DNA of 64,000 bases, from assembly GCA_024137785.1 (NCBI GenBank), contig JAHRHZ010000144.1:36420672-36484671 (forward strand), read 5' to 3'. Below the pieces are notes generated by a model that saw only the letters and a list, made by a program, of their open reading frames with translations, had not been told where the DNA came from and ran no database searches. How positions within the stretch are numbered: position 1 is the stretch's first letter; every line of letters starts with the position of its first letter. The DNA comes from Ginglymostoma cirratum. Its lineage: Eukaryota. Shown in pieces: positions 1-64,000 of the stretch. Both the position numbers and the translations under genes were made by a program.

Positions 1-823
1 CCGTGTTGCCCTTCTTCACTGAAATAGGATTGATCCCTGGATTCTTGATAATGCAGGAGTGAAGTCTGTGGCCTGTCATGAGGTTGCAGATTGCCGATGA
101 TTACAATATTGCTACCATTGACAGTGCACACTGCCTCAACGATGCCCAGTTTTAAGCTGCTAAATCTGTACTGAATCTATGTGTTTTAACGTGTTGGTAA
201 TGCTATGCAACACAAGCCCAGTCAGCAGTGGCAATGTCCTTCAGAGCTTGCTTAATCAGTCGTGAATCCAGCGTTTGCACTTGCAAGAGTGTAAACGTGC
301 AGGAGTATTGAGTTATTGGCCGTTGGTGGAAGCTGGTGCTTGTTAGGCGGAAATCAACAGGATCTTTCATTGATCATGTTTGGCCTGATGCTCTGAGAAC
401 TCATTGACACTAGAGTAGTGTTCAGGCTCTCCAAGTTGCTCCTTCCCAACTCGATACCATTGTTGAATATGTCCTGCTGAGATGATAGGTCATAGCCAGA
501 AATGGTGATACTTCAGCCTAGGGATGTGTCTGTATAGTTTGATTCGGTGAATATGACTGTGCCAAGCAGTAGGTAATTACTAACTTTAGCGTAAGTCCCC
601 AGATGGTAATGACAGGACTTCACATCGTCAAATGGGTAAAATGCAGCTTTATCATTTTTGTTGTTTTGTTTTAAAGAATTTCTCCCCCAGTTTGTACATG
701 TCGAATGGCAAAGGATTGAATTTCCCTGTTATGTATGTCTGTGTGATTTTAACTTCTTGTTTGGATATTTTAATTATAAAATCATTGTATCTTCAGCTTG
801 TTAACATTCTACTGGTTCTTTAG

Positions 824-895
824 TGCCAGAAGTTCCTAAGAAGCCCGTTCCTGAACCATTGAAACCAAAGAAAGAGGTGGCACCTCCCGAGAAAG
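824..895 (+). CDS. TTN: PEVK exon (PPAK type, 72 nt)
   Basis: tag|TGCCAGAA..GAAAG|gtatg; phase 1-1; VPEVPKKPVPEPLKPKKEVAPPEK. Confidence 0.9.
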
Positions 896-3800
896 GTATG
901 CATTTCTTTTTGTTGTTCCACATGTTGGAAATAGTTGTGTGAGGAGCTTGCATACAGTAGATGCAATGGACCTATTTAGCTTGGCATAGAAACCAATGAG
1001 TATGGGACATAAATTAAAAATAATTGGTAGGACAATTCTGATGAGGAAAGTTTATTTTTCACCTGAAGTTGTTTGGGTGCTGAACTTCCTTGTCTGAAAA
1101 GGTAGTAAACAGAAACCCAACTCATTGAAGTGGTGGCTGAGTATGCACCAAAAGTGCTGTAACCTGCAGAGCTACAGATCAAATTCTTTAAAGTGGGGTT
1201 AGACTGGCTGGCTCATTTATTGGCTGGCACAGACAATATGGGCCAAGTGAGCAATTTCCTCACTGTAAACTTTCAATGATGTCTTTGAATTCTAATAGGG
1301 TAGTATAATTATTGTTCATTGTTATACTATATCAAGTGTCATTTTATGGCATGTGGTAAGTAAATTCTTATACCTTACATTTCTAGGTCTGTTTCTGTGT
1401 TATGCTGCTACTAACATACGCTCTTATTGCTGGCTTTATTTTGTTTGAATTGTGTGCTGAAACATGTTCATTGCAGTTCAGTTCATAGTGAGATAAGCCT
1501 TCAAAGATGCTGCATTATTGAATACATGCAGTCTTGTTTGACAACAAATCTTGGTGCACACAATGAACTTATTTAATTCTTTTCAATAACATGTCATATT
1601 ATTATAACATTCCTAAATTATTACTTCTGCTGTGAGCCACTCAAGTAGTCTACAACATTTCAACACCAAACCAGGGAGAAGGTGGAATGCAACTGTCGTA
1701 AAAGAACCTGTTAAGTGTTTGTTTGTCTTAAGACAGCTCAATGTTAAAATTTACTTCTTTAATGCTAACTCATTTTTATGTATAAAAATATTCATCATTT
1801 GGTATGTTAACCATGTTGTGCATTTGTTCAATGTAAATTTCTTCTTGTGAAGATATTCTTTGTTCTTTACATTCTATAAAATAATTGTTTTTAAAAGTGC
1901 CTGAGATTCCTATGAAGCCAGTTCCTGAGGCTGAACCAGTAACTGTTCTAAGAAAAGTTGAGAAGCCTGCACCAGAAGAAGGTAAGATGAGGAAATAGCA
2001 CAATAGGGCAAAATACAGCTTGGGCAGGTGTGCAATCTGGACATAAATGAATTGGGCAGGGAAATAATTAACTGTCCAGTTTCATTTGTTGCTCCTGCCA
2101 AAGTTAAATTTCATCCCTATGTTTGAGACCAACATTTCTTGGGGGAAATGTTCTTTTACTCCTTCAAAGTTTCTTTATTTTTACTTATGGATGTTTGTAT
2201 TATCTTCTTTCATGTTTAATCACAGAAGTGTACATTGATATGTTATGTCTTTCAATTGTGATTGCTTTTTTGTTACTTTTTGAAGTATCATTTTGTCTCG
2301 TTGTGTCTCCTCTTATTTAAATTATCAAGTAAGTGGAAAATATAAGAATAATACAAAATATTTCTTATATGAAGCATGAGACTAAATGTAGAATTGTTTC
2401 CTTAGAATATAACAATTTTATTCTCATGTTTCTTTTTTATGACAATTCTAAAGGTAAACGGTGCTCATTAGGTGGAGAAATGTTTGTGCTATTGAATGGA
2501 ATGATTTCCATTTCAAGCATCCATACTTAGCATCAAGTATCAAGTTAAAACTCCACAAATGACATACATTAGTCATCAAACTTTAAACAAAAAAAACTGT
2601 GCTACACTAGTTATGTTAAAATTTCTCAAACTTGCTTTGTTCGCTCAAAGGTAAATTGCCCATGCCATGTAACTAAGTAGATTTCTGTGCTGTGGGCTCA
2701 TGCTCCATAAGAACTGAATTCAAACTATCCAACAAAATTTGGTATAGGACCTATATAACAACAGTAATTTTCCACTTATTCAATCTGGCTTCAGTTTGAA
2801 TCCTCGATTACAAATGTAAAGGGAAAATATCTAATTAATTATATCATTCAACTTTGTGAAATGTCCCTTTGGTAGTCATAGCATATTTCAAAGTAAAATA
2901 CTTAATCAGTTTAAATAATCTTCCGCCTGTACCTCATGTCATCTAGATTTTAACTGGTACAAAATAACGTAATTTTATGTTTATATGTTTACTGTCTTAT
3001 GTTTATGTGTCTTATGTTGTCTTTCTCATATTGAATACTTAACTTGTTTTAAAAATAATATTTGAAGTGCTTCACGTTGACAAGAGGACTCAACCTGCAC
3101 CTATTCCTGTTTCAAGAAAAGTCTTAATCACTCCAGAAAAGGACAGAAAAGGTACAGAACTAGCCAAGCATTTTGCTGTTTGAAAAAAAAGTGCAAGTAC
3201 AAATATTCAGTTCTCTACTGAACATTACCAGTGCTCAGCTGGTTCATCAGAATTCTTTTTATGTAATGTTGTGTCTTTTGTTTCAATGTCCATAATGTAA
3301 TTTAATAATGTACTGTTGTGGTGTCTTCAAATATTTGGTTTTTTTTGTTCTGTTTACAAGTCTTGGAGTCATTATAGCACAGAAGGATGCCACTTGTTTT
3401 TTGAATCCACTCTAAAGACCAAACTAGACCAACCCATACCTTCATTCTATCCAGGAAATCCTTAATTTTTTTTACATCAAGCCCAAATCCAATTTCATTT
3501 TCAAATCATTCATTGTCTTCACCTTATGGGCAGTGAGTTCTGGATCGTTACCATTTATTGTATAAGTGAGTTTTTTGTTACATCCTAGTTTCATCTCTCA
3601 CATAAAACCTTAGGTCTATGTTCCCTAAACCTTGTATGATCAGCCAGTGGGAACAACCTTGGTTTTTGTTGCCTAATCCATTCATTATCTTATAAGCCAC
3701 TATCAGATCTCTCCTAAACTTTATTCTATCAAGGAGAGCAATATCAGATCTCTCCTAAACTTTATTCTATCAAGGAGAGCAACCCCACTTCTCCACCTTA

Positions 3801-6800
3801 ACGTTGTAGCCAGATTTCCTCATCCCCAGATCTCTCAAAAAAGCATTGGGCCCCAACATGGACAATTTCACAACTTGCATGCCCTCTCCCCTCCCTCGCC
3901 AACTGTTTCTTCGTCAACTTGTCCTAATGCTGTGGACTGACTCCACTGATGGTTTCCTGCCACACACAATGCCTGCCTGTGCCAGCCGACCAGGTAGCTG
4001 TTTCAGCCTGGAGGCTGACAAGCTATATATAAATAATGCCTAGAAGCAAAAATCATTGGCTGGTTACATCTGTAACTATATTCATGTCCATTATGTCTAT
4101 CAGCATTAGTTCTAACTGTCAATGTTGTTTGTCTGTGGTGTTTTATGCTAGTAACTTCTGTATAGTCTAAAGCTGTATGTTATTGTTTAAGTCCCTGAGG
4201 TTATGAAAAGTTACATTTACGAAGAAATTACAGAAGTTCCTTATGAAGAAAAATCAAAAATTTCTTCTCTTAAAGGTATACTTTAAAAAAACCTTACCTT
4301 TGTTGACTGCTGTTCTTTTAGTTCTTATTGTGTTCCAGTGTCATGCTGGATCTTCTACTTAAATGACTTTAATACTTGTAGTTTTGTATCTTATGTCTTG
4401 CTCTGTCTGTTATTATGTTATTGAGGTGCTGTGTTTCAATACAGTTTCTTGACTTTTTGCACTTCTCATTAACTGAACTGAGTTATTCTGAGCAACAGCA
4501 AGCACGTTTAAGGCACCTTTAAGGTCTAAAATACTCCAAAGCATGTTTCAAATAGGAATTGGGAAAATAATAAATGAATCAGTTACAGAAGATTGGAAGG
4601 AATGAACAAAAAGCTGATTGAAGTGATGGGTTTTGAGGATTTTTTAATAGGAAGAAACAGAATATAAGAGGTGCATAGAGAGAATTCCGTATTAGTAGGA
4701 TTTGGGTGGCCATAGATTCTGATTCTGGTCAGCTGTGTGGAGGCAAAAGAAAATAGAGGATTTCGCTAGTTAGATAGGGACAATATAGAACTGAAAAGGA
4801 TTAAAGAAGTGGAGTGAAACCATAGAGAGCATTGAGCACAAACATGCTGGGGAATCAAACTTCTCAGAGTTCTCTTCATCTACTTACATTACTGTGAGGG
4901 CCTTTTTGGCTAAAACTTTATGATGTGTATGCACAAGATTTTGGCCTACGTTATAGTACAAAGTGGGAGAAAAAATTGAAGCAATTCACTGACTTATAGT
5001 TTAAATTCAATGGAGAATTTGTCAAAGCAGGATTTTGCAGTATAGTAGTGTGCAATTAACAGCCATAAAGGATGGAAGATGGGCGATCAGAAGGATATCC
5101 TTTGAGTCACCAAGTGCAGAGATCGCTAAAAGTTTACATAGGGATTTGTGCACCATTTAGTTGAAGGTGGAATTAGGCAGAGTTTGTAATTGGGAGGATA
5201 TGGATCTGAAATTTAACTTATGGCCAGTGGTATCAAGACTGAAATTAGTTTACATCTTTGTCAAACTTTTTTTTAACCAAGAGGTAGCCATTACAGTACA
5301 ATTATTTCCATTGATTTTCAGACAGTTGGTTGATCAAAACTATTTATTTAGCATTTTATCGACTAGAGATAATTTGTCCGCAGCTATGCAAAGTTTGTAC
5401 CTTACCATTAGAAAACAATTATTTACTTTTGACTATTTGGTTGGGAGCACAATATGTGAGGTCATAAAATACAAACAAACATGAGCTTTTATTTCTGTAG
5501 AATTGAAAAGTAGATAGATTCGCTAAACTTTCCTGGAATCTTGGTTAGATGTCCTTGGAGTCCTGTACTCAGTTCTAGTCTCTAAATTACTAAAATAATG
5601 CAGAATGCAAAAAACGAACAAGGATTGTGCCAGATCAGAGAGGTCGTACCTATCAGGAAAGGTTGCACAGGGCTAAACTTTTTTCCTAGAAAGAGAAAGT
5701 TGAGTGAGAACCCAACTTTACAATAAAACTTCATAACAATGAAGGGATTTAGTGGAATAGGTATAATGAAGATGTTTTCCACTTGTGAGGCAGCCAAAAC
5801 TAAAGGACATAAGTACGACATGGTCGTTGTTAAATCCCATAACGTACTCAACAAAAATGACTTCAGTTAGAGAAAATGCAGTTATACCACCTGGAATAGT
5901 TGAGACAAAAAAGGGGATTTTTAAAGGGGCAGCTAGATAAGTACCTGACGGACAAAGATATAGAAATATATGCAAATAGGATTCAATAAAGTAGGCTAGA
6001 TAGAATGTGAAGCATAAACACCAGCTGAATAGCTTGTTTCAGTGTTGTAACTTCTATCCAGTTTTACTACTTGGAAATTGCAGTGTTATTATAAAATTAA
6101 TGACTACATTTGCTTTTCCAGAAATAAATTTAATGTGACTTAATGAAAGTTTTAATAATGTCTTTAAAGTGCCTAAGGTTGCCAAGAAACGTGTGCCTGA
6201 AAAAGTTGTGCCAATCACATTTGCAGAAAGCAAGGAGGTTTCTCCGGTAAAAGGTACAGAAGTAGCAGTACCTTCATTTCTGTAATCTTCTCACAGCTAA
6301 TACTAATCGTAACCTTAATGTTTCCAAAGCTTCATCCAATAACAAGTAATATGTTATATTTTCACATTGTTATCCTTTTCATCATCAGCATCTTCTCTGT
6401 TCCTTGTTTTTTAATTGTCTTATGTGATTTGGTTTGGTGATTACCTTGTCTGGCTTTTGTTTTACATATTTAGTTTTATAACTGTGTTTGTAGTGATGTT
6501 ACTTTATCTTTTGCAGTAACATCTGTGTCATCTTAAACTCTTCAAATCTAATCTTCTGAAGTTTTGACCATTAACTAAAATACTAAAACTTTTTCTTCAA
6601 ACTCTGAAGCTTTCAAGAAGACTTTACATGAAGAAATTATTGAAGATGACAAGACTATTTCACATGATGAGATTGTTGAGCGTGATGAGGTGACATTATA
6701 CGAAGAAAAAATTGAATTTGAAGAGGAAGCTGTTGAGACTGATGAGCAAATTTTATATGAGTACAGTGTTGAGTTTGATGAGGCAGTCTTGCCTGAAGAA

Positions 6801-9800
6801 ACGTTTGAAGAGGACAATGTAATTTTACCCGAGGATATCGTTGAGGCAGATGAGATTTTGCATAAAGAAATTGTTGAAGCTGACAAGACAACTTTATATG
6901 AGCCAAGTATTGAAATCAGTGAAATGCCTTTACGTGAAGAAACTGCTCCATTTGACAAAATTATTTCACCTAAAAGAATCATTGAGGCTGAAAAGAAAAC
7001 TTTACGTGAAGAGATGATTAAAGTCACGCCTCCAGAAAAAGAGAAAACGATTACAGAGAAAGGTATAGGACTGATTTAATAGAAGAGAGTATTCTAAAAC
7101 AACTGCAGTATCTCAGCAGTTAGTGTAAATATTTATGAAACTTTGATTTTCTCACACCTTCTTTGGGAAACTCTGAGTTTAGTTATATCCTGATGTCTCT
7201 AATATTGACATCTAAATTTCAGATATTCTCCAGTTACACTGGCTCTATGCTTCCTTAGAGATAACAAGGTGTACAGCTGGATGAACCCAGCAGGCCAAGC
7301 AGCATCAGAGGAGCAGGAAGGATGACGTTCCAGGCCTAGACCCTTCTTCCTTGTCTGTTTTAATATCATGTTCTAATATTTATTTTGGAGTGTAAGCGTT
7401 TGTGAATTCAAACATTTTTAGAAATTCCTCACTAAACTTAAACTTTACAAAATCAACTAAATAAAAGATCACAGAGGCAATTGTTATTATTTACCACATT
7501 GTGTGAACATTATCTCCCACTAGGGACATGCCCCATTTATTGCAGTGTAGAGAATTAAACACTTATTTACAGGAACCAAGACTGGAGACTAATCAACTAA
7601 AATTATGCTAAGTAAAATCAAAGTATACTTAAAAAATCTTCTGCCCTACAGTGTCTACCTGGTAGGATATTCACTGATAGAGTTTTCTGGGCTCTTTTTC
7701 ATAGGCTACCCTTTCTCGTTATATTATCTTTATTATGATATACAGTTCTGTGCAATTTATATGGATTATGTTCCATTATATTGAACATTAATGCTTAAAA
7801 GTCCTTTTTAAACTTTTATTAACAAATTTAATGCATTGTGTTTACTATTCGTTGATTATCACTTTTGAGTATGTTTGATTGTGTGCTATTAATGTTGGCA
7901 GTGATTTAGGACACACACATTTAGATATATATCCACACTAAATATTTGAACCAAATTTTTTTTAAGTGACTACTTATGTTGAGAAGATTGAACCTAAAGG
8001 TGATGTTCTAGTCACTGCTCCAGTGAAACAAGATTTGGAAGCAGAGGAAGGTATACAAATGGGTGTCACTCATTGTCTTGTGTCACTGGTGCAAAATCCA
8101 TGAAGCATTCTACATTTTAACACCCTTCATTTTCATCACATCTTCTCATTTGCAGTTTGTCTTTCTTGCAATTCATTATTTCGTTGCTTTATTACATATG
8201 CTTGCTTTTGAATATATTTTGTTACTTTATTCATCTGTCCGTTTTTATAATTTTATTCCCTGAGTATATACTCTAATTAGTGAAGGAGAATTTATGATGA
8301 AAGGGAACTAGCTTAGCTACATATATGATTTAACAATAAAAAACGAAACTCAACCCTGATCTATCTAATTACTGTACATTATTACTGTTTTGAGGCTTTA
8401 GCGATTAATAATATTTAATGTGCCATCTAAATTTAATGTAAGCAATTCTTCCAATTTTAAATGTGTAATTCTCCTGCCCAATCTCTGTATATACCATCTG
8501 TTCTCAAGAACAAAACATAATCAATAATTTCACACTTCTAAGATTTCTATATAGAAGTGACAACCCTGAATGTTGCAAGAAAGTTTTTTCTCCCCTCTCA
8601 TTGATGACCTGTGTGGCCTTGCAAATTCAGCATCAGGTGAAAACAGAAAAGGAAATACGTTCAAAATTAGACTGGTGCTGAATTCTAATTGGTAATTCAT
8701 TGCACTAATACAGTAGTTACTGAACCATAGGACAATTACCTATGAATTTAAGATACTTTTCATATTGTGAAGGACAAGTTTCCATGTAATTATATATTCG
8801 GAGTTTTGGCTCTATTGCTAACAAAATTTTTGACATTCTTTTTAAAGTGCCTGAAGAGGAGGAAGTACCTGTCACTACAGTTCCCATTTCTGCACCAGGA
8901 CCGGTCAAGAAACCTGTAAAAGGTACATTTTATCAGCAGTTTGGATCTTTCTTTACAACTGTAAATGTGAAAATACTTAACTGTTTGTAGTAGTAGTAGC
9001 AGTAATATAGTAATGTACAGCTTAGGTTTTTTTAATGTTAAATGTAAGGTTATGCAGAATTCAAGTCCACAGGTTTGTAAATGTTGTGTACTGGTTGTAT
9101 CAAATTGTCTCTTCAGTCTATATAAAAAGTTACAATTGATGTATCTTGTCTGTTGTGATACTCTCTGTTAATGTGTATATTTGTAAATTTTGCTGTCTAT
9201 GGATATGTTTTACTGTGTCTTTTAATTTGGTGAACATTGCTGTAAATTTGGAGATTTTGACATTGGTTTTGTTAAATGTTCTTTTAGGGAATGACAAAAA
9301 AGTCTTTTTATTTGTCACTAAATTAAATATGAAACCTTTATAGCTGCAGAACAACCCAAGCCATCTTTGAAACTAAAAACTACAGTCAAAGTTCGAAAGG
9401 AAGTTGAAGATATTATAGAAATTCCAGTGCTGAAGAAAATTAGTAAGGTTTACGAGGATGAGAAAGATGAAGACAAGGGTATTGTATTAACGAAAGTTGA
9501 TACCTCCCTGAAAGAAGAGGAAGTCTTAGAGGTAAAACTTAGAAAATCGATGGAAGGTCCTGAGGAAACAGAAGCTGATGAAGGATATATATTGCCCAAG
9601 AAACCAGATGTAATATTAAAAGAGAAAGAAACAGAAAGAGAAATAGTATTACAGTTGGTTGATGAAATTCCTAAAATAGACAAAGGTAATGGGGAAAGTG
9701 TAACCTTAAAGAAACCAGTTAAAATTTCTGTTGAACAAGATGACATATACAAGGTGCGACCTGAAAAGGTTAGTAAAGTACGATCCAAGGAAATGGAGAA

Positions 9801-12800
9801 AGAGCCAGGTATACTAGTTAAGAAACCCGAGGACATCCACAAACGAGAGAAAGATGCAGAAAAGGTACAATTAAGGAAGCACGATACTGTCCCTAAAGAA
9901 GAAGCGTTGAAAGATAAAAGTATAATGTCAAAGAAATTGCCCACTCGTGAGGATGATATGAAAAAGAGAATAATTTTGGAAAAAGTTGGTGAAGTGCCTA
10001 AAACTGAAAAAGATAAAGGAAAGGTTATGCCTCTAACCGTAACAGAACCGGTTCCTGTGGAGGTAGGGCACAGAGAACAAATAACTGTAAAACGGGATGA
10101 AGTTCCTGGCATAGAGAAGGAGAAGGAGAAAATCCCTCCATTGGAAAAACCTATTAAAATCCCTAAGAAACGGGAAGACGAAGACAAACATCTTCCTAAA
10201 ATAGTTCATGAAAAGCCTAGGATTATACCATCTCCTGAAGAAGGAGCACCCGAAAGTATAGAAATTTATCCAATAGAGCAGGTACCCAGGGAAGCTGCTC
10301 CAGAAAAACCTGTATCAAAATTAGTGCCAAAGGTTATGGCAGAAGAGGTTACTGATGTTTCCAAAGTAATGCATGAAAAGAAAATGGTTCCCCCTAAAGA
10401 AAAACCTCATGGGACACCTTTAAAAACTGTTAAAGGGAAAGTTCCAGTTTCAAAAGACCAGGAAAAGACTTATGAGAAATTTGAAGAAAAAGAACCACAA
10501 AAAATTCACAAAGTACCTGAAAAGGATGTGGCAGTTTATAAGCAAAAACCACAAGTTGCCCCAACTAAAATTGATAAAGAGAAAGGATTAGCCACCCAAG
10601 AGCAAAAGCCAGTGAAGTTCGAAAAAATCCCCTCTAAAGAAATTCTACCAGATGAAAATGAATTGCAAAAAATACTGGAAGTTCCTGAAAAGCCATTGGT
10701 GATCCCTATTGAGAAAGTTGATGAAACACATCTTAAAATTGGAAAAAGAAAAGAGCCAGTTTTGGAAGAACAGAAGGATATTAAGGAGCTGAAGAAAGTC
10801 CCTTCAAAAGAAATTGTAGTGGAAGAAAAGCCACAGAAAATACCTGTAAAGAAAGCATTGACACCTCACGATACACCTGACACCACACAGCTTAAAGTTG
10901 GAAAGGGGAAAGTGCCAGTACCAGAAAAAAAAGATCAAGCGCAGGTGAAGAAGATTCCATCAAAAGAAATTGTAGTCGAAGAAAAACTACAAAAAATACC
11001 TGTAAAAAAAGTACTGACACCTCGGGATGTATCTGATACTGCACAGCTTAAAATTGGAAAGGGGAAAGTGCCTGTATCTGAAGAAGAAAAGGATCACGTA
11101 CAGCTTACGAAGATTCCTTCAAAAGAAATTGTGGTGGAAGAAAAGCCACAGAAACTACCTGTAAAGAAAATATTGACACCAAGAGATACACCTGAGACAG
11201 CGCATCTTAAATTTGGAAAGGGAAAGGTGCCAGTAGCAGAAGAAAAGGATCAAGTACAGCTTAAGAAGATCCCATCAAAAGAAGTTGCAGTGGAAGAGAA
11301 ACCTCAGAAAATACCTGTAAAGAAAGTGTTGACACCTAGAGATGTTGTGCATCTTAAAGCAGGCAAAGGGGTTATAGCAGTTGGTGAGAAAGAACATGAA
11401 ACGGTACAAGTGACAAAAGTTCCTTCTGAAAGCATCTCAACAGAAGAAGACTATGAAGTAGAATCAGAAGACATATCAATAGAAGAATTGAGAGACAAAG
11501 AAGACTGGGATTGGGAACTAACTGAAGAGGAGGAGGAATATGGCTCATCTGTTGATTGGGAGCATGAAGATGCCGAAGAGCTTGAGGGTGTAGTTGAGAC
11601 TCCTTCAAAGCCTTACAAACGACGAGGTGAGATGGCTGCTGCTCATCTACCAAACTGATTGTTCATATCTTGTGCTTTGAAAAATGGATCAGTGTTCTTT
11701 GTTCTGTATGTTCACTTTTGTCCATCACCTTTGTTTCTCCTGGCACTGCAGCTTATGTTTATGTGCATGATGTTCTGTAGTTGTCAAAAATGTTTGCTCT
11801 AAAATTCATATTTGTTGCTTGTGTTTGGTCCATGTCGTCCTATGCTTCCCAAGGGAAAATGTCTTAATTTACATTGTTTGCTATTAACAGCTCTTGGTGA
11901 ATTAAAATCATTTTTCATGATCATCATTGGAGGCAGATGCTTCAGTAAACCTTCCAAGTTGTCCGGTTTCACATCTTCTTCATTCAAAACTAATATTTTT
12001 TTTTTCATTTTAAATCTCCTCTGGCCGAATGAGTAAGCTTTAGTTTTTCCTATGTTAAATAAGTAGTACTGCCATTTTGATTTTTTTGTGTTCGTGTTAT
12101 AGAAATTTATATATAAATATATTTTCGCATTTAAATACAATACACTTTCTTCGCCTCATTGTTTTCACTCTTAGAATATTACAGATTCATTTTTACAAAT
12201 AGTAATTTGGAAGGATAGTCATGACATGCCGATAATTATGTTACTATCTCACTACAGATGCTAAGGTACCAACTGATGAAGCCGGCAAGGGTAGAGGCAT
12301 ACTGAGAGGTGAGAGGGAACATCAAGCACACAGTAACAACTATGAACAAATGCATGATTGCACACATATATACATATTGTACCACAGCCAGTAGTAAACA
12401 TGTAGATGCCAACACATGCAGTAGTATTCCTATGTACCACATCTACTTAGACAAACTAATAAATTATATTGCTGTTAAGATGATGCTATTTAAATTTCAT
12501 TCACACATTTCTTGACAATTCAATTATACACTATAGTACATTTCCATTATTTTAGCATATTTATTTGACATATCATTTGCGTGACCTCCTAATTACAGAA
12601 ATGCTTGACGGCTGCATAGACTTGATAGCAAACCCTTGATTGATTTTGCATTGCTTAATGTGCATGAACTGCCCTCTCTTTATAGCTTGCAGCTCTGTAA
12701 TGTAATCACTAACACTTGTACAATCCTTTCAGCTCAAACACAATTAATCAGTTTGTATACTGCTCACAAATACTTACTGCAACTGATTTTGGTAGACTGA

Positions 12801-15800
12801 GTAAGTAACATGGAAACTAACTGAAGAAACATAACGCAATGTTTTTGTGTCATGATCATCTTCCTAACACATTAGCATGCATTTTTCTATTTGTGAACAA
12901 AACACACTGTTTTTGACTGCACAGAATAGTTACTACTTGTGCTGCCTGAAAGCTGTGATTATGAAACACTGATACTCCTTGGTGAGTAGCAAATATATCA
13001 TGCTGCAATTATAGTGGCTTTATACCGTGTAAACCTTACCACCTGAAAACATTATCGCATGATGAAAAGCATTGACTTTGAAGGATGGCTTCAATGTATC
13101 AATTTACCTCGAAGAACTAAAACCAAGTTTACAGCATTTGATGGTCTTAGTCAATTATATTGCTCTGCTTGCATCGCTGTCGTTTCTTTACCAACTGAAA
13201 ATGGCACGTGGCATCTAAGTGTCTGATTCACATCAAACCATCTTCAGAAATGTGCAAAAAAAAGCAACAAATAAAATCCAATGTATTTGTGTTCAACTCC
13301 AAATTTTAGCGAGAAAGACACCATCACCTGGAGATGGAGACAGGAAACCACTTAAACCAGGTGCAGGAAGGCCACCCTCAGAAGAGCCACCTTTTGCAGG
13401 GTTCCAGCTCAAAGCAGTCCCACTGAAATTTGTGAAAGAACTTAAAGATGTCGTACTGGAAGAAGCTGAGTCTATAGGGTCTTCTGCCGTGTTCGAATGT
13501 CAGATCTCCCCATCTACAGCGCAAACATCTTGGATGAAAGATGGGGGCACTGTGAGAGAAGGCCCTAAATACAAATTTACCTCCGATGGCAAAGATAGAA
13601 AGTTACAAATCATTGATGTGCAGCTTTCAGATACTGGTGAATATAGCTGTGTAGGTCGCCTCGGCAAACAAGAAAAGACATCTACAGCAAAACTAATTGT
13701 TGAAGGTACTTTACATTGCTCTTTGATATATTGCACAGTGCAAACCAAGAACAAGATTGCACAACGTATTAGCATAGTTCAATCCTGCTGAATTTAATTG
13801 TTAAACTCAAATGGTCGTGCATACTATTATACACGGCTTACTAGATTAGGATCGTTAGATTTAACAGAAAGCTTTTGAACATTTTTTATAAAATTAATAC
13901 TCGGCTTATTGTAGAAAATTCATTGATATTTTCCCCAAATATTTTAGAAGTACCGGTGGCATTCTATAAAACATTGGATGAGGAAATAACCATCTTCAAA
14001 GGACAGCCCCTTTATTTGACCTGTGAACTGACCAAAGACAAACCAGTGATTTGGAAGAAGGATGGTGAGCCTCTACCAGAGGAATCTGAGAAGTACTCAA
14101 TTAGTGTCATTGGGTTGCAGCGTTGCATTACGATCACCAGTGCGGATTTTGATGATGCTGGAGTATATTCTGTTGAGACTGCTAACATAAGATGTGAGGG
14201 TAAAGTTAATGTACAAGGTTAGTATATATTCTCGTTCTTGCATAATTGAGGTAACAGTGAAAGGATTTGAGGGCTAGTTTTTGTTTACGCTCGTTTTTCC
14301 ATTGTAGAGATTGTAAGGAAATGGTTTGTTAAACCAGTTCGGGACCAGAGGGTCAAGCAAAAAGAAACTGCCGTCTTCGAATGTGAACTTGCAAAAGATA
14401 CGCCAAACTTCAAGTGGTTCAAAGGGGAAGAGGAGATTCCCATGGAACCCACTGCAAAAACTGAAATTAAAAAAGTTGGCAAAATTCTTAGTCTTATTGT
14501 GAAAAATGCAACACCAGAAGATATGGCTGAATACACAGTGGAGGTTGAGGGGCAGGCTTCAACAGCCAATCTGATTGTTGATGGTAAGTTTCATAATTCT
14601 TATAGAAATGTATGCTCCTTTGCCCTCCCAGCACTGACAATCTGTATGTTATTAATAATTTTAGGTAGGGCGCACACATGGTATTCACATGTCATAAGTC
14701 TTACTGTCAAAATTTTTGGTCACCATTGTAAATTGTATAATCAGTATTTCCCATTCTTTTCCTACTTGGTCTAAAGGAAGCTAGCAGCAGGCTTTAGTCG
14801 CAATCCGGCTTTTGAACTAGAAGCTGAATCTTGTACACACTGACATATGGGAAATGCCACAGGGAAATCACTAATTTAAGAAGATGTTAACAATGTGAAA
14901 TAGACAGCTCTGACTAATGATTGTTTATATGTTCCTTTATAGAATTAAACAGTCTTACAACACAGAAGGGAGCCATTGAATAATTTCACTTAATCCTATT
15001 TCCTGACTTTTCTCTAGAAACTTTGAATTTTTTAAAGTATCTGAAATGCTATGATGATTTTTCAAGTTTGCTTCTGACAGTATCCTGTCGACATTCTAGT
15101 CTAATGGGAAAATTACATTTTACACTCTCTGTTTAGAACGGGAGATTGATATACTTTCAGAACTACAAAGCGTTGAAGTGTATGAGAAAGAAACGGCCAC
15201 CTTCGAAACTGAGATCTCACAGGATGTCCCAGTTGAGTGGAAGCTCAAGGGAGAAATCCTCCGCCCATCACCGGTAGGCGTTCCTTCAAAACTGAAATCT
15301 TTAGCATGAGAAAAGGGAAAAAAGCAAGATTGTCAAGTTGTGTTGTTAAAAACTTTAAATTCTGATTTTTTTTTAAATGTAGACATGTGAAATGAAAGCA
15401 GAAGGCACAAAACGTTTCTTGATCCTTCATGATGTCAAACTGGATCAAGCTGGTGAAGTTGTCTTCAGGGCACGGAATGCTACATCCATTGCTTATCTGA
15501 GAGTGAAAGGTACCTCTTATTCTTGAAGGAAATATTCAGAGTAGTTTTCTTTATGATGAAAGAGGACAAGAAATTTTAAAGAAAATGCATTTTAATGAAA
15601 GCAAAATTGATTCCTAAAACAAATGTTCTTTTCAGAAATCGAACTTGACTTTGTGACACCACTGAAAGATGTCACTGTTCCTGAAAAGCGCCAGGCACGA
15701 TTTGAGTGTGTGCTTAACAAGGAGGTTCCCAAAATTCTGTGGTCGAAAGGTCCCGACATTCTTAAGGCTGGTGATAAATATGATTTAGTTGCTGATGGAA

Positions 15801-18800
15801 AGAAGCACATTCTTGTTATCAATAACTCAACCTTTGATGACGAGGGAGATTACACCGCTGAAATTGTAGGCAAGAAGTCAACTGCAAAACTGACTGTGAC
15901 TGGTAGGTTTTTTTTAATTAATTGCACTTCATTGTTAAACGTTATAGGGTCTCATTTAACTTAATTCCTCCACTTTGCTTATAGTTTGGTGATGTGGTTT
16001 TGGCATGTGTTTGTGAACTGCTGTTCAAATATTTCAGGGATGTTTTTATTTCTGTTGTCCATCCCTGACTTTGTATTTGTTCTTCTGAAAGTATCTATAC
16101 AAATAAACATGTAAATCTTGTCATTCTAAATATGCCATGTGTATTAAATTAAACCCTGAGTGTGATTTGGGTCATGGCAGTTGGCTTACCCATAAACTTA
16201 GGCTTCATTGTGTAGATCAGAGAGTTGCCGGGCATCTTATTAACACCGTAACAAAGAAGAACTTGTAATTATATCATGGCTTGCATAGTTTTCATACAGT
16301 TTTCAAAGCAGATGTAGATTTCAATTGAATTATTAAGTAGATGGTTTTGAACAGTGGTAATAATTGCTGCATTTGTTACTTCGTATTTCAGGTATGAGGT
16401 TGAAGTTCATTACACCACTAAAAGATCAGACAGTCAAAGAAGGAAACACGGCACATTTTGAATTCGAGCTATCACATGAAAATATGCCAGTGAGTTGGTA
16501 CAGAAATGAAAAGAAAATTCACCCAAGCAGAACTGTTCTGATCTCCACTGATGGGAAGAAGCATATATTAGAAATTAAGGAGGCAACTCTTGATGATACA
16601 TGTCAAATACGAGCAGACGTTGCTCAACTATCCACAAAGGGCTATCTGAACGTCATCGGTAAGAATTTTAAGTAAAGAAATTATTTAGAGTTCTTTTTGC
16701 AATGAGACAGACACTTTGAGCCAAACACAATCACAGAACTTAACACAGTACTGTTATGGTGTAGAAGAGGCCATTCAGCCCATACTGCCTGCACCAGCTC
16801 TTCAAACGAGTGTCCCTACCTCGTGCTCATTTCCTGTTTATCCTTGTGATCCTGGATAATATTTCTATCCAAGTAAACATACAATGCCCTTTTGAATGCC
16901 TCACTTGAATACTTGAATCTGCCTTCACCATATTTCCAAGCAGTGCATTCCACACCCTAACTACCTGCTGAGTGAAAAAGTTATTTCTAATATCACCGTT
17001 GTTTCTTTTACACCACACTTTAAATCTACATCCTCTTGTTCTTGTTCCTTTGGCAAGTGGAAACAGCTCCGTACTGACTCTATCCAGCCCGCTCATGACA
17101 TTGAAAATCTCTACCAAATCTCCTCTCAGCCTTCTTCTCTCCAAGAAAACAGTCTCACCTTCTTCATTCAATCCTCATGAAGCTTCTCATTCCTCAAATC
17201 ATTCTTGTAAATCACTTCATTTTCTCCATGAATTTACATCTTTCTTACCATGTAGCACCTGTAAGTGTACACAATATTCCAGAGTCTAACAAGAGTCTTA
17301 TACTAATCGAGCATCATCTCCTTGCTCTTGTACTCTATTCCCCTATTAATAAAGCTGAGAACATTGGTTTATTAACTGCTCTTTCCACCTGTCCTGCAAT
17401 ATTGAATGTTCTGTACATATGCATATCCAGGTCCCTCTGCTTCTGTACCCTGTTTAGAATTGAACCCACTATTTGTATTGTCTTTCAAAGTTTTTCTGAC
17501 CAAAATGCATCACATCACATTTTTGTTCATTGAACCTGATTTGCCACCTATCTGACTAATCCACAAGCTTGTCAGTGTCCTTTTTGGGTTTGATAACTTT
17601 AGTCTGATGGGTGGGTCTCCTGATATAGTGCTTGAAAAAAAGCACTTCCCACTGTTCCCAGGCAGGCTGGATGAGAAGCTGCAGGGAGACATAACTAAAC
17701 TATACAGCCTCTCTTGTCTGTCTGAGCCATGTTCTAGCTGCGTGCTCCCTAGCTGACACCAGTCACTAATCAGGACAAACATGCTGATGAGGTTAGAGAT
17801 GTGGAGAATAAATTTGAAATGCTTTTATAAAAGAAAAGGTTGCAACTGCAGATAAGCTTGGGATACTTTTGAAGAAGAGAATGCTGGGCATGGATTGCAT
17901 TCAGGACTGAAATTACATTCTGTTTCAGCAGCACTGATACTGCTATGTAGAAATCAATGCAGGTGGATCTAGCTTCCATTTAAAGATGGCATTGCACTTC
18001 TGTTCCCATCAGCTGGTCATATGGTTATGCCCACACCTCCATCACTTACTTGGCAAGCTACTGCATTCCACAGCGCCAGCAATTTCTGCTACTAACAGCA
18101 GTGCCACCCACATCCCCCCCACCCCACTCCCATCACCTAGACCTGCAACCGAATTCTGACTTTAATGTCGTATACAATTGTTCACATAACTGTACAGATA
18201 AAGCAAACATCAAGGACATGAGGTGTTTGTGATTATTCATTTCTTGAATAGTTGTAAAATTATACTTTTGTGAGAAGTATTCTCTTTCTCACAGCAGAGT
18301 ATCAGCTGTTTATCTTACATCCACAGAGGCGGATCCTTATTTCACCGTGAAACTGCAAGATTATACTGCTGTCGAGAAAGATGAAGTCACCCTGGAATGT
18401 GAAGTCAGCAAGGATGTACCTGTAAAGTGGCTGAAGGATGGCACGGAAATCATAGCATCAAAGACAGTTTCAATTAAAGCTGTTGATAAACGCCGAATTT
18501 TGACAATCAAAAAAGTTGACATTAAAGACAAGGGTACATTTGAGTGTGATTGTGGAACTGATAAGACAAAAGCCATTTTGAACATTGAAGGTATATGCTT
18601 TATAAATGAGTGTACATAGATGTTTAAAAAAATCATTACGCAATGATCTTTCTTGATGTGTCGCTAAACGCATTTTTAATTCTGGTTACAGCTCGTATCA
18701 TCAAGGTGCTGCGTCCATTGCATAACGTAGAAATCTTTGAAGGTGAAAATGCACACTTTGAAGTAGAAATCTCAGAAGATGATGTGCACCCTCAATGGAA

Positions 18801-21800
18801 GCTGAAGGGTGAAGCCTTGCTACTGTCTCCTGTAAGTTGTTTCCTTAATTTAGTTCAACATTGCTGCCCTTAAATTGGCAGTAAAGAATTTTACATCAGA
18901 ATTGTGGTAATTCAAAATAATTTATTAAAGTCATTATTAGAAAATCTGCCTCCAAATAAATGTTCAGCCAAACTTTACAGCCTGTGTGGTAATGTAAGAA
19001 GAAAGGTTGGAGAAAGTTTAGTACAATTGAACTCCATGTTAATGTATTTTGGACTATTTTGTGTTGACAGCAATGTGAGATTGTTGAGGACGGCAAGAAG
19101 CACATTTTGACTCTGTACAATTGCAAGTTAAGTGATTCTGGAGAAGTTTCATTCCAGGCTGCTAATGCTAAGTGTGCAGCTAATCTGAAAGTCAAAGGTA
19201 TTCTTATAATCCATTTAGAAGAATTTGTAAACATTTTCTTGAGATGTAATTATTTAAATCGAGGCAAGTAATTTAGTAACATAGTGCTGTCCCTGTAAAC
19301 TGAATGTCTGATTTCCATCTGTAACATATGTATTTGAAAATGTATATATTTTTGTCTCTGTGGATTATTAGTCTAATCGCTTTACTCCCTATACTCCCTT
19401 TCAGAAATTCCACTCACCTTCATTGTACCACTTAATGATGTGAAAGTATATGAGAAAGATGAAGCAAAATTTGAATGTGAAGTGTCCAGGGAGCCCAAAA
19501 CATTCCGTTGGCTGAAAGGAACTGAGGAGATTAAACCTAGTGCTAAATTTGAAATGTTAGCAGAAGGAACAAAACATACATTGTTAGTTAAACAAGCTGC
19601 ATTTGATGATGAGGCAAAATATATGTTTGAAGCAGAGGACAAGAGGACAAGTGGCAAACTGATTATTCAAGGCAAGTGAAAGGATTAAAACAGCAATATA
19701 TAAATTCCTTAGTAGACAAACTGTTCTCTTGTTAAATGTAGCTTGAATTTTAAAAAAAATACTTTATTCTTAGGCATACGGCTTGAATTCACCAAACCTC
19801 TTGAAGACCAGACAGTAAAAGAACGTGAAACAGCAGAATTTGTCACTGAACTGTCTCATGACAACATACCGGTTGTATGGTACAAAAATGACAAACGCCT
19901 ACATCCAAGTAGGTCAGTGACTATGAAGGATGAAGGTAAAGTCCATTCTATCACATTCAAAGATGTGACCATTGATGATACTTCCCTCATCAAAGTTGAA
20001 GCTATGGATAAAAGTTCCGAGGCCAAACTTACTGTACTCGGTAAATATATATGGGAACACGCAAACTGTTTTTCCTAACCTAACTTTGATCTGAAACATT
20101 GTATTCCTTATTTGACCTCTCTAATTTGCTTTGTTTTCTGACTTTCTTAGAGGGTGATCCATATTTTATCAGCAAATTACAGGATTACACAGCAGTAGAA
20201 AAAGATGAAGTTATCCTCCAGTGTGAAGTCAGTAAAGCTGCTGCTCCAGTTAAATGGTTTAAGGATGGAAAAGAGCTAATTCCTTCTAAGAACATTCAGA
20301 TTAAAACAGATGGAAAGAAACGCATATTGGTTATTAAACGGGTCCTGAAGAGTGATCAGGGACAATATTCATGTGACTGTGGCACTGACAATACATCAGC
20401 CAAACTAAATATCGAGGGTAGGAATAACTAAATGTTGTCTTATTGTAACACTTTGAAATGCACAATTACCTCTGTCCTTTATTGTTGTAACTAGAATTGC
20501 ATTTTCATTAACTTTGATGATTTTATTTTCAAAAACGATAATGACTTGCTGTTCCTTGACAATAACAATTTACATTATTTTGCTTCAGAACGTGATATTA
20601 AAATACTACGTCCGCTGTATAGTGTTGAAATCACAGAAACCGAAACTGCCCGCTTTGATACTGAAATTTCTGAAGATGATGTACATGGCAATTGGAAGCT
20701 AAAGGGGGAGAATTTACACCCATCTCCGGTGAGTTTTAACATGAGCGAGATGCTGAATTCTTTTGACTTCTTTCTATTTTCCATCTTTATCTCCATGTTC
20801 CTTCCTTCAAAACTTTACATGTTTTTTTCTCGTAACAATTTAGGATGTAGAGATCAAAAAAGAAGGCACAAAACATTTTCTTTCACTGTACAACGTACGC
20901 ATGGATCAAGCTGGTGAAGTTGAATTTCAGGCCGCTAATGCCAAAACCAGTGCTCATTTGAGAGTCAAACGTAGGTTGCTCCTTCATATTATATACCAAG
21001 AATATTCATAATCAAGAAATGTGCACTTATAAAATCTTTAAAGGAGATAGGGGAAGCGATGGCTTAGTGGTATAATCACTGGGCTGTTAAGCCAGAGATC
21101 CAGGTAATGTTCTGGAGAAATGGGCTTAAATCCCACTACAGCAGTTGGTAGAATTTGAATTCAATACAAATCCAGAATTAAGAGTCTTATAATGATCATG
21201 CAAACATTGCCAATTGTCAGAGGAAATCATCTGGTTTACTAATGTCCTTTAGGGAAGGCAACTACCATCCTTACCTGGTCTGGACTGCATGTGCCTCCAG
21301 ACCCACAGTAGTGTGGTTGACTATTAACCACCATCTCATTGGGAAATAAATGCTGGCCTAGCCAGTGATGCCCTCATTCTGTGAATGAATAAAAAAAATC
21401 TTTCCATGAATGTTTTATGTACCTTGAAATACCTGCCCCATGATGACATTTTTCATTGTGAACCGATGAGTATAGAGGTTTATAAAATCATGAAGGGCAT
21501 AGACAGGGTGAATAGCCAAGGTCTTTTCCCCGCAGAGTCCAAAACCAGAGGGCATTGGTTTAAGCTGAGAGGAGAAAGATTTAAAAGGGACCTAAGGGGC
21601 AACTTTTTCACGCAGAGGGTGGTGCGTGTATGGAATAAGCTGCCAGAGGAACTGGTGGAGGCTGGTAAAATTGCAACATTTAAGAAGTATCTGGATGGTT
21701 ATATGAATAGGAAGGGTTTAGAGGGATATGGGCCAAATGCTGTCAATAAAATATGCAAATACAGGTTTAAAATTTCTTATTACCCCTTTAGCTAGCCTTA

Positions 21801-24800
21801 GTCCCCTGGATAGTTTAAATAGTTACAGTCTGTTGTGAGTGCTGAAATGCATCTTGAAATTTGAAAAGCAATTTTCTTGAGATTAAACAACATACCAATC
21901 TCTTTTGCATTCAAAGCTCGAGTGATCGGTTTACTTAGACCTCTGAAGGATGTGACAGTTACTGCTGGAGATTCAGCTACCTTTGAATGTGAACTATCGT
22001 ATGAAGGAATTGAAGTCCAGTGGTTCTTGAAGGACAAGTTACTTGAACCCAGTGAAAGAGTACGTCGAGGAGTATTTTGTGTCGTTTCAGAATTCTTAAA
22101 ATTCACAGAGAAGTTAATTTTTTTGAGTGATATCTCATTAATATTTCAATGTGATTTACTTGCACAATTACCCTGAGATTTTATACATTATTGCCTCTGG
22201 TGGTTTGCAGTTCCATTTTGGAAATTGTCTGCACCATTTTCAAGAAATGATGAGTCTTTGACTAACTCATTAAATCTAAACTATTGGGCATTACAAATCA
22301 ATAAGGCTGTGCATTAAACAATGTATACTCTGCAGTTTTCACCGTGTGTGGAAAACAGGGATTATTTAAAATAAAATGTTGAAATACAAAAACAAGATGC
22401 TTTAGATGCTAGGAGCTTGAAATAAGAACAAGGAAATATCGAAATATTGACAAGGTTACCAGTAATTGATCTTGTCATATTCATTTTGTGATCCCTTAAG
22501 AACAGCAGCCACTTATAAAATATGTATTAAAATTGACACAGTCTGTGGTGCTGAGCTGGTAATGTTATTAACTGCTATTCTTTGTAATAAGGCAAAACAT
22601 GGCTAATATTCATGAGCTCCATATGAATGTGAGTGGCTGCAGCAGTAAGGAAAGAAAAATACATTAATGGAACTATTAATGCATGATTGCCAAAACCTTG
22701 AATTTGTAAAACCAAACATCACTAACTTAAAAGTCCAAAATAAACTTGTTTTGCTTTCAATTATCCAAACTGTGTCCAAAAATGCAAGGATAAATTTTAG
22801 ATTAAATATGGCATGAGAAATTTAGGAAATCAAAGAATGTGCAGAAATCTAATACAATTTCTTGGTATTTTGGAACAGTTGAAATGTTACAATAGATTTA
22901 CAAATGTTTGATATACTCCCACTTTTTGAAAGTGGAAAGCATAATCAATATCAAAATGTGATTGTTGTTTCAATGAGTTATCTTTTAACTATTTTAAATA
23001 TGATTTACATAGTCAAAGAGTGAATTTGCTAATAATCTAAAACAATTATTTTGGATCAGGTTGTTACTCGTTCTGAAGGCAGAGTGCACACTTTCACCCT
23101 CAGAAATGTCAAATTAGAGGAGGCTGGTGCAGTCAAACTCACTGCTAAAGACTTTGCAACATCTGCTAAACTTATCGTTAAAGGTGCGTGACGTGGCATA
23201 CAAATGAAATATCAGAGTTTTTTCTAAAAAAACTATATTCGACCACATATTTTACAATTGATGTGTTAAATCTTAATTTAAATCTGATGCAGAGCCACCA
23301 GTTGAATTCACTAAACCTCTGGAGGATCAGACAGTTGAAGAAGAAGCCACTGCAGTATTGGAATGTGAGGTGTCCAGAGAAAATGCCAAAGTTACATGGC
23401 TGAAGGATGGAAAAGAAATTCATAAAACTAAGAAATATGAAATGATTGTTGATGGAAGAGTTAGAAAGCTCATTATCCATGATTGCAAGCCTGAAGATGC
23501 TAAAACATATACATGTGATGCCAAAGACTTCAAGACTTCCTGTTTCCTCACAGTGGAACGTAAGTATTTAGTGAACATAAATCAATGGTGTACACTGTTC
23601 GTAACAAAAGCATTCTGCTCCCAAATTATTGATAAATTTGTTGCTAGTTCTCTACCAATAAGATCTTGTTTCTTCCACAGCTCCTCGTGTTGAATTTATA
23701 AAGCCTTTAACTGATCTTGAGGTGAAAGAAAAAGAAGTTGCCAAATTTGTGTGTGAAGTTTCACGTGAAAATGCAAAGGTTTGCTTTTTGCTTATATCAT
23801 TATATTAATTTTATTTTGTTTTAATTTTTCTGTTATGTTGATAATTAAAACCCAATCATTTTTATTTAAGAAAAGTGATGGATTAGATAGCACTACATTC
23901 CTTGCTGAGACCTACATGTTTTCACTTTTAATTCGCTTGATGTATAATGTTGCAATTGGTGGGTCTTCATCCTGAAGGTAATTTCCCCATAGGCTTTCTT
24001 GTAAATTGGTATTTCCCTCACTTTAGGGTCAGAAAATTATGCGGTTTCCAAAATTTCCATTCTTTCAGGGACTGCATGAATGCACAAGGTCACTGATCCT
24101 CATTTCTTCTGCCCATGTGAAGGCTATCAGTGCCAAATTATATATGAAAGATCCCACGTATAGGGCCAGGTCTGTCCTAAACCCAAACAGCCCAGCCAAA
24201 TGCCATCAATGAGCTCCCCAACCCAAAACATCTTTATCCATTCCATTCCATATACCAACTTTAGTACCACACTTCCTACAATAGCCTGGTACTCCCAAAG
24301 TCAGTGTGCATGTTCTGTCGTGATTCATTATCTTTATAACAGCCACGGATTTCAAGGTCTTATACATGAACGCAGGGTATCATCGCCCTGTTTCTATGAC
24401 CATGAGGTACTTGCACTCAAATGTGCCACGTGGTGTTTTTCAAGAGTAGCCAGAAGGTCCTGAAGTTTGTAACCAATGGCACAATTTGAGATTTCTCAAG
24501 GCTGCAGTTGCATTCTGTTTTCCCTATTTGGCTTTCTGATATTGGGCCAGACCAAAACTTGTGAATCCTGTTATCCAGCGCTAGGACTGAAGGAATTCTG
24601 GAAAGTGTTTGTTAATCGTTAAATAACACTGCTCTAGACTGCTCTTTGTTTACACCTGCATAACATTCTACAATGCTCCTCAGAATGTTTTTGTGACTCA
24701 TTCAGTGGAAACACTCCCTGTAAAGCAAGTTTTACATGATTGCTTCCAGGGGTTTAACAAAGAAATCAATATTTGAATTTCTTTAAAATCTACGTGGTTG

Positions 24801-27800
24801 CATCTGTCAGATTGGATGTCCGGTTTAAATTAAACACTTGATAAAGAGAGAAAAAGAAAAAAATCAGTGAAATTCTTACCAGTCCCTACTCCACTCTCAC
24901 AAAACACTCTGAAGTGAATTTGCGAACCCTAGACTTGTAAAACAATCACTGAAAACAGAACAAGAAGAGAAATATTTACCTTGACCCAGTCATTAGGTCA
25001 GGCCAGAATTCAGACAATTCAAACTACCCAGCTTAAACAAAAACATTTTTTTATAAACCTCTGCAAACTCTTGACTAAGTTGGAAGAGGATCAATAATTG
25101 CATCAAAAAATTGTATCAGATGTTGCTGGGCCCAGAGTCCTATCTTTCAGTCCGCATTGTGACTACTTTGTCACCATTCTTGGGTATGTCTTATCATGGT
25201 TATAGAAAAGACAGGCCAGGACAGAGGTTAACAGGAACAGAAGTGTAGTTGTAATGTTACTGGGATGGTAAGAGGCTAGAGTCATGGCCCTGAATTTCCC
25301 CAGAGATGGGTGGTCCCAGTGCCAGAGCAGAAAGTGGAGCCCAAACGTGGGCATTGACCTAGGCACCAGAAATTAAAAGACACACCTTGCATAATGTTTC
25401 TCACTAATTGGGAAAGCTGTTCCACAGTCTTGCCAAGTAACAGTCTGATACAGGCATACACAGAGGGTCATGCGTTACAGCCAATGCCCAAGACTTCTCC
25501 ATTGTTTTCCAGTGATATGCCCTATCCACACCAACAGAGTAGACCCCTTGGAGGTGATGGCACAGTGATGTACAGTACTAAGCAGCCTTAAGGGTCATCA
25601 ATATTGACTCTGAACTGGATGGCATCAGACAATAATAGGCCATGAAACTTCCTGCTGCATCCGAACTTTGGCCTTCCCTCAACTAAAAAAATAGTATTCT
25701 TCCATACGGAACAGCAATTGCCGAATAGGGAAAACAGAATGCAACTGCAGCCTTGAGAAATCTCAAATTGTGCCATTGGTTACAAACTTCAGGACCTTCT
25801 GGCTGCTCTTAGAAAACACCACGAGACACATTTGAGTGCAAGTACCTCATGGACATATCTAGCTAGGATCAAATTAGTGTTTCATGCAAGTTTAACCACA
25901 CGTCCTTGCCTTTTGTATGTTTCACCCCATTGATAAAGTCCAGGACGCTGTACTCTTTATTAACCGTGTATTCAATCTGTCCAGGCACCTTCCCAAGGAT
26001 TTTTGTTCAAATAAACCCAGGTCCCTCTGCTCCTGCACTTTCTTTAATTTGTACTCTATCTTCTCTGTCCATTCTTCCTATCAAAGTGAATAAGCTCATA
26101 CTTCTTTGTTTGGAATTTCCTCTACCATTTGCCCATCCATTCCAAAAATCCTTGTACTTTTGAATTTCTACATGATCCTCACCAAGTTTCAAAGTTTAAC
26201 ATTGACTGCAAATTTTGAAATTGTGTTGCATACACTGAGGTATTCGTCATTTACGCCAAAAGAGCAGGCAGACCTCCTTCCACTCGATTTGATTCATCTG
26301 ATTCTCATTTACCTGCTCATATCCTTCCATTCTTACCACTCTCATTTACTTATCTAGTTTCCTACAACTGCACTTATGTTATTCACATTCTTTGCTGTGT
26401 AGACAGAAGAAATACCTTCCCGTGCATTGGGATTAAACAGAAGAGAGTCTTCTTTGTGCTGTCAAATTCAGTATCAACAATGAAGTATGTTGCACAAAAA
26501 CTGCTCAAATACACTTATTTTTCTACTCATTTGTGGGATGTGGGCATTGCTGGCTGGCCAGCATTTCTTGCCCATCCCTAGCTGCCCTTGAGAAGGTGGT
26601 GGTGAGCTGCCTTCTTGAACTGCTGCAGTCCATCAGCTGTAGGTTGACCCACAATGCCATTAGGGAGGGAATTCCAGGATTTTGACCCAATGACAGTGAA
26701 GGATCGGCAATATATTTCCAAGTCAGGATGGTGAGGGGCTTGGAGGGCAACTTGGAGGTGCTGCCCCTGTCCTTCTAGATGGATGTGGTTACTGGTTTGG
26801 AAGGTGCTGTCTGAGGGTCTTTGGTGAATTTGAGGACCTGATCTGATTCATCTTTGCAAATATGACATCTGACCTTGACTAAAAGTTAACATGACAATTG
26901 CTGTTGCTCTATTAAGGAGATTCCAAGGACATGGGTATTTCTGTTTACACTAGTGTCGCTTTCAGCATAGATATCTAAGGCGCCTACATTAGCTGCTAGA
27001 CTCCAATTCCTCCACTGTCAGATTTATAACAGTTCTTTCTGAGTAAATCTGAAGACAATATCTGTAGCATATTGAACATGCTTCACATGCTCTATAATAA
27101 AAACAGTTGTGCAATAACCCTGAGCAAGACATAATAAATTTTCATTTATTTTAGGTGCGTTGGTTTAAAGATGGTGTTGAAGTAAGAAAAGGTAAAAAAT
27201 ATGACATTGTTGCTAAAGGAGCAGAGAGAATGCTTATCATTCACAAGAGCAGCTTTGATGATGAAGCTGAATACGAATGTGATGCAAGAACAGCTAAAAC
27301 ATCTGGATTGCTTACAGTTTTAGGTAATCAATCGCATGGAGCATAATTGAAATACATTCAGAAATACATTTTTATTTATACATCTGTATTCATATACAAT
27401 GCTTTGTTTTGCAGAAGAGGATGCTTTCTTTACAAAGAACCTGGTAAATGCTGAAGTTATTGAAACAAACAATATTAAATTGATTTGTGAAGTTTCTAAA
27501 CCAAATGCTGAAGTCACTTGGTACAAGGGAGATAAAGAATTGCCTGAAATTGGTCGATATGAACAGCTTACAGATGGCAAAAAACGAATTTTAGTAATTC
27601 AGAACACTAATCCAGATGATGCTGGTGAATATAACTGCAGACTCCGAACTGCTCGGACTTCATGTGAACTTCAAGTTCATGGTATGTAACGTGATCAATT
27701 CTGATATGAGTTTGTTTTTACAGCCAGGCCTTAATGTTATCCAATGTAATTTATCCTCTTAATTTAATTGCAGAGTTGGCACCAGAGTTTATTTCTAGAC

Positions 27801-30800
27801 CACAAAATCTGGAGGTAGTAGAAGGAGACAAAGCAGAGTTTGTCTGTTCAGTATCAAAAGAGGCTTATGAAGTGAAATGGTTTAGAGGTGATAAAGAGCT
27901 GAAATCAGATGATAAATATGAAATCATATCTGATGGCAAAAAGCGAGTGCTCGTTATAAAGGACTCCATACCAAAGGATGAAGGAACTTATGCTGCCATG
28001 GTTGGTACCTCAAGAGCACCAGCAGAACTGACAGTTATTGGTAGGTCGTACAAACTAAATTGTTTGCATATAAAAGCTAGCATGAAAACTGACAGCAAAT
28101 TAAGCATTGTATGCACCCCGTCAAATTACATTGACTCTTGCTGAAAAGAGAGACAAGTTGTCAAATCTATTCATCTTGCACCCATCAGGACAAAAGCAAG
28201 AATGGGGAAGTTTCAAATGGCCATAATAACTAATACCACAGAAGAAAAGGAACTCCTGTACATAAAGATTTTAACTCCTGTCATATCACAAAATTGTTAT
28301 GGCCATTCAGCCCATCATGCCTGCACTGGATCTTTAACCTAGCCCCAATCCCCTGATGTTTTTCCCTCATACCCATACATTCTATTTCTGTCCAAATAAT
28401 CACCTTGCAAAAGGTAGAACGGTAATGTCTGGGATGGTTGACATTGCTGCCAGTTCATTAGCTCCACCAAGTCTCCTGCTGAGTTGCTTAGACATTTGTC
28501 CAAAACAGGCTGAAGTAACCATTTCCGATGGGGATTGGTTAATTCAGTTAGCTAGATGGCTGGTAATTAGTTTAGAAAAATACCAACAACGTGGGTTCCA
28601 TTTCCATTCCTCTGGTGGTAGACTTGGAACCTGCCTCATCACCCGGTCCCTGATAATGAAAGGAAACGGCAAGCCACCACTGACAAAAAGCGCCATAAGA
28701 TTGGCTCAGGATAAAGCATCAGCAGATGAGCTCAGGGCTTCGTTTTGGCAGAGCAATCACGTCAGGACAATTTCACACACAGAATTATAATTTAATTTCA
28801 CTGCCTGAAGGGCAGTATTGTGAAGCACACTCTGCTCAATTTTCTCTGCAGCCTAGCAAAAGATGGCCAGGACATATTTTAGTCATACTCCTGTAGCTAC
28901 ACATAACCCAACCCCTCCCCTCGACATTTCTCTACACCCTGGCCAACTTGTTCCCGGCTGGATTGTTAACAGACCGAGTGCCCAAACCTTGTGATCTGCA
29001 GTGGGATAGCTATTTAGGGTTTTCTATAATCACTGTATACATCTTAATAAAATTGAGTCCTGGAAGTGAACACAATCAGATTCATGTAGATGTTTACAAC
29101 ACAGGGGGAGGCCATTCAGCCCATGGTATCTGTGCTGATCAGCAAAGACCTGATTACACTAATCTCATTTTCCAGCTCTCAGCCCACAGCGCTGAAGGCA
29201 GTGGCAATGTAAGCGAATATCACAATACTGCTGGCCAGACAATTTTTATATTTGGTCATGGGTATCGCTGGCTGGACCAGCATTTATTGCCCATCCCTCA
29301 CTGCCCTATTTGAAGAAGGTGGTGAGCTGCTTTCTTTAACTGCTATGGGCCTTGCATTGTCGGGATGTCCATAGCGCCATTAGGAAAGGAATTTCAGGAT
29401 TTTGACCTAACTACAGTCAACTGCAAGGTTTCTGAAATCTTCTTCAATGTAAAACTTCCAGCTTTGTGGAAGTATTCTTTAAGGTGTTCTTTCCCCTTCA
29501 TTGCCTTGTGAATAATTCAAGATATGCAAACATCTAGCAAGCATGTCTGTTTTAATTTTAACCAAAAGAGCTGCGGATGCTGGAAATCAGAAGCAAAAAC
29601 CGAAATTGCTGGAAAAACTCAGCAGGTCTGCCAGCATCTGTGGAGAGAAATCAGAGTTAACGTTTTGGATCCAGTGATCCTTCCACAGAACTCAGTTGCA
29701 TCCAAAGATGCTGCCAGACCTGCTGAGCTTTTCCAGCATTTTCGGTTTTTGTTTCTGTTTCTGCAAATGGGAATTAATGGGTTAAGGTAAGCAGGAGGTT
29801 TCTTGTCATGTTTTTTTTATTGTATTTGGTATTGAAAATTAATTTCAGTTTTGAATATGACCCATCCTAGCCCATGTTGGGAAATATCACTTCGATTACT
29901 AATGTGACTTACCCTTAATGTTAACATTGAGGGAATAATTGCTTTTTACAAGTAGGTAACTACATGTAAATATATTTAAACTGAAACTTATTGTTCTGAA
30001 TAAACTTGTTTTCTTTCTCAGAACGTCTTAGGATAATAACTCCTATCAAAGACCAGGTAGCCACAGAAGGACAAGAAATTGTATTTAATTGTGAAGTGAA
30101 CACCGAAGGTGCCAGAGCCAAGTGGTTTAAAAATGAAGAAACTATCTTTGATAGTCCAAAATATATTATGCTCCAGAAAGATTTAGTCTTTACTCTCAGA
30201 ATCAGAAATTCACTGAACGATGATCAAGGAAAGTACACCATTGCACTCACAAATAATAGAGGAGAACATGCACAATGTTCAGCAACATTACAAATAGAAG
30301 GTAAATACTTTTCCTTGAATGTTAGGCAGCTGTACAAACATAGTGCAAGTAAAGTGGTGTAAATATTTTCCTCTTTTCTTCTAATTTAACCAGAGGAAGA
30401 ACTGAAAATCATTGAGCCTCTTGAAGATTGTGAAACAATGGAGAAGAAGTCTGTCACCTTCTGCTGCAAAGTGAACCGTGAAAATGCGACCTTAAAATGG
30501 ATGAAAAATGGGGAAGAAATTACATTGGACAAACGATTTCTGTACAAAATTGACAAGAGAAAGCATTCTCTTCTAATTAGAAACTGCACATTCAAAGACG
30601 AAGGCGAATACACTGTAATTGCTGGAAAAGACAAATCAGTTGCAGAACTTCTTATCACAGAAGCACCAACAGATTTCATCGAACATATTCAAGATCAGAC
30701 TGTAATTGAGTTTGAAGATGCTATCTTTGAATGTCAATTATCGAAAGAAAAGGCTGCAGTAAAATGGTACAGGAATGGCAGAGAACTCAGAGAAAACAAA

Positions 30801-33800
30801 AAGTATGTGTCAGTTTATTTTCTTTGTTAAAACAAAAACTGTCATTCATCAAAGTTTCATATAGAACACATGTATCTATCATAATCTTGTTATATTGCCA
30901 GGTATCAGTTTGAAAAAGATGGTAGTTTGCACAGACTTATTATAAGGGAATGTCGACCAGAAGATGAGTGTGAATATTCCTGTGGTGTTGAAGAAAGACG
31001 TTCAAGGGCTCGACTATTTGTTGAAGGCAAGTACTGATTCAGAAAAACAAGTGTACTGCACCAATTTTTAAAAATCAGAAAATGCAAGGCTAGTTGTTAT
31101 TTTTCTCTTTCCAGAAATCCCAGTTGAGATCATCAGACCGCCACTAGATATTTTTGAGGCCCCGGAATCAGATGTTATTTTTGAAGCTGAATTAAACAAA
31201 GACAAAGTTGATGTCAAATGGCTGAGAAATAATATGATAATTGTTCAGGGTGATAAACATCAAATGATGAGTGAAGGAAAGGTCCATCGTTTGCAGGTTT
31301 GCAACATTAAACCACGTGATCAGGGTGAATACAGATTCGTTGCCAAGGATAAAGATGCGAGAGCTAAACTGGAACTTGCAGGTATGTTAGTTTGAACACT
31401 TTGAGCATTCTTGAGAAATATTTCATTTTCTATCACTGTTTACACTCCAGAGATTTGACATATATTTGACTTTTCAATCTTCTCATTATAGCGGTGCCCG
31501 TAATCCAGGTGACAGATCTGAACCTTGTAATTGATGCTGGAAAACCATTCACAATGACACTTCCATATGATTCTTACCCACGAGGTGAAGCTGAATGGTT
31601 CAGGGAAGACAGTACCACTTCTGATTATATCAGTCTGCCCAAACAGAACATTAACACAACTGCAGATACCACTAATTATAGACTTTTTGATCCAAAGAAA
31701 ACTGACAGAGGAAGATACAAAATTATTATTCGTAATAAACATGGAAAGGGTGAAGCATTTATAAACCTGGATGTCATTGGTAAGCATTCGTTGTTATGCA
31801 TACATTATATAATTATTGTGCTAGAAAACATTTTCTTAAAATACCTTCTAAAATGCATTTCCTAAAATAATAACTTCTTGGACGATTTACAGACGTGCCA
31901 GGCCCAGTCCAGAATTTGAAAGTTATAGATACTAGTGATGGTGAGGTCAGTCTCGCTTGGGATGAACCTGAGACTGATGGCGGCAGCAGAATCATTGGCT
32001 ATGTTGTGGAACGTCGTGATGTATTGCGCAAAACGTGGACCTTAGCTACTGATCATGCAGACAATACTGAATTTACAGTGACTGGTCTCCAAAAAGGAGT
32101 AGAGTATCTATTCCGCGTCAGTGCAAGGAACAGAATAGGTACCGGTGAACCTGTGGAAACTGAGACACCCGTTGAAGCTAAGAATAAGTTTGGTAAGTAC
32201 CTAACCATATTCCATTACTAGCTTAAATTATTGACTCCAAATCATTTCTGTGGATCAGTACACAAGATAACAAAAAGTGTCCTTTTCTATCAGATGTACC
32301 TGATGCACCATTGAATGTCCAAGTGAAAGATGTGAACAAATTTGGTGCCACCATTACTTGGGAACCACCAGAATATGACGGAGGGGCAGAAATCACTAAT
32401 TATGTTATTGAATTACGCGACCGAACCTCTGTCAAATGGGAACCAGCCATGACTACCAAAGCCGATGAACTCACTGCTCAGCTGAATGATGTAGTCGAAA
32501 ACAGAGAATATATATTCCGTGTCAGAGCAGAAAACAAAGCAGGCGTAGGAAAACCCAGCCCAGCTTCACGTCCTGTGAAGATCATGGATCCAATATGTTA
32601 GTATCTTTTCAAAAATGTGTTTTTGTAAGAAATGCTTTCCAGTTTTTAAATCAGTACATTTACGAACTGATTTTCCTTCTGTAGCCAAGCCAAGTCCCCC
32701 CATTGAATTTGCCTCATCAAATCAAACAAAAGAATCTGTGCAGTTGAAATGGGAGCCTCCACTTAAAGATGGGGGAAGTCCAGTACTGGGCTACATCATC
32801 GAGCGACGTGAAGAAGACTCAGACAAATGGACTCCCTGTAACATAAGACTTGTTCCTGAAACAACATTCAAGGTTATTAGCTTTTTTTGAATCGATAAAC
32901 ACATTAGCTTTGACTTACTGAGGGCTAAAGGCAACTGTTGGTCCAGTGTAATTTTAGGACACAATTCAGTGATTGTCAGCTGCTGTTAAACACTGGTCCC
33001 TCAACACCTCTTCTTCCCAGATTTCTGACACATGTAACTGTGCATTGATCTGTAGCTGCAACATCGTACATAGCATTGGCCTAACTGATAGGTCATATGG
33101 GTGTTTTGGAATCAAGAATAAGCTTCCTCTTTACATGATTATGCATAAGACAACATTTGCTTCATTTAATCTTGCAGAGTAATATGTGGAATTTAAAAAT
33201 AAGTTGTTCTTCGGCTGTGAATAACCTCATTGATCATTTCCTTTGCACATCCCTGTTTGCTAAGATGGTAGTGAATCAACCAGATGATGTAGGACAAGTG
33301 TGATATTTAGGCCAGACCAAGTTTGGGTTTCAGGAAATCATTTAAGTAGGAATGCAAATTTGCAGGATTTTCTGTACAATGGATGTAGGTCAGAGAACTT
33401 TGAGTAAGTTGAGGTTTGTCAAGCATGGACTTCAGCGGCCTGGTGAAGAAATGCGGCCCTGGTGTATTAAAAGTACTTGCAACAATTTTATTAGTGATAG
33501 AGGGTATTAAAGAAGATGAGATAGGAATCAGACTGCAGACTCCAAGTGGAAGTGAGTGAATGTTGAAATAGACAAAGATTTGAATATTGATAACGTTCGA
33601 AGAATGAATGGAATTATAAAGATGATGGGGAAGGTTCAGCAGAGTCAAACTTAGGCTTTTAAGATGAGTTTTGCTAGATACGTATGAGTCTTCAACATAT
33701 ATGGCCTTATACTTGCTGATGGCTGGGAAAAATGTTCTAAGAATACTAGTACTTTTTTTGATATTGCATCTGTTTTAATTTTTGACATTACAGGTTACTG

Positions 33801-36800
33801 GTCTGAAGAAAGGAGTAAAATATTATTATAGGGTATCTGCTGAGAATGCAGCAGGGGTTTCAGATCCTGCTGATACTCTTGGACCACTTACAGCTGATGA
33901 TCCTCATGGTAATGAATCTCCTTTTCTAAATAAGAATACATTTCAGGCTACGAAACTGAGTTTCTTTTTAAATTATGACAGCTTGTGTAACTTTTTAAGA
34001 TGGCTTACATTTTCTATTTTAGTGGCTCCTACCTTTGACTTGAGAGCATTCAAAGATGGGCTTGAGGTCATTGTTCCAGAACCATTGAAGATTCGTATTC
34101 CTATCTCTGGCTACCCCACACCCATCGCAAAATGGGCTTTCAACGATAAACCTCTTGAAAGCAACGATCGTGTGAAGATGGAGACAACTGCAACATATAC
34201 ACAACTGTTCATTTCTCCCAGTGAGCGTCCCGACAAGGGACTGTATAAATTGACACTGGAAAATGATGTGTCATCTGTCACGGGAGAAATTGATGTAAAT
34301 GTAATTCGTAAGTATCTGAATATTTTCAGAACACAATACTCTATTCATTTCAAAATGATTCTACAGGAGCTTCCACATATAGTAAATCTTTAACATTTAA
34401 ACATTCCAACATGAAAGTTCAAAGAAGTAAATGAAAATATAATCAAAGAGATGAGTTAGCGGAGGTTTTCAAAGATGGAACAGAGAAGCAGAGATACAGC
34501 CTAAAGTGGATTAAGAGAAGAAAGAAGTTAGTGACAAGGATTTGAGCATAAAACAATAAAGCTGTAAGGTATAATATACTTTGTTGTTACAACTTCACAG
34601 AGCGCCCAAGTGCACCAAATGACTTTAAAGTGTCAGAAATTGGTAGAAATACAGTACGCTTGGTCTGGGAGCTACCAGATGATGATGGTGGAAGTCCAAT
34701 CACTGGATATCTTATTGAAAAACGTGAAATTAACCGCAAGACCTGGACCAAAGTAAGTCATGAACTGTGCTAATCACAAATTTACCTTTGATGTGAACCC
34801 ATAAGTATCAAGCTAATGGTTCAAAAATTGTAAGCTTTTTTCATTAATGTTATGAATTTAGGCTGCAAACAAAGTAATTGTTACCTCCCAGGAAAAATAA
34901 TGTTGTAATCCAGAAGTGCACAAATTGAGATATTGATGGAAACAAGCAAGAATAGATCTACTCAGATGTCAGTTCACGGGTAGCTCCATTATTGCTATGT
35001 CAGCTTTACCCATTGCAATATTGAGGTCAATCATGTGTCAGTACCTTTCTGTACATAAGGCTTCAGTGCAGATTTAAGCATTTTTATTCAAATTCATTTT
35101 TGAAATTTTCTGTTTTCTTTCTGAGCCTTGTTCTGCTTTCTTTCCTTGGAAATACTCACTTTGCTGGCACTACAGAGAAAGAGAGAGAGAAAGAAGTTTG
35201 TTAGGTCTATATCCTCTTAAGTTTGTTCGAGAATTTCCAATATTCTTCATTTCAGCCAGTGTTGCGCCTATAATCGGGTAAATCTCAAAGTGAGGTAGGA
35301 GGGGCTGTTAACAGCTTACTTGCATCAATTTCCTGTCCATCTAATGGAAAGGTGCTTGATGACACTGGCTTGTATTCCACACTGAAATTAAAATGGTGTC
35401 AGCAGTTCAAACAGTAAAATCAGAGACTATCCTTGCCCCTTATTGAATCTTTGGTCTGGAATTCTTCTGTAGCTGTACACCAATACCCCTCAAGGGCCAG
35501 TACTAGGTTTGCAGTTATTACTACCCGGAAAGCAACAGTGGCTGTTCAATCTATTGTACATCATCTACGGAGGAAGAAAGTAGGATTTGGCTGTATTTGA
35601 CAGGAGCAATAGCAATATTTCTATTAATGTTTATTAATGTTTGTTATGTTTCTGATGATTCATCATATTTTGTGCTTTCTAGGTAATTGATCGACTGCAA
35701 GATTTAGAATTCTCTGTCCCAGACCTCTTCCAAGGAAAAGACTATCTGTTTAAAGTTGCTGCCTGTAACAAATGCGGCCCAGGGGAACCTGCATATATTG
35801 ATGAACCTGTTAATGTGTCTGCACCAGCAAGTAAGTATTCATCATATATACTGAATCTTAAAGTACTTTTTTTTGGAAATGGAGTCAAATAGATCAATTT
35901 GGTTTCATTTTAAATGCATGCAATACAGTTCCTCTTGAAATATTTCATAGTGCACCACTACTCCCATGCTAAAATATATTATGTTGATAAATTCATAGAG
36001 AAACAAGCCGCGATCGTTCCAAGTGATTCAATAAGCAATTATATGTAAGAGCTATCAAGTGATTTATGTTGAAGATATTACTTTACCCATTCTCTATATT
36101 TAATCCCTAACCTGGATTGCCTCTCGTCTTTATCAGTTACTATCTCTGTGGGGTGGTACCTTGGAGAACCCTGGGTTCCTCAGTGCTAGGATGGAACTTC
36201 CATCATGTCCTTATTTTACCATTTTGGACTCCTTTCCTTGCTTGTTTACATCTTTGTCTCTGCAGATATCTATCAGGAAGCCAGTCAAATGATCCTCAAA
36301 ACGCTTCAGCACTTGTAACAGTCCCTTGAATTGTGGCAGTATTCCCACCATGAACCTACTATAATCTCATTCAGGAAATTAGTTTTGGGTTCCAGTGGTG
36401 ATGATGGATGGAACAAAAGCCATACCTCACCGGAACACCGACACTGGAAGGACAATCCCATCCTTTATTTCGGGTGGCCTGGTGGCTCAGTGGTTAGCAC
36501 TGCTGCCTCATAGCACCAGGGACCTGGGTTCAATCCCAGCTTGGGTGACTGACTGTGTAGAGTTTGCATGGTTTCCCCAGGTCAGCCTGGGTTTGCTCCC
36601 ACAGTCCAGAGATGTGCAGGTTAGCTGGACTGACTATGCTAAATTGCCCATAGTGTCCAGGGATGATCAGGTTAGGTGGATTATACATGGGAAATGTAGG
36701 GTTACTGGGATAAGGTTGGGGGAGTGGGTCTGGGTAGGATGGTCTTCGGAGGGTCAGTGTGACTCAGTGGGCCAAATGGCCTGCTTCCACATGGTAGGGG

Positions 36801-39800
36801 TTCTAATTAAATTGAATTTTGTCATTTATATAAATGATTTGGATGTAAACATAGGAGGTATGGTTAGTTTGCAGATGACACTAAAATTGGAGGGGTAGTA
36901 GACAGCGAAGAAGGTTACCTCTGAGTACAATGGGATCTTGATCAGATGAGCCAATGGGCTGAGGAGTGGCAGATGGAGGTTAATTTAGATAAATATTAGG
37001 TGCTGCATTTTGGGAAGGCAAATCAGGGCAGGACTTATACTCTTAATGGTAAGGTCCTGGGGCATGTTGCTGAACAAAGAAACCTTGGAGAGCAGGTTCA
37101 TAGTTCCTTGAAAGTGGAATCGTAGGTAGACGGGATAGTGAAGAAGGTGTTTGGTATGTTTGTCTTTATTGGTCAGTGCGTAGAGTATAGGAGCTGGGAG
37201 GACATGTTGCAGCTGTACAGGACATGGGGTAGGCCACTATTGGAGTATCACATGCAATTCTGGTCACCCTCTGATAGGAAGCATGTTGTGAAACAAGAAA
37301 GGGTTCAGAAAAGATTTACAAAGATATTGCCAGGTTTGGAGCATTTGAGCTACAGGGAGAGGCTGAATAGTTGGGGCTATTTTGCCTGATGCATCGGAGG
37401 GTGAGGGGTGACCTCATAGAGGTTTATAACATCATGACGGGCATGGATAAGTCAAATAGACGAGGCCTTTTCTCCTGGGGTAGTGGAGTCCAAAACTAGA
37501 GGGCATAGGTTTAAGGTGAGAAGGGAAAGACATAAAAGGGACCTCGGGGACAATATTTTCACGCAGAGGGTGGTGCACGTATGGAATGAGCTGCCACAGG
37601 AAGTGGGGATGGCTGTTACAATTACAACATTTAAAAGACATCTGAATGGGTATATGAATAGGAAGGGTTTAGAGGCATATGGGCCAAATGCTGGCAAATG
37701 GGACTAGCTTTATATAGGATATCTGGTTGGCATGGACAAGTTGGACCAAAGGGTCTATTTCCGTGTTGTATATTTCTATGACTCCAAATGACCTGTTTTA
37801 TCATTAATTATACATTGATTTAGATCCAAATAAGTATGCTTTAATTATGTTTTTGACATTTTTGAACTCAAGATTTTCATTTGTAATTCTACGTTATAGC
37901 TGTTCCAGATCCACCAGAAAATGTTAGATGGAGAAATCCATCTGCCAGTGGAATTACCCTTACATGGGAACCACCAAAATATGATGGGGGGTCAAGAATT
38001 AAAGGATATTTAGTAGAAAAGTGCCAACGTGGTGCTGAAAAGTGGGAGCCATGTGGAGATCCAGTTAATGAATTGAGGTTAGTTACATACCTACTTTTCG
38101 AGTATTTGCTATAAATGGTACATCATAAATGCTAAAACTGGTCATTTTGTTGAATAGGTTCGAAGTGAAAAATCTCAATGAAGGGGAATGGTATTCTTAC
38201 CGTGTTAAAGCCTTGAACAGACAAGGTGCCAGCAAACCAAGTAAACCCACAGATGATATACAAGCAATTGATCCAAAAGGTACATTATTCTTGAGCTAAA
38301 TTATTTTTTCATAACACATTTTTGCTAAACCTAAGCTTTATTAAAAGATTACAATTCTGCTGTATCATCAGATTTAATTCACAAATATGCACATTATGTT
38401 AAGCATTGCCAATTTTGCAAATTGAGCTAGTCTGTAAGAAAATAGAACAAGTAATTAAGTGACTTATTGTAATGAATACTCTTACAGCTGAATTGCTTTG
38501 TTAAATCAAGTGGGATTATGCAACTACACAGAATCTCATAGACAATTCTAATTTGCTGATTAATTTATATTAATAACTGGGGACTTGGAAGAGCCACAAA
38601 TCAGGTGCACAATTTTCATGCATGATTCTACAACCAACAATCGATCAAATGTGGTTTCACAACAGAAGCAAAGTTTAACTGAATTAAACCTGTAATTTCC
38701 CTTTAATATGCATCATGTTTGAACTAAATTAATAACATGCTTTTTCTTTCCTCAACAGAGGCTCCAGAGATCCATCTTGATGTTAAACTGCTTGCTGGCA
38801 TTACTGTGAAAGCTGGAACAAAGATTGAGCTCCCAGCTTTTATCTCTGGCAAACCTGAACCTAGAATTACTTGGACAAAAGCTGATTACATTCTGAAGCC
38901 TGACGACAGAATAACAATTGAGACCAAACCTGGTCATTCCACTGTGACAATCACAAATACCACAAGGAGCGACAGTGGTCCCTATATTATCGAGGCAGTA
39001 AACACTAGCGGCCGTGCCACTGCTGTTGTTGAAGTCAATATCCTAGGTAGCTAAAATGCTCTTACTAAACTTATCTTATTCTTGCAATAAGTAAATTCAC
39101 TCAAACTCATATTACTTCTTTTATCTACAGACAAACCTGGACCACCAGCTGCATTTGATATCACTGATATCACAAATGAGAGCTGCGTCTTGACATGGAA
39201 TCCACCTAGAGATGATGGTGGTTCACACATTACCAATTATATTGTGGAATGTAAAGCAGGGACTAGTGAAATATGGAACAAGCTGTCATCAACTATTAAA
39301 GAAACTAAATTCAAAGCAACACACCTCACACCATTAAAAGAATATACATTCAGAGTCCGTGCTGAAAACATGTATGGCATCGGAGAACCAGCTCAGCATG
39401 CTCCAATTATTGCTAAATATGCTTTTGGTATGGAAGAAGATTATTTTTACATCATAATTCTAACATTTGTTACATAATTTTTACATAATATGCTGTTTAG
39501 ATTTTCTAAAAACCCTTGGAAATATGATTGTATATTAGATCCACCTGGTCCTCCAACACGTCTGCAAGGCTCAGATATTGCCAAGGATTCATTGACATTG
39601 ACATGGTCCGAACCAGAGGATGATGGTGGTAGCCCAATCACTGGATATTATGTTGAAAGATATGATCCAGAAACTGACAAATGGGTTAAATGCAACAAGA
39701 TACCTGTTAAAGACACAAATTTCAGGTATTTATGACAATGTCAATTTATAAATGAACCACGTTTTGGAAAGTTCAGCAATATGTTCTGATATCTGTGATA

Positions 39801-42800
39801 TCTAGACTGATGATTTGATTAGAAATGTCCTGTTGCATTCTTCATGGCAAAAGGTATGAAACTAAAACTTCTTTCACCCTGTTCCATATTCTAAACTCAT
39901 TCTGACTCGCACTTATCGGTTTGTTTATGCACCCCAATTTAAAGGGAACACAGATATTGTACCATTCATGTCATGAAGCTGGGAGCGCACAAGGGAAACT
40001 AGGGCCGAGAGGTTGGGTATAATCTTAGTTTCAAGGCCACATGACCATAAATTCTCCGTGTCACTTGACCAAATCCACTACCCAACCAGAGCCAAGGTAG
40101 AAGCCAGAATTTAGCGGCCTCCTGCACCTCCTGGCCCAGATGGAACCTGAAATTGAATCTAATTACTTACTCTCTTCTAGCCCATGTTTCTCCTCCCAGC
40201 AGGTCTGACTTGATTGAAAAACTAACAATGCTTCCTTGCTCAAACCTCCAACCAATGGTGCAGCTGGACTGCATATTTAAAGCAAAATGCTGCATAACCC
40301 ACCAACTGAAAATCTTGTTCCTGGAGTGGAGAACAAGTGCTAGCCCCAGGAGCAGGAATTATTATCCAGAGCTATGGAGAGCAACAAAGAGTAGGGTCTT
40401 GAATGAGGAGTAAATGAAGCCAGAGATCTGGCTGTGGAGCAATAAGGAACTATCTTAGTGCCTGAAGGAAATATAGCTTGGGGAAAAAAAGCTTTTCAGT
40501 TTTGCTTGTTTATTTAGATGCCTTATACAGTTTTTTTTTGTTTTCCATCTCTAAAACAGCTGCTTAATCAAAAATAATTCAAGAATCCAAAAATAATCCA
40601 TGCTATACTTACTAAAATACCAGCTTTTTTTTCAAAAATCACTCTACCTTGCCTCTTCCAATTTCATCCCTTGCAATAAGTGTGAGGAGCTCAGAGTTAT
40701 TAATGTCGCAAAGATCAAGATTGAACTAGTTTTTTCTCATGCCCTATCCTTTGGAACAAAATTTCCCAAAGATTTCCTACTGCCCTGGAGTCACGTCCTT
40801 CTTTAGATTGTATCCCATCTTCTCTCTTCCACCTAATCTCGTCCACCTCCAGCTCTCTTGATTCTGTTCCAACAATACTGTTCGCAACTCACTGTCTGTT
40901 ATGGGAAATTTAGATTTCTAGGCTCTAAGGGTTAAATAATATTTCCATAGTTCAATTGTAAAAACCGATAGTGAGTCTCCCACAGTGGATTATCTAAAAA
41001 TCAAACCAACACTGCTCTTACTGGGCCCCATGTTAACTGACATTTTGAATAGTTCCTTCTTCTCGGATAACATCCCAAACCCCCTTTAGATCCAGCATTA
41101 TCTCTCCTCTCCTCAAAAAAACCTTTTCTTGACACCTCTAATCTTGAAAATTATTGTTCCCTCCCTTTCTGCTCCAAGGTCCTGAAACGGCCCTTATTAG
41201 AGATACAAATTCTGTTTTTTATGAATGTGGTCATCTGCCCACCTCTTCACTCTTCCTTGATCTCTATGCAGATTTGTGCACAATAGACCACACCATCCCC
41301 CTCCTCTGGATCTCCTCCATTATCTAAGTCTCTGAATTTACCCTAACTTGGGTTCCAGTCTTATCCACTTGATTCCTGCCAGAAAGTGATCACCAATGGC
41401 TTCTCATCACTCTCTTGTTCCATTATCTCTGGACTTTCCCAATATTCTATTGTTGCTCCTCCCTTCTTTTTCTTATTGACATGCAACCCTTAGTGAAAAT
41501 ACATCATCTTTCCACACCTATGCTGATAACTGTGGGCACTGTCTGTGTACCTGTAACTGATTCATGTCTGTTCAAGAAATTAGTTCATCACCATCTTCTT
41601 AAGGGATGAATAATGTATGCTGGTCTTGCCAGCAACACTCATATCCCATGAATGATTTTTTTTAAATGACATTGAATTCTATGGCACTGTCGCATCCTTG
41701 GACTCCTCCACAGTTTCTGATTGGATATCAGATTAAAATCTGGAATTAAGAATTTACTCATGACCATGAAACCGTTGCCAATTGTCAGAAAAACCCATCT
41801 GGCTTGCTGATGTACTTTAGAGAAGGAAATCTGCCATCTTCACCTGGTCTGGCCTACATGCAACTCCAGATCCACCACAATGTGGTTGACACTCAACCGC
41901 CCTCTAAAATGGCCCAGCAAGCCACTCAGTTCAAAGGCAGCTGGGGACGGGCAATAATAAAAATGCTGGCCAGCCACAATGTCCATGTCCCATGAGTGAG
42001 TAAAAGATAAAGACAAGCAGCATGACATTTTTATATTCGTTTATGGGATGTGGGCTTCGCTGACTAGGCCAGCATTTATTGCCCGTCATTAGTTGCTGGG
42101 TGAGAAGTTAATAATCAGCCACGTTACTGTGGATCTGGAGTCACACGTAGGCCAGATCAGTTAAGAATGGCACACTTCCTTCCCTAAAGCATATGGGTGA
42201 ACAAGCTAGAACATGTTTCAAAAGTAGTTTGCTGTAAAATGTTTTGGAACATCTGGTAGCCACGAAAGGCATCGAATGAATAAATTGCTCCTTAAAGTCT
42301 ATCTCCTTGATTTAGATTTAGTTTTCCTATTATGATTTCTTCTTTCTCGGCTCAATATCAAGCATTTTTAAAAAACGAATGTTTCTCCTGTTAAGTGTCT
42401 TGTGGAGATTTTACTAAATCGGAGGCGTTATATAAATGCAGGTAGTTGAGGGATTTTCTGGTTAGTTGCTGAACTTGTGATTAGTTTTGTTTTGTTAAGG
42501 CTGAAAAGGATTAAATATGTAGCTGGATTTTGGCTGATCAGAATGTTTTTGAAGCTGGGAGAATGCAATTTTTGATAATTTCAACTTATTGAGCAATTCA
42601 CGAGCAAAAACAGTCTTGTCTTTATGATCATCACAGATGCCAGAATATTTGATAAACACAATGCATACAAATTGGCATGTGTATATTCATGTTTTGCTTT
42701 TAACAGAGTGAAAGGGCTTACTCCAAAGAAGAAGTATAAGTTCCGTGTTCTGGCAGAGAACTTAGCTGGTCCTGGCAAGCCGAGCCAAGAAACAGAACCA

Positions 42801-45800
42801 ATACTGGTTAAGGATCCAATTGGTATGTGCACATTTTCAATTCAAATTTCATAATTTTTTTTATATTGGAGTAAATTTTGGCACAAAGATTTTGCACACA
42901 ACCAAAATATACCGGAAATTGGTCCTGTAATATTCCGATATCCATTGGGTGTGTGCAAGGCCTGATAGAATTGAGCATATTTATGTTTACCTAAGCGTTG
43001 AACAGTAATTTTCATGTAAATTGATTTATAGACCCACCATGGCCTCCTGGAAAACCTAATGTTAAAGATGTGATGAAGACGTCAGCGTTCCTGAATTGGA
43101 CGAAACCAGAACATGATGGAGGAGCAAAGATTGAGTCTTACATTGTTGAGTTGCTGAAGAGTGGAACAGAGGATTGGGTTAGAGTAGCTGAAGGTGTTCC
43201 AAACCCTGAATATTTCCTGAAAGGACTGATGGAAAAACAAGAATACTCGTTCCGTGTTAGAGCAGTAAACAAAGCCGGTGAAAGTGAGCCCAGTGAACCC
43301 AGTGATCCTGTGCTGTGCAAGGATAGATTAAGTAAGTTTTACTCAATTTATAGGCTATATGTATTGCATATCAACTTTGGATAACTTTGGAAAATGCAAA
43401 AAATCTTTTTGTTTCTTTAAATACAAGAGTTGTTTACTTCCACACAGATCCTCCTTCGCCTCCACGTTGGCTACAGGTTGTTAACATCACAAAAAATACT
43501 GCTGATCTTAAATGGACACCTCCAGAAAAGGATGGTGGCTCTCCAATAACAAACTATATAGTGGAAAAAAGGGATGTAAGACGAAAAGGCTGGCAAACTG
43601 TTGATACAACAGTAAAAGATACCAAGTACACAGTTACACCTCTTTCAGAAGGTTCTCTGTATGTGTTCAGGGTTGCTGCGGAAAATGCAGTTGGACAGAG
43701 TGAATACTGTGAACTGGAAGATTCAGTACTTGCTAAAGATACCTTCAGTAAGTTCTTCAGTAATTATGAATTTCTCTTGCCCTCTGCATAATTATTTCCT
43801 TCTTTGAGTTCTTTACGTCTGACATATATATTTTGATTTCTCTCCAGCAACTCCTGGGCCACCATATGCTCTTACAGTCGTGGATGTAACCAAGAGACAT
43901 GTTGAACTGAAATGGGAAGCTCCCAAAAATGATGGTGGACGGCCAATACAGAGGTTATTATAGTTTTTGTTTAATTATTCAGCACACTTTAAACACATTA
44001 CAGTTTCTTTTTACAACATATGCTGATGAGTCCCGTGCAATGTTTGTACAGGTATGTAATTGAAAAGAAAGAGAAATTAGGAACTCGCTGGGTTAAAGCT
44101 GGCAAGACTGCAGGACCAGAATGCAATTATAGAGTCACTGATGTAATCGAGGGCACCGAAGTTCAATTCCAAGTTCGTGCTGAGAATGAAGCTGGCTGCG
44201 GGCATCCAAGTGAACCAACTGATATGCTTACAATTGAAGACCCAACTAGTGAGTAGAAATTAAAATTAAAAACAGTATCACATGAATCACTTTGAATTTT
44301 GAAAACAAATTGCAGGTAAAATTTAATGTAATTTTGTTGTATCCAGGTCCCCCATCTCCTCCTCTCGAATTACACGTGACAGATGCAAGCAGAGATCACA
44401 TATCTATTGAATGGAAACCACCAGACAAAAATGGCGGTAGTCCCATTATTGGCTATCATATTGAACTTTGTGAACCAGGAACAGAGAAATGGATGAGAAT
44501 TAATTCTCGCCCAGTCAAGGATCTGAAATATAAAGCAGTAGAAGGCGTCATCCCTGATAAAGAGTACATCTTCAGAGTTAGGGCTGTGAATGCCATTGGA
44601 GCAAGTGATCCATCTGAAATTTCAGAAAACGTTGTGGCGAAAGATTCTGACTGTAAGAGTTGATGTCTCTTAAAATGGCTTCTTCCTCAATCTTAAGTTG
44701 TTCTTTGATAAATAAAACAACATTTTGCATTAAAATTTTGAAAAATTACTTTAATAGGTAATCCAAGCATCGAAGTGCAGACTCAAGATATAACTGTCGT
44801 GGAGGGTGAGAAATTGAACATCCCTGTAACCTTTAGAGCTGTACCAACGCCAACAATTACATGGTATAAGAACGGACAGGAATTTAAAGCAGATGACAGG
44901 GTGACTATGAAGAGTGCCTATACCCTTGCATCCCTTGAGATTACAAACAGTGTACACGCTGATGCTGGTGTCTATACTATTAATTTGGAAAACAAACTGG
45001 GTACAACAACAGGCACCATCAATGTTAAAGTCATAGGTAAATATTCTGAAGTGAAATGGAGGGAAACCTGCTTGTTTATTTCCTTATCTGAGAAGCTTAT
45101 TTTTAGACTGACATAATACATTTTTCTTTGTTTTAATTAAGGATTGCCTGGTCAATGTAAAGATATCAGAGCAAGTGATATCACCAAGAGTTCTTGCAAA
45201 ATAACCTGGGATCCTCCAGAGTACGACGGTGGCAGCCCAATTCTTCATTACGTTCTTCAACGTCGTGAGGCTGGCAGAAGAACATATACACCAGTAATGT
45301 CTGGTGAGAATAAACTAAGCTGGCCAGTAAAGGATCTTATTCCAAATTGTGAATACTATTTCCGCGTAAAGGCTGTGAACAAAATTGGTGGTGGTGAATA
45401 CACTGAACTTCGCAGCCCTGTTATCGCAGAGGATCCAAAGCGTAAGTATTCTGGGAGAAAAGTCATCATTGGACAACATGTATTGATATAGCCGATAATC
45501 ACTGTGATACGTTGAATACTTATTTATGGTTGTAATTTTCCTTAGAACGCCCCGATCCACCAGTCGACCTGGAGGCCCAGGATCCAACTTCAAAATCAGT
45601 AACACTCACGTGGAAACCTCCTCTTTATGACGGTGGCTGCAAAATCATGGGCTATATCATAGAAAAACTAGCTAAAGGAAGTGAGGAATGGGAGAGGTGC
45701 AATGAGTATTTGGTTCCTGTTCTGTCCTACACTGTAAAAAATCTTACGGAAGGAAAGGAATACCAGTACCGTGCACGTGCTGAGAATATTGCTGGAATCA

Positions 45801-48800
45801 GTGATCCTTCAAGAATAACTCCAGGAATCAAAGCAGTGGACCCAATCGGTGAGTATTTTCTTCGCATGTGAGGCTCCAAAAAGCCATTAAATGGGTCATA
45901 ACCTAAATGCTTTACTTTTATAAATGACCAGCTGAGGAAACAATTATGCAGTAATTTGAAGGCTGAGCAATTCAGCAAGGAGAGATTTTTTTTAACAATT
46001 ATTCTGCTTTCCTCTACAGATCCACCAAAAGTTATCCTTGTTGGAAACGTTCAGTTTGGATTAAATGTCAGAAGAGGCGATGAAATTAGTCTTCTGGCCC
46101 ATATTTCTGGATCTCCTTATCCAACTGTGACATGGCTTCGAAACGATGAAGTAATTAGACCTGAAGAAATCAAAAAGAGAGTAGTAAAACTAATACCAGC
46201 GAGGAAGAAGGAAGCTGTAGTTGAGGAACCATTTTCTCTCAGCTTACCAGAACGTTTAACTGTTGATAATAGCAGAAGAGGAGAGTCCCAAATGATGGTT
46301 CGTGATTCCATCAGAAAAGACCATGGAAAATTTACTATCAGAGTAGAAAACGATCACGGTGTTGCCCATGCCAGTTGCGATGTTAATGTCCTAGGTATGA
46401 TGTAATACAAATTTTTCATTAATGTTACATTATTATTTTATAAACATTCAAGTAAGGAGCAGAGGTATCTCGAACTCGCTGTACCATTTAATAAGATCAT
46501 ACCTGATCTGCTTGTTTTTCCAAATTCCACATTCTCATCCAACCCCAATAACCTTTGATTCCACTGGCTAACAAAAACCTATCTATCTTTACCTTAACAA
46601 TATTTAATGACCCCTCTTCACCTGCCTTCTGAGGTGGAGTCCCAAGGTCAAACAGCCCTTTTAGAGAAAAGTATTCTCCTCATCGATGTGCTAAAAGAGA
46701 AGCCACTCATTTTTAAACAGTGCCTCGCGTTCTCTACTGAGTCGAAGAGAAAATAGCATTTCTGCGTTCTCCTTGTAAAGCCATTCAGATTCTTATATTC
46801 TTTCATCAACTTACCCCTCACCCTTCTAAACTCCACTGCAAAAAGGCCAGTCTGTCCAACTGCTTCTATTAGACAGCCTCTTCATTCCAGGAATCAATTT
46901 TGTAAACCTCCTATGAACGACTTCCAATGCATTTAGATCCGACTTTAAACAAGGGGACAGAAACAACACCCAGTAATCTAGGTGTGCTCTCTTCAATGCC
47001 CTGTATAACTAAGCATAACATTTCCACTGTTATGTTCAATTGCTTTCATAAAAAAAAGGCAAACTATTAGTCTGCTCAATTACCTGTCTGTATTTGAATA
47101 TTCATTATTTCTGACTCATGCAGTAGAACCCACTGAACCTCAAAATTCTGTAGTCATCTGTTTAGGGAAACCTCTGCTTTTAAATTCTTCCTGCTAAAAT
47201 AAACAACTACACTTTTTATTATATTACGCTCCATCTGTAGGTTTTTGCAGATGCATTCAACCTATTTATATCAGTGTACAACCTTCTTACAATAACACAG
47301 TGTGGAGCGAGAGGAACACAGCAGGCCAGGCAGCATCAGAGGAGCAGGAAAGCTGACGTGTTGGGTCAGGACCCTTCCTCCAGCTCCACTCTGTGTTATA
47401 TCTGACTCCAGCATCAGCAGTTCTTACTATCTCTGAGTGAGTTACAACCTTCTCATGCCCTTCTTTTCCTACCTATCTTTGTATCATCTACAAATTTAGC
47501 TACCATGCCTTCACTCGTCTCTTCTGAGCAATTAGACCAGAAGAAATACAGGAACAGAGTTAAGCCATTTGGGCAATTGAGTCTGCTCTGCCATTCTAAC
47601 ATGGCTGATATGTTTCTCAACCTGCCTTCTCCCCATCATCTTTGATCCCCTTACTAATCGAGAACCTATCAATCTCTGTCTTGAAGACAATGGTTTTGCC
47701 TCCATAGCCCTCTGCTGCAATGAGTTCCACAGATTCAACACCCTCTGGCTGAAGAAATTCCTCCTCCTCTTGATTCTAAAGGGTCTGACATTCACCCTGA
47801 GGCTGTGCCTTCAGACCCTGGTCTCTCCTACTAGTGAAAACATCTTCTCCACACCCAATCTACCCTGGGCTCTCAGTATTCTGTCAGTTTCAACGAGATC
47901 CCCTTCATCCTCATAAACACCATTGAGTTTGGACCCAGAGTCTCAACCACTCTTCATATGACAAGCCCTTCATTCCCAGGATCATTCTTGTATACCTTCC
48001 CTGGACCCAATGCCAGCATATCCTTTCTTCAGTACAGGGCCCAAAACTGCTCACAATGTGCCAAATATGGTCTGACCATAACCGTATACAGCCTAAGCAG
48101 TACATCCTTCCTTTGTCTTCTTGCCCTGTTGAAGTGAGAGCAACATTGCTTTTGCTATCCTAACTGCTAACTGAACCTGCATGTTAGCCATCAGAGAATC
48201 CTGAACTAGGACTCCTAAATCACTTTGTGATTGAGATTTATGAAGTCTTTCCCCATTTAGGAAATAGTCTACACTTCTATTCTTCCTGCCATAATCTCAT
48301 ACTTTCTCACATTGTACTCCATCTTCCAATTCTTTGTCCACTGTCCTAGCCTCTCTGAGTCTTGCTACAGCATTCCTGATTCCTCAACGCTACCTGTCCC
48401 TCCACCTATCTTTGTGTTGTCTGCAAAACTTAGGAACAATGTCCTCAATTTCTTTGTCCAGATCTTTAACGTATAACATGAATAGCTGTAGTTCCAAAAC
48501 TGAGCCCTGCAGAATTCTACTAGTCACCAGGTGCCATTCTGAAAAAGACCTCTTTATCCCCACCCTGTGCCTTCTGCCAGTCAATCCCCTGTTTATCCAA
48601 GTATCTTGACCTAGCACCACGGGATCTTGTCTTATTTAGCGGCCACCTGTGTGGCATGTTGCCGAAAGCCTTCTGGAAATCTAAATTGGTCATGTCCATT
48701 CACTCTCCTTTGTTTAACTTGCTCATTACCACCTCAAATAATTTTAACAGATTTGTCAGGCATGACCCCTCCTTAATGAAGCCATGCTGACTCAGCCCTG

Positions 48801-51800
48801 TTGTACCATGCACTTCCAAGTATTCCTCAATCTCATCCTTAATAATGGACTCTAAAATCTCACCAACGACCAAGGTCAGCTAACCAGTGTATAATTTCCT
48901 GTCTTCTGCCTCCTTCCCTTCTTAAACAGGGATGTTACATTAGTCATTTTCCAGTTCTCTGGGGCTCTCCCTAACTCCAGTGATTCCTAAAAGATTTTTC
49001 CTGAAAGAAGCCCTTCAGCTTCACTAGAATCTACTCCTTAGTAATGCCCACTACACTCACCTCTGCCTCCTGTCTCTCTTGAAGTTCTGGTATGCTTCTG
49101 GTGTCTTCTACCATGAAAACTGATGCTAGGTACCTGTTCAGTTCCACTGCCACTTCTTTATTCCCTGTTACTACTTCTCCAGCCTCATTTTCCAGCTGTC
49201 CAATGTTCACCCTTGCCTCACTCTTACCTTTTATATATCTGAAAAATCTTCTGCAATCTGCATTTGTATTACTGGCTAGCTTGCCCTAATATTTTATCTT
49301 CTCCCCCCCACCACCCCTTATTGCTTTTTATGCTGCCCTCTGCTGGTTTTAAAGGCTTCCCAATCCTCTGGCTTCTCACTAATCTTCACTACATTGTATG
49401 CTTTGTCTTTTGCTTTTATTCCGTCCCTGACATAAATTAATAAAAATTAAAAATCTGTCGTCCCAGGACAGAACCATTCTGCCAAGACCCATTTACACAC
49501 GCTCTCTGTTTTTTGCCATCATGCTAATACATTATCGCTTACACCATGTGCTTTTACTTTAAACAATAGTCTTTTATGGGGTACCTTGTCAAACTGCATT
49601 CCAGAAAAGTACAGAAGGACAGCAAGTTCCCCATTATCCACAGAACATGTTACTCCTTTGGAGAGCCCCACTAGATTGTTAACTGGGATTTCCCTTTCAT
49701 AGAACCATGCTGGCTCTTCTTGATTACATTTTTGTTTGAAGAGCTATGCTATTGCCTCCTTAATGATAAATTCTGGCATCTTTTATTTTATTAATTCACA
49801 GGACGTGGACGTCAGTGGCAAGGCTAGTGTTTATTGCCCATCCCTAATTTGCCCAGAGGACAGTTGAGAATCACCATGAGAGAAGTCAAACTATCTCGCC
49901 ATTAATTGTAATTTGATTTGCAGTTGCCAAAATGCAAACATATACTGTTGTCACTATAAGCATAATTTATGAATTTTGTATTTGGCATTCTAGACACACC
50001 TGGTCCACCGGTCAACTTCATATTTGAGGACGCTAGAAAAAATTCTGTCATGTGCATATGGGATCCTCCTTTGGATGATGGCGGTAGTGAGATTCTTAAT
50101 TATATCTTGGAGAAGAAAGATAATTCCAAAGCTGAACTCAGCTGGATTTCCATTACATCAACTCTTAGACATTGCAAATATCATGTGACAAAACTTATTG
50201 AAGGAAAAGATTACATTTTCCGTGTGGCAGCAGAAAATAAATTTGGTCCTGGTCCATTTTGTGTCTCAGAGCCATATGCTGCCAAAGATCCATTTGGTAA
50301 GTTATGACATTTCTTTCCCAAATTCATCATCGTATAGATCACAATGCTTAAAGTTATTTTAAAGTTTTACTTGTCACAATCATCGTTGAAAAAAATTACT
50401 TTGTTGATATAGTTTACTTTCCAACTTTTATGGCAATAATTCTTGATATCAACCTGTTGATAAATGTATAGCAATTTATTCATCCTTGTCATTTCTGATT
50501 TAGATCCTCCTGAGGCCCCTGATAAACCTGAAGTGGTGGATGTTTCTAGAAATAGCATGGTTGTTACATGGAAAGAGCCAAAAGATAATGGTAGTCCTAT
50601 TTTAGGCTACTGGGTTGAAAAGAGAGAAATTAACAGTACGCATTGGACCCGCGTCAATAAAAACTTGTTAAATGCTCTCGAAGTAAAAGCTGAAGGCCTC
50701 ATGGAAGGATTAACATATATATTCAGAGTCTGTGCCGAAAATGCAGCTGGCCCTGGAAAATTCAGTCCACCTTCAGATCCCAAGATAGCACGGGACCCAA
50801 TTTGTAAGTACTGGCTTAACAATAGCTGACAAACTAAAACGCAGAACATTTTTTTCATGCACGCCTTGTTTGTTTCACAATTAATATTGCATTCCTTTTC
50901 CTTTTTAAGTGCCACCTGGGCCACCAATACCTAGCGTCCTGGATACAACTGCAACATCAATAGAAGTAATCTGGGACCCTCCAGTCTATGATGGTGGGGG
51001 TGAAATCAATGGTTATCATGTTGACAAGCAACTTGTTGGATCAAAGGAATGGTCACGCTGCACAGATAGAATTGTTAAAGACCGCAAGTTCACAGTCTTT
51101 GGGGTTAGGGAAGATGCAGATTATATCATTCGTGTGACAGCAGTCAATAATGCAGGGGAAGGAGCTCCTGGTCTGACTAATGCCGTAACTGTCATGGATC
51201 CAAGAGGTAATGAAGACTGGGCAAAAAGCTTGTGATTTGTTTGTATTTTTGAATTTTATCTTTGTTTTTATATAAAACACATCTTTTTGTTTTTAGAGCC
51301 TCCAGTGGTAGAGTTTCATGAAAGTGTGAAAGGAGGTGTTCTAAAACTAGCTGGAGAAACACTCAGACTTCCTGCCATAGTAACAGGTCGACCGCCTCCA
51401 GAAATTAAATGGAGCAAGGAAGAAGGCAAACTTGATGAAAGCCGGGTTGTTATTGAAACAGTTGGTACCAACACAGAATTAATCATAAAACCTGCACAAA
51501 GAAGGGATTTTGGCAGATACATGGTCACTGGTACAAACAGCAGTGGCAGCAAAACTGCATGGACTCGAGTGGACATCGTAGGTAAGACATATAAATTAAT
51601 GAAACAAGCTTGAAGTAGGTTAGTATTCTACATCAATACCTTGGCTGTATCTAAATCGTGTATCACATCTTTCTCCTTCCAGATGTGCCTGGACCTATAC
51701 TGGATCTAAAACCTGTAGTTGTTACAAGAAAGATGATATTACTTAACTGGTCAGAACCTATAGATGATGGTGGTAGTGACATCATTGGCTACGTTGTTGA

Positions 51801-54800
51801 GAGAAAGGATGCAAAAATGCATTCCTGGAGACAACCGATGGAGACAGAAAAATCTAAGTGTGACATTGTTGGTCTTCTTGAAGGACAGGAATATATGTTC
51901 CGTATTTGTGCTAAAAACAAGTATGGCTGTGGTCCTGCTTCTACGCTTGGACCTATAGCTGCAGTTGATCCCTTAGGTAAGATATGAGGTGAACAGAAGA
52001 ACTAAATAATTTCTGTGCATGTGTGTCACATGTTTGAATTGAAAATGTGTTTTAATTATAGGCCCACCAACGTCGCCTGAGAAATTTACATGCACAGAAA
52101 GGACAAAGTCAACAGTCACACTTACTTGGAAACCTCCACGAAATGATGGTGGTCGCCCTGTTTTGGGATACTTTGTTGAAAAGAAGAAACATGACCAGCC
52201 TACGTTTGAGAGAGCTAACCAAGTGATCTGTCCAGATACAACTTTTGTGGTTGAGGATCTAGAAGACCTAAACATGTATGATTTCCGTGTCAGAGCTGTC
52301 AATGAAATTGGAGAAAGTGAACCGTCAATTACTCTTAATGTAATAGTGCAAGATGATGAAGGTAGATGCACTTGTTTAATGGTTTTGGCTTGTGCTCCTA
52401 TATCTTTGTGTTAAAAATATAAGTTTTTCTTCCAAACTTTCATAATTTTGCAACATCTTTATTCTTGTTTGAATTGCTTTTTGTTCCAACAGTGCCTCCA
52501 ATTGTAAGACTACGGCTGAAAGTTAAGAAAAGTGTTATTGCTGTGAAAGCTGGTGAGCCAATTGACATTCCAGCTGAGGTGGAAGGCCTTCCTTTCCCCA
52601 AAATTGAATGGAGTAAAGGTGAAACAGTCATAGAAAAACCAACTGACCGACAGAAGATAGAAACTAAAGTCACTTCAAGATCAACTGGAGATACTAAGTT
52701 CAGTATTCCTGTAGCTGTTCGTCAGGATACAAATACTTACACTGTTACTGCTTCAAACCGCCTTGGAACAGCATCCCAATCTGTGGATGTTAATGTTCTA
52801 GGTGAGAAAGTGAAACAAATGCAACAAAGAATTTGAGAGAATATTATGAAGCTTGTATAAGAAACTCTGAAAAAGTGACTGTGTCAATTTAAATATTGAT
52901 TAATGGTGAACTTTATTTTTAACTTTAGATAAGCCTTCACCACCAAGAAATGTTAAAGTTTCTGATATCAAAGCAGAATCCTGCTATCTAACGTGGGATG
53001 CTCCTGAGGACAATGGTGGCAGTGAAATAACTAACTATATTGTTGATAAGCGTGATGCAAGCAAGAAGAAATCTGAATGGGAGGAGATCACAAATTATAT
53101 TATTGAAAGACGATATGGCGTAATGTCTCTTTTTCACATTATTTCACTAAGTCAATGTTTTCACAATCTATCTAAATGCATTTAGTAGATGTCGTTTGTG
53201 TAACCAAGTTTTCTTCTGCTTAGGTATGGAAACTGACGACTGATGGACAATATCAGTTTAGAGTTAGAGCAGAAAACAAGTATGGAATTAGTGACGGCTG
53301 TATGTCTGATAAAGTGACAATCAAAGATCCATTTGGCCTTCCAGGACCACCAAGTAAACCAAAAGTGTCTGATATTACAAGGTCATCAATGCTTGTATCT
53401 TGGGAGCCACCACTGGACAATGGTGGTTCTCCAATCACAGGCTACTATATTGAAAAGAGAGAGGTTGGTGGCGTGTATTGGTCACGTGTCAACAGAGCTC
53501 CTGTGACAAAGCCAGCTGTAAGGGGCCAAAACTTCAATGTTCTTCGCTTGCTGGAAGGTGTTGAGTATCAGTTCAGAGTCATGGCTGTAAATGCAGCTGG
53601 AGTTGGACCACCTAGTGAACCTTCTGACCCTGCTTTGGCAAGTGATCCTAAATGTAAGTTTAATTTCTCTAAGGTTTTGGAGTAGATTTGTAGCTCGGGT
53701 TGTGGGTGTTGAGGTTGGTTGGCTCGCCAAGTTGGTTTGTTGTTCTGCAGACCTTTCGTTACCGTGCTTGGTAACATCCTCAGTGCAGCCTCTGATGAAG
53801 CGTTGGTGTGTTTTCCTGCCTGGTTTTTAAACTCTGGGGTCCGTTGAGATGGATTGCCTCACTTCCGGGTTTCCTCCGTAATGGAATGTATATGGGGTCA
53901 AGTTCAATGTGTTTATTAATAGCCTGCTTCGTGGAGTGCCATGCTTCCAGGAATTCTCGTACCTGTCTCTGCCTAGCCTGTCCCAGGATCTTGGTGTTGT
54001 CCCAGTCGAAGTGGTGGTTCTCCTTGTCCATTTGGATTGAGATGAATGAGTACTGTTCGTGTCTTTTTGTAGCCAGTTGGTTTTCATGTACTCTTGTTTT
54101 TAGTTTCCTTCCTGTTTAATTAACAACAAGAGTACATGAACGCCAACTGGCTATAAAAAGACACAACCAATACTCACTCATTTCAATCCACATGGACAAG
54201 GAGAACCACCATTTCGACTGGATAACACCCAGATCCTGGGACAGGCTAGGCAGAGACAAGCACGAGAATTCCTGGAAGCATGGCACTCCACGAAGCAGGC
54301 TATTAATAAACACATTAAACTCAACCCCATATACATTCCACTACGGAGGAAACCCGGAAGTGAGGCAATCCATCGCAACGGACACCAGAGTTTAAAAACC
54401 AGGCAGGAAACCACACCAATGCTTCATCAGAGGCTGCACTGAGGATGTTACCCAGCATGGTGGCGAAACATCTGCGGAACAACAAACCAGCTCGGCGAGC
54501 CAACCAACCTCAACAAGTTTAATTTCTGGATATATACCTTCTTCATCTCAGTTAAAGAAATAACATTGATTAAAATGCTTACTAAAATAAATCTCCAAAA
54601 ATAACCTACAAACATTGATGAATATGATAATATTTGAACTAACTTAAGCAAGATAAAGTTTGCAAAATCGTAAAATGTTTTTGATGTTTCATTTTTCTGC
54701 TAAAGGCAAAGAAATAGCAAAAAAGGCAATACTGTAGAAAATACGGTAGATTAACATAAATATGACTTTTTTTTCCCTGAAGATCCACCAAGTGCTCCAT

Positions 54801-57800
54801 CCTGTCCTGAAGTCACTGACAAAACTAAGAATACAATATCGCTTAAATGGAAACGCCCAGAGAAAGATGGGCATAGCCCAATTCAAGGCTATATTGTTGA
54901 GATGCAAGAGGAGGGTTCACCTGATTGGACAAGAGCATCAGATCCAGATAAACTGCTTCCTAACTGTGAATATGTGGTGCCCAACTTACAGGCACTCAGA
55001 AAGTACAAGTTCCGTATTAAAGCTGTTAATGCTGCAGGAGAATCTGAACCAAGTTTACCAACTTCAGAAATAATTATGAAGGAAATCCTAGGTATGTGCC
55101 TCTAAGTTTAGAATGAAAGAATGTTGGAACCCAATTTTGGAAAGTTAAAGCTAACATATTTTTGATCATAATTTGCAGAGGAACCAGCTGTAACATTGGA
55201 GGTTGGTGCACAAGATCTCCTCAATTGCCTTGCCGGTACACCTTTGAGAATTCCAGCCATTGTCACAGGCCGTCCTACTCCAAAGATTAATTGGGAATTT
55301 GAAGGACAAGCTAAGACAGTGCTGAAGGTATGAAATATTTTAATCGTATGTAGCTATGCATTGTCAGCTGCAAGGCAGGAATCCTTGATGCTATCCAAAT
55401 TCAAGATATCTGTAGGTTCATGAGAAGCTCAAAGGCTGGGCATTCTGTGGTACTAATGCATCACCTGATTTCCCAAAGCCTAAACCTCCATCTACAGGGC
55501 ATAAGTCAAGAATGTGCTGGATCAGTCTCCAATTGCTCAGCTGAGTGCAGCTCTAAGAGCACTCAAAAAATTTCAGCCTCACCCACCCCATCCACCACTT
55601 TCAACATTGATTTTCCCATGCAGCAATGCACAGTGGTAACTGTGTGGTACCACTGTTACCACCTATAGTATGTACTGCATCAATTCACCAAGGTTCCTTC
55701 AACAGCGTCTCTGAAACCCATGACCCAAGCCATCTAGAATGACCAGGACAGTATATACGTAGAAACACTACCATCTGCAAGTTCCCTCCCAGGAAGCACA
55801 CTGCCCTGATTTGGAGCTGTATCCCCATGCCTTTACTGTCACTGGTCAAAATCATAGGACTGCCTCCCTAACATGACTATGAATGTACCAACAACAAATG
55901 GACAGCAGCGGTCCAAGAGGGTGCTTCACTATCACTTCACTATCTCCAGGACAATTAGGACGAGTAATAAATGCTGGCCTAGCCAGTGATGTCCATATCT
56001 TATGAAGTGATTTTTTAAAAGTTGAGTTTAGACCAAAATTAGATCGAAATAAAATGGAACCAATTTACAAGCATGAAACAAATCATTCAGCAATTATCAT
56101 AGTCTTTCCTTAAAAAAAAGGATTTAGCAGATTTTGTAACATTTTATATTTTAATGTTTTGTTTAGGATGAAGTACATAAACTCCCAGCTGATGCCAAGG
56201 TAATAATGTGGACCATAATTCTTTTGAAGTATTGCATTTGAAAGTTTGGAAAGTTAAAGTTGAATTTGCATTTTATTTGCTGTTTATTAATTTATCTTTT
56301 TCTCTTTTGTAGGTCGAAGGTACTGAAACTAAAACAGATGTGCTTATTCCAGCATGTAATAGAAGCCACTCTGGTCGCTACAGCATTACTGCAAAGAACA
56401 AAGCTGGGCAAAAGACAGCGCATGTCAGAGTAAATGTTCTTGGTATGTCACTCTTTTATTAGAATGTATTTGAAAAAGATTCTTTGTAATGGTTTAACGT
56501 GATTATTAAATTTGTTACCATCATGTTTTACAGATATGCCAGGACCACCAAAAGATCTCAAAGTAAGTGACATTACAAGAGGCACTTGCAGGCTTTCATG
56601 GAAACCCCCAGACAATGATGGTGGAGATAGAATTAAGAGTTACGTTGTGGAGAAAAAGACTGTGGAAGGAAAGGCATGGGTCAAAGCTAATGCTGCCTGT
56701 GCAGGCACATCATTTCTTGTGCCTGATCTTATTGAAGGGCAGGAGTACTTCTTCCGTGTCCGCGCAGAAAACCGATTTGGTATTGGTGCACCAGTAGAAA
56801 CGATCCAGAGGACCAAGGCTCGAGATCCAATCCGTAAGTTAATCATTGAAAAACATATCCTTGTCCAATTCAGAGGCAGGAAGATTCATTTTAGTGATTA
56901 TATTTTTCATTTAAAAATTGCTTTCTGACATTTCAGACCCCCCTGAGCCTCCAACAAAACTAAGAGTTGGATTAGTGACTAAGAATTCCGTTTCGCTTAC
57001 TTGGAAGCCACCAAAGACAGATGGAGGGGCTCCAGTAACACACTACATTATTGAAAGTCTTTACTTGGATCCTACTGGAGAAAAGAAGGAAGGCTGGAAG
57101 CAGTGCAATAGGCGAGATGTGGAAGAAACCAAGTTTACCGTGGAAGATCTCATTGAGGGTGGGCAGTATGAATTCCGTGTGAAAGCTGTTAATGAAGCTG
57201 GTGCCAGTAAACCATGTAATTCTGTTGGACCCATTGACGTGAAAGATCAAACATGTAAGTCCCAACAGAAACTGTATCATAACTCACCAATTTAACAATT
57301 GAAAATATTAAATCAAAACCGAACTAAAACATCCTGAATATTCCCTTCTGTAGGTCCACCTGAAATTGATCTTAAGGAATTCTTAGAGGCAGAACAAAAT
57401 ACAGACATCAGCATTGTAGCCAAAGTCAAGGGCACACCATTCCCAACTTTGACATGGTACAAAGCACCTGTCCAAAAGCCAGAGGACAAATCTAAAGTAG
57501 AATATGATCAACATGTCAACAAAATTGTGTCGGAGGATGGTTGCACTCTATTAATTCGTCAGTCCCTCCGAAAGGACACTGGTCTTTACACGCTCACTGC
57601 AACAAACAATTTGGGAACTGCTTCTAAGGAAATGAGACTCAACGTTCTGGGTAATCTTTTGTATAATTTGACTGTTTTGATTTCTAATTTTGACAATCCA
57701 ATGACGTGCATTCCTTTCATTTGCTATACTGAATGTAATTGAGAATATTCATATTTTGACTTATTTTAATACTTAGGTCGTCCTGGTCCTCCAGTTGGTC

Positions 57801-60800
57801 CTATTAAGTTTGAAGGAATAAGTGCTGAAAAGATGACTTTATCATGGCTACCTCCTAAAGATGACGGTGGCTCCAAGATCACCAACTATGTCGTTGAAAA
57901 GAGAGAAGCAAGTAGAAGGACCTGGATTCAGGTTGCCAATGATGTTAAAGAGTGCATCTGCACGGTACCCAAGCTATTGGAAGGACACGAATATGTATTC
58001 CGCATCATGGCTCAGAACAAATACGGTGTTGGTGAACCTCTCGACAGTGAACCAGAAACAGCAAGAAACCTGTTTAGTATGTACTAAGATAAATTTCCTA
58101 CACTAATTGTATATTTTGATATTCCTAACTTACAAATGCATCCATACAATTCCGATCTCCATATTGAATAATAGCCAGCAAAATTGTTTCTTTTGAGTGC
58201 CAAGTTCCTATTTCGTGGTACAAGACTGTTTATGGATTAATAAAATTACTGAAATTAAAACTTATACCAGTTATTGTACAAGCTTTCTAATCCACTAATT
58301 CATTAATGAAAATTATTTAAATTTTGTTCTAGAGTTAATGAATATTTTGGATGTTACATTTTTCACTTCCATTTTCAAAACTATTGTCAGAATATATTGA
58401 TTATTGTAGATTTGGAAAATAATAATGAAATCTATGTGTTTTTTTTTAAAGCTGTACCTGGAGCTTGTGACAAACCAACTGTAAGTAGTGTGACCCACGA
58501 TTCAATGGTAGTCAATTGGGAAGAACCAGAATATGATGGTGGCTCTCCTGTAACTGGCTATTGGTTAGAACGTAAAGAGACCACTGGGAAGAGATGGAAC
58601 AGAGTAAATCGGGATCCAATTAGGATTATGCCTCTTGGAGTTTCCTATAAAGTAACTGGCCTTATCGAAGGCTCAGATTATCAATTCCGTGTGTATGCCA
58701 TCAATGCAGCAGGTGTTGGACCTCCCAGCCCGCCTTCTGACCCAGTGACAGCAAGAGATCCCATAGGTAGGTATTCATTCCTAGTTTGAAGGTTTTCAAA
58801 CATTTATATATGGGAGATATCTGTAAATACTGACAGCTAGTGCAGTCCTTTTCACATTCTCGAGTACCAACTGTTCTAACTTTTGGTACTATTAGCTAAA
58901 TAATGCAGTGCAGAATTGCAAACAATTTTTTTACACGCGTCAAGTATCGGAAACAACATGCAAGCAAGTCGACCAACAAAAATCTAATGACTGAATTCTC
59001 TCATGAACCCCAAGTTTCCAGTTTTAAAACCCATGTTTTATGATGCAGCCAGTTTAACAGCCTGTTTCTGATAGCTTGGTCTAAATGTTAATTTTTTTTT
59101 TTACAGCTCCCCCTGGACCTCCATTCCCTAAGGTGACAGACTGGACAAAGTCAACTGTAGACCTTGAATGGGCTCCACCAAAGAAAGATGGTGGATCCAG
59201 GATTACTGGTTATTTTGTTGAATTTAAAGAGGAAGGAAAGGAAGAATGGGAGAAGGTAAATTTATCAATAATGATTCAGTATATTGAAGCTGATTTCCTG
59301 GTTCCTATTCTCTGCCCTTGCTTGTTGTAGAATTGCAAGAGAAAAATTGAAAAACGGTCTACCAGTTTTGGCCTTAGAGTAACAAACTTTGATGGACTAA
59401 GTCATTAAATGGCTCTGTAACATTTCATTGAAGTTCCTTGCTTTGACGTAAAATGAGGTGTAAATAAACAACTGGAATCACTCAGACCACACTCAGACCT
59501 GCAATGGCAGAACCCTTTTTAGCCTGCCGTCACTTTGTCACCTGACTTTATTACACCCTCCTATATGTTGAGATCCAAACTCAGCACCCACTATGTTGTA
59601 TGTATATGTTACTTTTAAAGGTGTAACATGGTGGGCAACATCTACTGTGTGTATTTAACATTGTCACTTCAACTTGTAGTTGGTCTGCTTTGGGCTTGCA
59701 AGTTGCATGCACAAAATCAGTTGGTTGCTGTAGTACTGTCCTGTTCATAGCTTGAAATATGTTTGACGGTTTCAAGTAAATGCATTCATTGAGTTAATCA
59801 ATCCCTGATGTGTGATTGATTATTAGACCATTGCCATTAACTTGACATGGTGAACAGCAGTAGAAAAGGTTGTGTTGATGAGGTCTATCATGCTTGAACA
59901 GTCATCCAACAAGCTAATCAACAGGTAGAACACATGGCCAATAATCTGAAATTGTGCCAATTATATGAGACAATCCTTGATGAATGTGTTCTTTGGAGAG
60001 TGTTGCAAACAGTCTGTTGCATAGCAGCCAAATCCCTATTGAGAGGCCTATTGAATTCACTTGAGAAAGGCAAGTGATCAGGGTGTGGCCTCGAATGATA
60101 GCAAGTAACAGAAGATTGTCAAAGTGTGCACAAAATCCTCTATATTAAACGAGAGCATAGTAGACCTCCTAGCAAAATTTAACATTTTTAAACAGCATTC
60201 AGAGGTATAGTTTCTAGATAAGCAAGCCAATAGGATTTGCTTAACTTAAAACATCAGGATAATAGCCAAAGAGCTGAAAGATCCCAAAAGATATGGATCG
60301 ACAGTCCATTTAGAATCAGATTAAACTTTCACAGTAATAAACTAGATGCATGTCATTTAGACAGAAGTGTATATAATCTATTGACTAGCTTGTGAGCAGA
60401 TGCAGAGAAAGGGTTCATCAATATGATTTTTCATACTGGAAGCTAGTAAACAGAATTGTTGAGTTGGTGATCACCTTCACCCCATGGAAAATATCCAGAA
60501 AGATTTGATAAACAATTTCAATGAGTATAGCATTGAAGAGTTACCTGAAGTGTAGACATAAGTACAAAATGATCATCTCAGGTTGACAAAGCTGTGTAAA
60601 TACAAACTCAATAGTTGACACAATCACTAGGAAAGCAACCAACCACCAAAGCAGCAATGGAACAAGTCCAGGCTTCAAAGAAAACAGAAAGGAAAATGTA
60701 GTTGTAGTCGTGGCTGGTGCAATTTATGGAGGAGAAAGTTTATTAGACCAACAGAAAGCTATAGATTTAATTGAATTAAAAGAATCCAGAATCCAAAAAT

Positions 60801-63700
60801 GTCCTTAAAGGAAGAAATCAGAAAATGCCAAGAAGACTTGAACCACTTTAAACAGCCTGAACATCAAGATCAGTCAATGGCTAAACAAACTTGACTGCTG
60901 TGCATCACGATATACAAATTCTGGATCAGCAATTGCAGTCCATCAAAGAAAAAGTTGACAACAATACACATGATCACTGATGATTATGACAATTGACGAC
61001 ACCTCCAGGCAATGTCACTATCACTAGATCAGGTCATAGCCTCAAATTATCTATACTTTATAGATATTCATAGGCCTACTTATCATTTTAAATAGTTGTA
61101 CCTTCTTTTGGAAGGGAGAGGAATGTTGTACTGTATCTGGCCTTTAAGGACTCCATGTGCTGTTTGTATGCAATGGTGCAACTCTGACTGGCAGGTGGTC
61201 ATTTTGGGCTTGTAAGCTGCAAACCAGAAATTAGTTGGTTGCTGTAAATTCCTCTTCGTACCTTTATTGTTTTAACTATCCCATGGGATTGAACAATCCC
61301 TGATGAGCAGTTGCTTATTAACCCAATATCTTTTAATGTAACAATCACCAGCACTTTCACTTGTCCCTAAATTTGGATCCCCTTCAAGGGTAATCACAGA
61401 AGAATTAGGTTATATAACTTGAAATGCATCATACTTCATTTCCATGACAACATTTGGCAATATACATGATACCACAGCAGCTAAGGACTTATTCCACCAT
61501 TCTACCAAAGTAGGAATCCCAGGGCAATGTAAAAGGGACAGCAATTTGACTTAGTAGTTTTCTTGCTGCCATCTCTGTTGCTCAGATTTGACAAATGTTT
61601 TTGCCTTTTCTGCCGTTTCTTCATAGGTAAAGGACAAAGAAATCCGAGGGATGAAGTTTGTTGTACCAGGACTGCAGGAAGGAGGACTCTATAGATTTAG
61701 AGTAAGGGCAGTAAATGCTGCTGGAGTTGGTGAACCAGGAGAGGTGTCTGATGCAATTGAAGTCAAGGATAGGACAGGTAAGAATGTGAAGACCTCTGTT
61801 ACATTTCTCTTGCGTTATTTTTGGAATAATACTTAACTGATAAAAATGTATTTATTTTTTAATTCTAGTTGTTCCAGACATTAACTTGGATGCCAGTGTG
61901 AGAGACAGAATTGTGGTGCATGCTGGTGGTGTCATTCGTATCTTGGCATATGTGTCAGGTAAACCACCTCCAGAGATCACATGGGAGAGAGCTGATAAGC
62001 CAATACCACCAGAAGCTGCAATTGAAACTACAGCTATCAGTTCTGCTCTTGTGATTAAAAATTGTCAGAGAAAGCATCAAGGTGTGTACAATCTCGTTGC
62101 GAAAAATGTAGGAGGTGAAAGAAGAAAGACAATTGTTGTTGAGGTTTTAGGTAAATATTCTTATTTCTTGGTTTTAATATTAGTACAATTTATTTTTCTT
62201 AAGTATTTGAATAAAATGATTTTTTTTTAATATCATAGATGTTCCTGGGCCAGTTGGTGAACCTTTCCGCTGTGAAAATCTGACCAGCGATTCGTGCAAA
62301 TTAACTTGGTTCCTTCCAGACGATGATGGCGGATCTGCTGTTACCAATTATATCATTGAAAAGCGCGAAGCTGAACGTCGAGGCTGGTCCCCTGTTTCGT
62401 ACACAGTTACAAGGCAGAATGCTGTTGTTCAGGATCTAATTCAAGGAAATGTTTATTTCTTTAGAATTGCAGCTGAAAATATCATAGGCATGGGTCCATG
62501 GGTGCAGACAACAAAAGAAATCACAGTTAAAGAACCAATCTGTAAGTGATCCTTCTGTTTACACTTTTTTCCAATCTTTAAGTATTAAATAAATCAACAG
62601 TAACCACTGAATATATTTTAAAAAATGCATTTTCCTGACTTGCAGCTGTCCCTGAACGCCCTGAAGACCTTGAAGTAACAGCAGTCACAAAGCAATCAGT
62701 TAGCTTGAAATGGAATCCTCCTAAGTACGATGGTGGATCAGACATTACAAAGTACATTCTTGAGGCCCGTCTTATTGGCAAAGAAAAGTTCGTCAAACTT
62801 ACTAAAGAGAAATTGTTAGATCGGACTTTCAAACATAGTGGGTTAAAGGAAGGTGACACTTACGAGTACCGAGTCAGTGCGGTGAATGAAGTTGGACAAG
62901 GCAAACCATCATTCTGCACAAAACCAATAACATGCAAGGATCAACTTGGTAAGCCAGCTTTCAGAATTCTTTTAAGAAAAATCCTGTTTCCTCTCCAGAA
63001 AGACAATAACAAAGTATTATTATCTTTAGAACCACCAACACTTGACCTGGATTTCCGCGACAAGTTGGTTGTGCGTGTGGGTGAATCTTTCAACCTGACT
63101 GGAAAATATAAAGGGAAACCTACTCCAAAGGTTTCTTGGCTTAAAGATGACGAGGCAGTTGAAGAAACTAATCGCCTCAAGATAAACACTACGCCATCAA
63201 AACTGAGTTTGGCAATTATGAAAGGTGTCCGTGGAGACTCAGGCAAATATTGTGTGGTGGTGGAGAACAACACAGGCGTACGTAAGGGTCTCTGTCAAGT
63301 GACTGTTGTTGGTAAGTTAGTTATTCACATCCTTTTTCAGTTTAAAGTATTGTAATATTGAAGTAGCAAACAGGATTCAGACTTTTTTTTTCTCATTCAG
63401 ATCGTCCACAGCCTCCAGTTGGCCCGGTTTTGTTCAATGAAATTCACAGAGATCACATGGTGATTTCTTGGAAACCCCCACTTGATGATGGAGGCAGTGT
63501 GATCACTAATTACATTGTTGAGAAAAGAGATGCACACCGAGAACTTTGGATGCCTGTTACTTCTTCAGTCACTAAAACAACGTGCAAGGTTCCGAAACTA
63601 ATTGAGGGCAAAGAGTATATTATCCGTATCTATGCTGAAAACATGTATGGAATCAGTGATGCCTTGCTTTCGGAAGAAATGAAAGCCAAAGATCGTTTCA
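824..63700 (+). CDS. TTN: Titin (connectin), partial multi-exon gene: distal PEVK, distal I-band Ig, I/A junction, A-band D-zone
   Basis: Exons join in frame and give PEVK repeats, I-set Ig domains and Fn3 domains (PGPP..W.PP.DGGS.I..Y..E) in titin order. Peptides such as QLKAVPLKFVKE, the I91 domain and GRPGPPVGPIKF match vertebrate titin as recalled. Confidence 0.98.
1898..1981 (+). CDS. TTN: PEVK exon (84 nt)
   Basis: aag|TGCCTGAG..GAAG|gtaag; VPEIPMKPVPEAEPVTVLRKVEKPAPEE. Confidence 0.9.
3068..3151 (+). CDS. TTN: Divergent PEVK exon (84 nt)
   Basis: gaag|TGCTTC..AAAAG|gtacag; VLHVDKRTQPAPIPVSRKVLITPEKDRK; same length and phase as its neighbours. Confidence 0.75.
3350..3840 (-). mobile_element. 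Degenerate CR1-like LINE 3' fragment
   Basis: Resembles the reverse complement of the CR1 3' ends at 21470 and 37400; boundaries approximate. Confidence 0.55.
3701..3782. repeat. Exact 2 x 41-bp tandem duplication
   Basis: tatcagatctctcctaaactttattctatcaaggagagcaa occurs at 3701-3741 and 3742-3782. Confidence 0.92.
4192..4275 (+). CDS. TTN: PEVK exon (84 nt)
   Basis: taag|TCCCTGAG..TAAAG|gtata; VPEVMKSYIYEEITEVPYEEKSKISSLK. Confidence 0.82.
5370..6060 (+). mobile_element. Degenerate CR1-like LINE 3' fragment
   Basis: Broken RT C-terminal motif (aaaactaaaggacataag, the KTRGHK-type motif) and 3' tail; boundaries approximate. Confidence 0.55.
6170..6253 (+). CDS. TTN: PEVK exon (84 nt)
   Basis: aaag|TGCCTAAG..AAAAG|gtacag; VPKVAKKRVPEKVVPITFAESKEVSPVK. 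Confidence 0.88.
6610..7062 (+). CDS. TTN: Glu-rich PEVK exon (453 nt)
   Basis: gaag|CTTTCAAG..GAAAG|gtatag; phase 1-1; contains ORF 6690-7079; the acceptor is less certain than the donor. Confidence 0.8.
7258..7349 (-). mobile_element. Short interspersed repeat (Penelope-derived-like)
   Basis: Reverse complement is nearly identical to 63833-63921. Confidence 0.7.
7967..8050 (+). CDS. TTN: PEVK exon (84 nt)
   Basis: taag|TGACTACT..GGAAG|gtatac; VTTYVEKIEPKGDVLVTAPVKQDLEAEE. Confidence 0.8.
8848..8922 (+). CDS. TTN: PEVK exon (75 nt)
   Basis: aaag|TGCCTGAA..AAAAG|gtacat; VPEEEEVPVTTVPISAPGPVKKPVK. Confidence 0.87.
9344..11626 (+). CDS. TTN: Giant PEVK-composition exon (2283 nt, 761 codons)
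   Basis: tag|CTGCAGAA..CGAG|gtgaga; phase 1-1; contains ORF 9367-11658, rich in K/E/V/P. Confidence 0.85.
10732..11370 (+). repeat. Coding tandem repeat, about four units of 147-159 nt
   Basis: LK.GKGKVPV..KIPSKE..VEEK.QK.PVKK.LTP.D units start at 10732, 10891, 11047, 11206 and 11353. Confidence 0.92.
12258..12308 (+). CDS. TTN: Last small PEVK exon (51 nt)
   Basis: cag|ATGCTAAG..GAGAG|gtgaga; DAKVPTDEAGKGRGILR resembles human EAKAPKEEAAKPKGPIK (recalled). Confidence 0.8.
13310..13705 (+). CDS. TTN: End of PEVK + Ig I84
   Basis: ARKTPSP..QLKAVPLKFVKELKD..TAKLIVE; AG/GT boundaries. Confidence 0.93.
13948..14217 (+). CDS. TTN: Ig I85 exon
   Basis: EVPVAFYKTL..KVNVQ; AG/GT boundaries (tandem tag/aag acceptor). 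Confidence 0.9.
14308..14583 (+). CDS. TTN: Ig I86 exon
   Basis: EIVRKWFVKP..ANLIVD; AG/GT boundaries. Confidence 0.92.
15137..15273 (+). CDS. TTN: Ig I87 N-half exon
   Basis: EREIDIL..WKLKGEILRPSP; AG/GT boundaries. Confidence 0.9.
15383..15509 (+). CDS. TTN: Ig I87 C-half exon
   Basis: TCEMKAEG..YLRVK; AG/GT boundaries. Confidence 0.9.
15636..15902 (+). CDS. TTN: Ig I88 exon
   Basis: EIELDFVTPLKD..KLTVT; 267 nt. Confidence 0.93.
16392..16658 (+). CDS. TTN: Ig I89 exon
   Basis: GMRLKFITPLKD..YLNVI; 267 nt. Confidence 0.93.
16730..17580 (-). mobile_element. CR1-like LINE 3' fragment
   Basis: ORF 16827-17171(-) reads LERRRLRGDLVEIF..TRGCRFKV..FFTQQVVRVWNAL, the CR1 ORF2 C-terminus. Confidence 0.85.
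18327..18590 (+). CDS. TTN: Ig I90 exon
   Basis: EADPYFTVKLQD..LNIE; 264 nt. Confidence 0.93.
18692..18831 (+). CDS. TTN: Ig I91 (I27) N-half exon
   Basis: ARIIKVLRPLHNVEIFEGENAHFEVEISEDDVHPQWKLKGEALLLSP, recognisable I27 homologue. Confidence 0.92.
19071..19197 (+). CDS. TTN: Ig I91 (I27) C-half exon
   Basis: QCEIVEDGKKHILTLYNCKLSDSGEVSFQAANAKCAANLKVK. Confidence 0.93.
19405..19671 (+). CDS. TTN: Ig I92 exon (GC donor)
   Basis: EIPLTFIVPL..KLIIQ; ends CAAG|gcaagt. Confidence 0.9.
19774..20040 (+). CDS. TTN: Ig I93 exon
   Basis: GIRLEFTKPL..KLTVL; 267 nt. Confidence 0.93.
20151..20417 (+). CDS. TTN: Ig I94 exon
   Basis: EGDPYFISKLQD..KLNIE; 267 nt. Confidence 0.93.
20589..20728 (+). CDS. 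TTN: Ig I95 N-half exon
   Basis: ERDIKILRPL..LHPSP; 140 nt. Confidence 0.92.
20844..20970 (+). CDS. TTN: Ig I95 C-half exon
   Basis: DVEIKKEG..HLRVK; 127 nt. Confidence 0.92.
21050..21395 (+). mobile_element. tRNA-headed SINE with Deu-type core (SacSINE1-like)
   Basis: A/B-box-like head (tggcttagtgg..), core ctttagggaaggc..ccttacctggtctgg, tail ataaatgctggcctagccag; further copies at 41730 and 42030. Confidence 0.65.
21470..21742 (+). mobile_element. CR1-like LINE 3' fragment
   Basis: ORF 21385-21795 reads IEVYKIMKGIDRV..KTRGHWFKL..FFTQRVVRVWNKLP. Confidence 0.88.
21917..22059 (+). CDS. TTN: Ig I96 N-half exon
   Basis: PRVIGLLRPLKD..LEPSER; phase-0 donor gtacgt. Confidence 0.92.
22500..22598 (+). 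promoter_or_regulatory. Candidate internal (Cronos-type) promoter and 5'UTR
   Basis: TATAAAA at 22514-22520, about 80 nt upstream of an ATG in strong Kozak context; A/T-rich near-MEF2 element around 22362-22374. Confidence 0.6.
22599..22628 (+). CDS. TTN: Candidate Cronos-type alternative first coding exon (MANIHELHMN)
   Basis: gcaaaacATGG Kozak context, 10 open codons, then AAT|gtgagt phase-0 donor, in frame with the phase-0 exon at 23060. Confidence 0.72.
23060..23183 (+). CDS. TTN: Ig I96 C-half exon
   Basis: VVTRSEGRVHTFTL..KLIVK; 124 nt. Confidence 0.92.
23293..23559 (+). CDS. TTN: Ig I97 exon
   Basis: EPPVEFTKPLEDQ..FLTVE; 267 nt. Confidence 0.93.
23681..23778 (+). CDS. TTN: Ig I98 N-part exon
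   Basis: PPRVEFIKPL..SRENAK; AG/GT boundaries. Confidence 0.9.
24395..25857. repeat. Inverted-repeat pair with ~138-bp arms
   Basis: 24395-24532 is a near-perfect reverse complement of 25720-25857. Confidence 0.85.
26525..26830 (-). mobile_element. LINE/SINE 3'-tail fragment
   Basis: Reverse complement matches the tail at 55700-56010 and the SINE tails in this window. Confidence 0.65.
27155..27323 (+). CDS. TTN: Ig I98 C-part exon
   Basis: VRWFKDG..LLTVL. Confidence 0.92.
27415..27681 (+). CDS. TTN: Ig I99 exon
   Basis: EEDAFFTKNL..LQVH; 267 nt. Confidence 0.93.
27774..28040 (+). CDS. TTN: Ig I100 exon
   Basis: ELAPEFISRPQ..LTVI; 267 nt. Confidence 0.93.
29560..29760. mobile_element. Fold-back (palindromic) short element
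   Basis: 29588-29640 and 29706-29757 form ~52-bp inverted repeats. Confidence 0.8.
30022..30300 (+). CDS. TTN: Ig I101 exon
   Basis: ERLRIITPIKD..LQIE. Confidence 0.93.
30394..30802 (+). CDS. TTN: Ig I102 + N-half of I103
   Basis: EEELKIIEPL..RELRENK; phase-2 donor gtatgt. Confidence 0.92.
30902..31026 (+). CDS. TTN: Ig I103 C-half exon (GC donor)
   Basis: YQFEKDGSLHRL..RLFVE; ends GAAG|gcaagt. Confidence 0.88.
31115..31381 (+). CDS. TTN: Ig I104 exon
   Basis: EIPVEIIRPP..KLELA; 267 nt. Confidence 0.92.
31492..31779 (+). CDS. TTN: Ig I105 exon
   Basis: AVPVIQVTD..INLDVI. Confidence 0.92.
31893..32192 (+). CDS. TTN: Fn3 I106 exon (first Fn3 domain)
   Basis: DVPGPVQNL..AKNKF. Confidence 0.93.
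32294..32596 (+). CDS. TTN: Fn3 I107 exon
   Basis: DVPDAPLNV..MDPI. Confidence 0.92.
32685..32872 (+). CDS. TTN: Fn3 I108 N-part exon
   Basis: KPSPPIEF..ETTFK. Confidence 0.9.
33794..33908 (+). CDS. TTN: Fn3 I108 C-part exon
   Basis: VTGLKKG..ADDPH. Confidence 0.9.
34023..34307 (+). CDS. TTN: Ig I109 exon
   Basis: VAPTFDL..IDVNVI. Confidence 0.92.
34601..34752 (+). CDS. TTN: Fn3 I110 N-part exon
   Basis: RPSAPNDF..KTWTK. Confidence 0.9.
35683..35830 (+). CDS. TTN: Fn3 I110 C-part exon
   Basis: VIDRLQDLEF..VSAPA. Confidence 0.9.
36472..36805 (+). mobile_element. tRNA-derived V-SINE (HE1-like)
   Basis: A box tggctcagtgg, B box gggttcaatccc, V-domain tgtgtagagtttgca..gctaaattgccc, CR1-type tail. 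Confidence 0.8.
36815..37785 (+). mobile_element. CR1/HER1-like LINE 3' fragment (decayed RT)
   Basis: FVIYINDLD..FADD-like motif, then RPLLEY..QFWSP..RVQKRFT..KTRGHRFKV..FTQRVV, with stops and frameshifts. Confidence 0.9.
37900..38077 (+). CDS. TTN: Fn3 I111 N-part exon
   Basis: VPDPPENV..PVNEL. Confidence 0.9.
38158..38279 (+). CDS. TTN: Fn3 I111 C-part exon
   Basis: FEVKNLNEG..IDPK. Confidence 0.9.
38759..39046 (+). CDS. TTN: Ig I112 exon
   Basis: EAPEIHLDV..EVNIL. Confidence 0.93.
39131..39427 (+). CDS. TTN: Fn3 I113 exon
   Basis: DKPGPPAAF..KYAF. Confidence 0.93.
39539..39725 (+). CDS. TTN: Fn3 I114 N-part exon
   Basis: DPPGPPTRL..DTNF. Confidence 0.92.
41730..42190. mobile_element. 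Two Deu-type SINE fragments in opposite orientation
   Basis: 41730-42000 (+) and 42030-42190 (-) both match 21170-21390. Confidence 0.7.
42707..42822 (+). CDS. TTN: Fn3 I114 C-part exon
   Basis: VKGLTPKKKY..KDPI. Confidence 0.92.
43032..43331 (+). CDS. TTN: Fn3 I115 exon
   Basis: DPPWPPGKP..KDRL. Confidence 0.93.
43448..43747 (+). CDS. TTN: Fn3 I116 exon
   Basis: PPSPPRWL..KDTF. Confidence 0.93.
43848..43953 (+). CDS. TTN: Fn3 I117 N-part exon
   Basis: TPGPPYAL..GRPIQ. Confidence 0.9.
44052..44248 (+). CDS. TTN: Fn3 I117 C-part exon
   Basis: YVIEKKEKLG..EDPT. Confidence 0.92.
44347..44652 (+). CDS. TTN: Fn3 I118 exon
   Basis: PPSPPLEL..AKDSD. Confidence 0.93.
44758..45036 (+). CDS. TTN: Ig A1 exon (start of D-zone super-repeat 1)
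   Basis: NPSIEVQ..NVKVI. Confidence 0.92.
45142..45441 (+). CDS. TTN: Fn3 A2 exon
   Basis: LPGQCKDI..EDPK. Confidence 0.93.
45546..45848 (+). CDS. TTN: Fn3 A3 exon
   Basis: RPDPPVDL..VDPI. Confidence 0.93.
46020..46394 (+). CDS. TTN: Ig A4 exon (with long basic loop)
   Basis: DPPKVIL..DVNVL. Confidence 0.93.
46445..49780 (-). mobile_element. Nested CR1-like LINE fragments
   Basis: Minus-strand ORF remnants RRVRGKL.., RRNFFSQRVLNLWNSL, QGSVL..LF.LY.KDLD. A younger copy (about 47535-49430) interrupts an older one. Confidence 0.85.
47288..47442 (-). mobile_element. Short element nested in CR1, with 11-bp target-site duplication
   Basis: tacaaccttct at 47277-47287 and 47443-47453; related to the 7258 and 63833 repeats. 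Confidence 0.75.
49994..50296 (+). CDS. TTN: Fn3 A5 exon
   Basis: DTPGPPVNF..KDPF. Confidence 0.93.
50504..50803 (+). CDS. TTN: Fn3 A6 exon
   Basis: DPPEAPDKP..RDPI. Confidence 0.93.
50910..51206 (+). CDS. TTN: Fn3 A7 exon
   Basis: PPGPPIPSV..MDPR. Confidence 0.93.
51297..51581 (+). CDS. TTN: Ig A8 exon
   Basis: EPPVVEFH..RVDIV. Confidence 0.93.
51683..51976 (+). CDS. TTN: Fn3 A9 exon
   Basis: DVPGPILDL..VDPL. Confidence 0.93.
52062..52361 (+). CDS. TTN: Fn3 A10 exon
   Basis: GPPTSPEK..QDDE. Confidence 0.93.
52493..52801 (+). CDS. TTN: Ig A11 exon
   Basis: VPPIVRL..DVNVL. Confidence 0.93.
52929..53119 (+). CDS. TTN: Fn3 A12 N-part exon
   Basis: DKPSPPRNV..RRYG. Confidence 0.91.
53224..53653 (+). 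CDS. TTN: Fn3 A12 C-part + Fn3 A13 exon
   Basis: VWKLTTDG..ASDPK. Confidence 0.92.
53745..53788 (-). ncRNA. Minimal hammerhead ribozyme motif
   Basis: Minus strand reads ctgca-CTGAGGA-tgttacc-aagcac-ggtaac-GAAA-gg-TC-tgcag. Confidence 0.7.
54434..54476 (+). ncRNA. Minimal hammerhead ribozyme motif
   Basis: ctgca-CTGAGGA-tgttacc-cagcat-ggtggc-GAAA-ca-TC-tgcgg. Confidence 0.7.
54783..55091 (+). CDS. TTN: Fn3 A14 exon
   Basis: PPSAPSCPEV..KEIL. Confidence 0.92.
55179..55327 (+). CDS. TTN: Ig A15 N-part exon
   Basis: EPAVTLEV..KTVLK. Confidence 0.9.
55420..56010 (+). mobile_element. Degenerate LINE 3' fragment
   Basis: Ends in the tail aataaatgctggcctagccag shared with the SINEs; boundaries approximate. 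Confidence 0.6.
56167..56199 (+). CDS. TTN: 33-nt microexon within Ig A15 (DEVHKLPADAK)
   Basis: tag|GATGAA..GCCAAG|gtaata; phase 0-0; resembles human DGVHDIPEDAQ (recalled). Confidence 0.85.
56313..56442 (+). CDS. TTN: Ig A15 C-part exon
   Basis: VEGTETK..RVNVL. Confidence 0.9.
56534..56833 (+). CDS. TTN: Fn3 A16 exon
   Basis: DMPGPPKDL..RDPI. Confidence 0.93.
56937..57254 (+). CDS. TTN: Fn3 A17 exon
   Basis: PPEPPTKL..KDQT. Confidence 0.93.
57354..57650 (+). CDS. TTN: Ig A18 exon
   Basis: PPEIDLKE..RLNVL. Confidence 0.93.
57777..58076 (+). CDS. TTN: Fn3 A19 exon
   Basis: RPGPPVGPIKF..RNLF. Confidence 0.93.
58452..58766 (+). CDS. TTN: Fn3 A20 exon
   Basis: VPGACDKP..RDPI. Confidence 0.93.
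59107..59255 (+). CDS. TTN: Fn3 A21 N-part exon
   Basis: PPGPPFPKV..EWEK. Confidence 0.92.
59594..61343 (+). mobile_element. Decayed, internally deleted LTR retroelement
   Basis: Diverged TG..CA direct repeats at 59594-59847 and 61124-61343; TGG primer-binding-site-like start at 59848; purine tract ggaagggagaggaa at 61110-61123. Confidence 0.7.
61627..61777 (+). CDS. TTN: Fn3 A21 C-part exon
   Basis: VKDKEIRG..KDRT. Confidence 0.92.
61869..62150 (+). CDS. TTN: Ig A22 exon
   Basis: VPDINLDASV..VEVL. Confidence 0.93.
62239..62541 (+). CDS. TTN: Fn3 A23 exon
   Basis: DVPGPVGEP..KEPI. Confidence 0.93.
62646..62948 (+). CDS. TTN: Fn3 A24 exon
   Basis: VPERPEDL..KDQL. Confidence 0.93.
63030..63311 (+). 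CDS. TTN: Ig A25 exon
   Basis: EPPTLDLDF..QVTVV. Confidence 0.93.
63401..63700 (+). CDS. TTN: Fn3 A26 exon
   Basis: DRPQPPVGP..KDRF. Confidence 0.93.
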
Positions 63701-63832
63701 GTGAGTATCGAACTTTGGATTTCTTGCATTAATATATTATGAAAAATACAAACAAAAACTGAGGAGCAAATTTAAAATTTAGCTTTTTATCCTAGTCATT
63801 TTCATCTAAAACAAGATAGATTCTTGATTACA

Positions 63833-63926
63833 GAAGGGTCTAGGCCCGAAACGTCAAGCTTTCCTGCTCCTATGATGCTGCTTGGCCTGCTGTGTTCATC
63901 CAGCCCCACAGCTTGTTATCTTAGAA
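63833..63926 (+). mobile_element. Short element with 11-bp target-site duplication
   Basis: tcttgattaca at 63822-63832 and 63927-63937; the insert begins gaagggtctaggcccgaaacgtc. Confidence 0.8.
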
Positions 63927-64000
63927 TCTTGATTACATATATTTTACAGTTTTGGGATTAAACATAATTGTACTTGGTGTACTCAACAAAGGTTAAGCTT

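Follow-up and report, generated by a model that had tools for sequence, protein, structure and literature searches.

An intron of the titin gene of Ginglymostoma cirratum contains an 846-bp insertion that is very probably an old, 5'-truncated copy of an abundant Penelope/Poseidon-type element, arranged as a pair of 3' ends facing head to head, only one of which bears a tail, flanked by a 13-bp target-site duplication (TSD), and left to likely neutral decay. It occupies positions 53669-54514 of the window, by which we mean the whole 64-kb stretch of DNA analyzed. Exon translations and phmmer searches identified the host gene of this window as part of vertebrate titin, with translated exons running from PEVK-like and Ig segments through the I/A junction into the A-band. 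The exon upstream of the insertion (53224-53653, + strand) encodes the end of Fn3 domain A12 followed by an Fn3 domain whose best phmmer matches were titin chains and which we take to be A13, from the number of Ig and Fn3 domains that follow the I/A junction under the usual numbering convention. An intact splice donor, GTAAGT (53654-53659, +), opens an intron of 1129 nt (53654-54782), of which 270 nt remain once the insertion and one copy of the TSD are subtracted. It is followed by the exon for Fn3 A14 (54783-55091, +), in frame with the upstream exon across a codon split into T and AT. The insertion begins at intron position +16, 15 nt into the intron, as a preliminary description of the locus had proposed. 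Donor and acceptor sequences are both intact and the A13 and A14 exons join in frame; we infer normal splicing and absence of cleavage at this locus.

A direct-repeat search delimited the insertion by two 100% identical 13-bp copies of AAGTTTAATTTCT (53656-53668 and 54515-54527, both +), the left one overlapping positions +3 to +6 of the donor, which agrees with the TSD described earlier. Within these borders, 53707-54105 pairs with 54118-54515 as inverted repeats, 365 of 398 aligned columns being identical. The left arm (53669-54117, -) is a 5'-truncated 3' end of the element lying antisense to titin and matches the family copy L009 at 92.9% over 449 nt, while the right arm (54118-54514, +), in titin sense and tailless, matches the same copy at 93.2% over 397 nt. 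The left arm alone carries the 39-nt Penelope 'tail' (53669-53707, -), which matches the longer of the two 3' ends seen elsewhere in the family. The arms meet at the head-to-head junction TTAATTAA (54116-54123), their 5' break points lying 12 nt apart in element coordinates. The inverted arrangement of two similar arms of ~390 bp was thus correctly recognized in the preliminary description, but its arm borders were displaced and the tail was overlooked. Its spacer of ~26 nt must also be revised: the loop between the arms comprises 12 nt, the extra 5' stretch of the left arm, and since this is element sequence there is no foreign spacer.

Translations placed the start of both arms directly downstream of the GIY/YIG motif, so that only the C-terminal part of the endonuclease is left. 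The left arm retains a remnant reading frame of 111 codons for this part (53783-54115, -), whereas the right arm, with a single 1-nt deletion near 54220, is frameshifted. The earlier view that each arm encodes a GIY-YIG-type C-terminus therefore stands for the endonuclease C-terminal part but not for an intact frame in the right arm or for the GIY/YIG motif itself, which is absent. Searched against Pfam, the 111-residue remnant returned only an unrelated sub-threshold match. The stop codon of the endonuclease frame coincides with the UGA of the hammerhead core CUGAGGA (53780-53782, -, and 54440-54442, +), as it does in the translated family copies.

Contigs of four public sequencing runs were compared with window positions 52900-55330. 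For organism A (runs X7 and X10) and organism B (run X11), single-copy left-flank contigs reach 25-27 letters into the antisense tail, and right-flank contigs carry 54 (X7), 43 (X10) and 26 (X11) element-side letters. Divergence of the flank contigs of both organisms from the window amounts to 2.3-4.9% (X7, 18/794 and 20/838; X11, 28/793 and 41/845). As the contigs of both organisms enter the element from both flanks, the insertion probably predates these splits and the inversion is probably not an assembly error. An artefact would be compatible with the fact that none of the contig pieces listed bridges the central junction or the whole insertion, and with left-junction overlaps below the 31-letter bar of the comparison. 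It is nevertheless highly unlikely, given that the arms differ at 33 columns plus a deletion, the TSD is exact, a single arm bears the tail, which holds for all 30 other classifiable loci, and contigs from three runs enter the antisense tail, with 43-54 letters of the element also present in right-flank contigs of two of these runs (X7 and X10). Among the 15 joints listed (129 further joints existed), none belonged to a contig that skips the insertion. The insertion is thus probably old and genuine. Contigs from the fourth run, X20, which we guess to be RNA, covered the repeat only (11 of 30 bins) and no titin exon, and the rows of A>G differences over the repeat stem from copies of the family at other loci. 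The repeat also had a summed contig depth far above that of the flanks, a value that is not a copy number.

For a family-wide comparison, we searched the 4.36-Gb genome with three parts of the insertion, obtaining at least 6866, at least 3804 and at least 4163 first-look candidates. For each search, 40 candidates were scored and 30 fetched, and removal of 14 duplicates left 76 unique loci. These are the best BLAST matches, and the compared set is for this reason biased toward young copies. Three longer copies (L005, L009 and L020) contain a single frame with a reverse transcriptase (RT; YVDD/YIDD) followed by IYKIPC..HY(I/V)xQT. The RT part of L020 matched PF00078 above cut-off (E = 1.1e-7), and the endonuclease part of L006 fell into GIY-YIG atlas clusters (top matches 0.94), the family being found in 18-28% of the members of the top three clusters. 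Neither of two endonuclease-bearing sequences (P0001 and the C-terminal part of L020) matched the Pfam GIY-YIG models. Inspection of L005 and L020 by eye revealed no CxxC cluster or Cys zinc-finger-like linker between the RT thumb and the IYKIPC motif. According to the accessible text of PMC8557442, an extra Cys linker between RT and endonuclease separates Neptune/Nematis from Penelope/Poseidon; by this criterion, its absence points to the Penelope/Poseidon clade for the element in titin, an assignment that reflects a missing motif rather than a phylogeny. The family thus displays the characteristics of EN+ Penelope-like elements, namely RT followed by GIY-YIG, a truncated copy in inverted orientation that bears a 30-40-nt tail at one end and is flanked by a short TSD, and a hammerhead in the terminal repeat, in line with the earlier designation of the insertion as Penelope.

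The layout seen in titin is the norm in this sample and nothing singles out the titin copy. Head-to-head arms were present in 46 of the 76 loci and missing from 23, while in seven the 5' end lay beyond reach, consistent with the earlier remark that Penelope-like elements often form inverted partial copies. Family copies terminate at two 3' sites, 39-40 nt apart, and all 31 inverted loci in which both 3' ends could be classified, titin included, combine one tailed with one tailless arm. For the remaining 15 inverted loci, one end lay elsewhere or was cut by the locus edge; arms were paired with a tolerance of 450 nt, and a few of these 15 may be wrongly paired. Among 30 inverted loci with both ends in view, exact flanking repeats measured 9-17 nt in 21 and 7 nt in two, and none was found in seven.

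Much of this architecture is already known in print. The available portions of PMC8557442 describe an inverted 5'-truncated copy with a 30-40-bp tail often at one end only, and those of PMC3846280 report, for Pen2a_Av, an inverted pLTR, a tail, TSDs of 8-10 bp and junction palindromes interpreted as self-priming. With these EN+ insertions, as far as those portions describe them, the titin copy shares the head-to-head copy, the one-end tail (39 nt), the short TSD (13 bp), the 5' truncation and the junction palindrome. It differs in consisting of two truncated 3' ends only, lacking the full frame and a direct pLTR, and in having nearly coincident 5' break points (12 nt), as in a minority of the family's loci. 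For the Poseidon element PAc of Anolis carolinensis, the accessible part of PMC11167929 reports two RT start sites that bound the tail in vitro and nicking of both strands at AT-rich DNA. PAc and the present family both have RT followed by a C-terminal GIY-YIG domain and a terminal-repeat hammerhead; in both, an AC-rich tail is delimited by two discrete 3' ends and the target is AT-rich (ATT in the TSD). In this comparison, made by description rather than by sequence, the titin copy differs as a dead fragment and in that the core UGA doubles as the endonuclease stop. Separately, three loci (L033, L034 and L041) contain inverted pieces that terminate on their outer side close to the 5' end of the main arm, not at the element 3' end, a geometry expected from L1-style twin priming on one RNA.

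Variants shared between arms bear on how the mirror image arose. In 35 other arm pairs, 63 non-CpG variants were common to both arms, compared to ~9 expected from random copies; 42 of these (3.9 expected) occurred in the seven pairs with break points within 30 nt and 21 (4.9 expected) in the other 28, and 53 of the 63 were also present at other loci. Such sharing suggests that both arms mostly derive from one template or one source copy, and later gene conversion between arms could likewise be a source of it. In 22 simple pairs besides titin, break points lay within 30 nt of each other in five (1.2 expected, p = 0.006) and within 15 nt in three (p = 0.036), both thresholds having been chosen after seeing the data, and the remaining pairs differed by 239-1118 nt. 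With its offset of 12 nt, titin is the sixth case within 30 nt.

We propose that the element endonuclease would make staggered nicks 13 bp apart at an AT-rich site, that DNA synthesis would start once at the tail end and once ~39 nt inside, and that the two products would be joined head to head. In the simplest model, synthesis would proceed from both nicks, one per start site, while the symmetric class may form by a second route, through fold-back of the first strand or through a single broken RNA being copied twice. The present data do not discriminate between these routes in the case of titin. L1-type twin priming does not fit this copy and was rejected, because both arms cover the same sequence. 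We tentatively regard the insertion, while leaving slightly more room for doubt than for assent, as one of probably thousands of two-ended integrations in which one complex nicks both strands and primes at both tail-bounding sites on the same template, with the subset of nearly matching break points produced by fold-back or two passes. Two-ended integration would explain both the 31 of 31 one-tail pairs and the excess of shared variants. The part of PMC11167929 available to us describes the way in which Penelope-like elements finish integration as not yet validated.

A scan for minimal hammerheads across the 64-kb window yielded two matches, one per arm and strand, at 53745-53788 (-), antisense to titin, and at 54434-54477 (+), in titin sense with a nominal cut site at 54472/54473. 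Both arms retain CUGAGGA, a 6-bp stem II, GAAA, UC and a 5-bp stem I, so the CUGANGA..GAAA..UC core reported previously for each arm was recovered. Alignment to the family showed that C15.2 has changed to G in the antisense motif and G16.2 to A in the sense motif, in which two stem II A-U pairs are now G-U. Positions 15.2/16.2 read G/G in the left and C/A in the right arm as opposed to C/G in the family, and the palindrome at 15.1-16.1 has become AGGU (antisense) and ACAU (sense) as opposed to the family majority ACGU. Self-duplex energies were +2.0 and +2.8 kcal/mol for the antisense and sense motifs, respectively, compared to -3.1 kcal/mol for the intact L003 and L030. Decay is widespread in the family: of 110 motif copies, 56 retain ACGT and 34 are intact throughout. 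An Rfam scan (E<=10) gave 13 matches, none at gathering score and none to a hammerhead family; the microRNA-precursor matches reflect hairpin shape alone.

Both motifs resemble the minimal type I hammerheads of metazoan Penelope-like elements, as portrayed in the accessible sections of PMC4209133, in their core, the extra base between 9 and 10.1, the G10.1-C11.1 pair, the long stem II (6 bp), the 5-bp stem I and the lack of loop III. Those sections state that such motifs, lacking their own helix III, depend on the palindrome for pairing with another copy, that single minimal hammerheads showed no cleavage in vitro and dimers little, and that opposite-strand pairs occur 100-700 bp apart. Unlike members of that class, both titin motifs lack the palindromic 15.2-16.2 pair required for dimer function; neither has a palindromic A15.1-N15.2-N16.2-U16.1 for a dimer helix III. 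In fold predictions, stem II of the sense motif formed with a probability of 0.016-0.019 in a 66-nt piece and ~0.002 in the right arm alone, failing even in isolation because the G-to-A change favors another, wrong helix. In Anolis, cleavage by the Poseidon motif required the protein of the element, and RNA ends were not detected at the cut site, according to the accessible part of PMC11167929. The antisense motif is absent from titin RNA. On the basis of sequence and fold predictions, both titin hammerheads are likely inactive, and we do not uphold the earlier expectation that an active ribozyme would otherwise cut the intron.

An observation on the same motif concerns an A/C site in hammerhead loop II (L009 column 1837, window position 54453), which is C in 22 other loci and not clearly linked to other variable columns. 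It differs between arms in seven of the 11 pairs carrying C (one of the seven being C/G) and might be a copying-error hot spot.

Computational folding of the insertion, a check suggested in the preliminary description, predicted one long stem of ~400 bp (-718.6 kcal/mol, z = -52.9 against 20 shuffles). Within the whole insertion, stems I and II of the sense motif had a predicted probability of 0.0, in agreement with the earlier proposal that titin pre-mRNA would fold into a long hairpin sequestering this motif. The hairpin would bury the motif, yet there is probably nothing active to bury. It could be argued that the sense ribozyme is active and that the antisense arm is kept as a shield against cutting of titin pre-mRNA, since the core is present, stems I and II are still able to pair and the long hairpin is predicted to abolish the hammerhead fold. 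We consider this extremely improbable in view of the lost dimer palindrome, the low stem II probability in isolation, the inactivity or protein dependence of comparable motifs in the accessible parts of PMC4209133 and PMC11167929, and the fact that the antisense arm is a normal insertion product.

Arm divergence bears on whether pairing has been selected. Each arm differs by 4.5-5.3% from the family majority; C>T and G>A changes predominate, and the spectrum is led by CpG sites, as it is in the family. The arms differ from each other by 8.3%, and either arm differs from copies elsewhere by 7.4%. Among 23 variable columns, no non-CpG variant is common to both titin arms (0.3 expected), giving no sign of arm homogenisation, while three CpG-classed columns are shared (1.6 expected), one of them a G>C present in 11 other loci. 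This pattern fits a common template followed by independent decay. Read on the titin strand, the arms form 12 G-U and 11 A-C mismatches (p = 1.0), and there is no bias toward retained pairing between the arms. Editing of the template before insertion was also considered and rejected, as A>G accounts for 3 of 22 changes in the right arm compared to 143 of 1068 in the family.

The predicted stem extends from intron position +54 to ~270 nt before the acceptor AG, and owing to this position the hairpin would loop out and be removed with the intron. Bystander editing of the hairpin may occur, and neither ribozyme motif would cut. Splice-site scores, computed with rough matrices of approximate values from general knowledge, were 4.9 and 4.5 for two acceptor-like AGs in the left arm (53749 and 54071), 5.9 for the true acceptor, and 3.8 and 5.25 for AGs of host origin within this intron. 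In the fold model, the AG at 53749 is fully paired and the donor is partly paired with the tail region (predicted mean, 0.6). The donor pairing and the two extra AGs are a counterpoint to a silent insertion, and its seeming retention in at least two other labelled organisms is one to neutrality, which allows such retention but does not require it.

In other animals, ADAR acts on long inverted repeats within introns, and action of ADAR or Dicer on the titin hairpin is plausible. Intronic inverted Alu pairs similarly consist of two near-identical, oppositely oriented retroelement pieces in one intron; the titin arms differ from them in abutting each other and stemming from one insertion event. 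The hairpin could be edited or diced, or it could alter donor use or mask cryptic acceptors introduced by the antisense arm and so tune A13-A14 splicing, a role for which the length and stability of the stem, the paired AG at 53749 and the partly paired donor could be cited. We nonetheless judge a host effect improbable: the mismatches show no pairing bias, the arms are not homogenised, acceptor-like scores are common, as the host AGs show, inverted insertions are the majority in the family sample, and bystander editing does not equal function. Neutral decay of an ordinary insertion is the reading we retain.

Two other repeats were observed in the window. A palindromic stub from a different repeat family (29585-29760, 76% self-complementary) lies farther upstream, also within a titin intron; a decayed hammerhead-like motif can be recognized by eye on its minus strand but did not pass the motif scan, and the stub is probably another inverted Penelope-type end. 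Inverted repeats of 138 bp (24395-24532 and 25720-25857, 95% identical) surround ~1.2 kb with no clear reading frame and, by motif scan, no hammerhead; they could be DNA transposon ends or another inverted insertion.

A literature search combining titin, Penelope, intron and hammerhead gave none with both titin and Penelope among the 10 of 36 matches listed, and one combining Penelope, A-to-I, inverted repeat and intron listed only a human transposon review. The head-to-head, one-tailed layout is itself already described in the accessible text of PMC8557442 and PMC3846280. The titin feature in its own right matters little, being a single decayed copy, without signs of selection, of an element that is very common. 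Were editing or altered splicing to be seen in muscle RNA, the locus would represent an intronic hairpin built by Penelope and acting in a giant muscle gene as inverted Alus do. The family statistics, comprising the one-tail rule, the shared arm variants and the two junction classes, provide a usable genomic test of how Penelope-like elements complete integration; if the two-ended reading is true, this genome would allow the second-strand step of Penelope transposition to be tested by counting.
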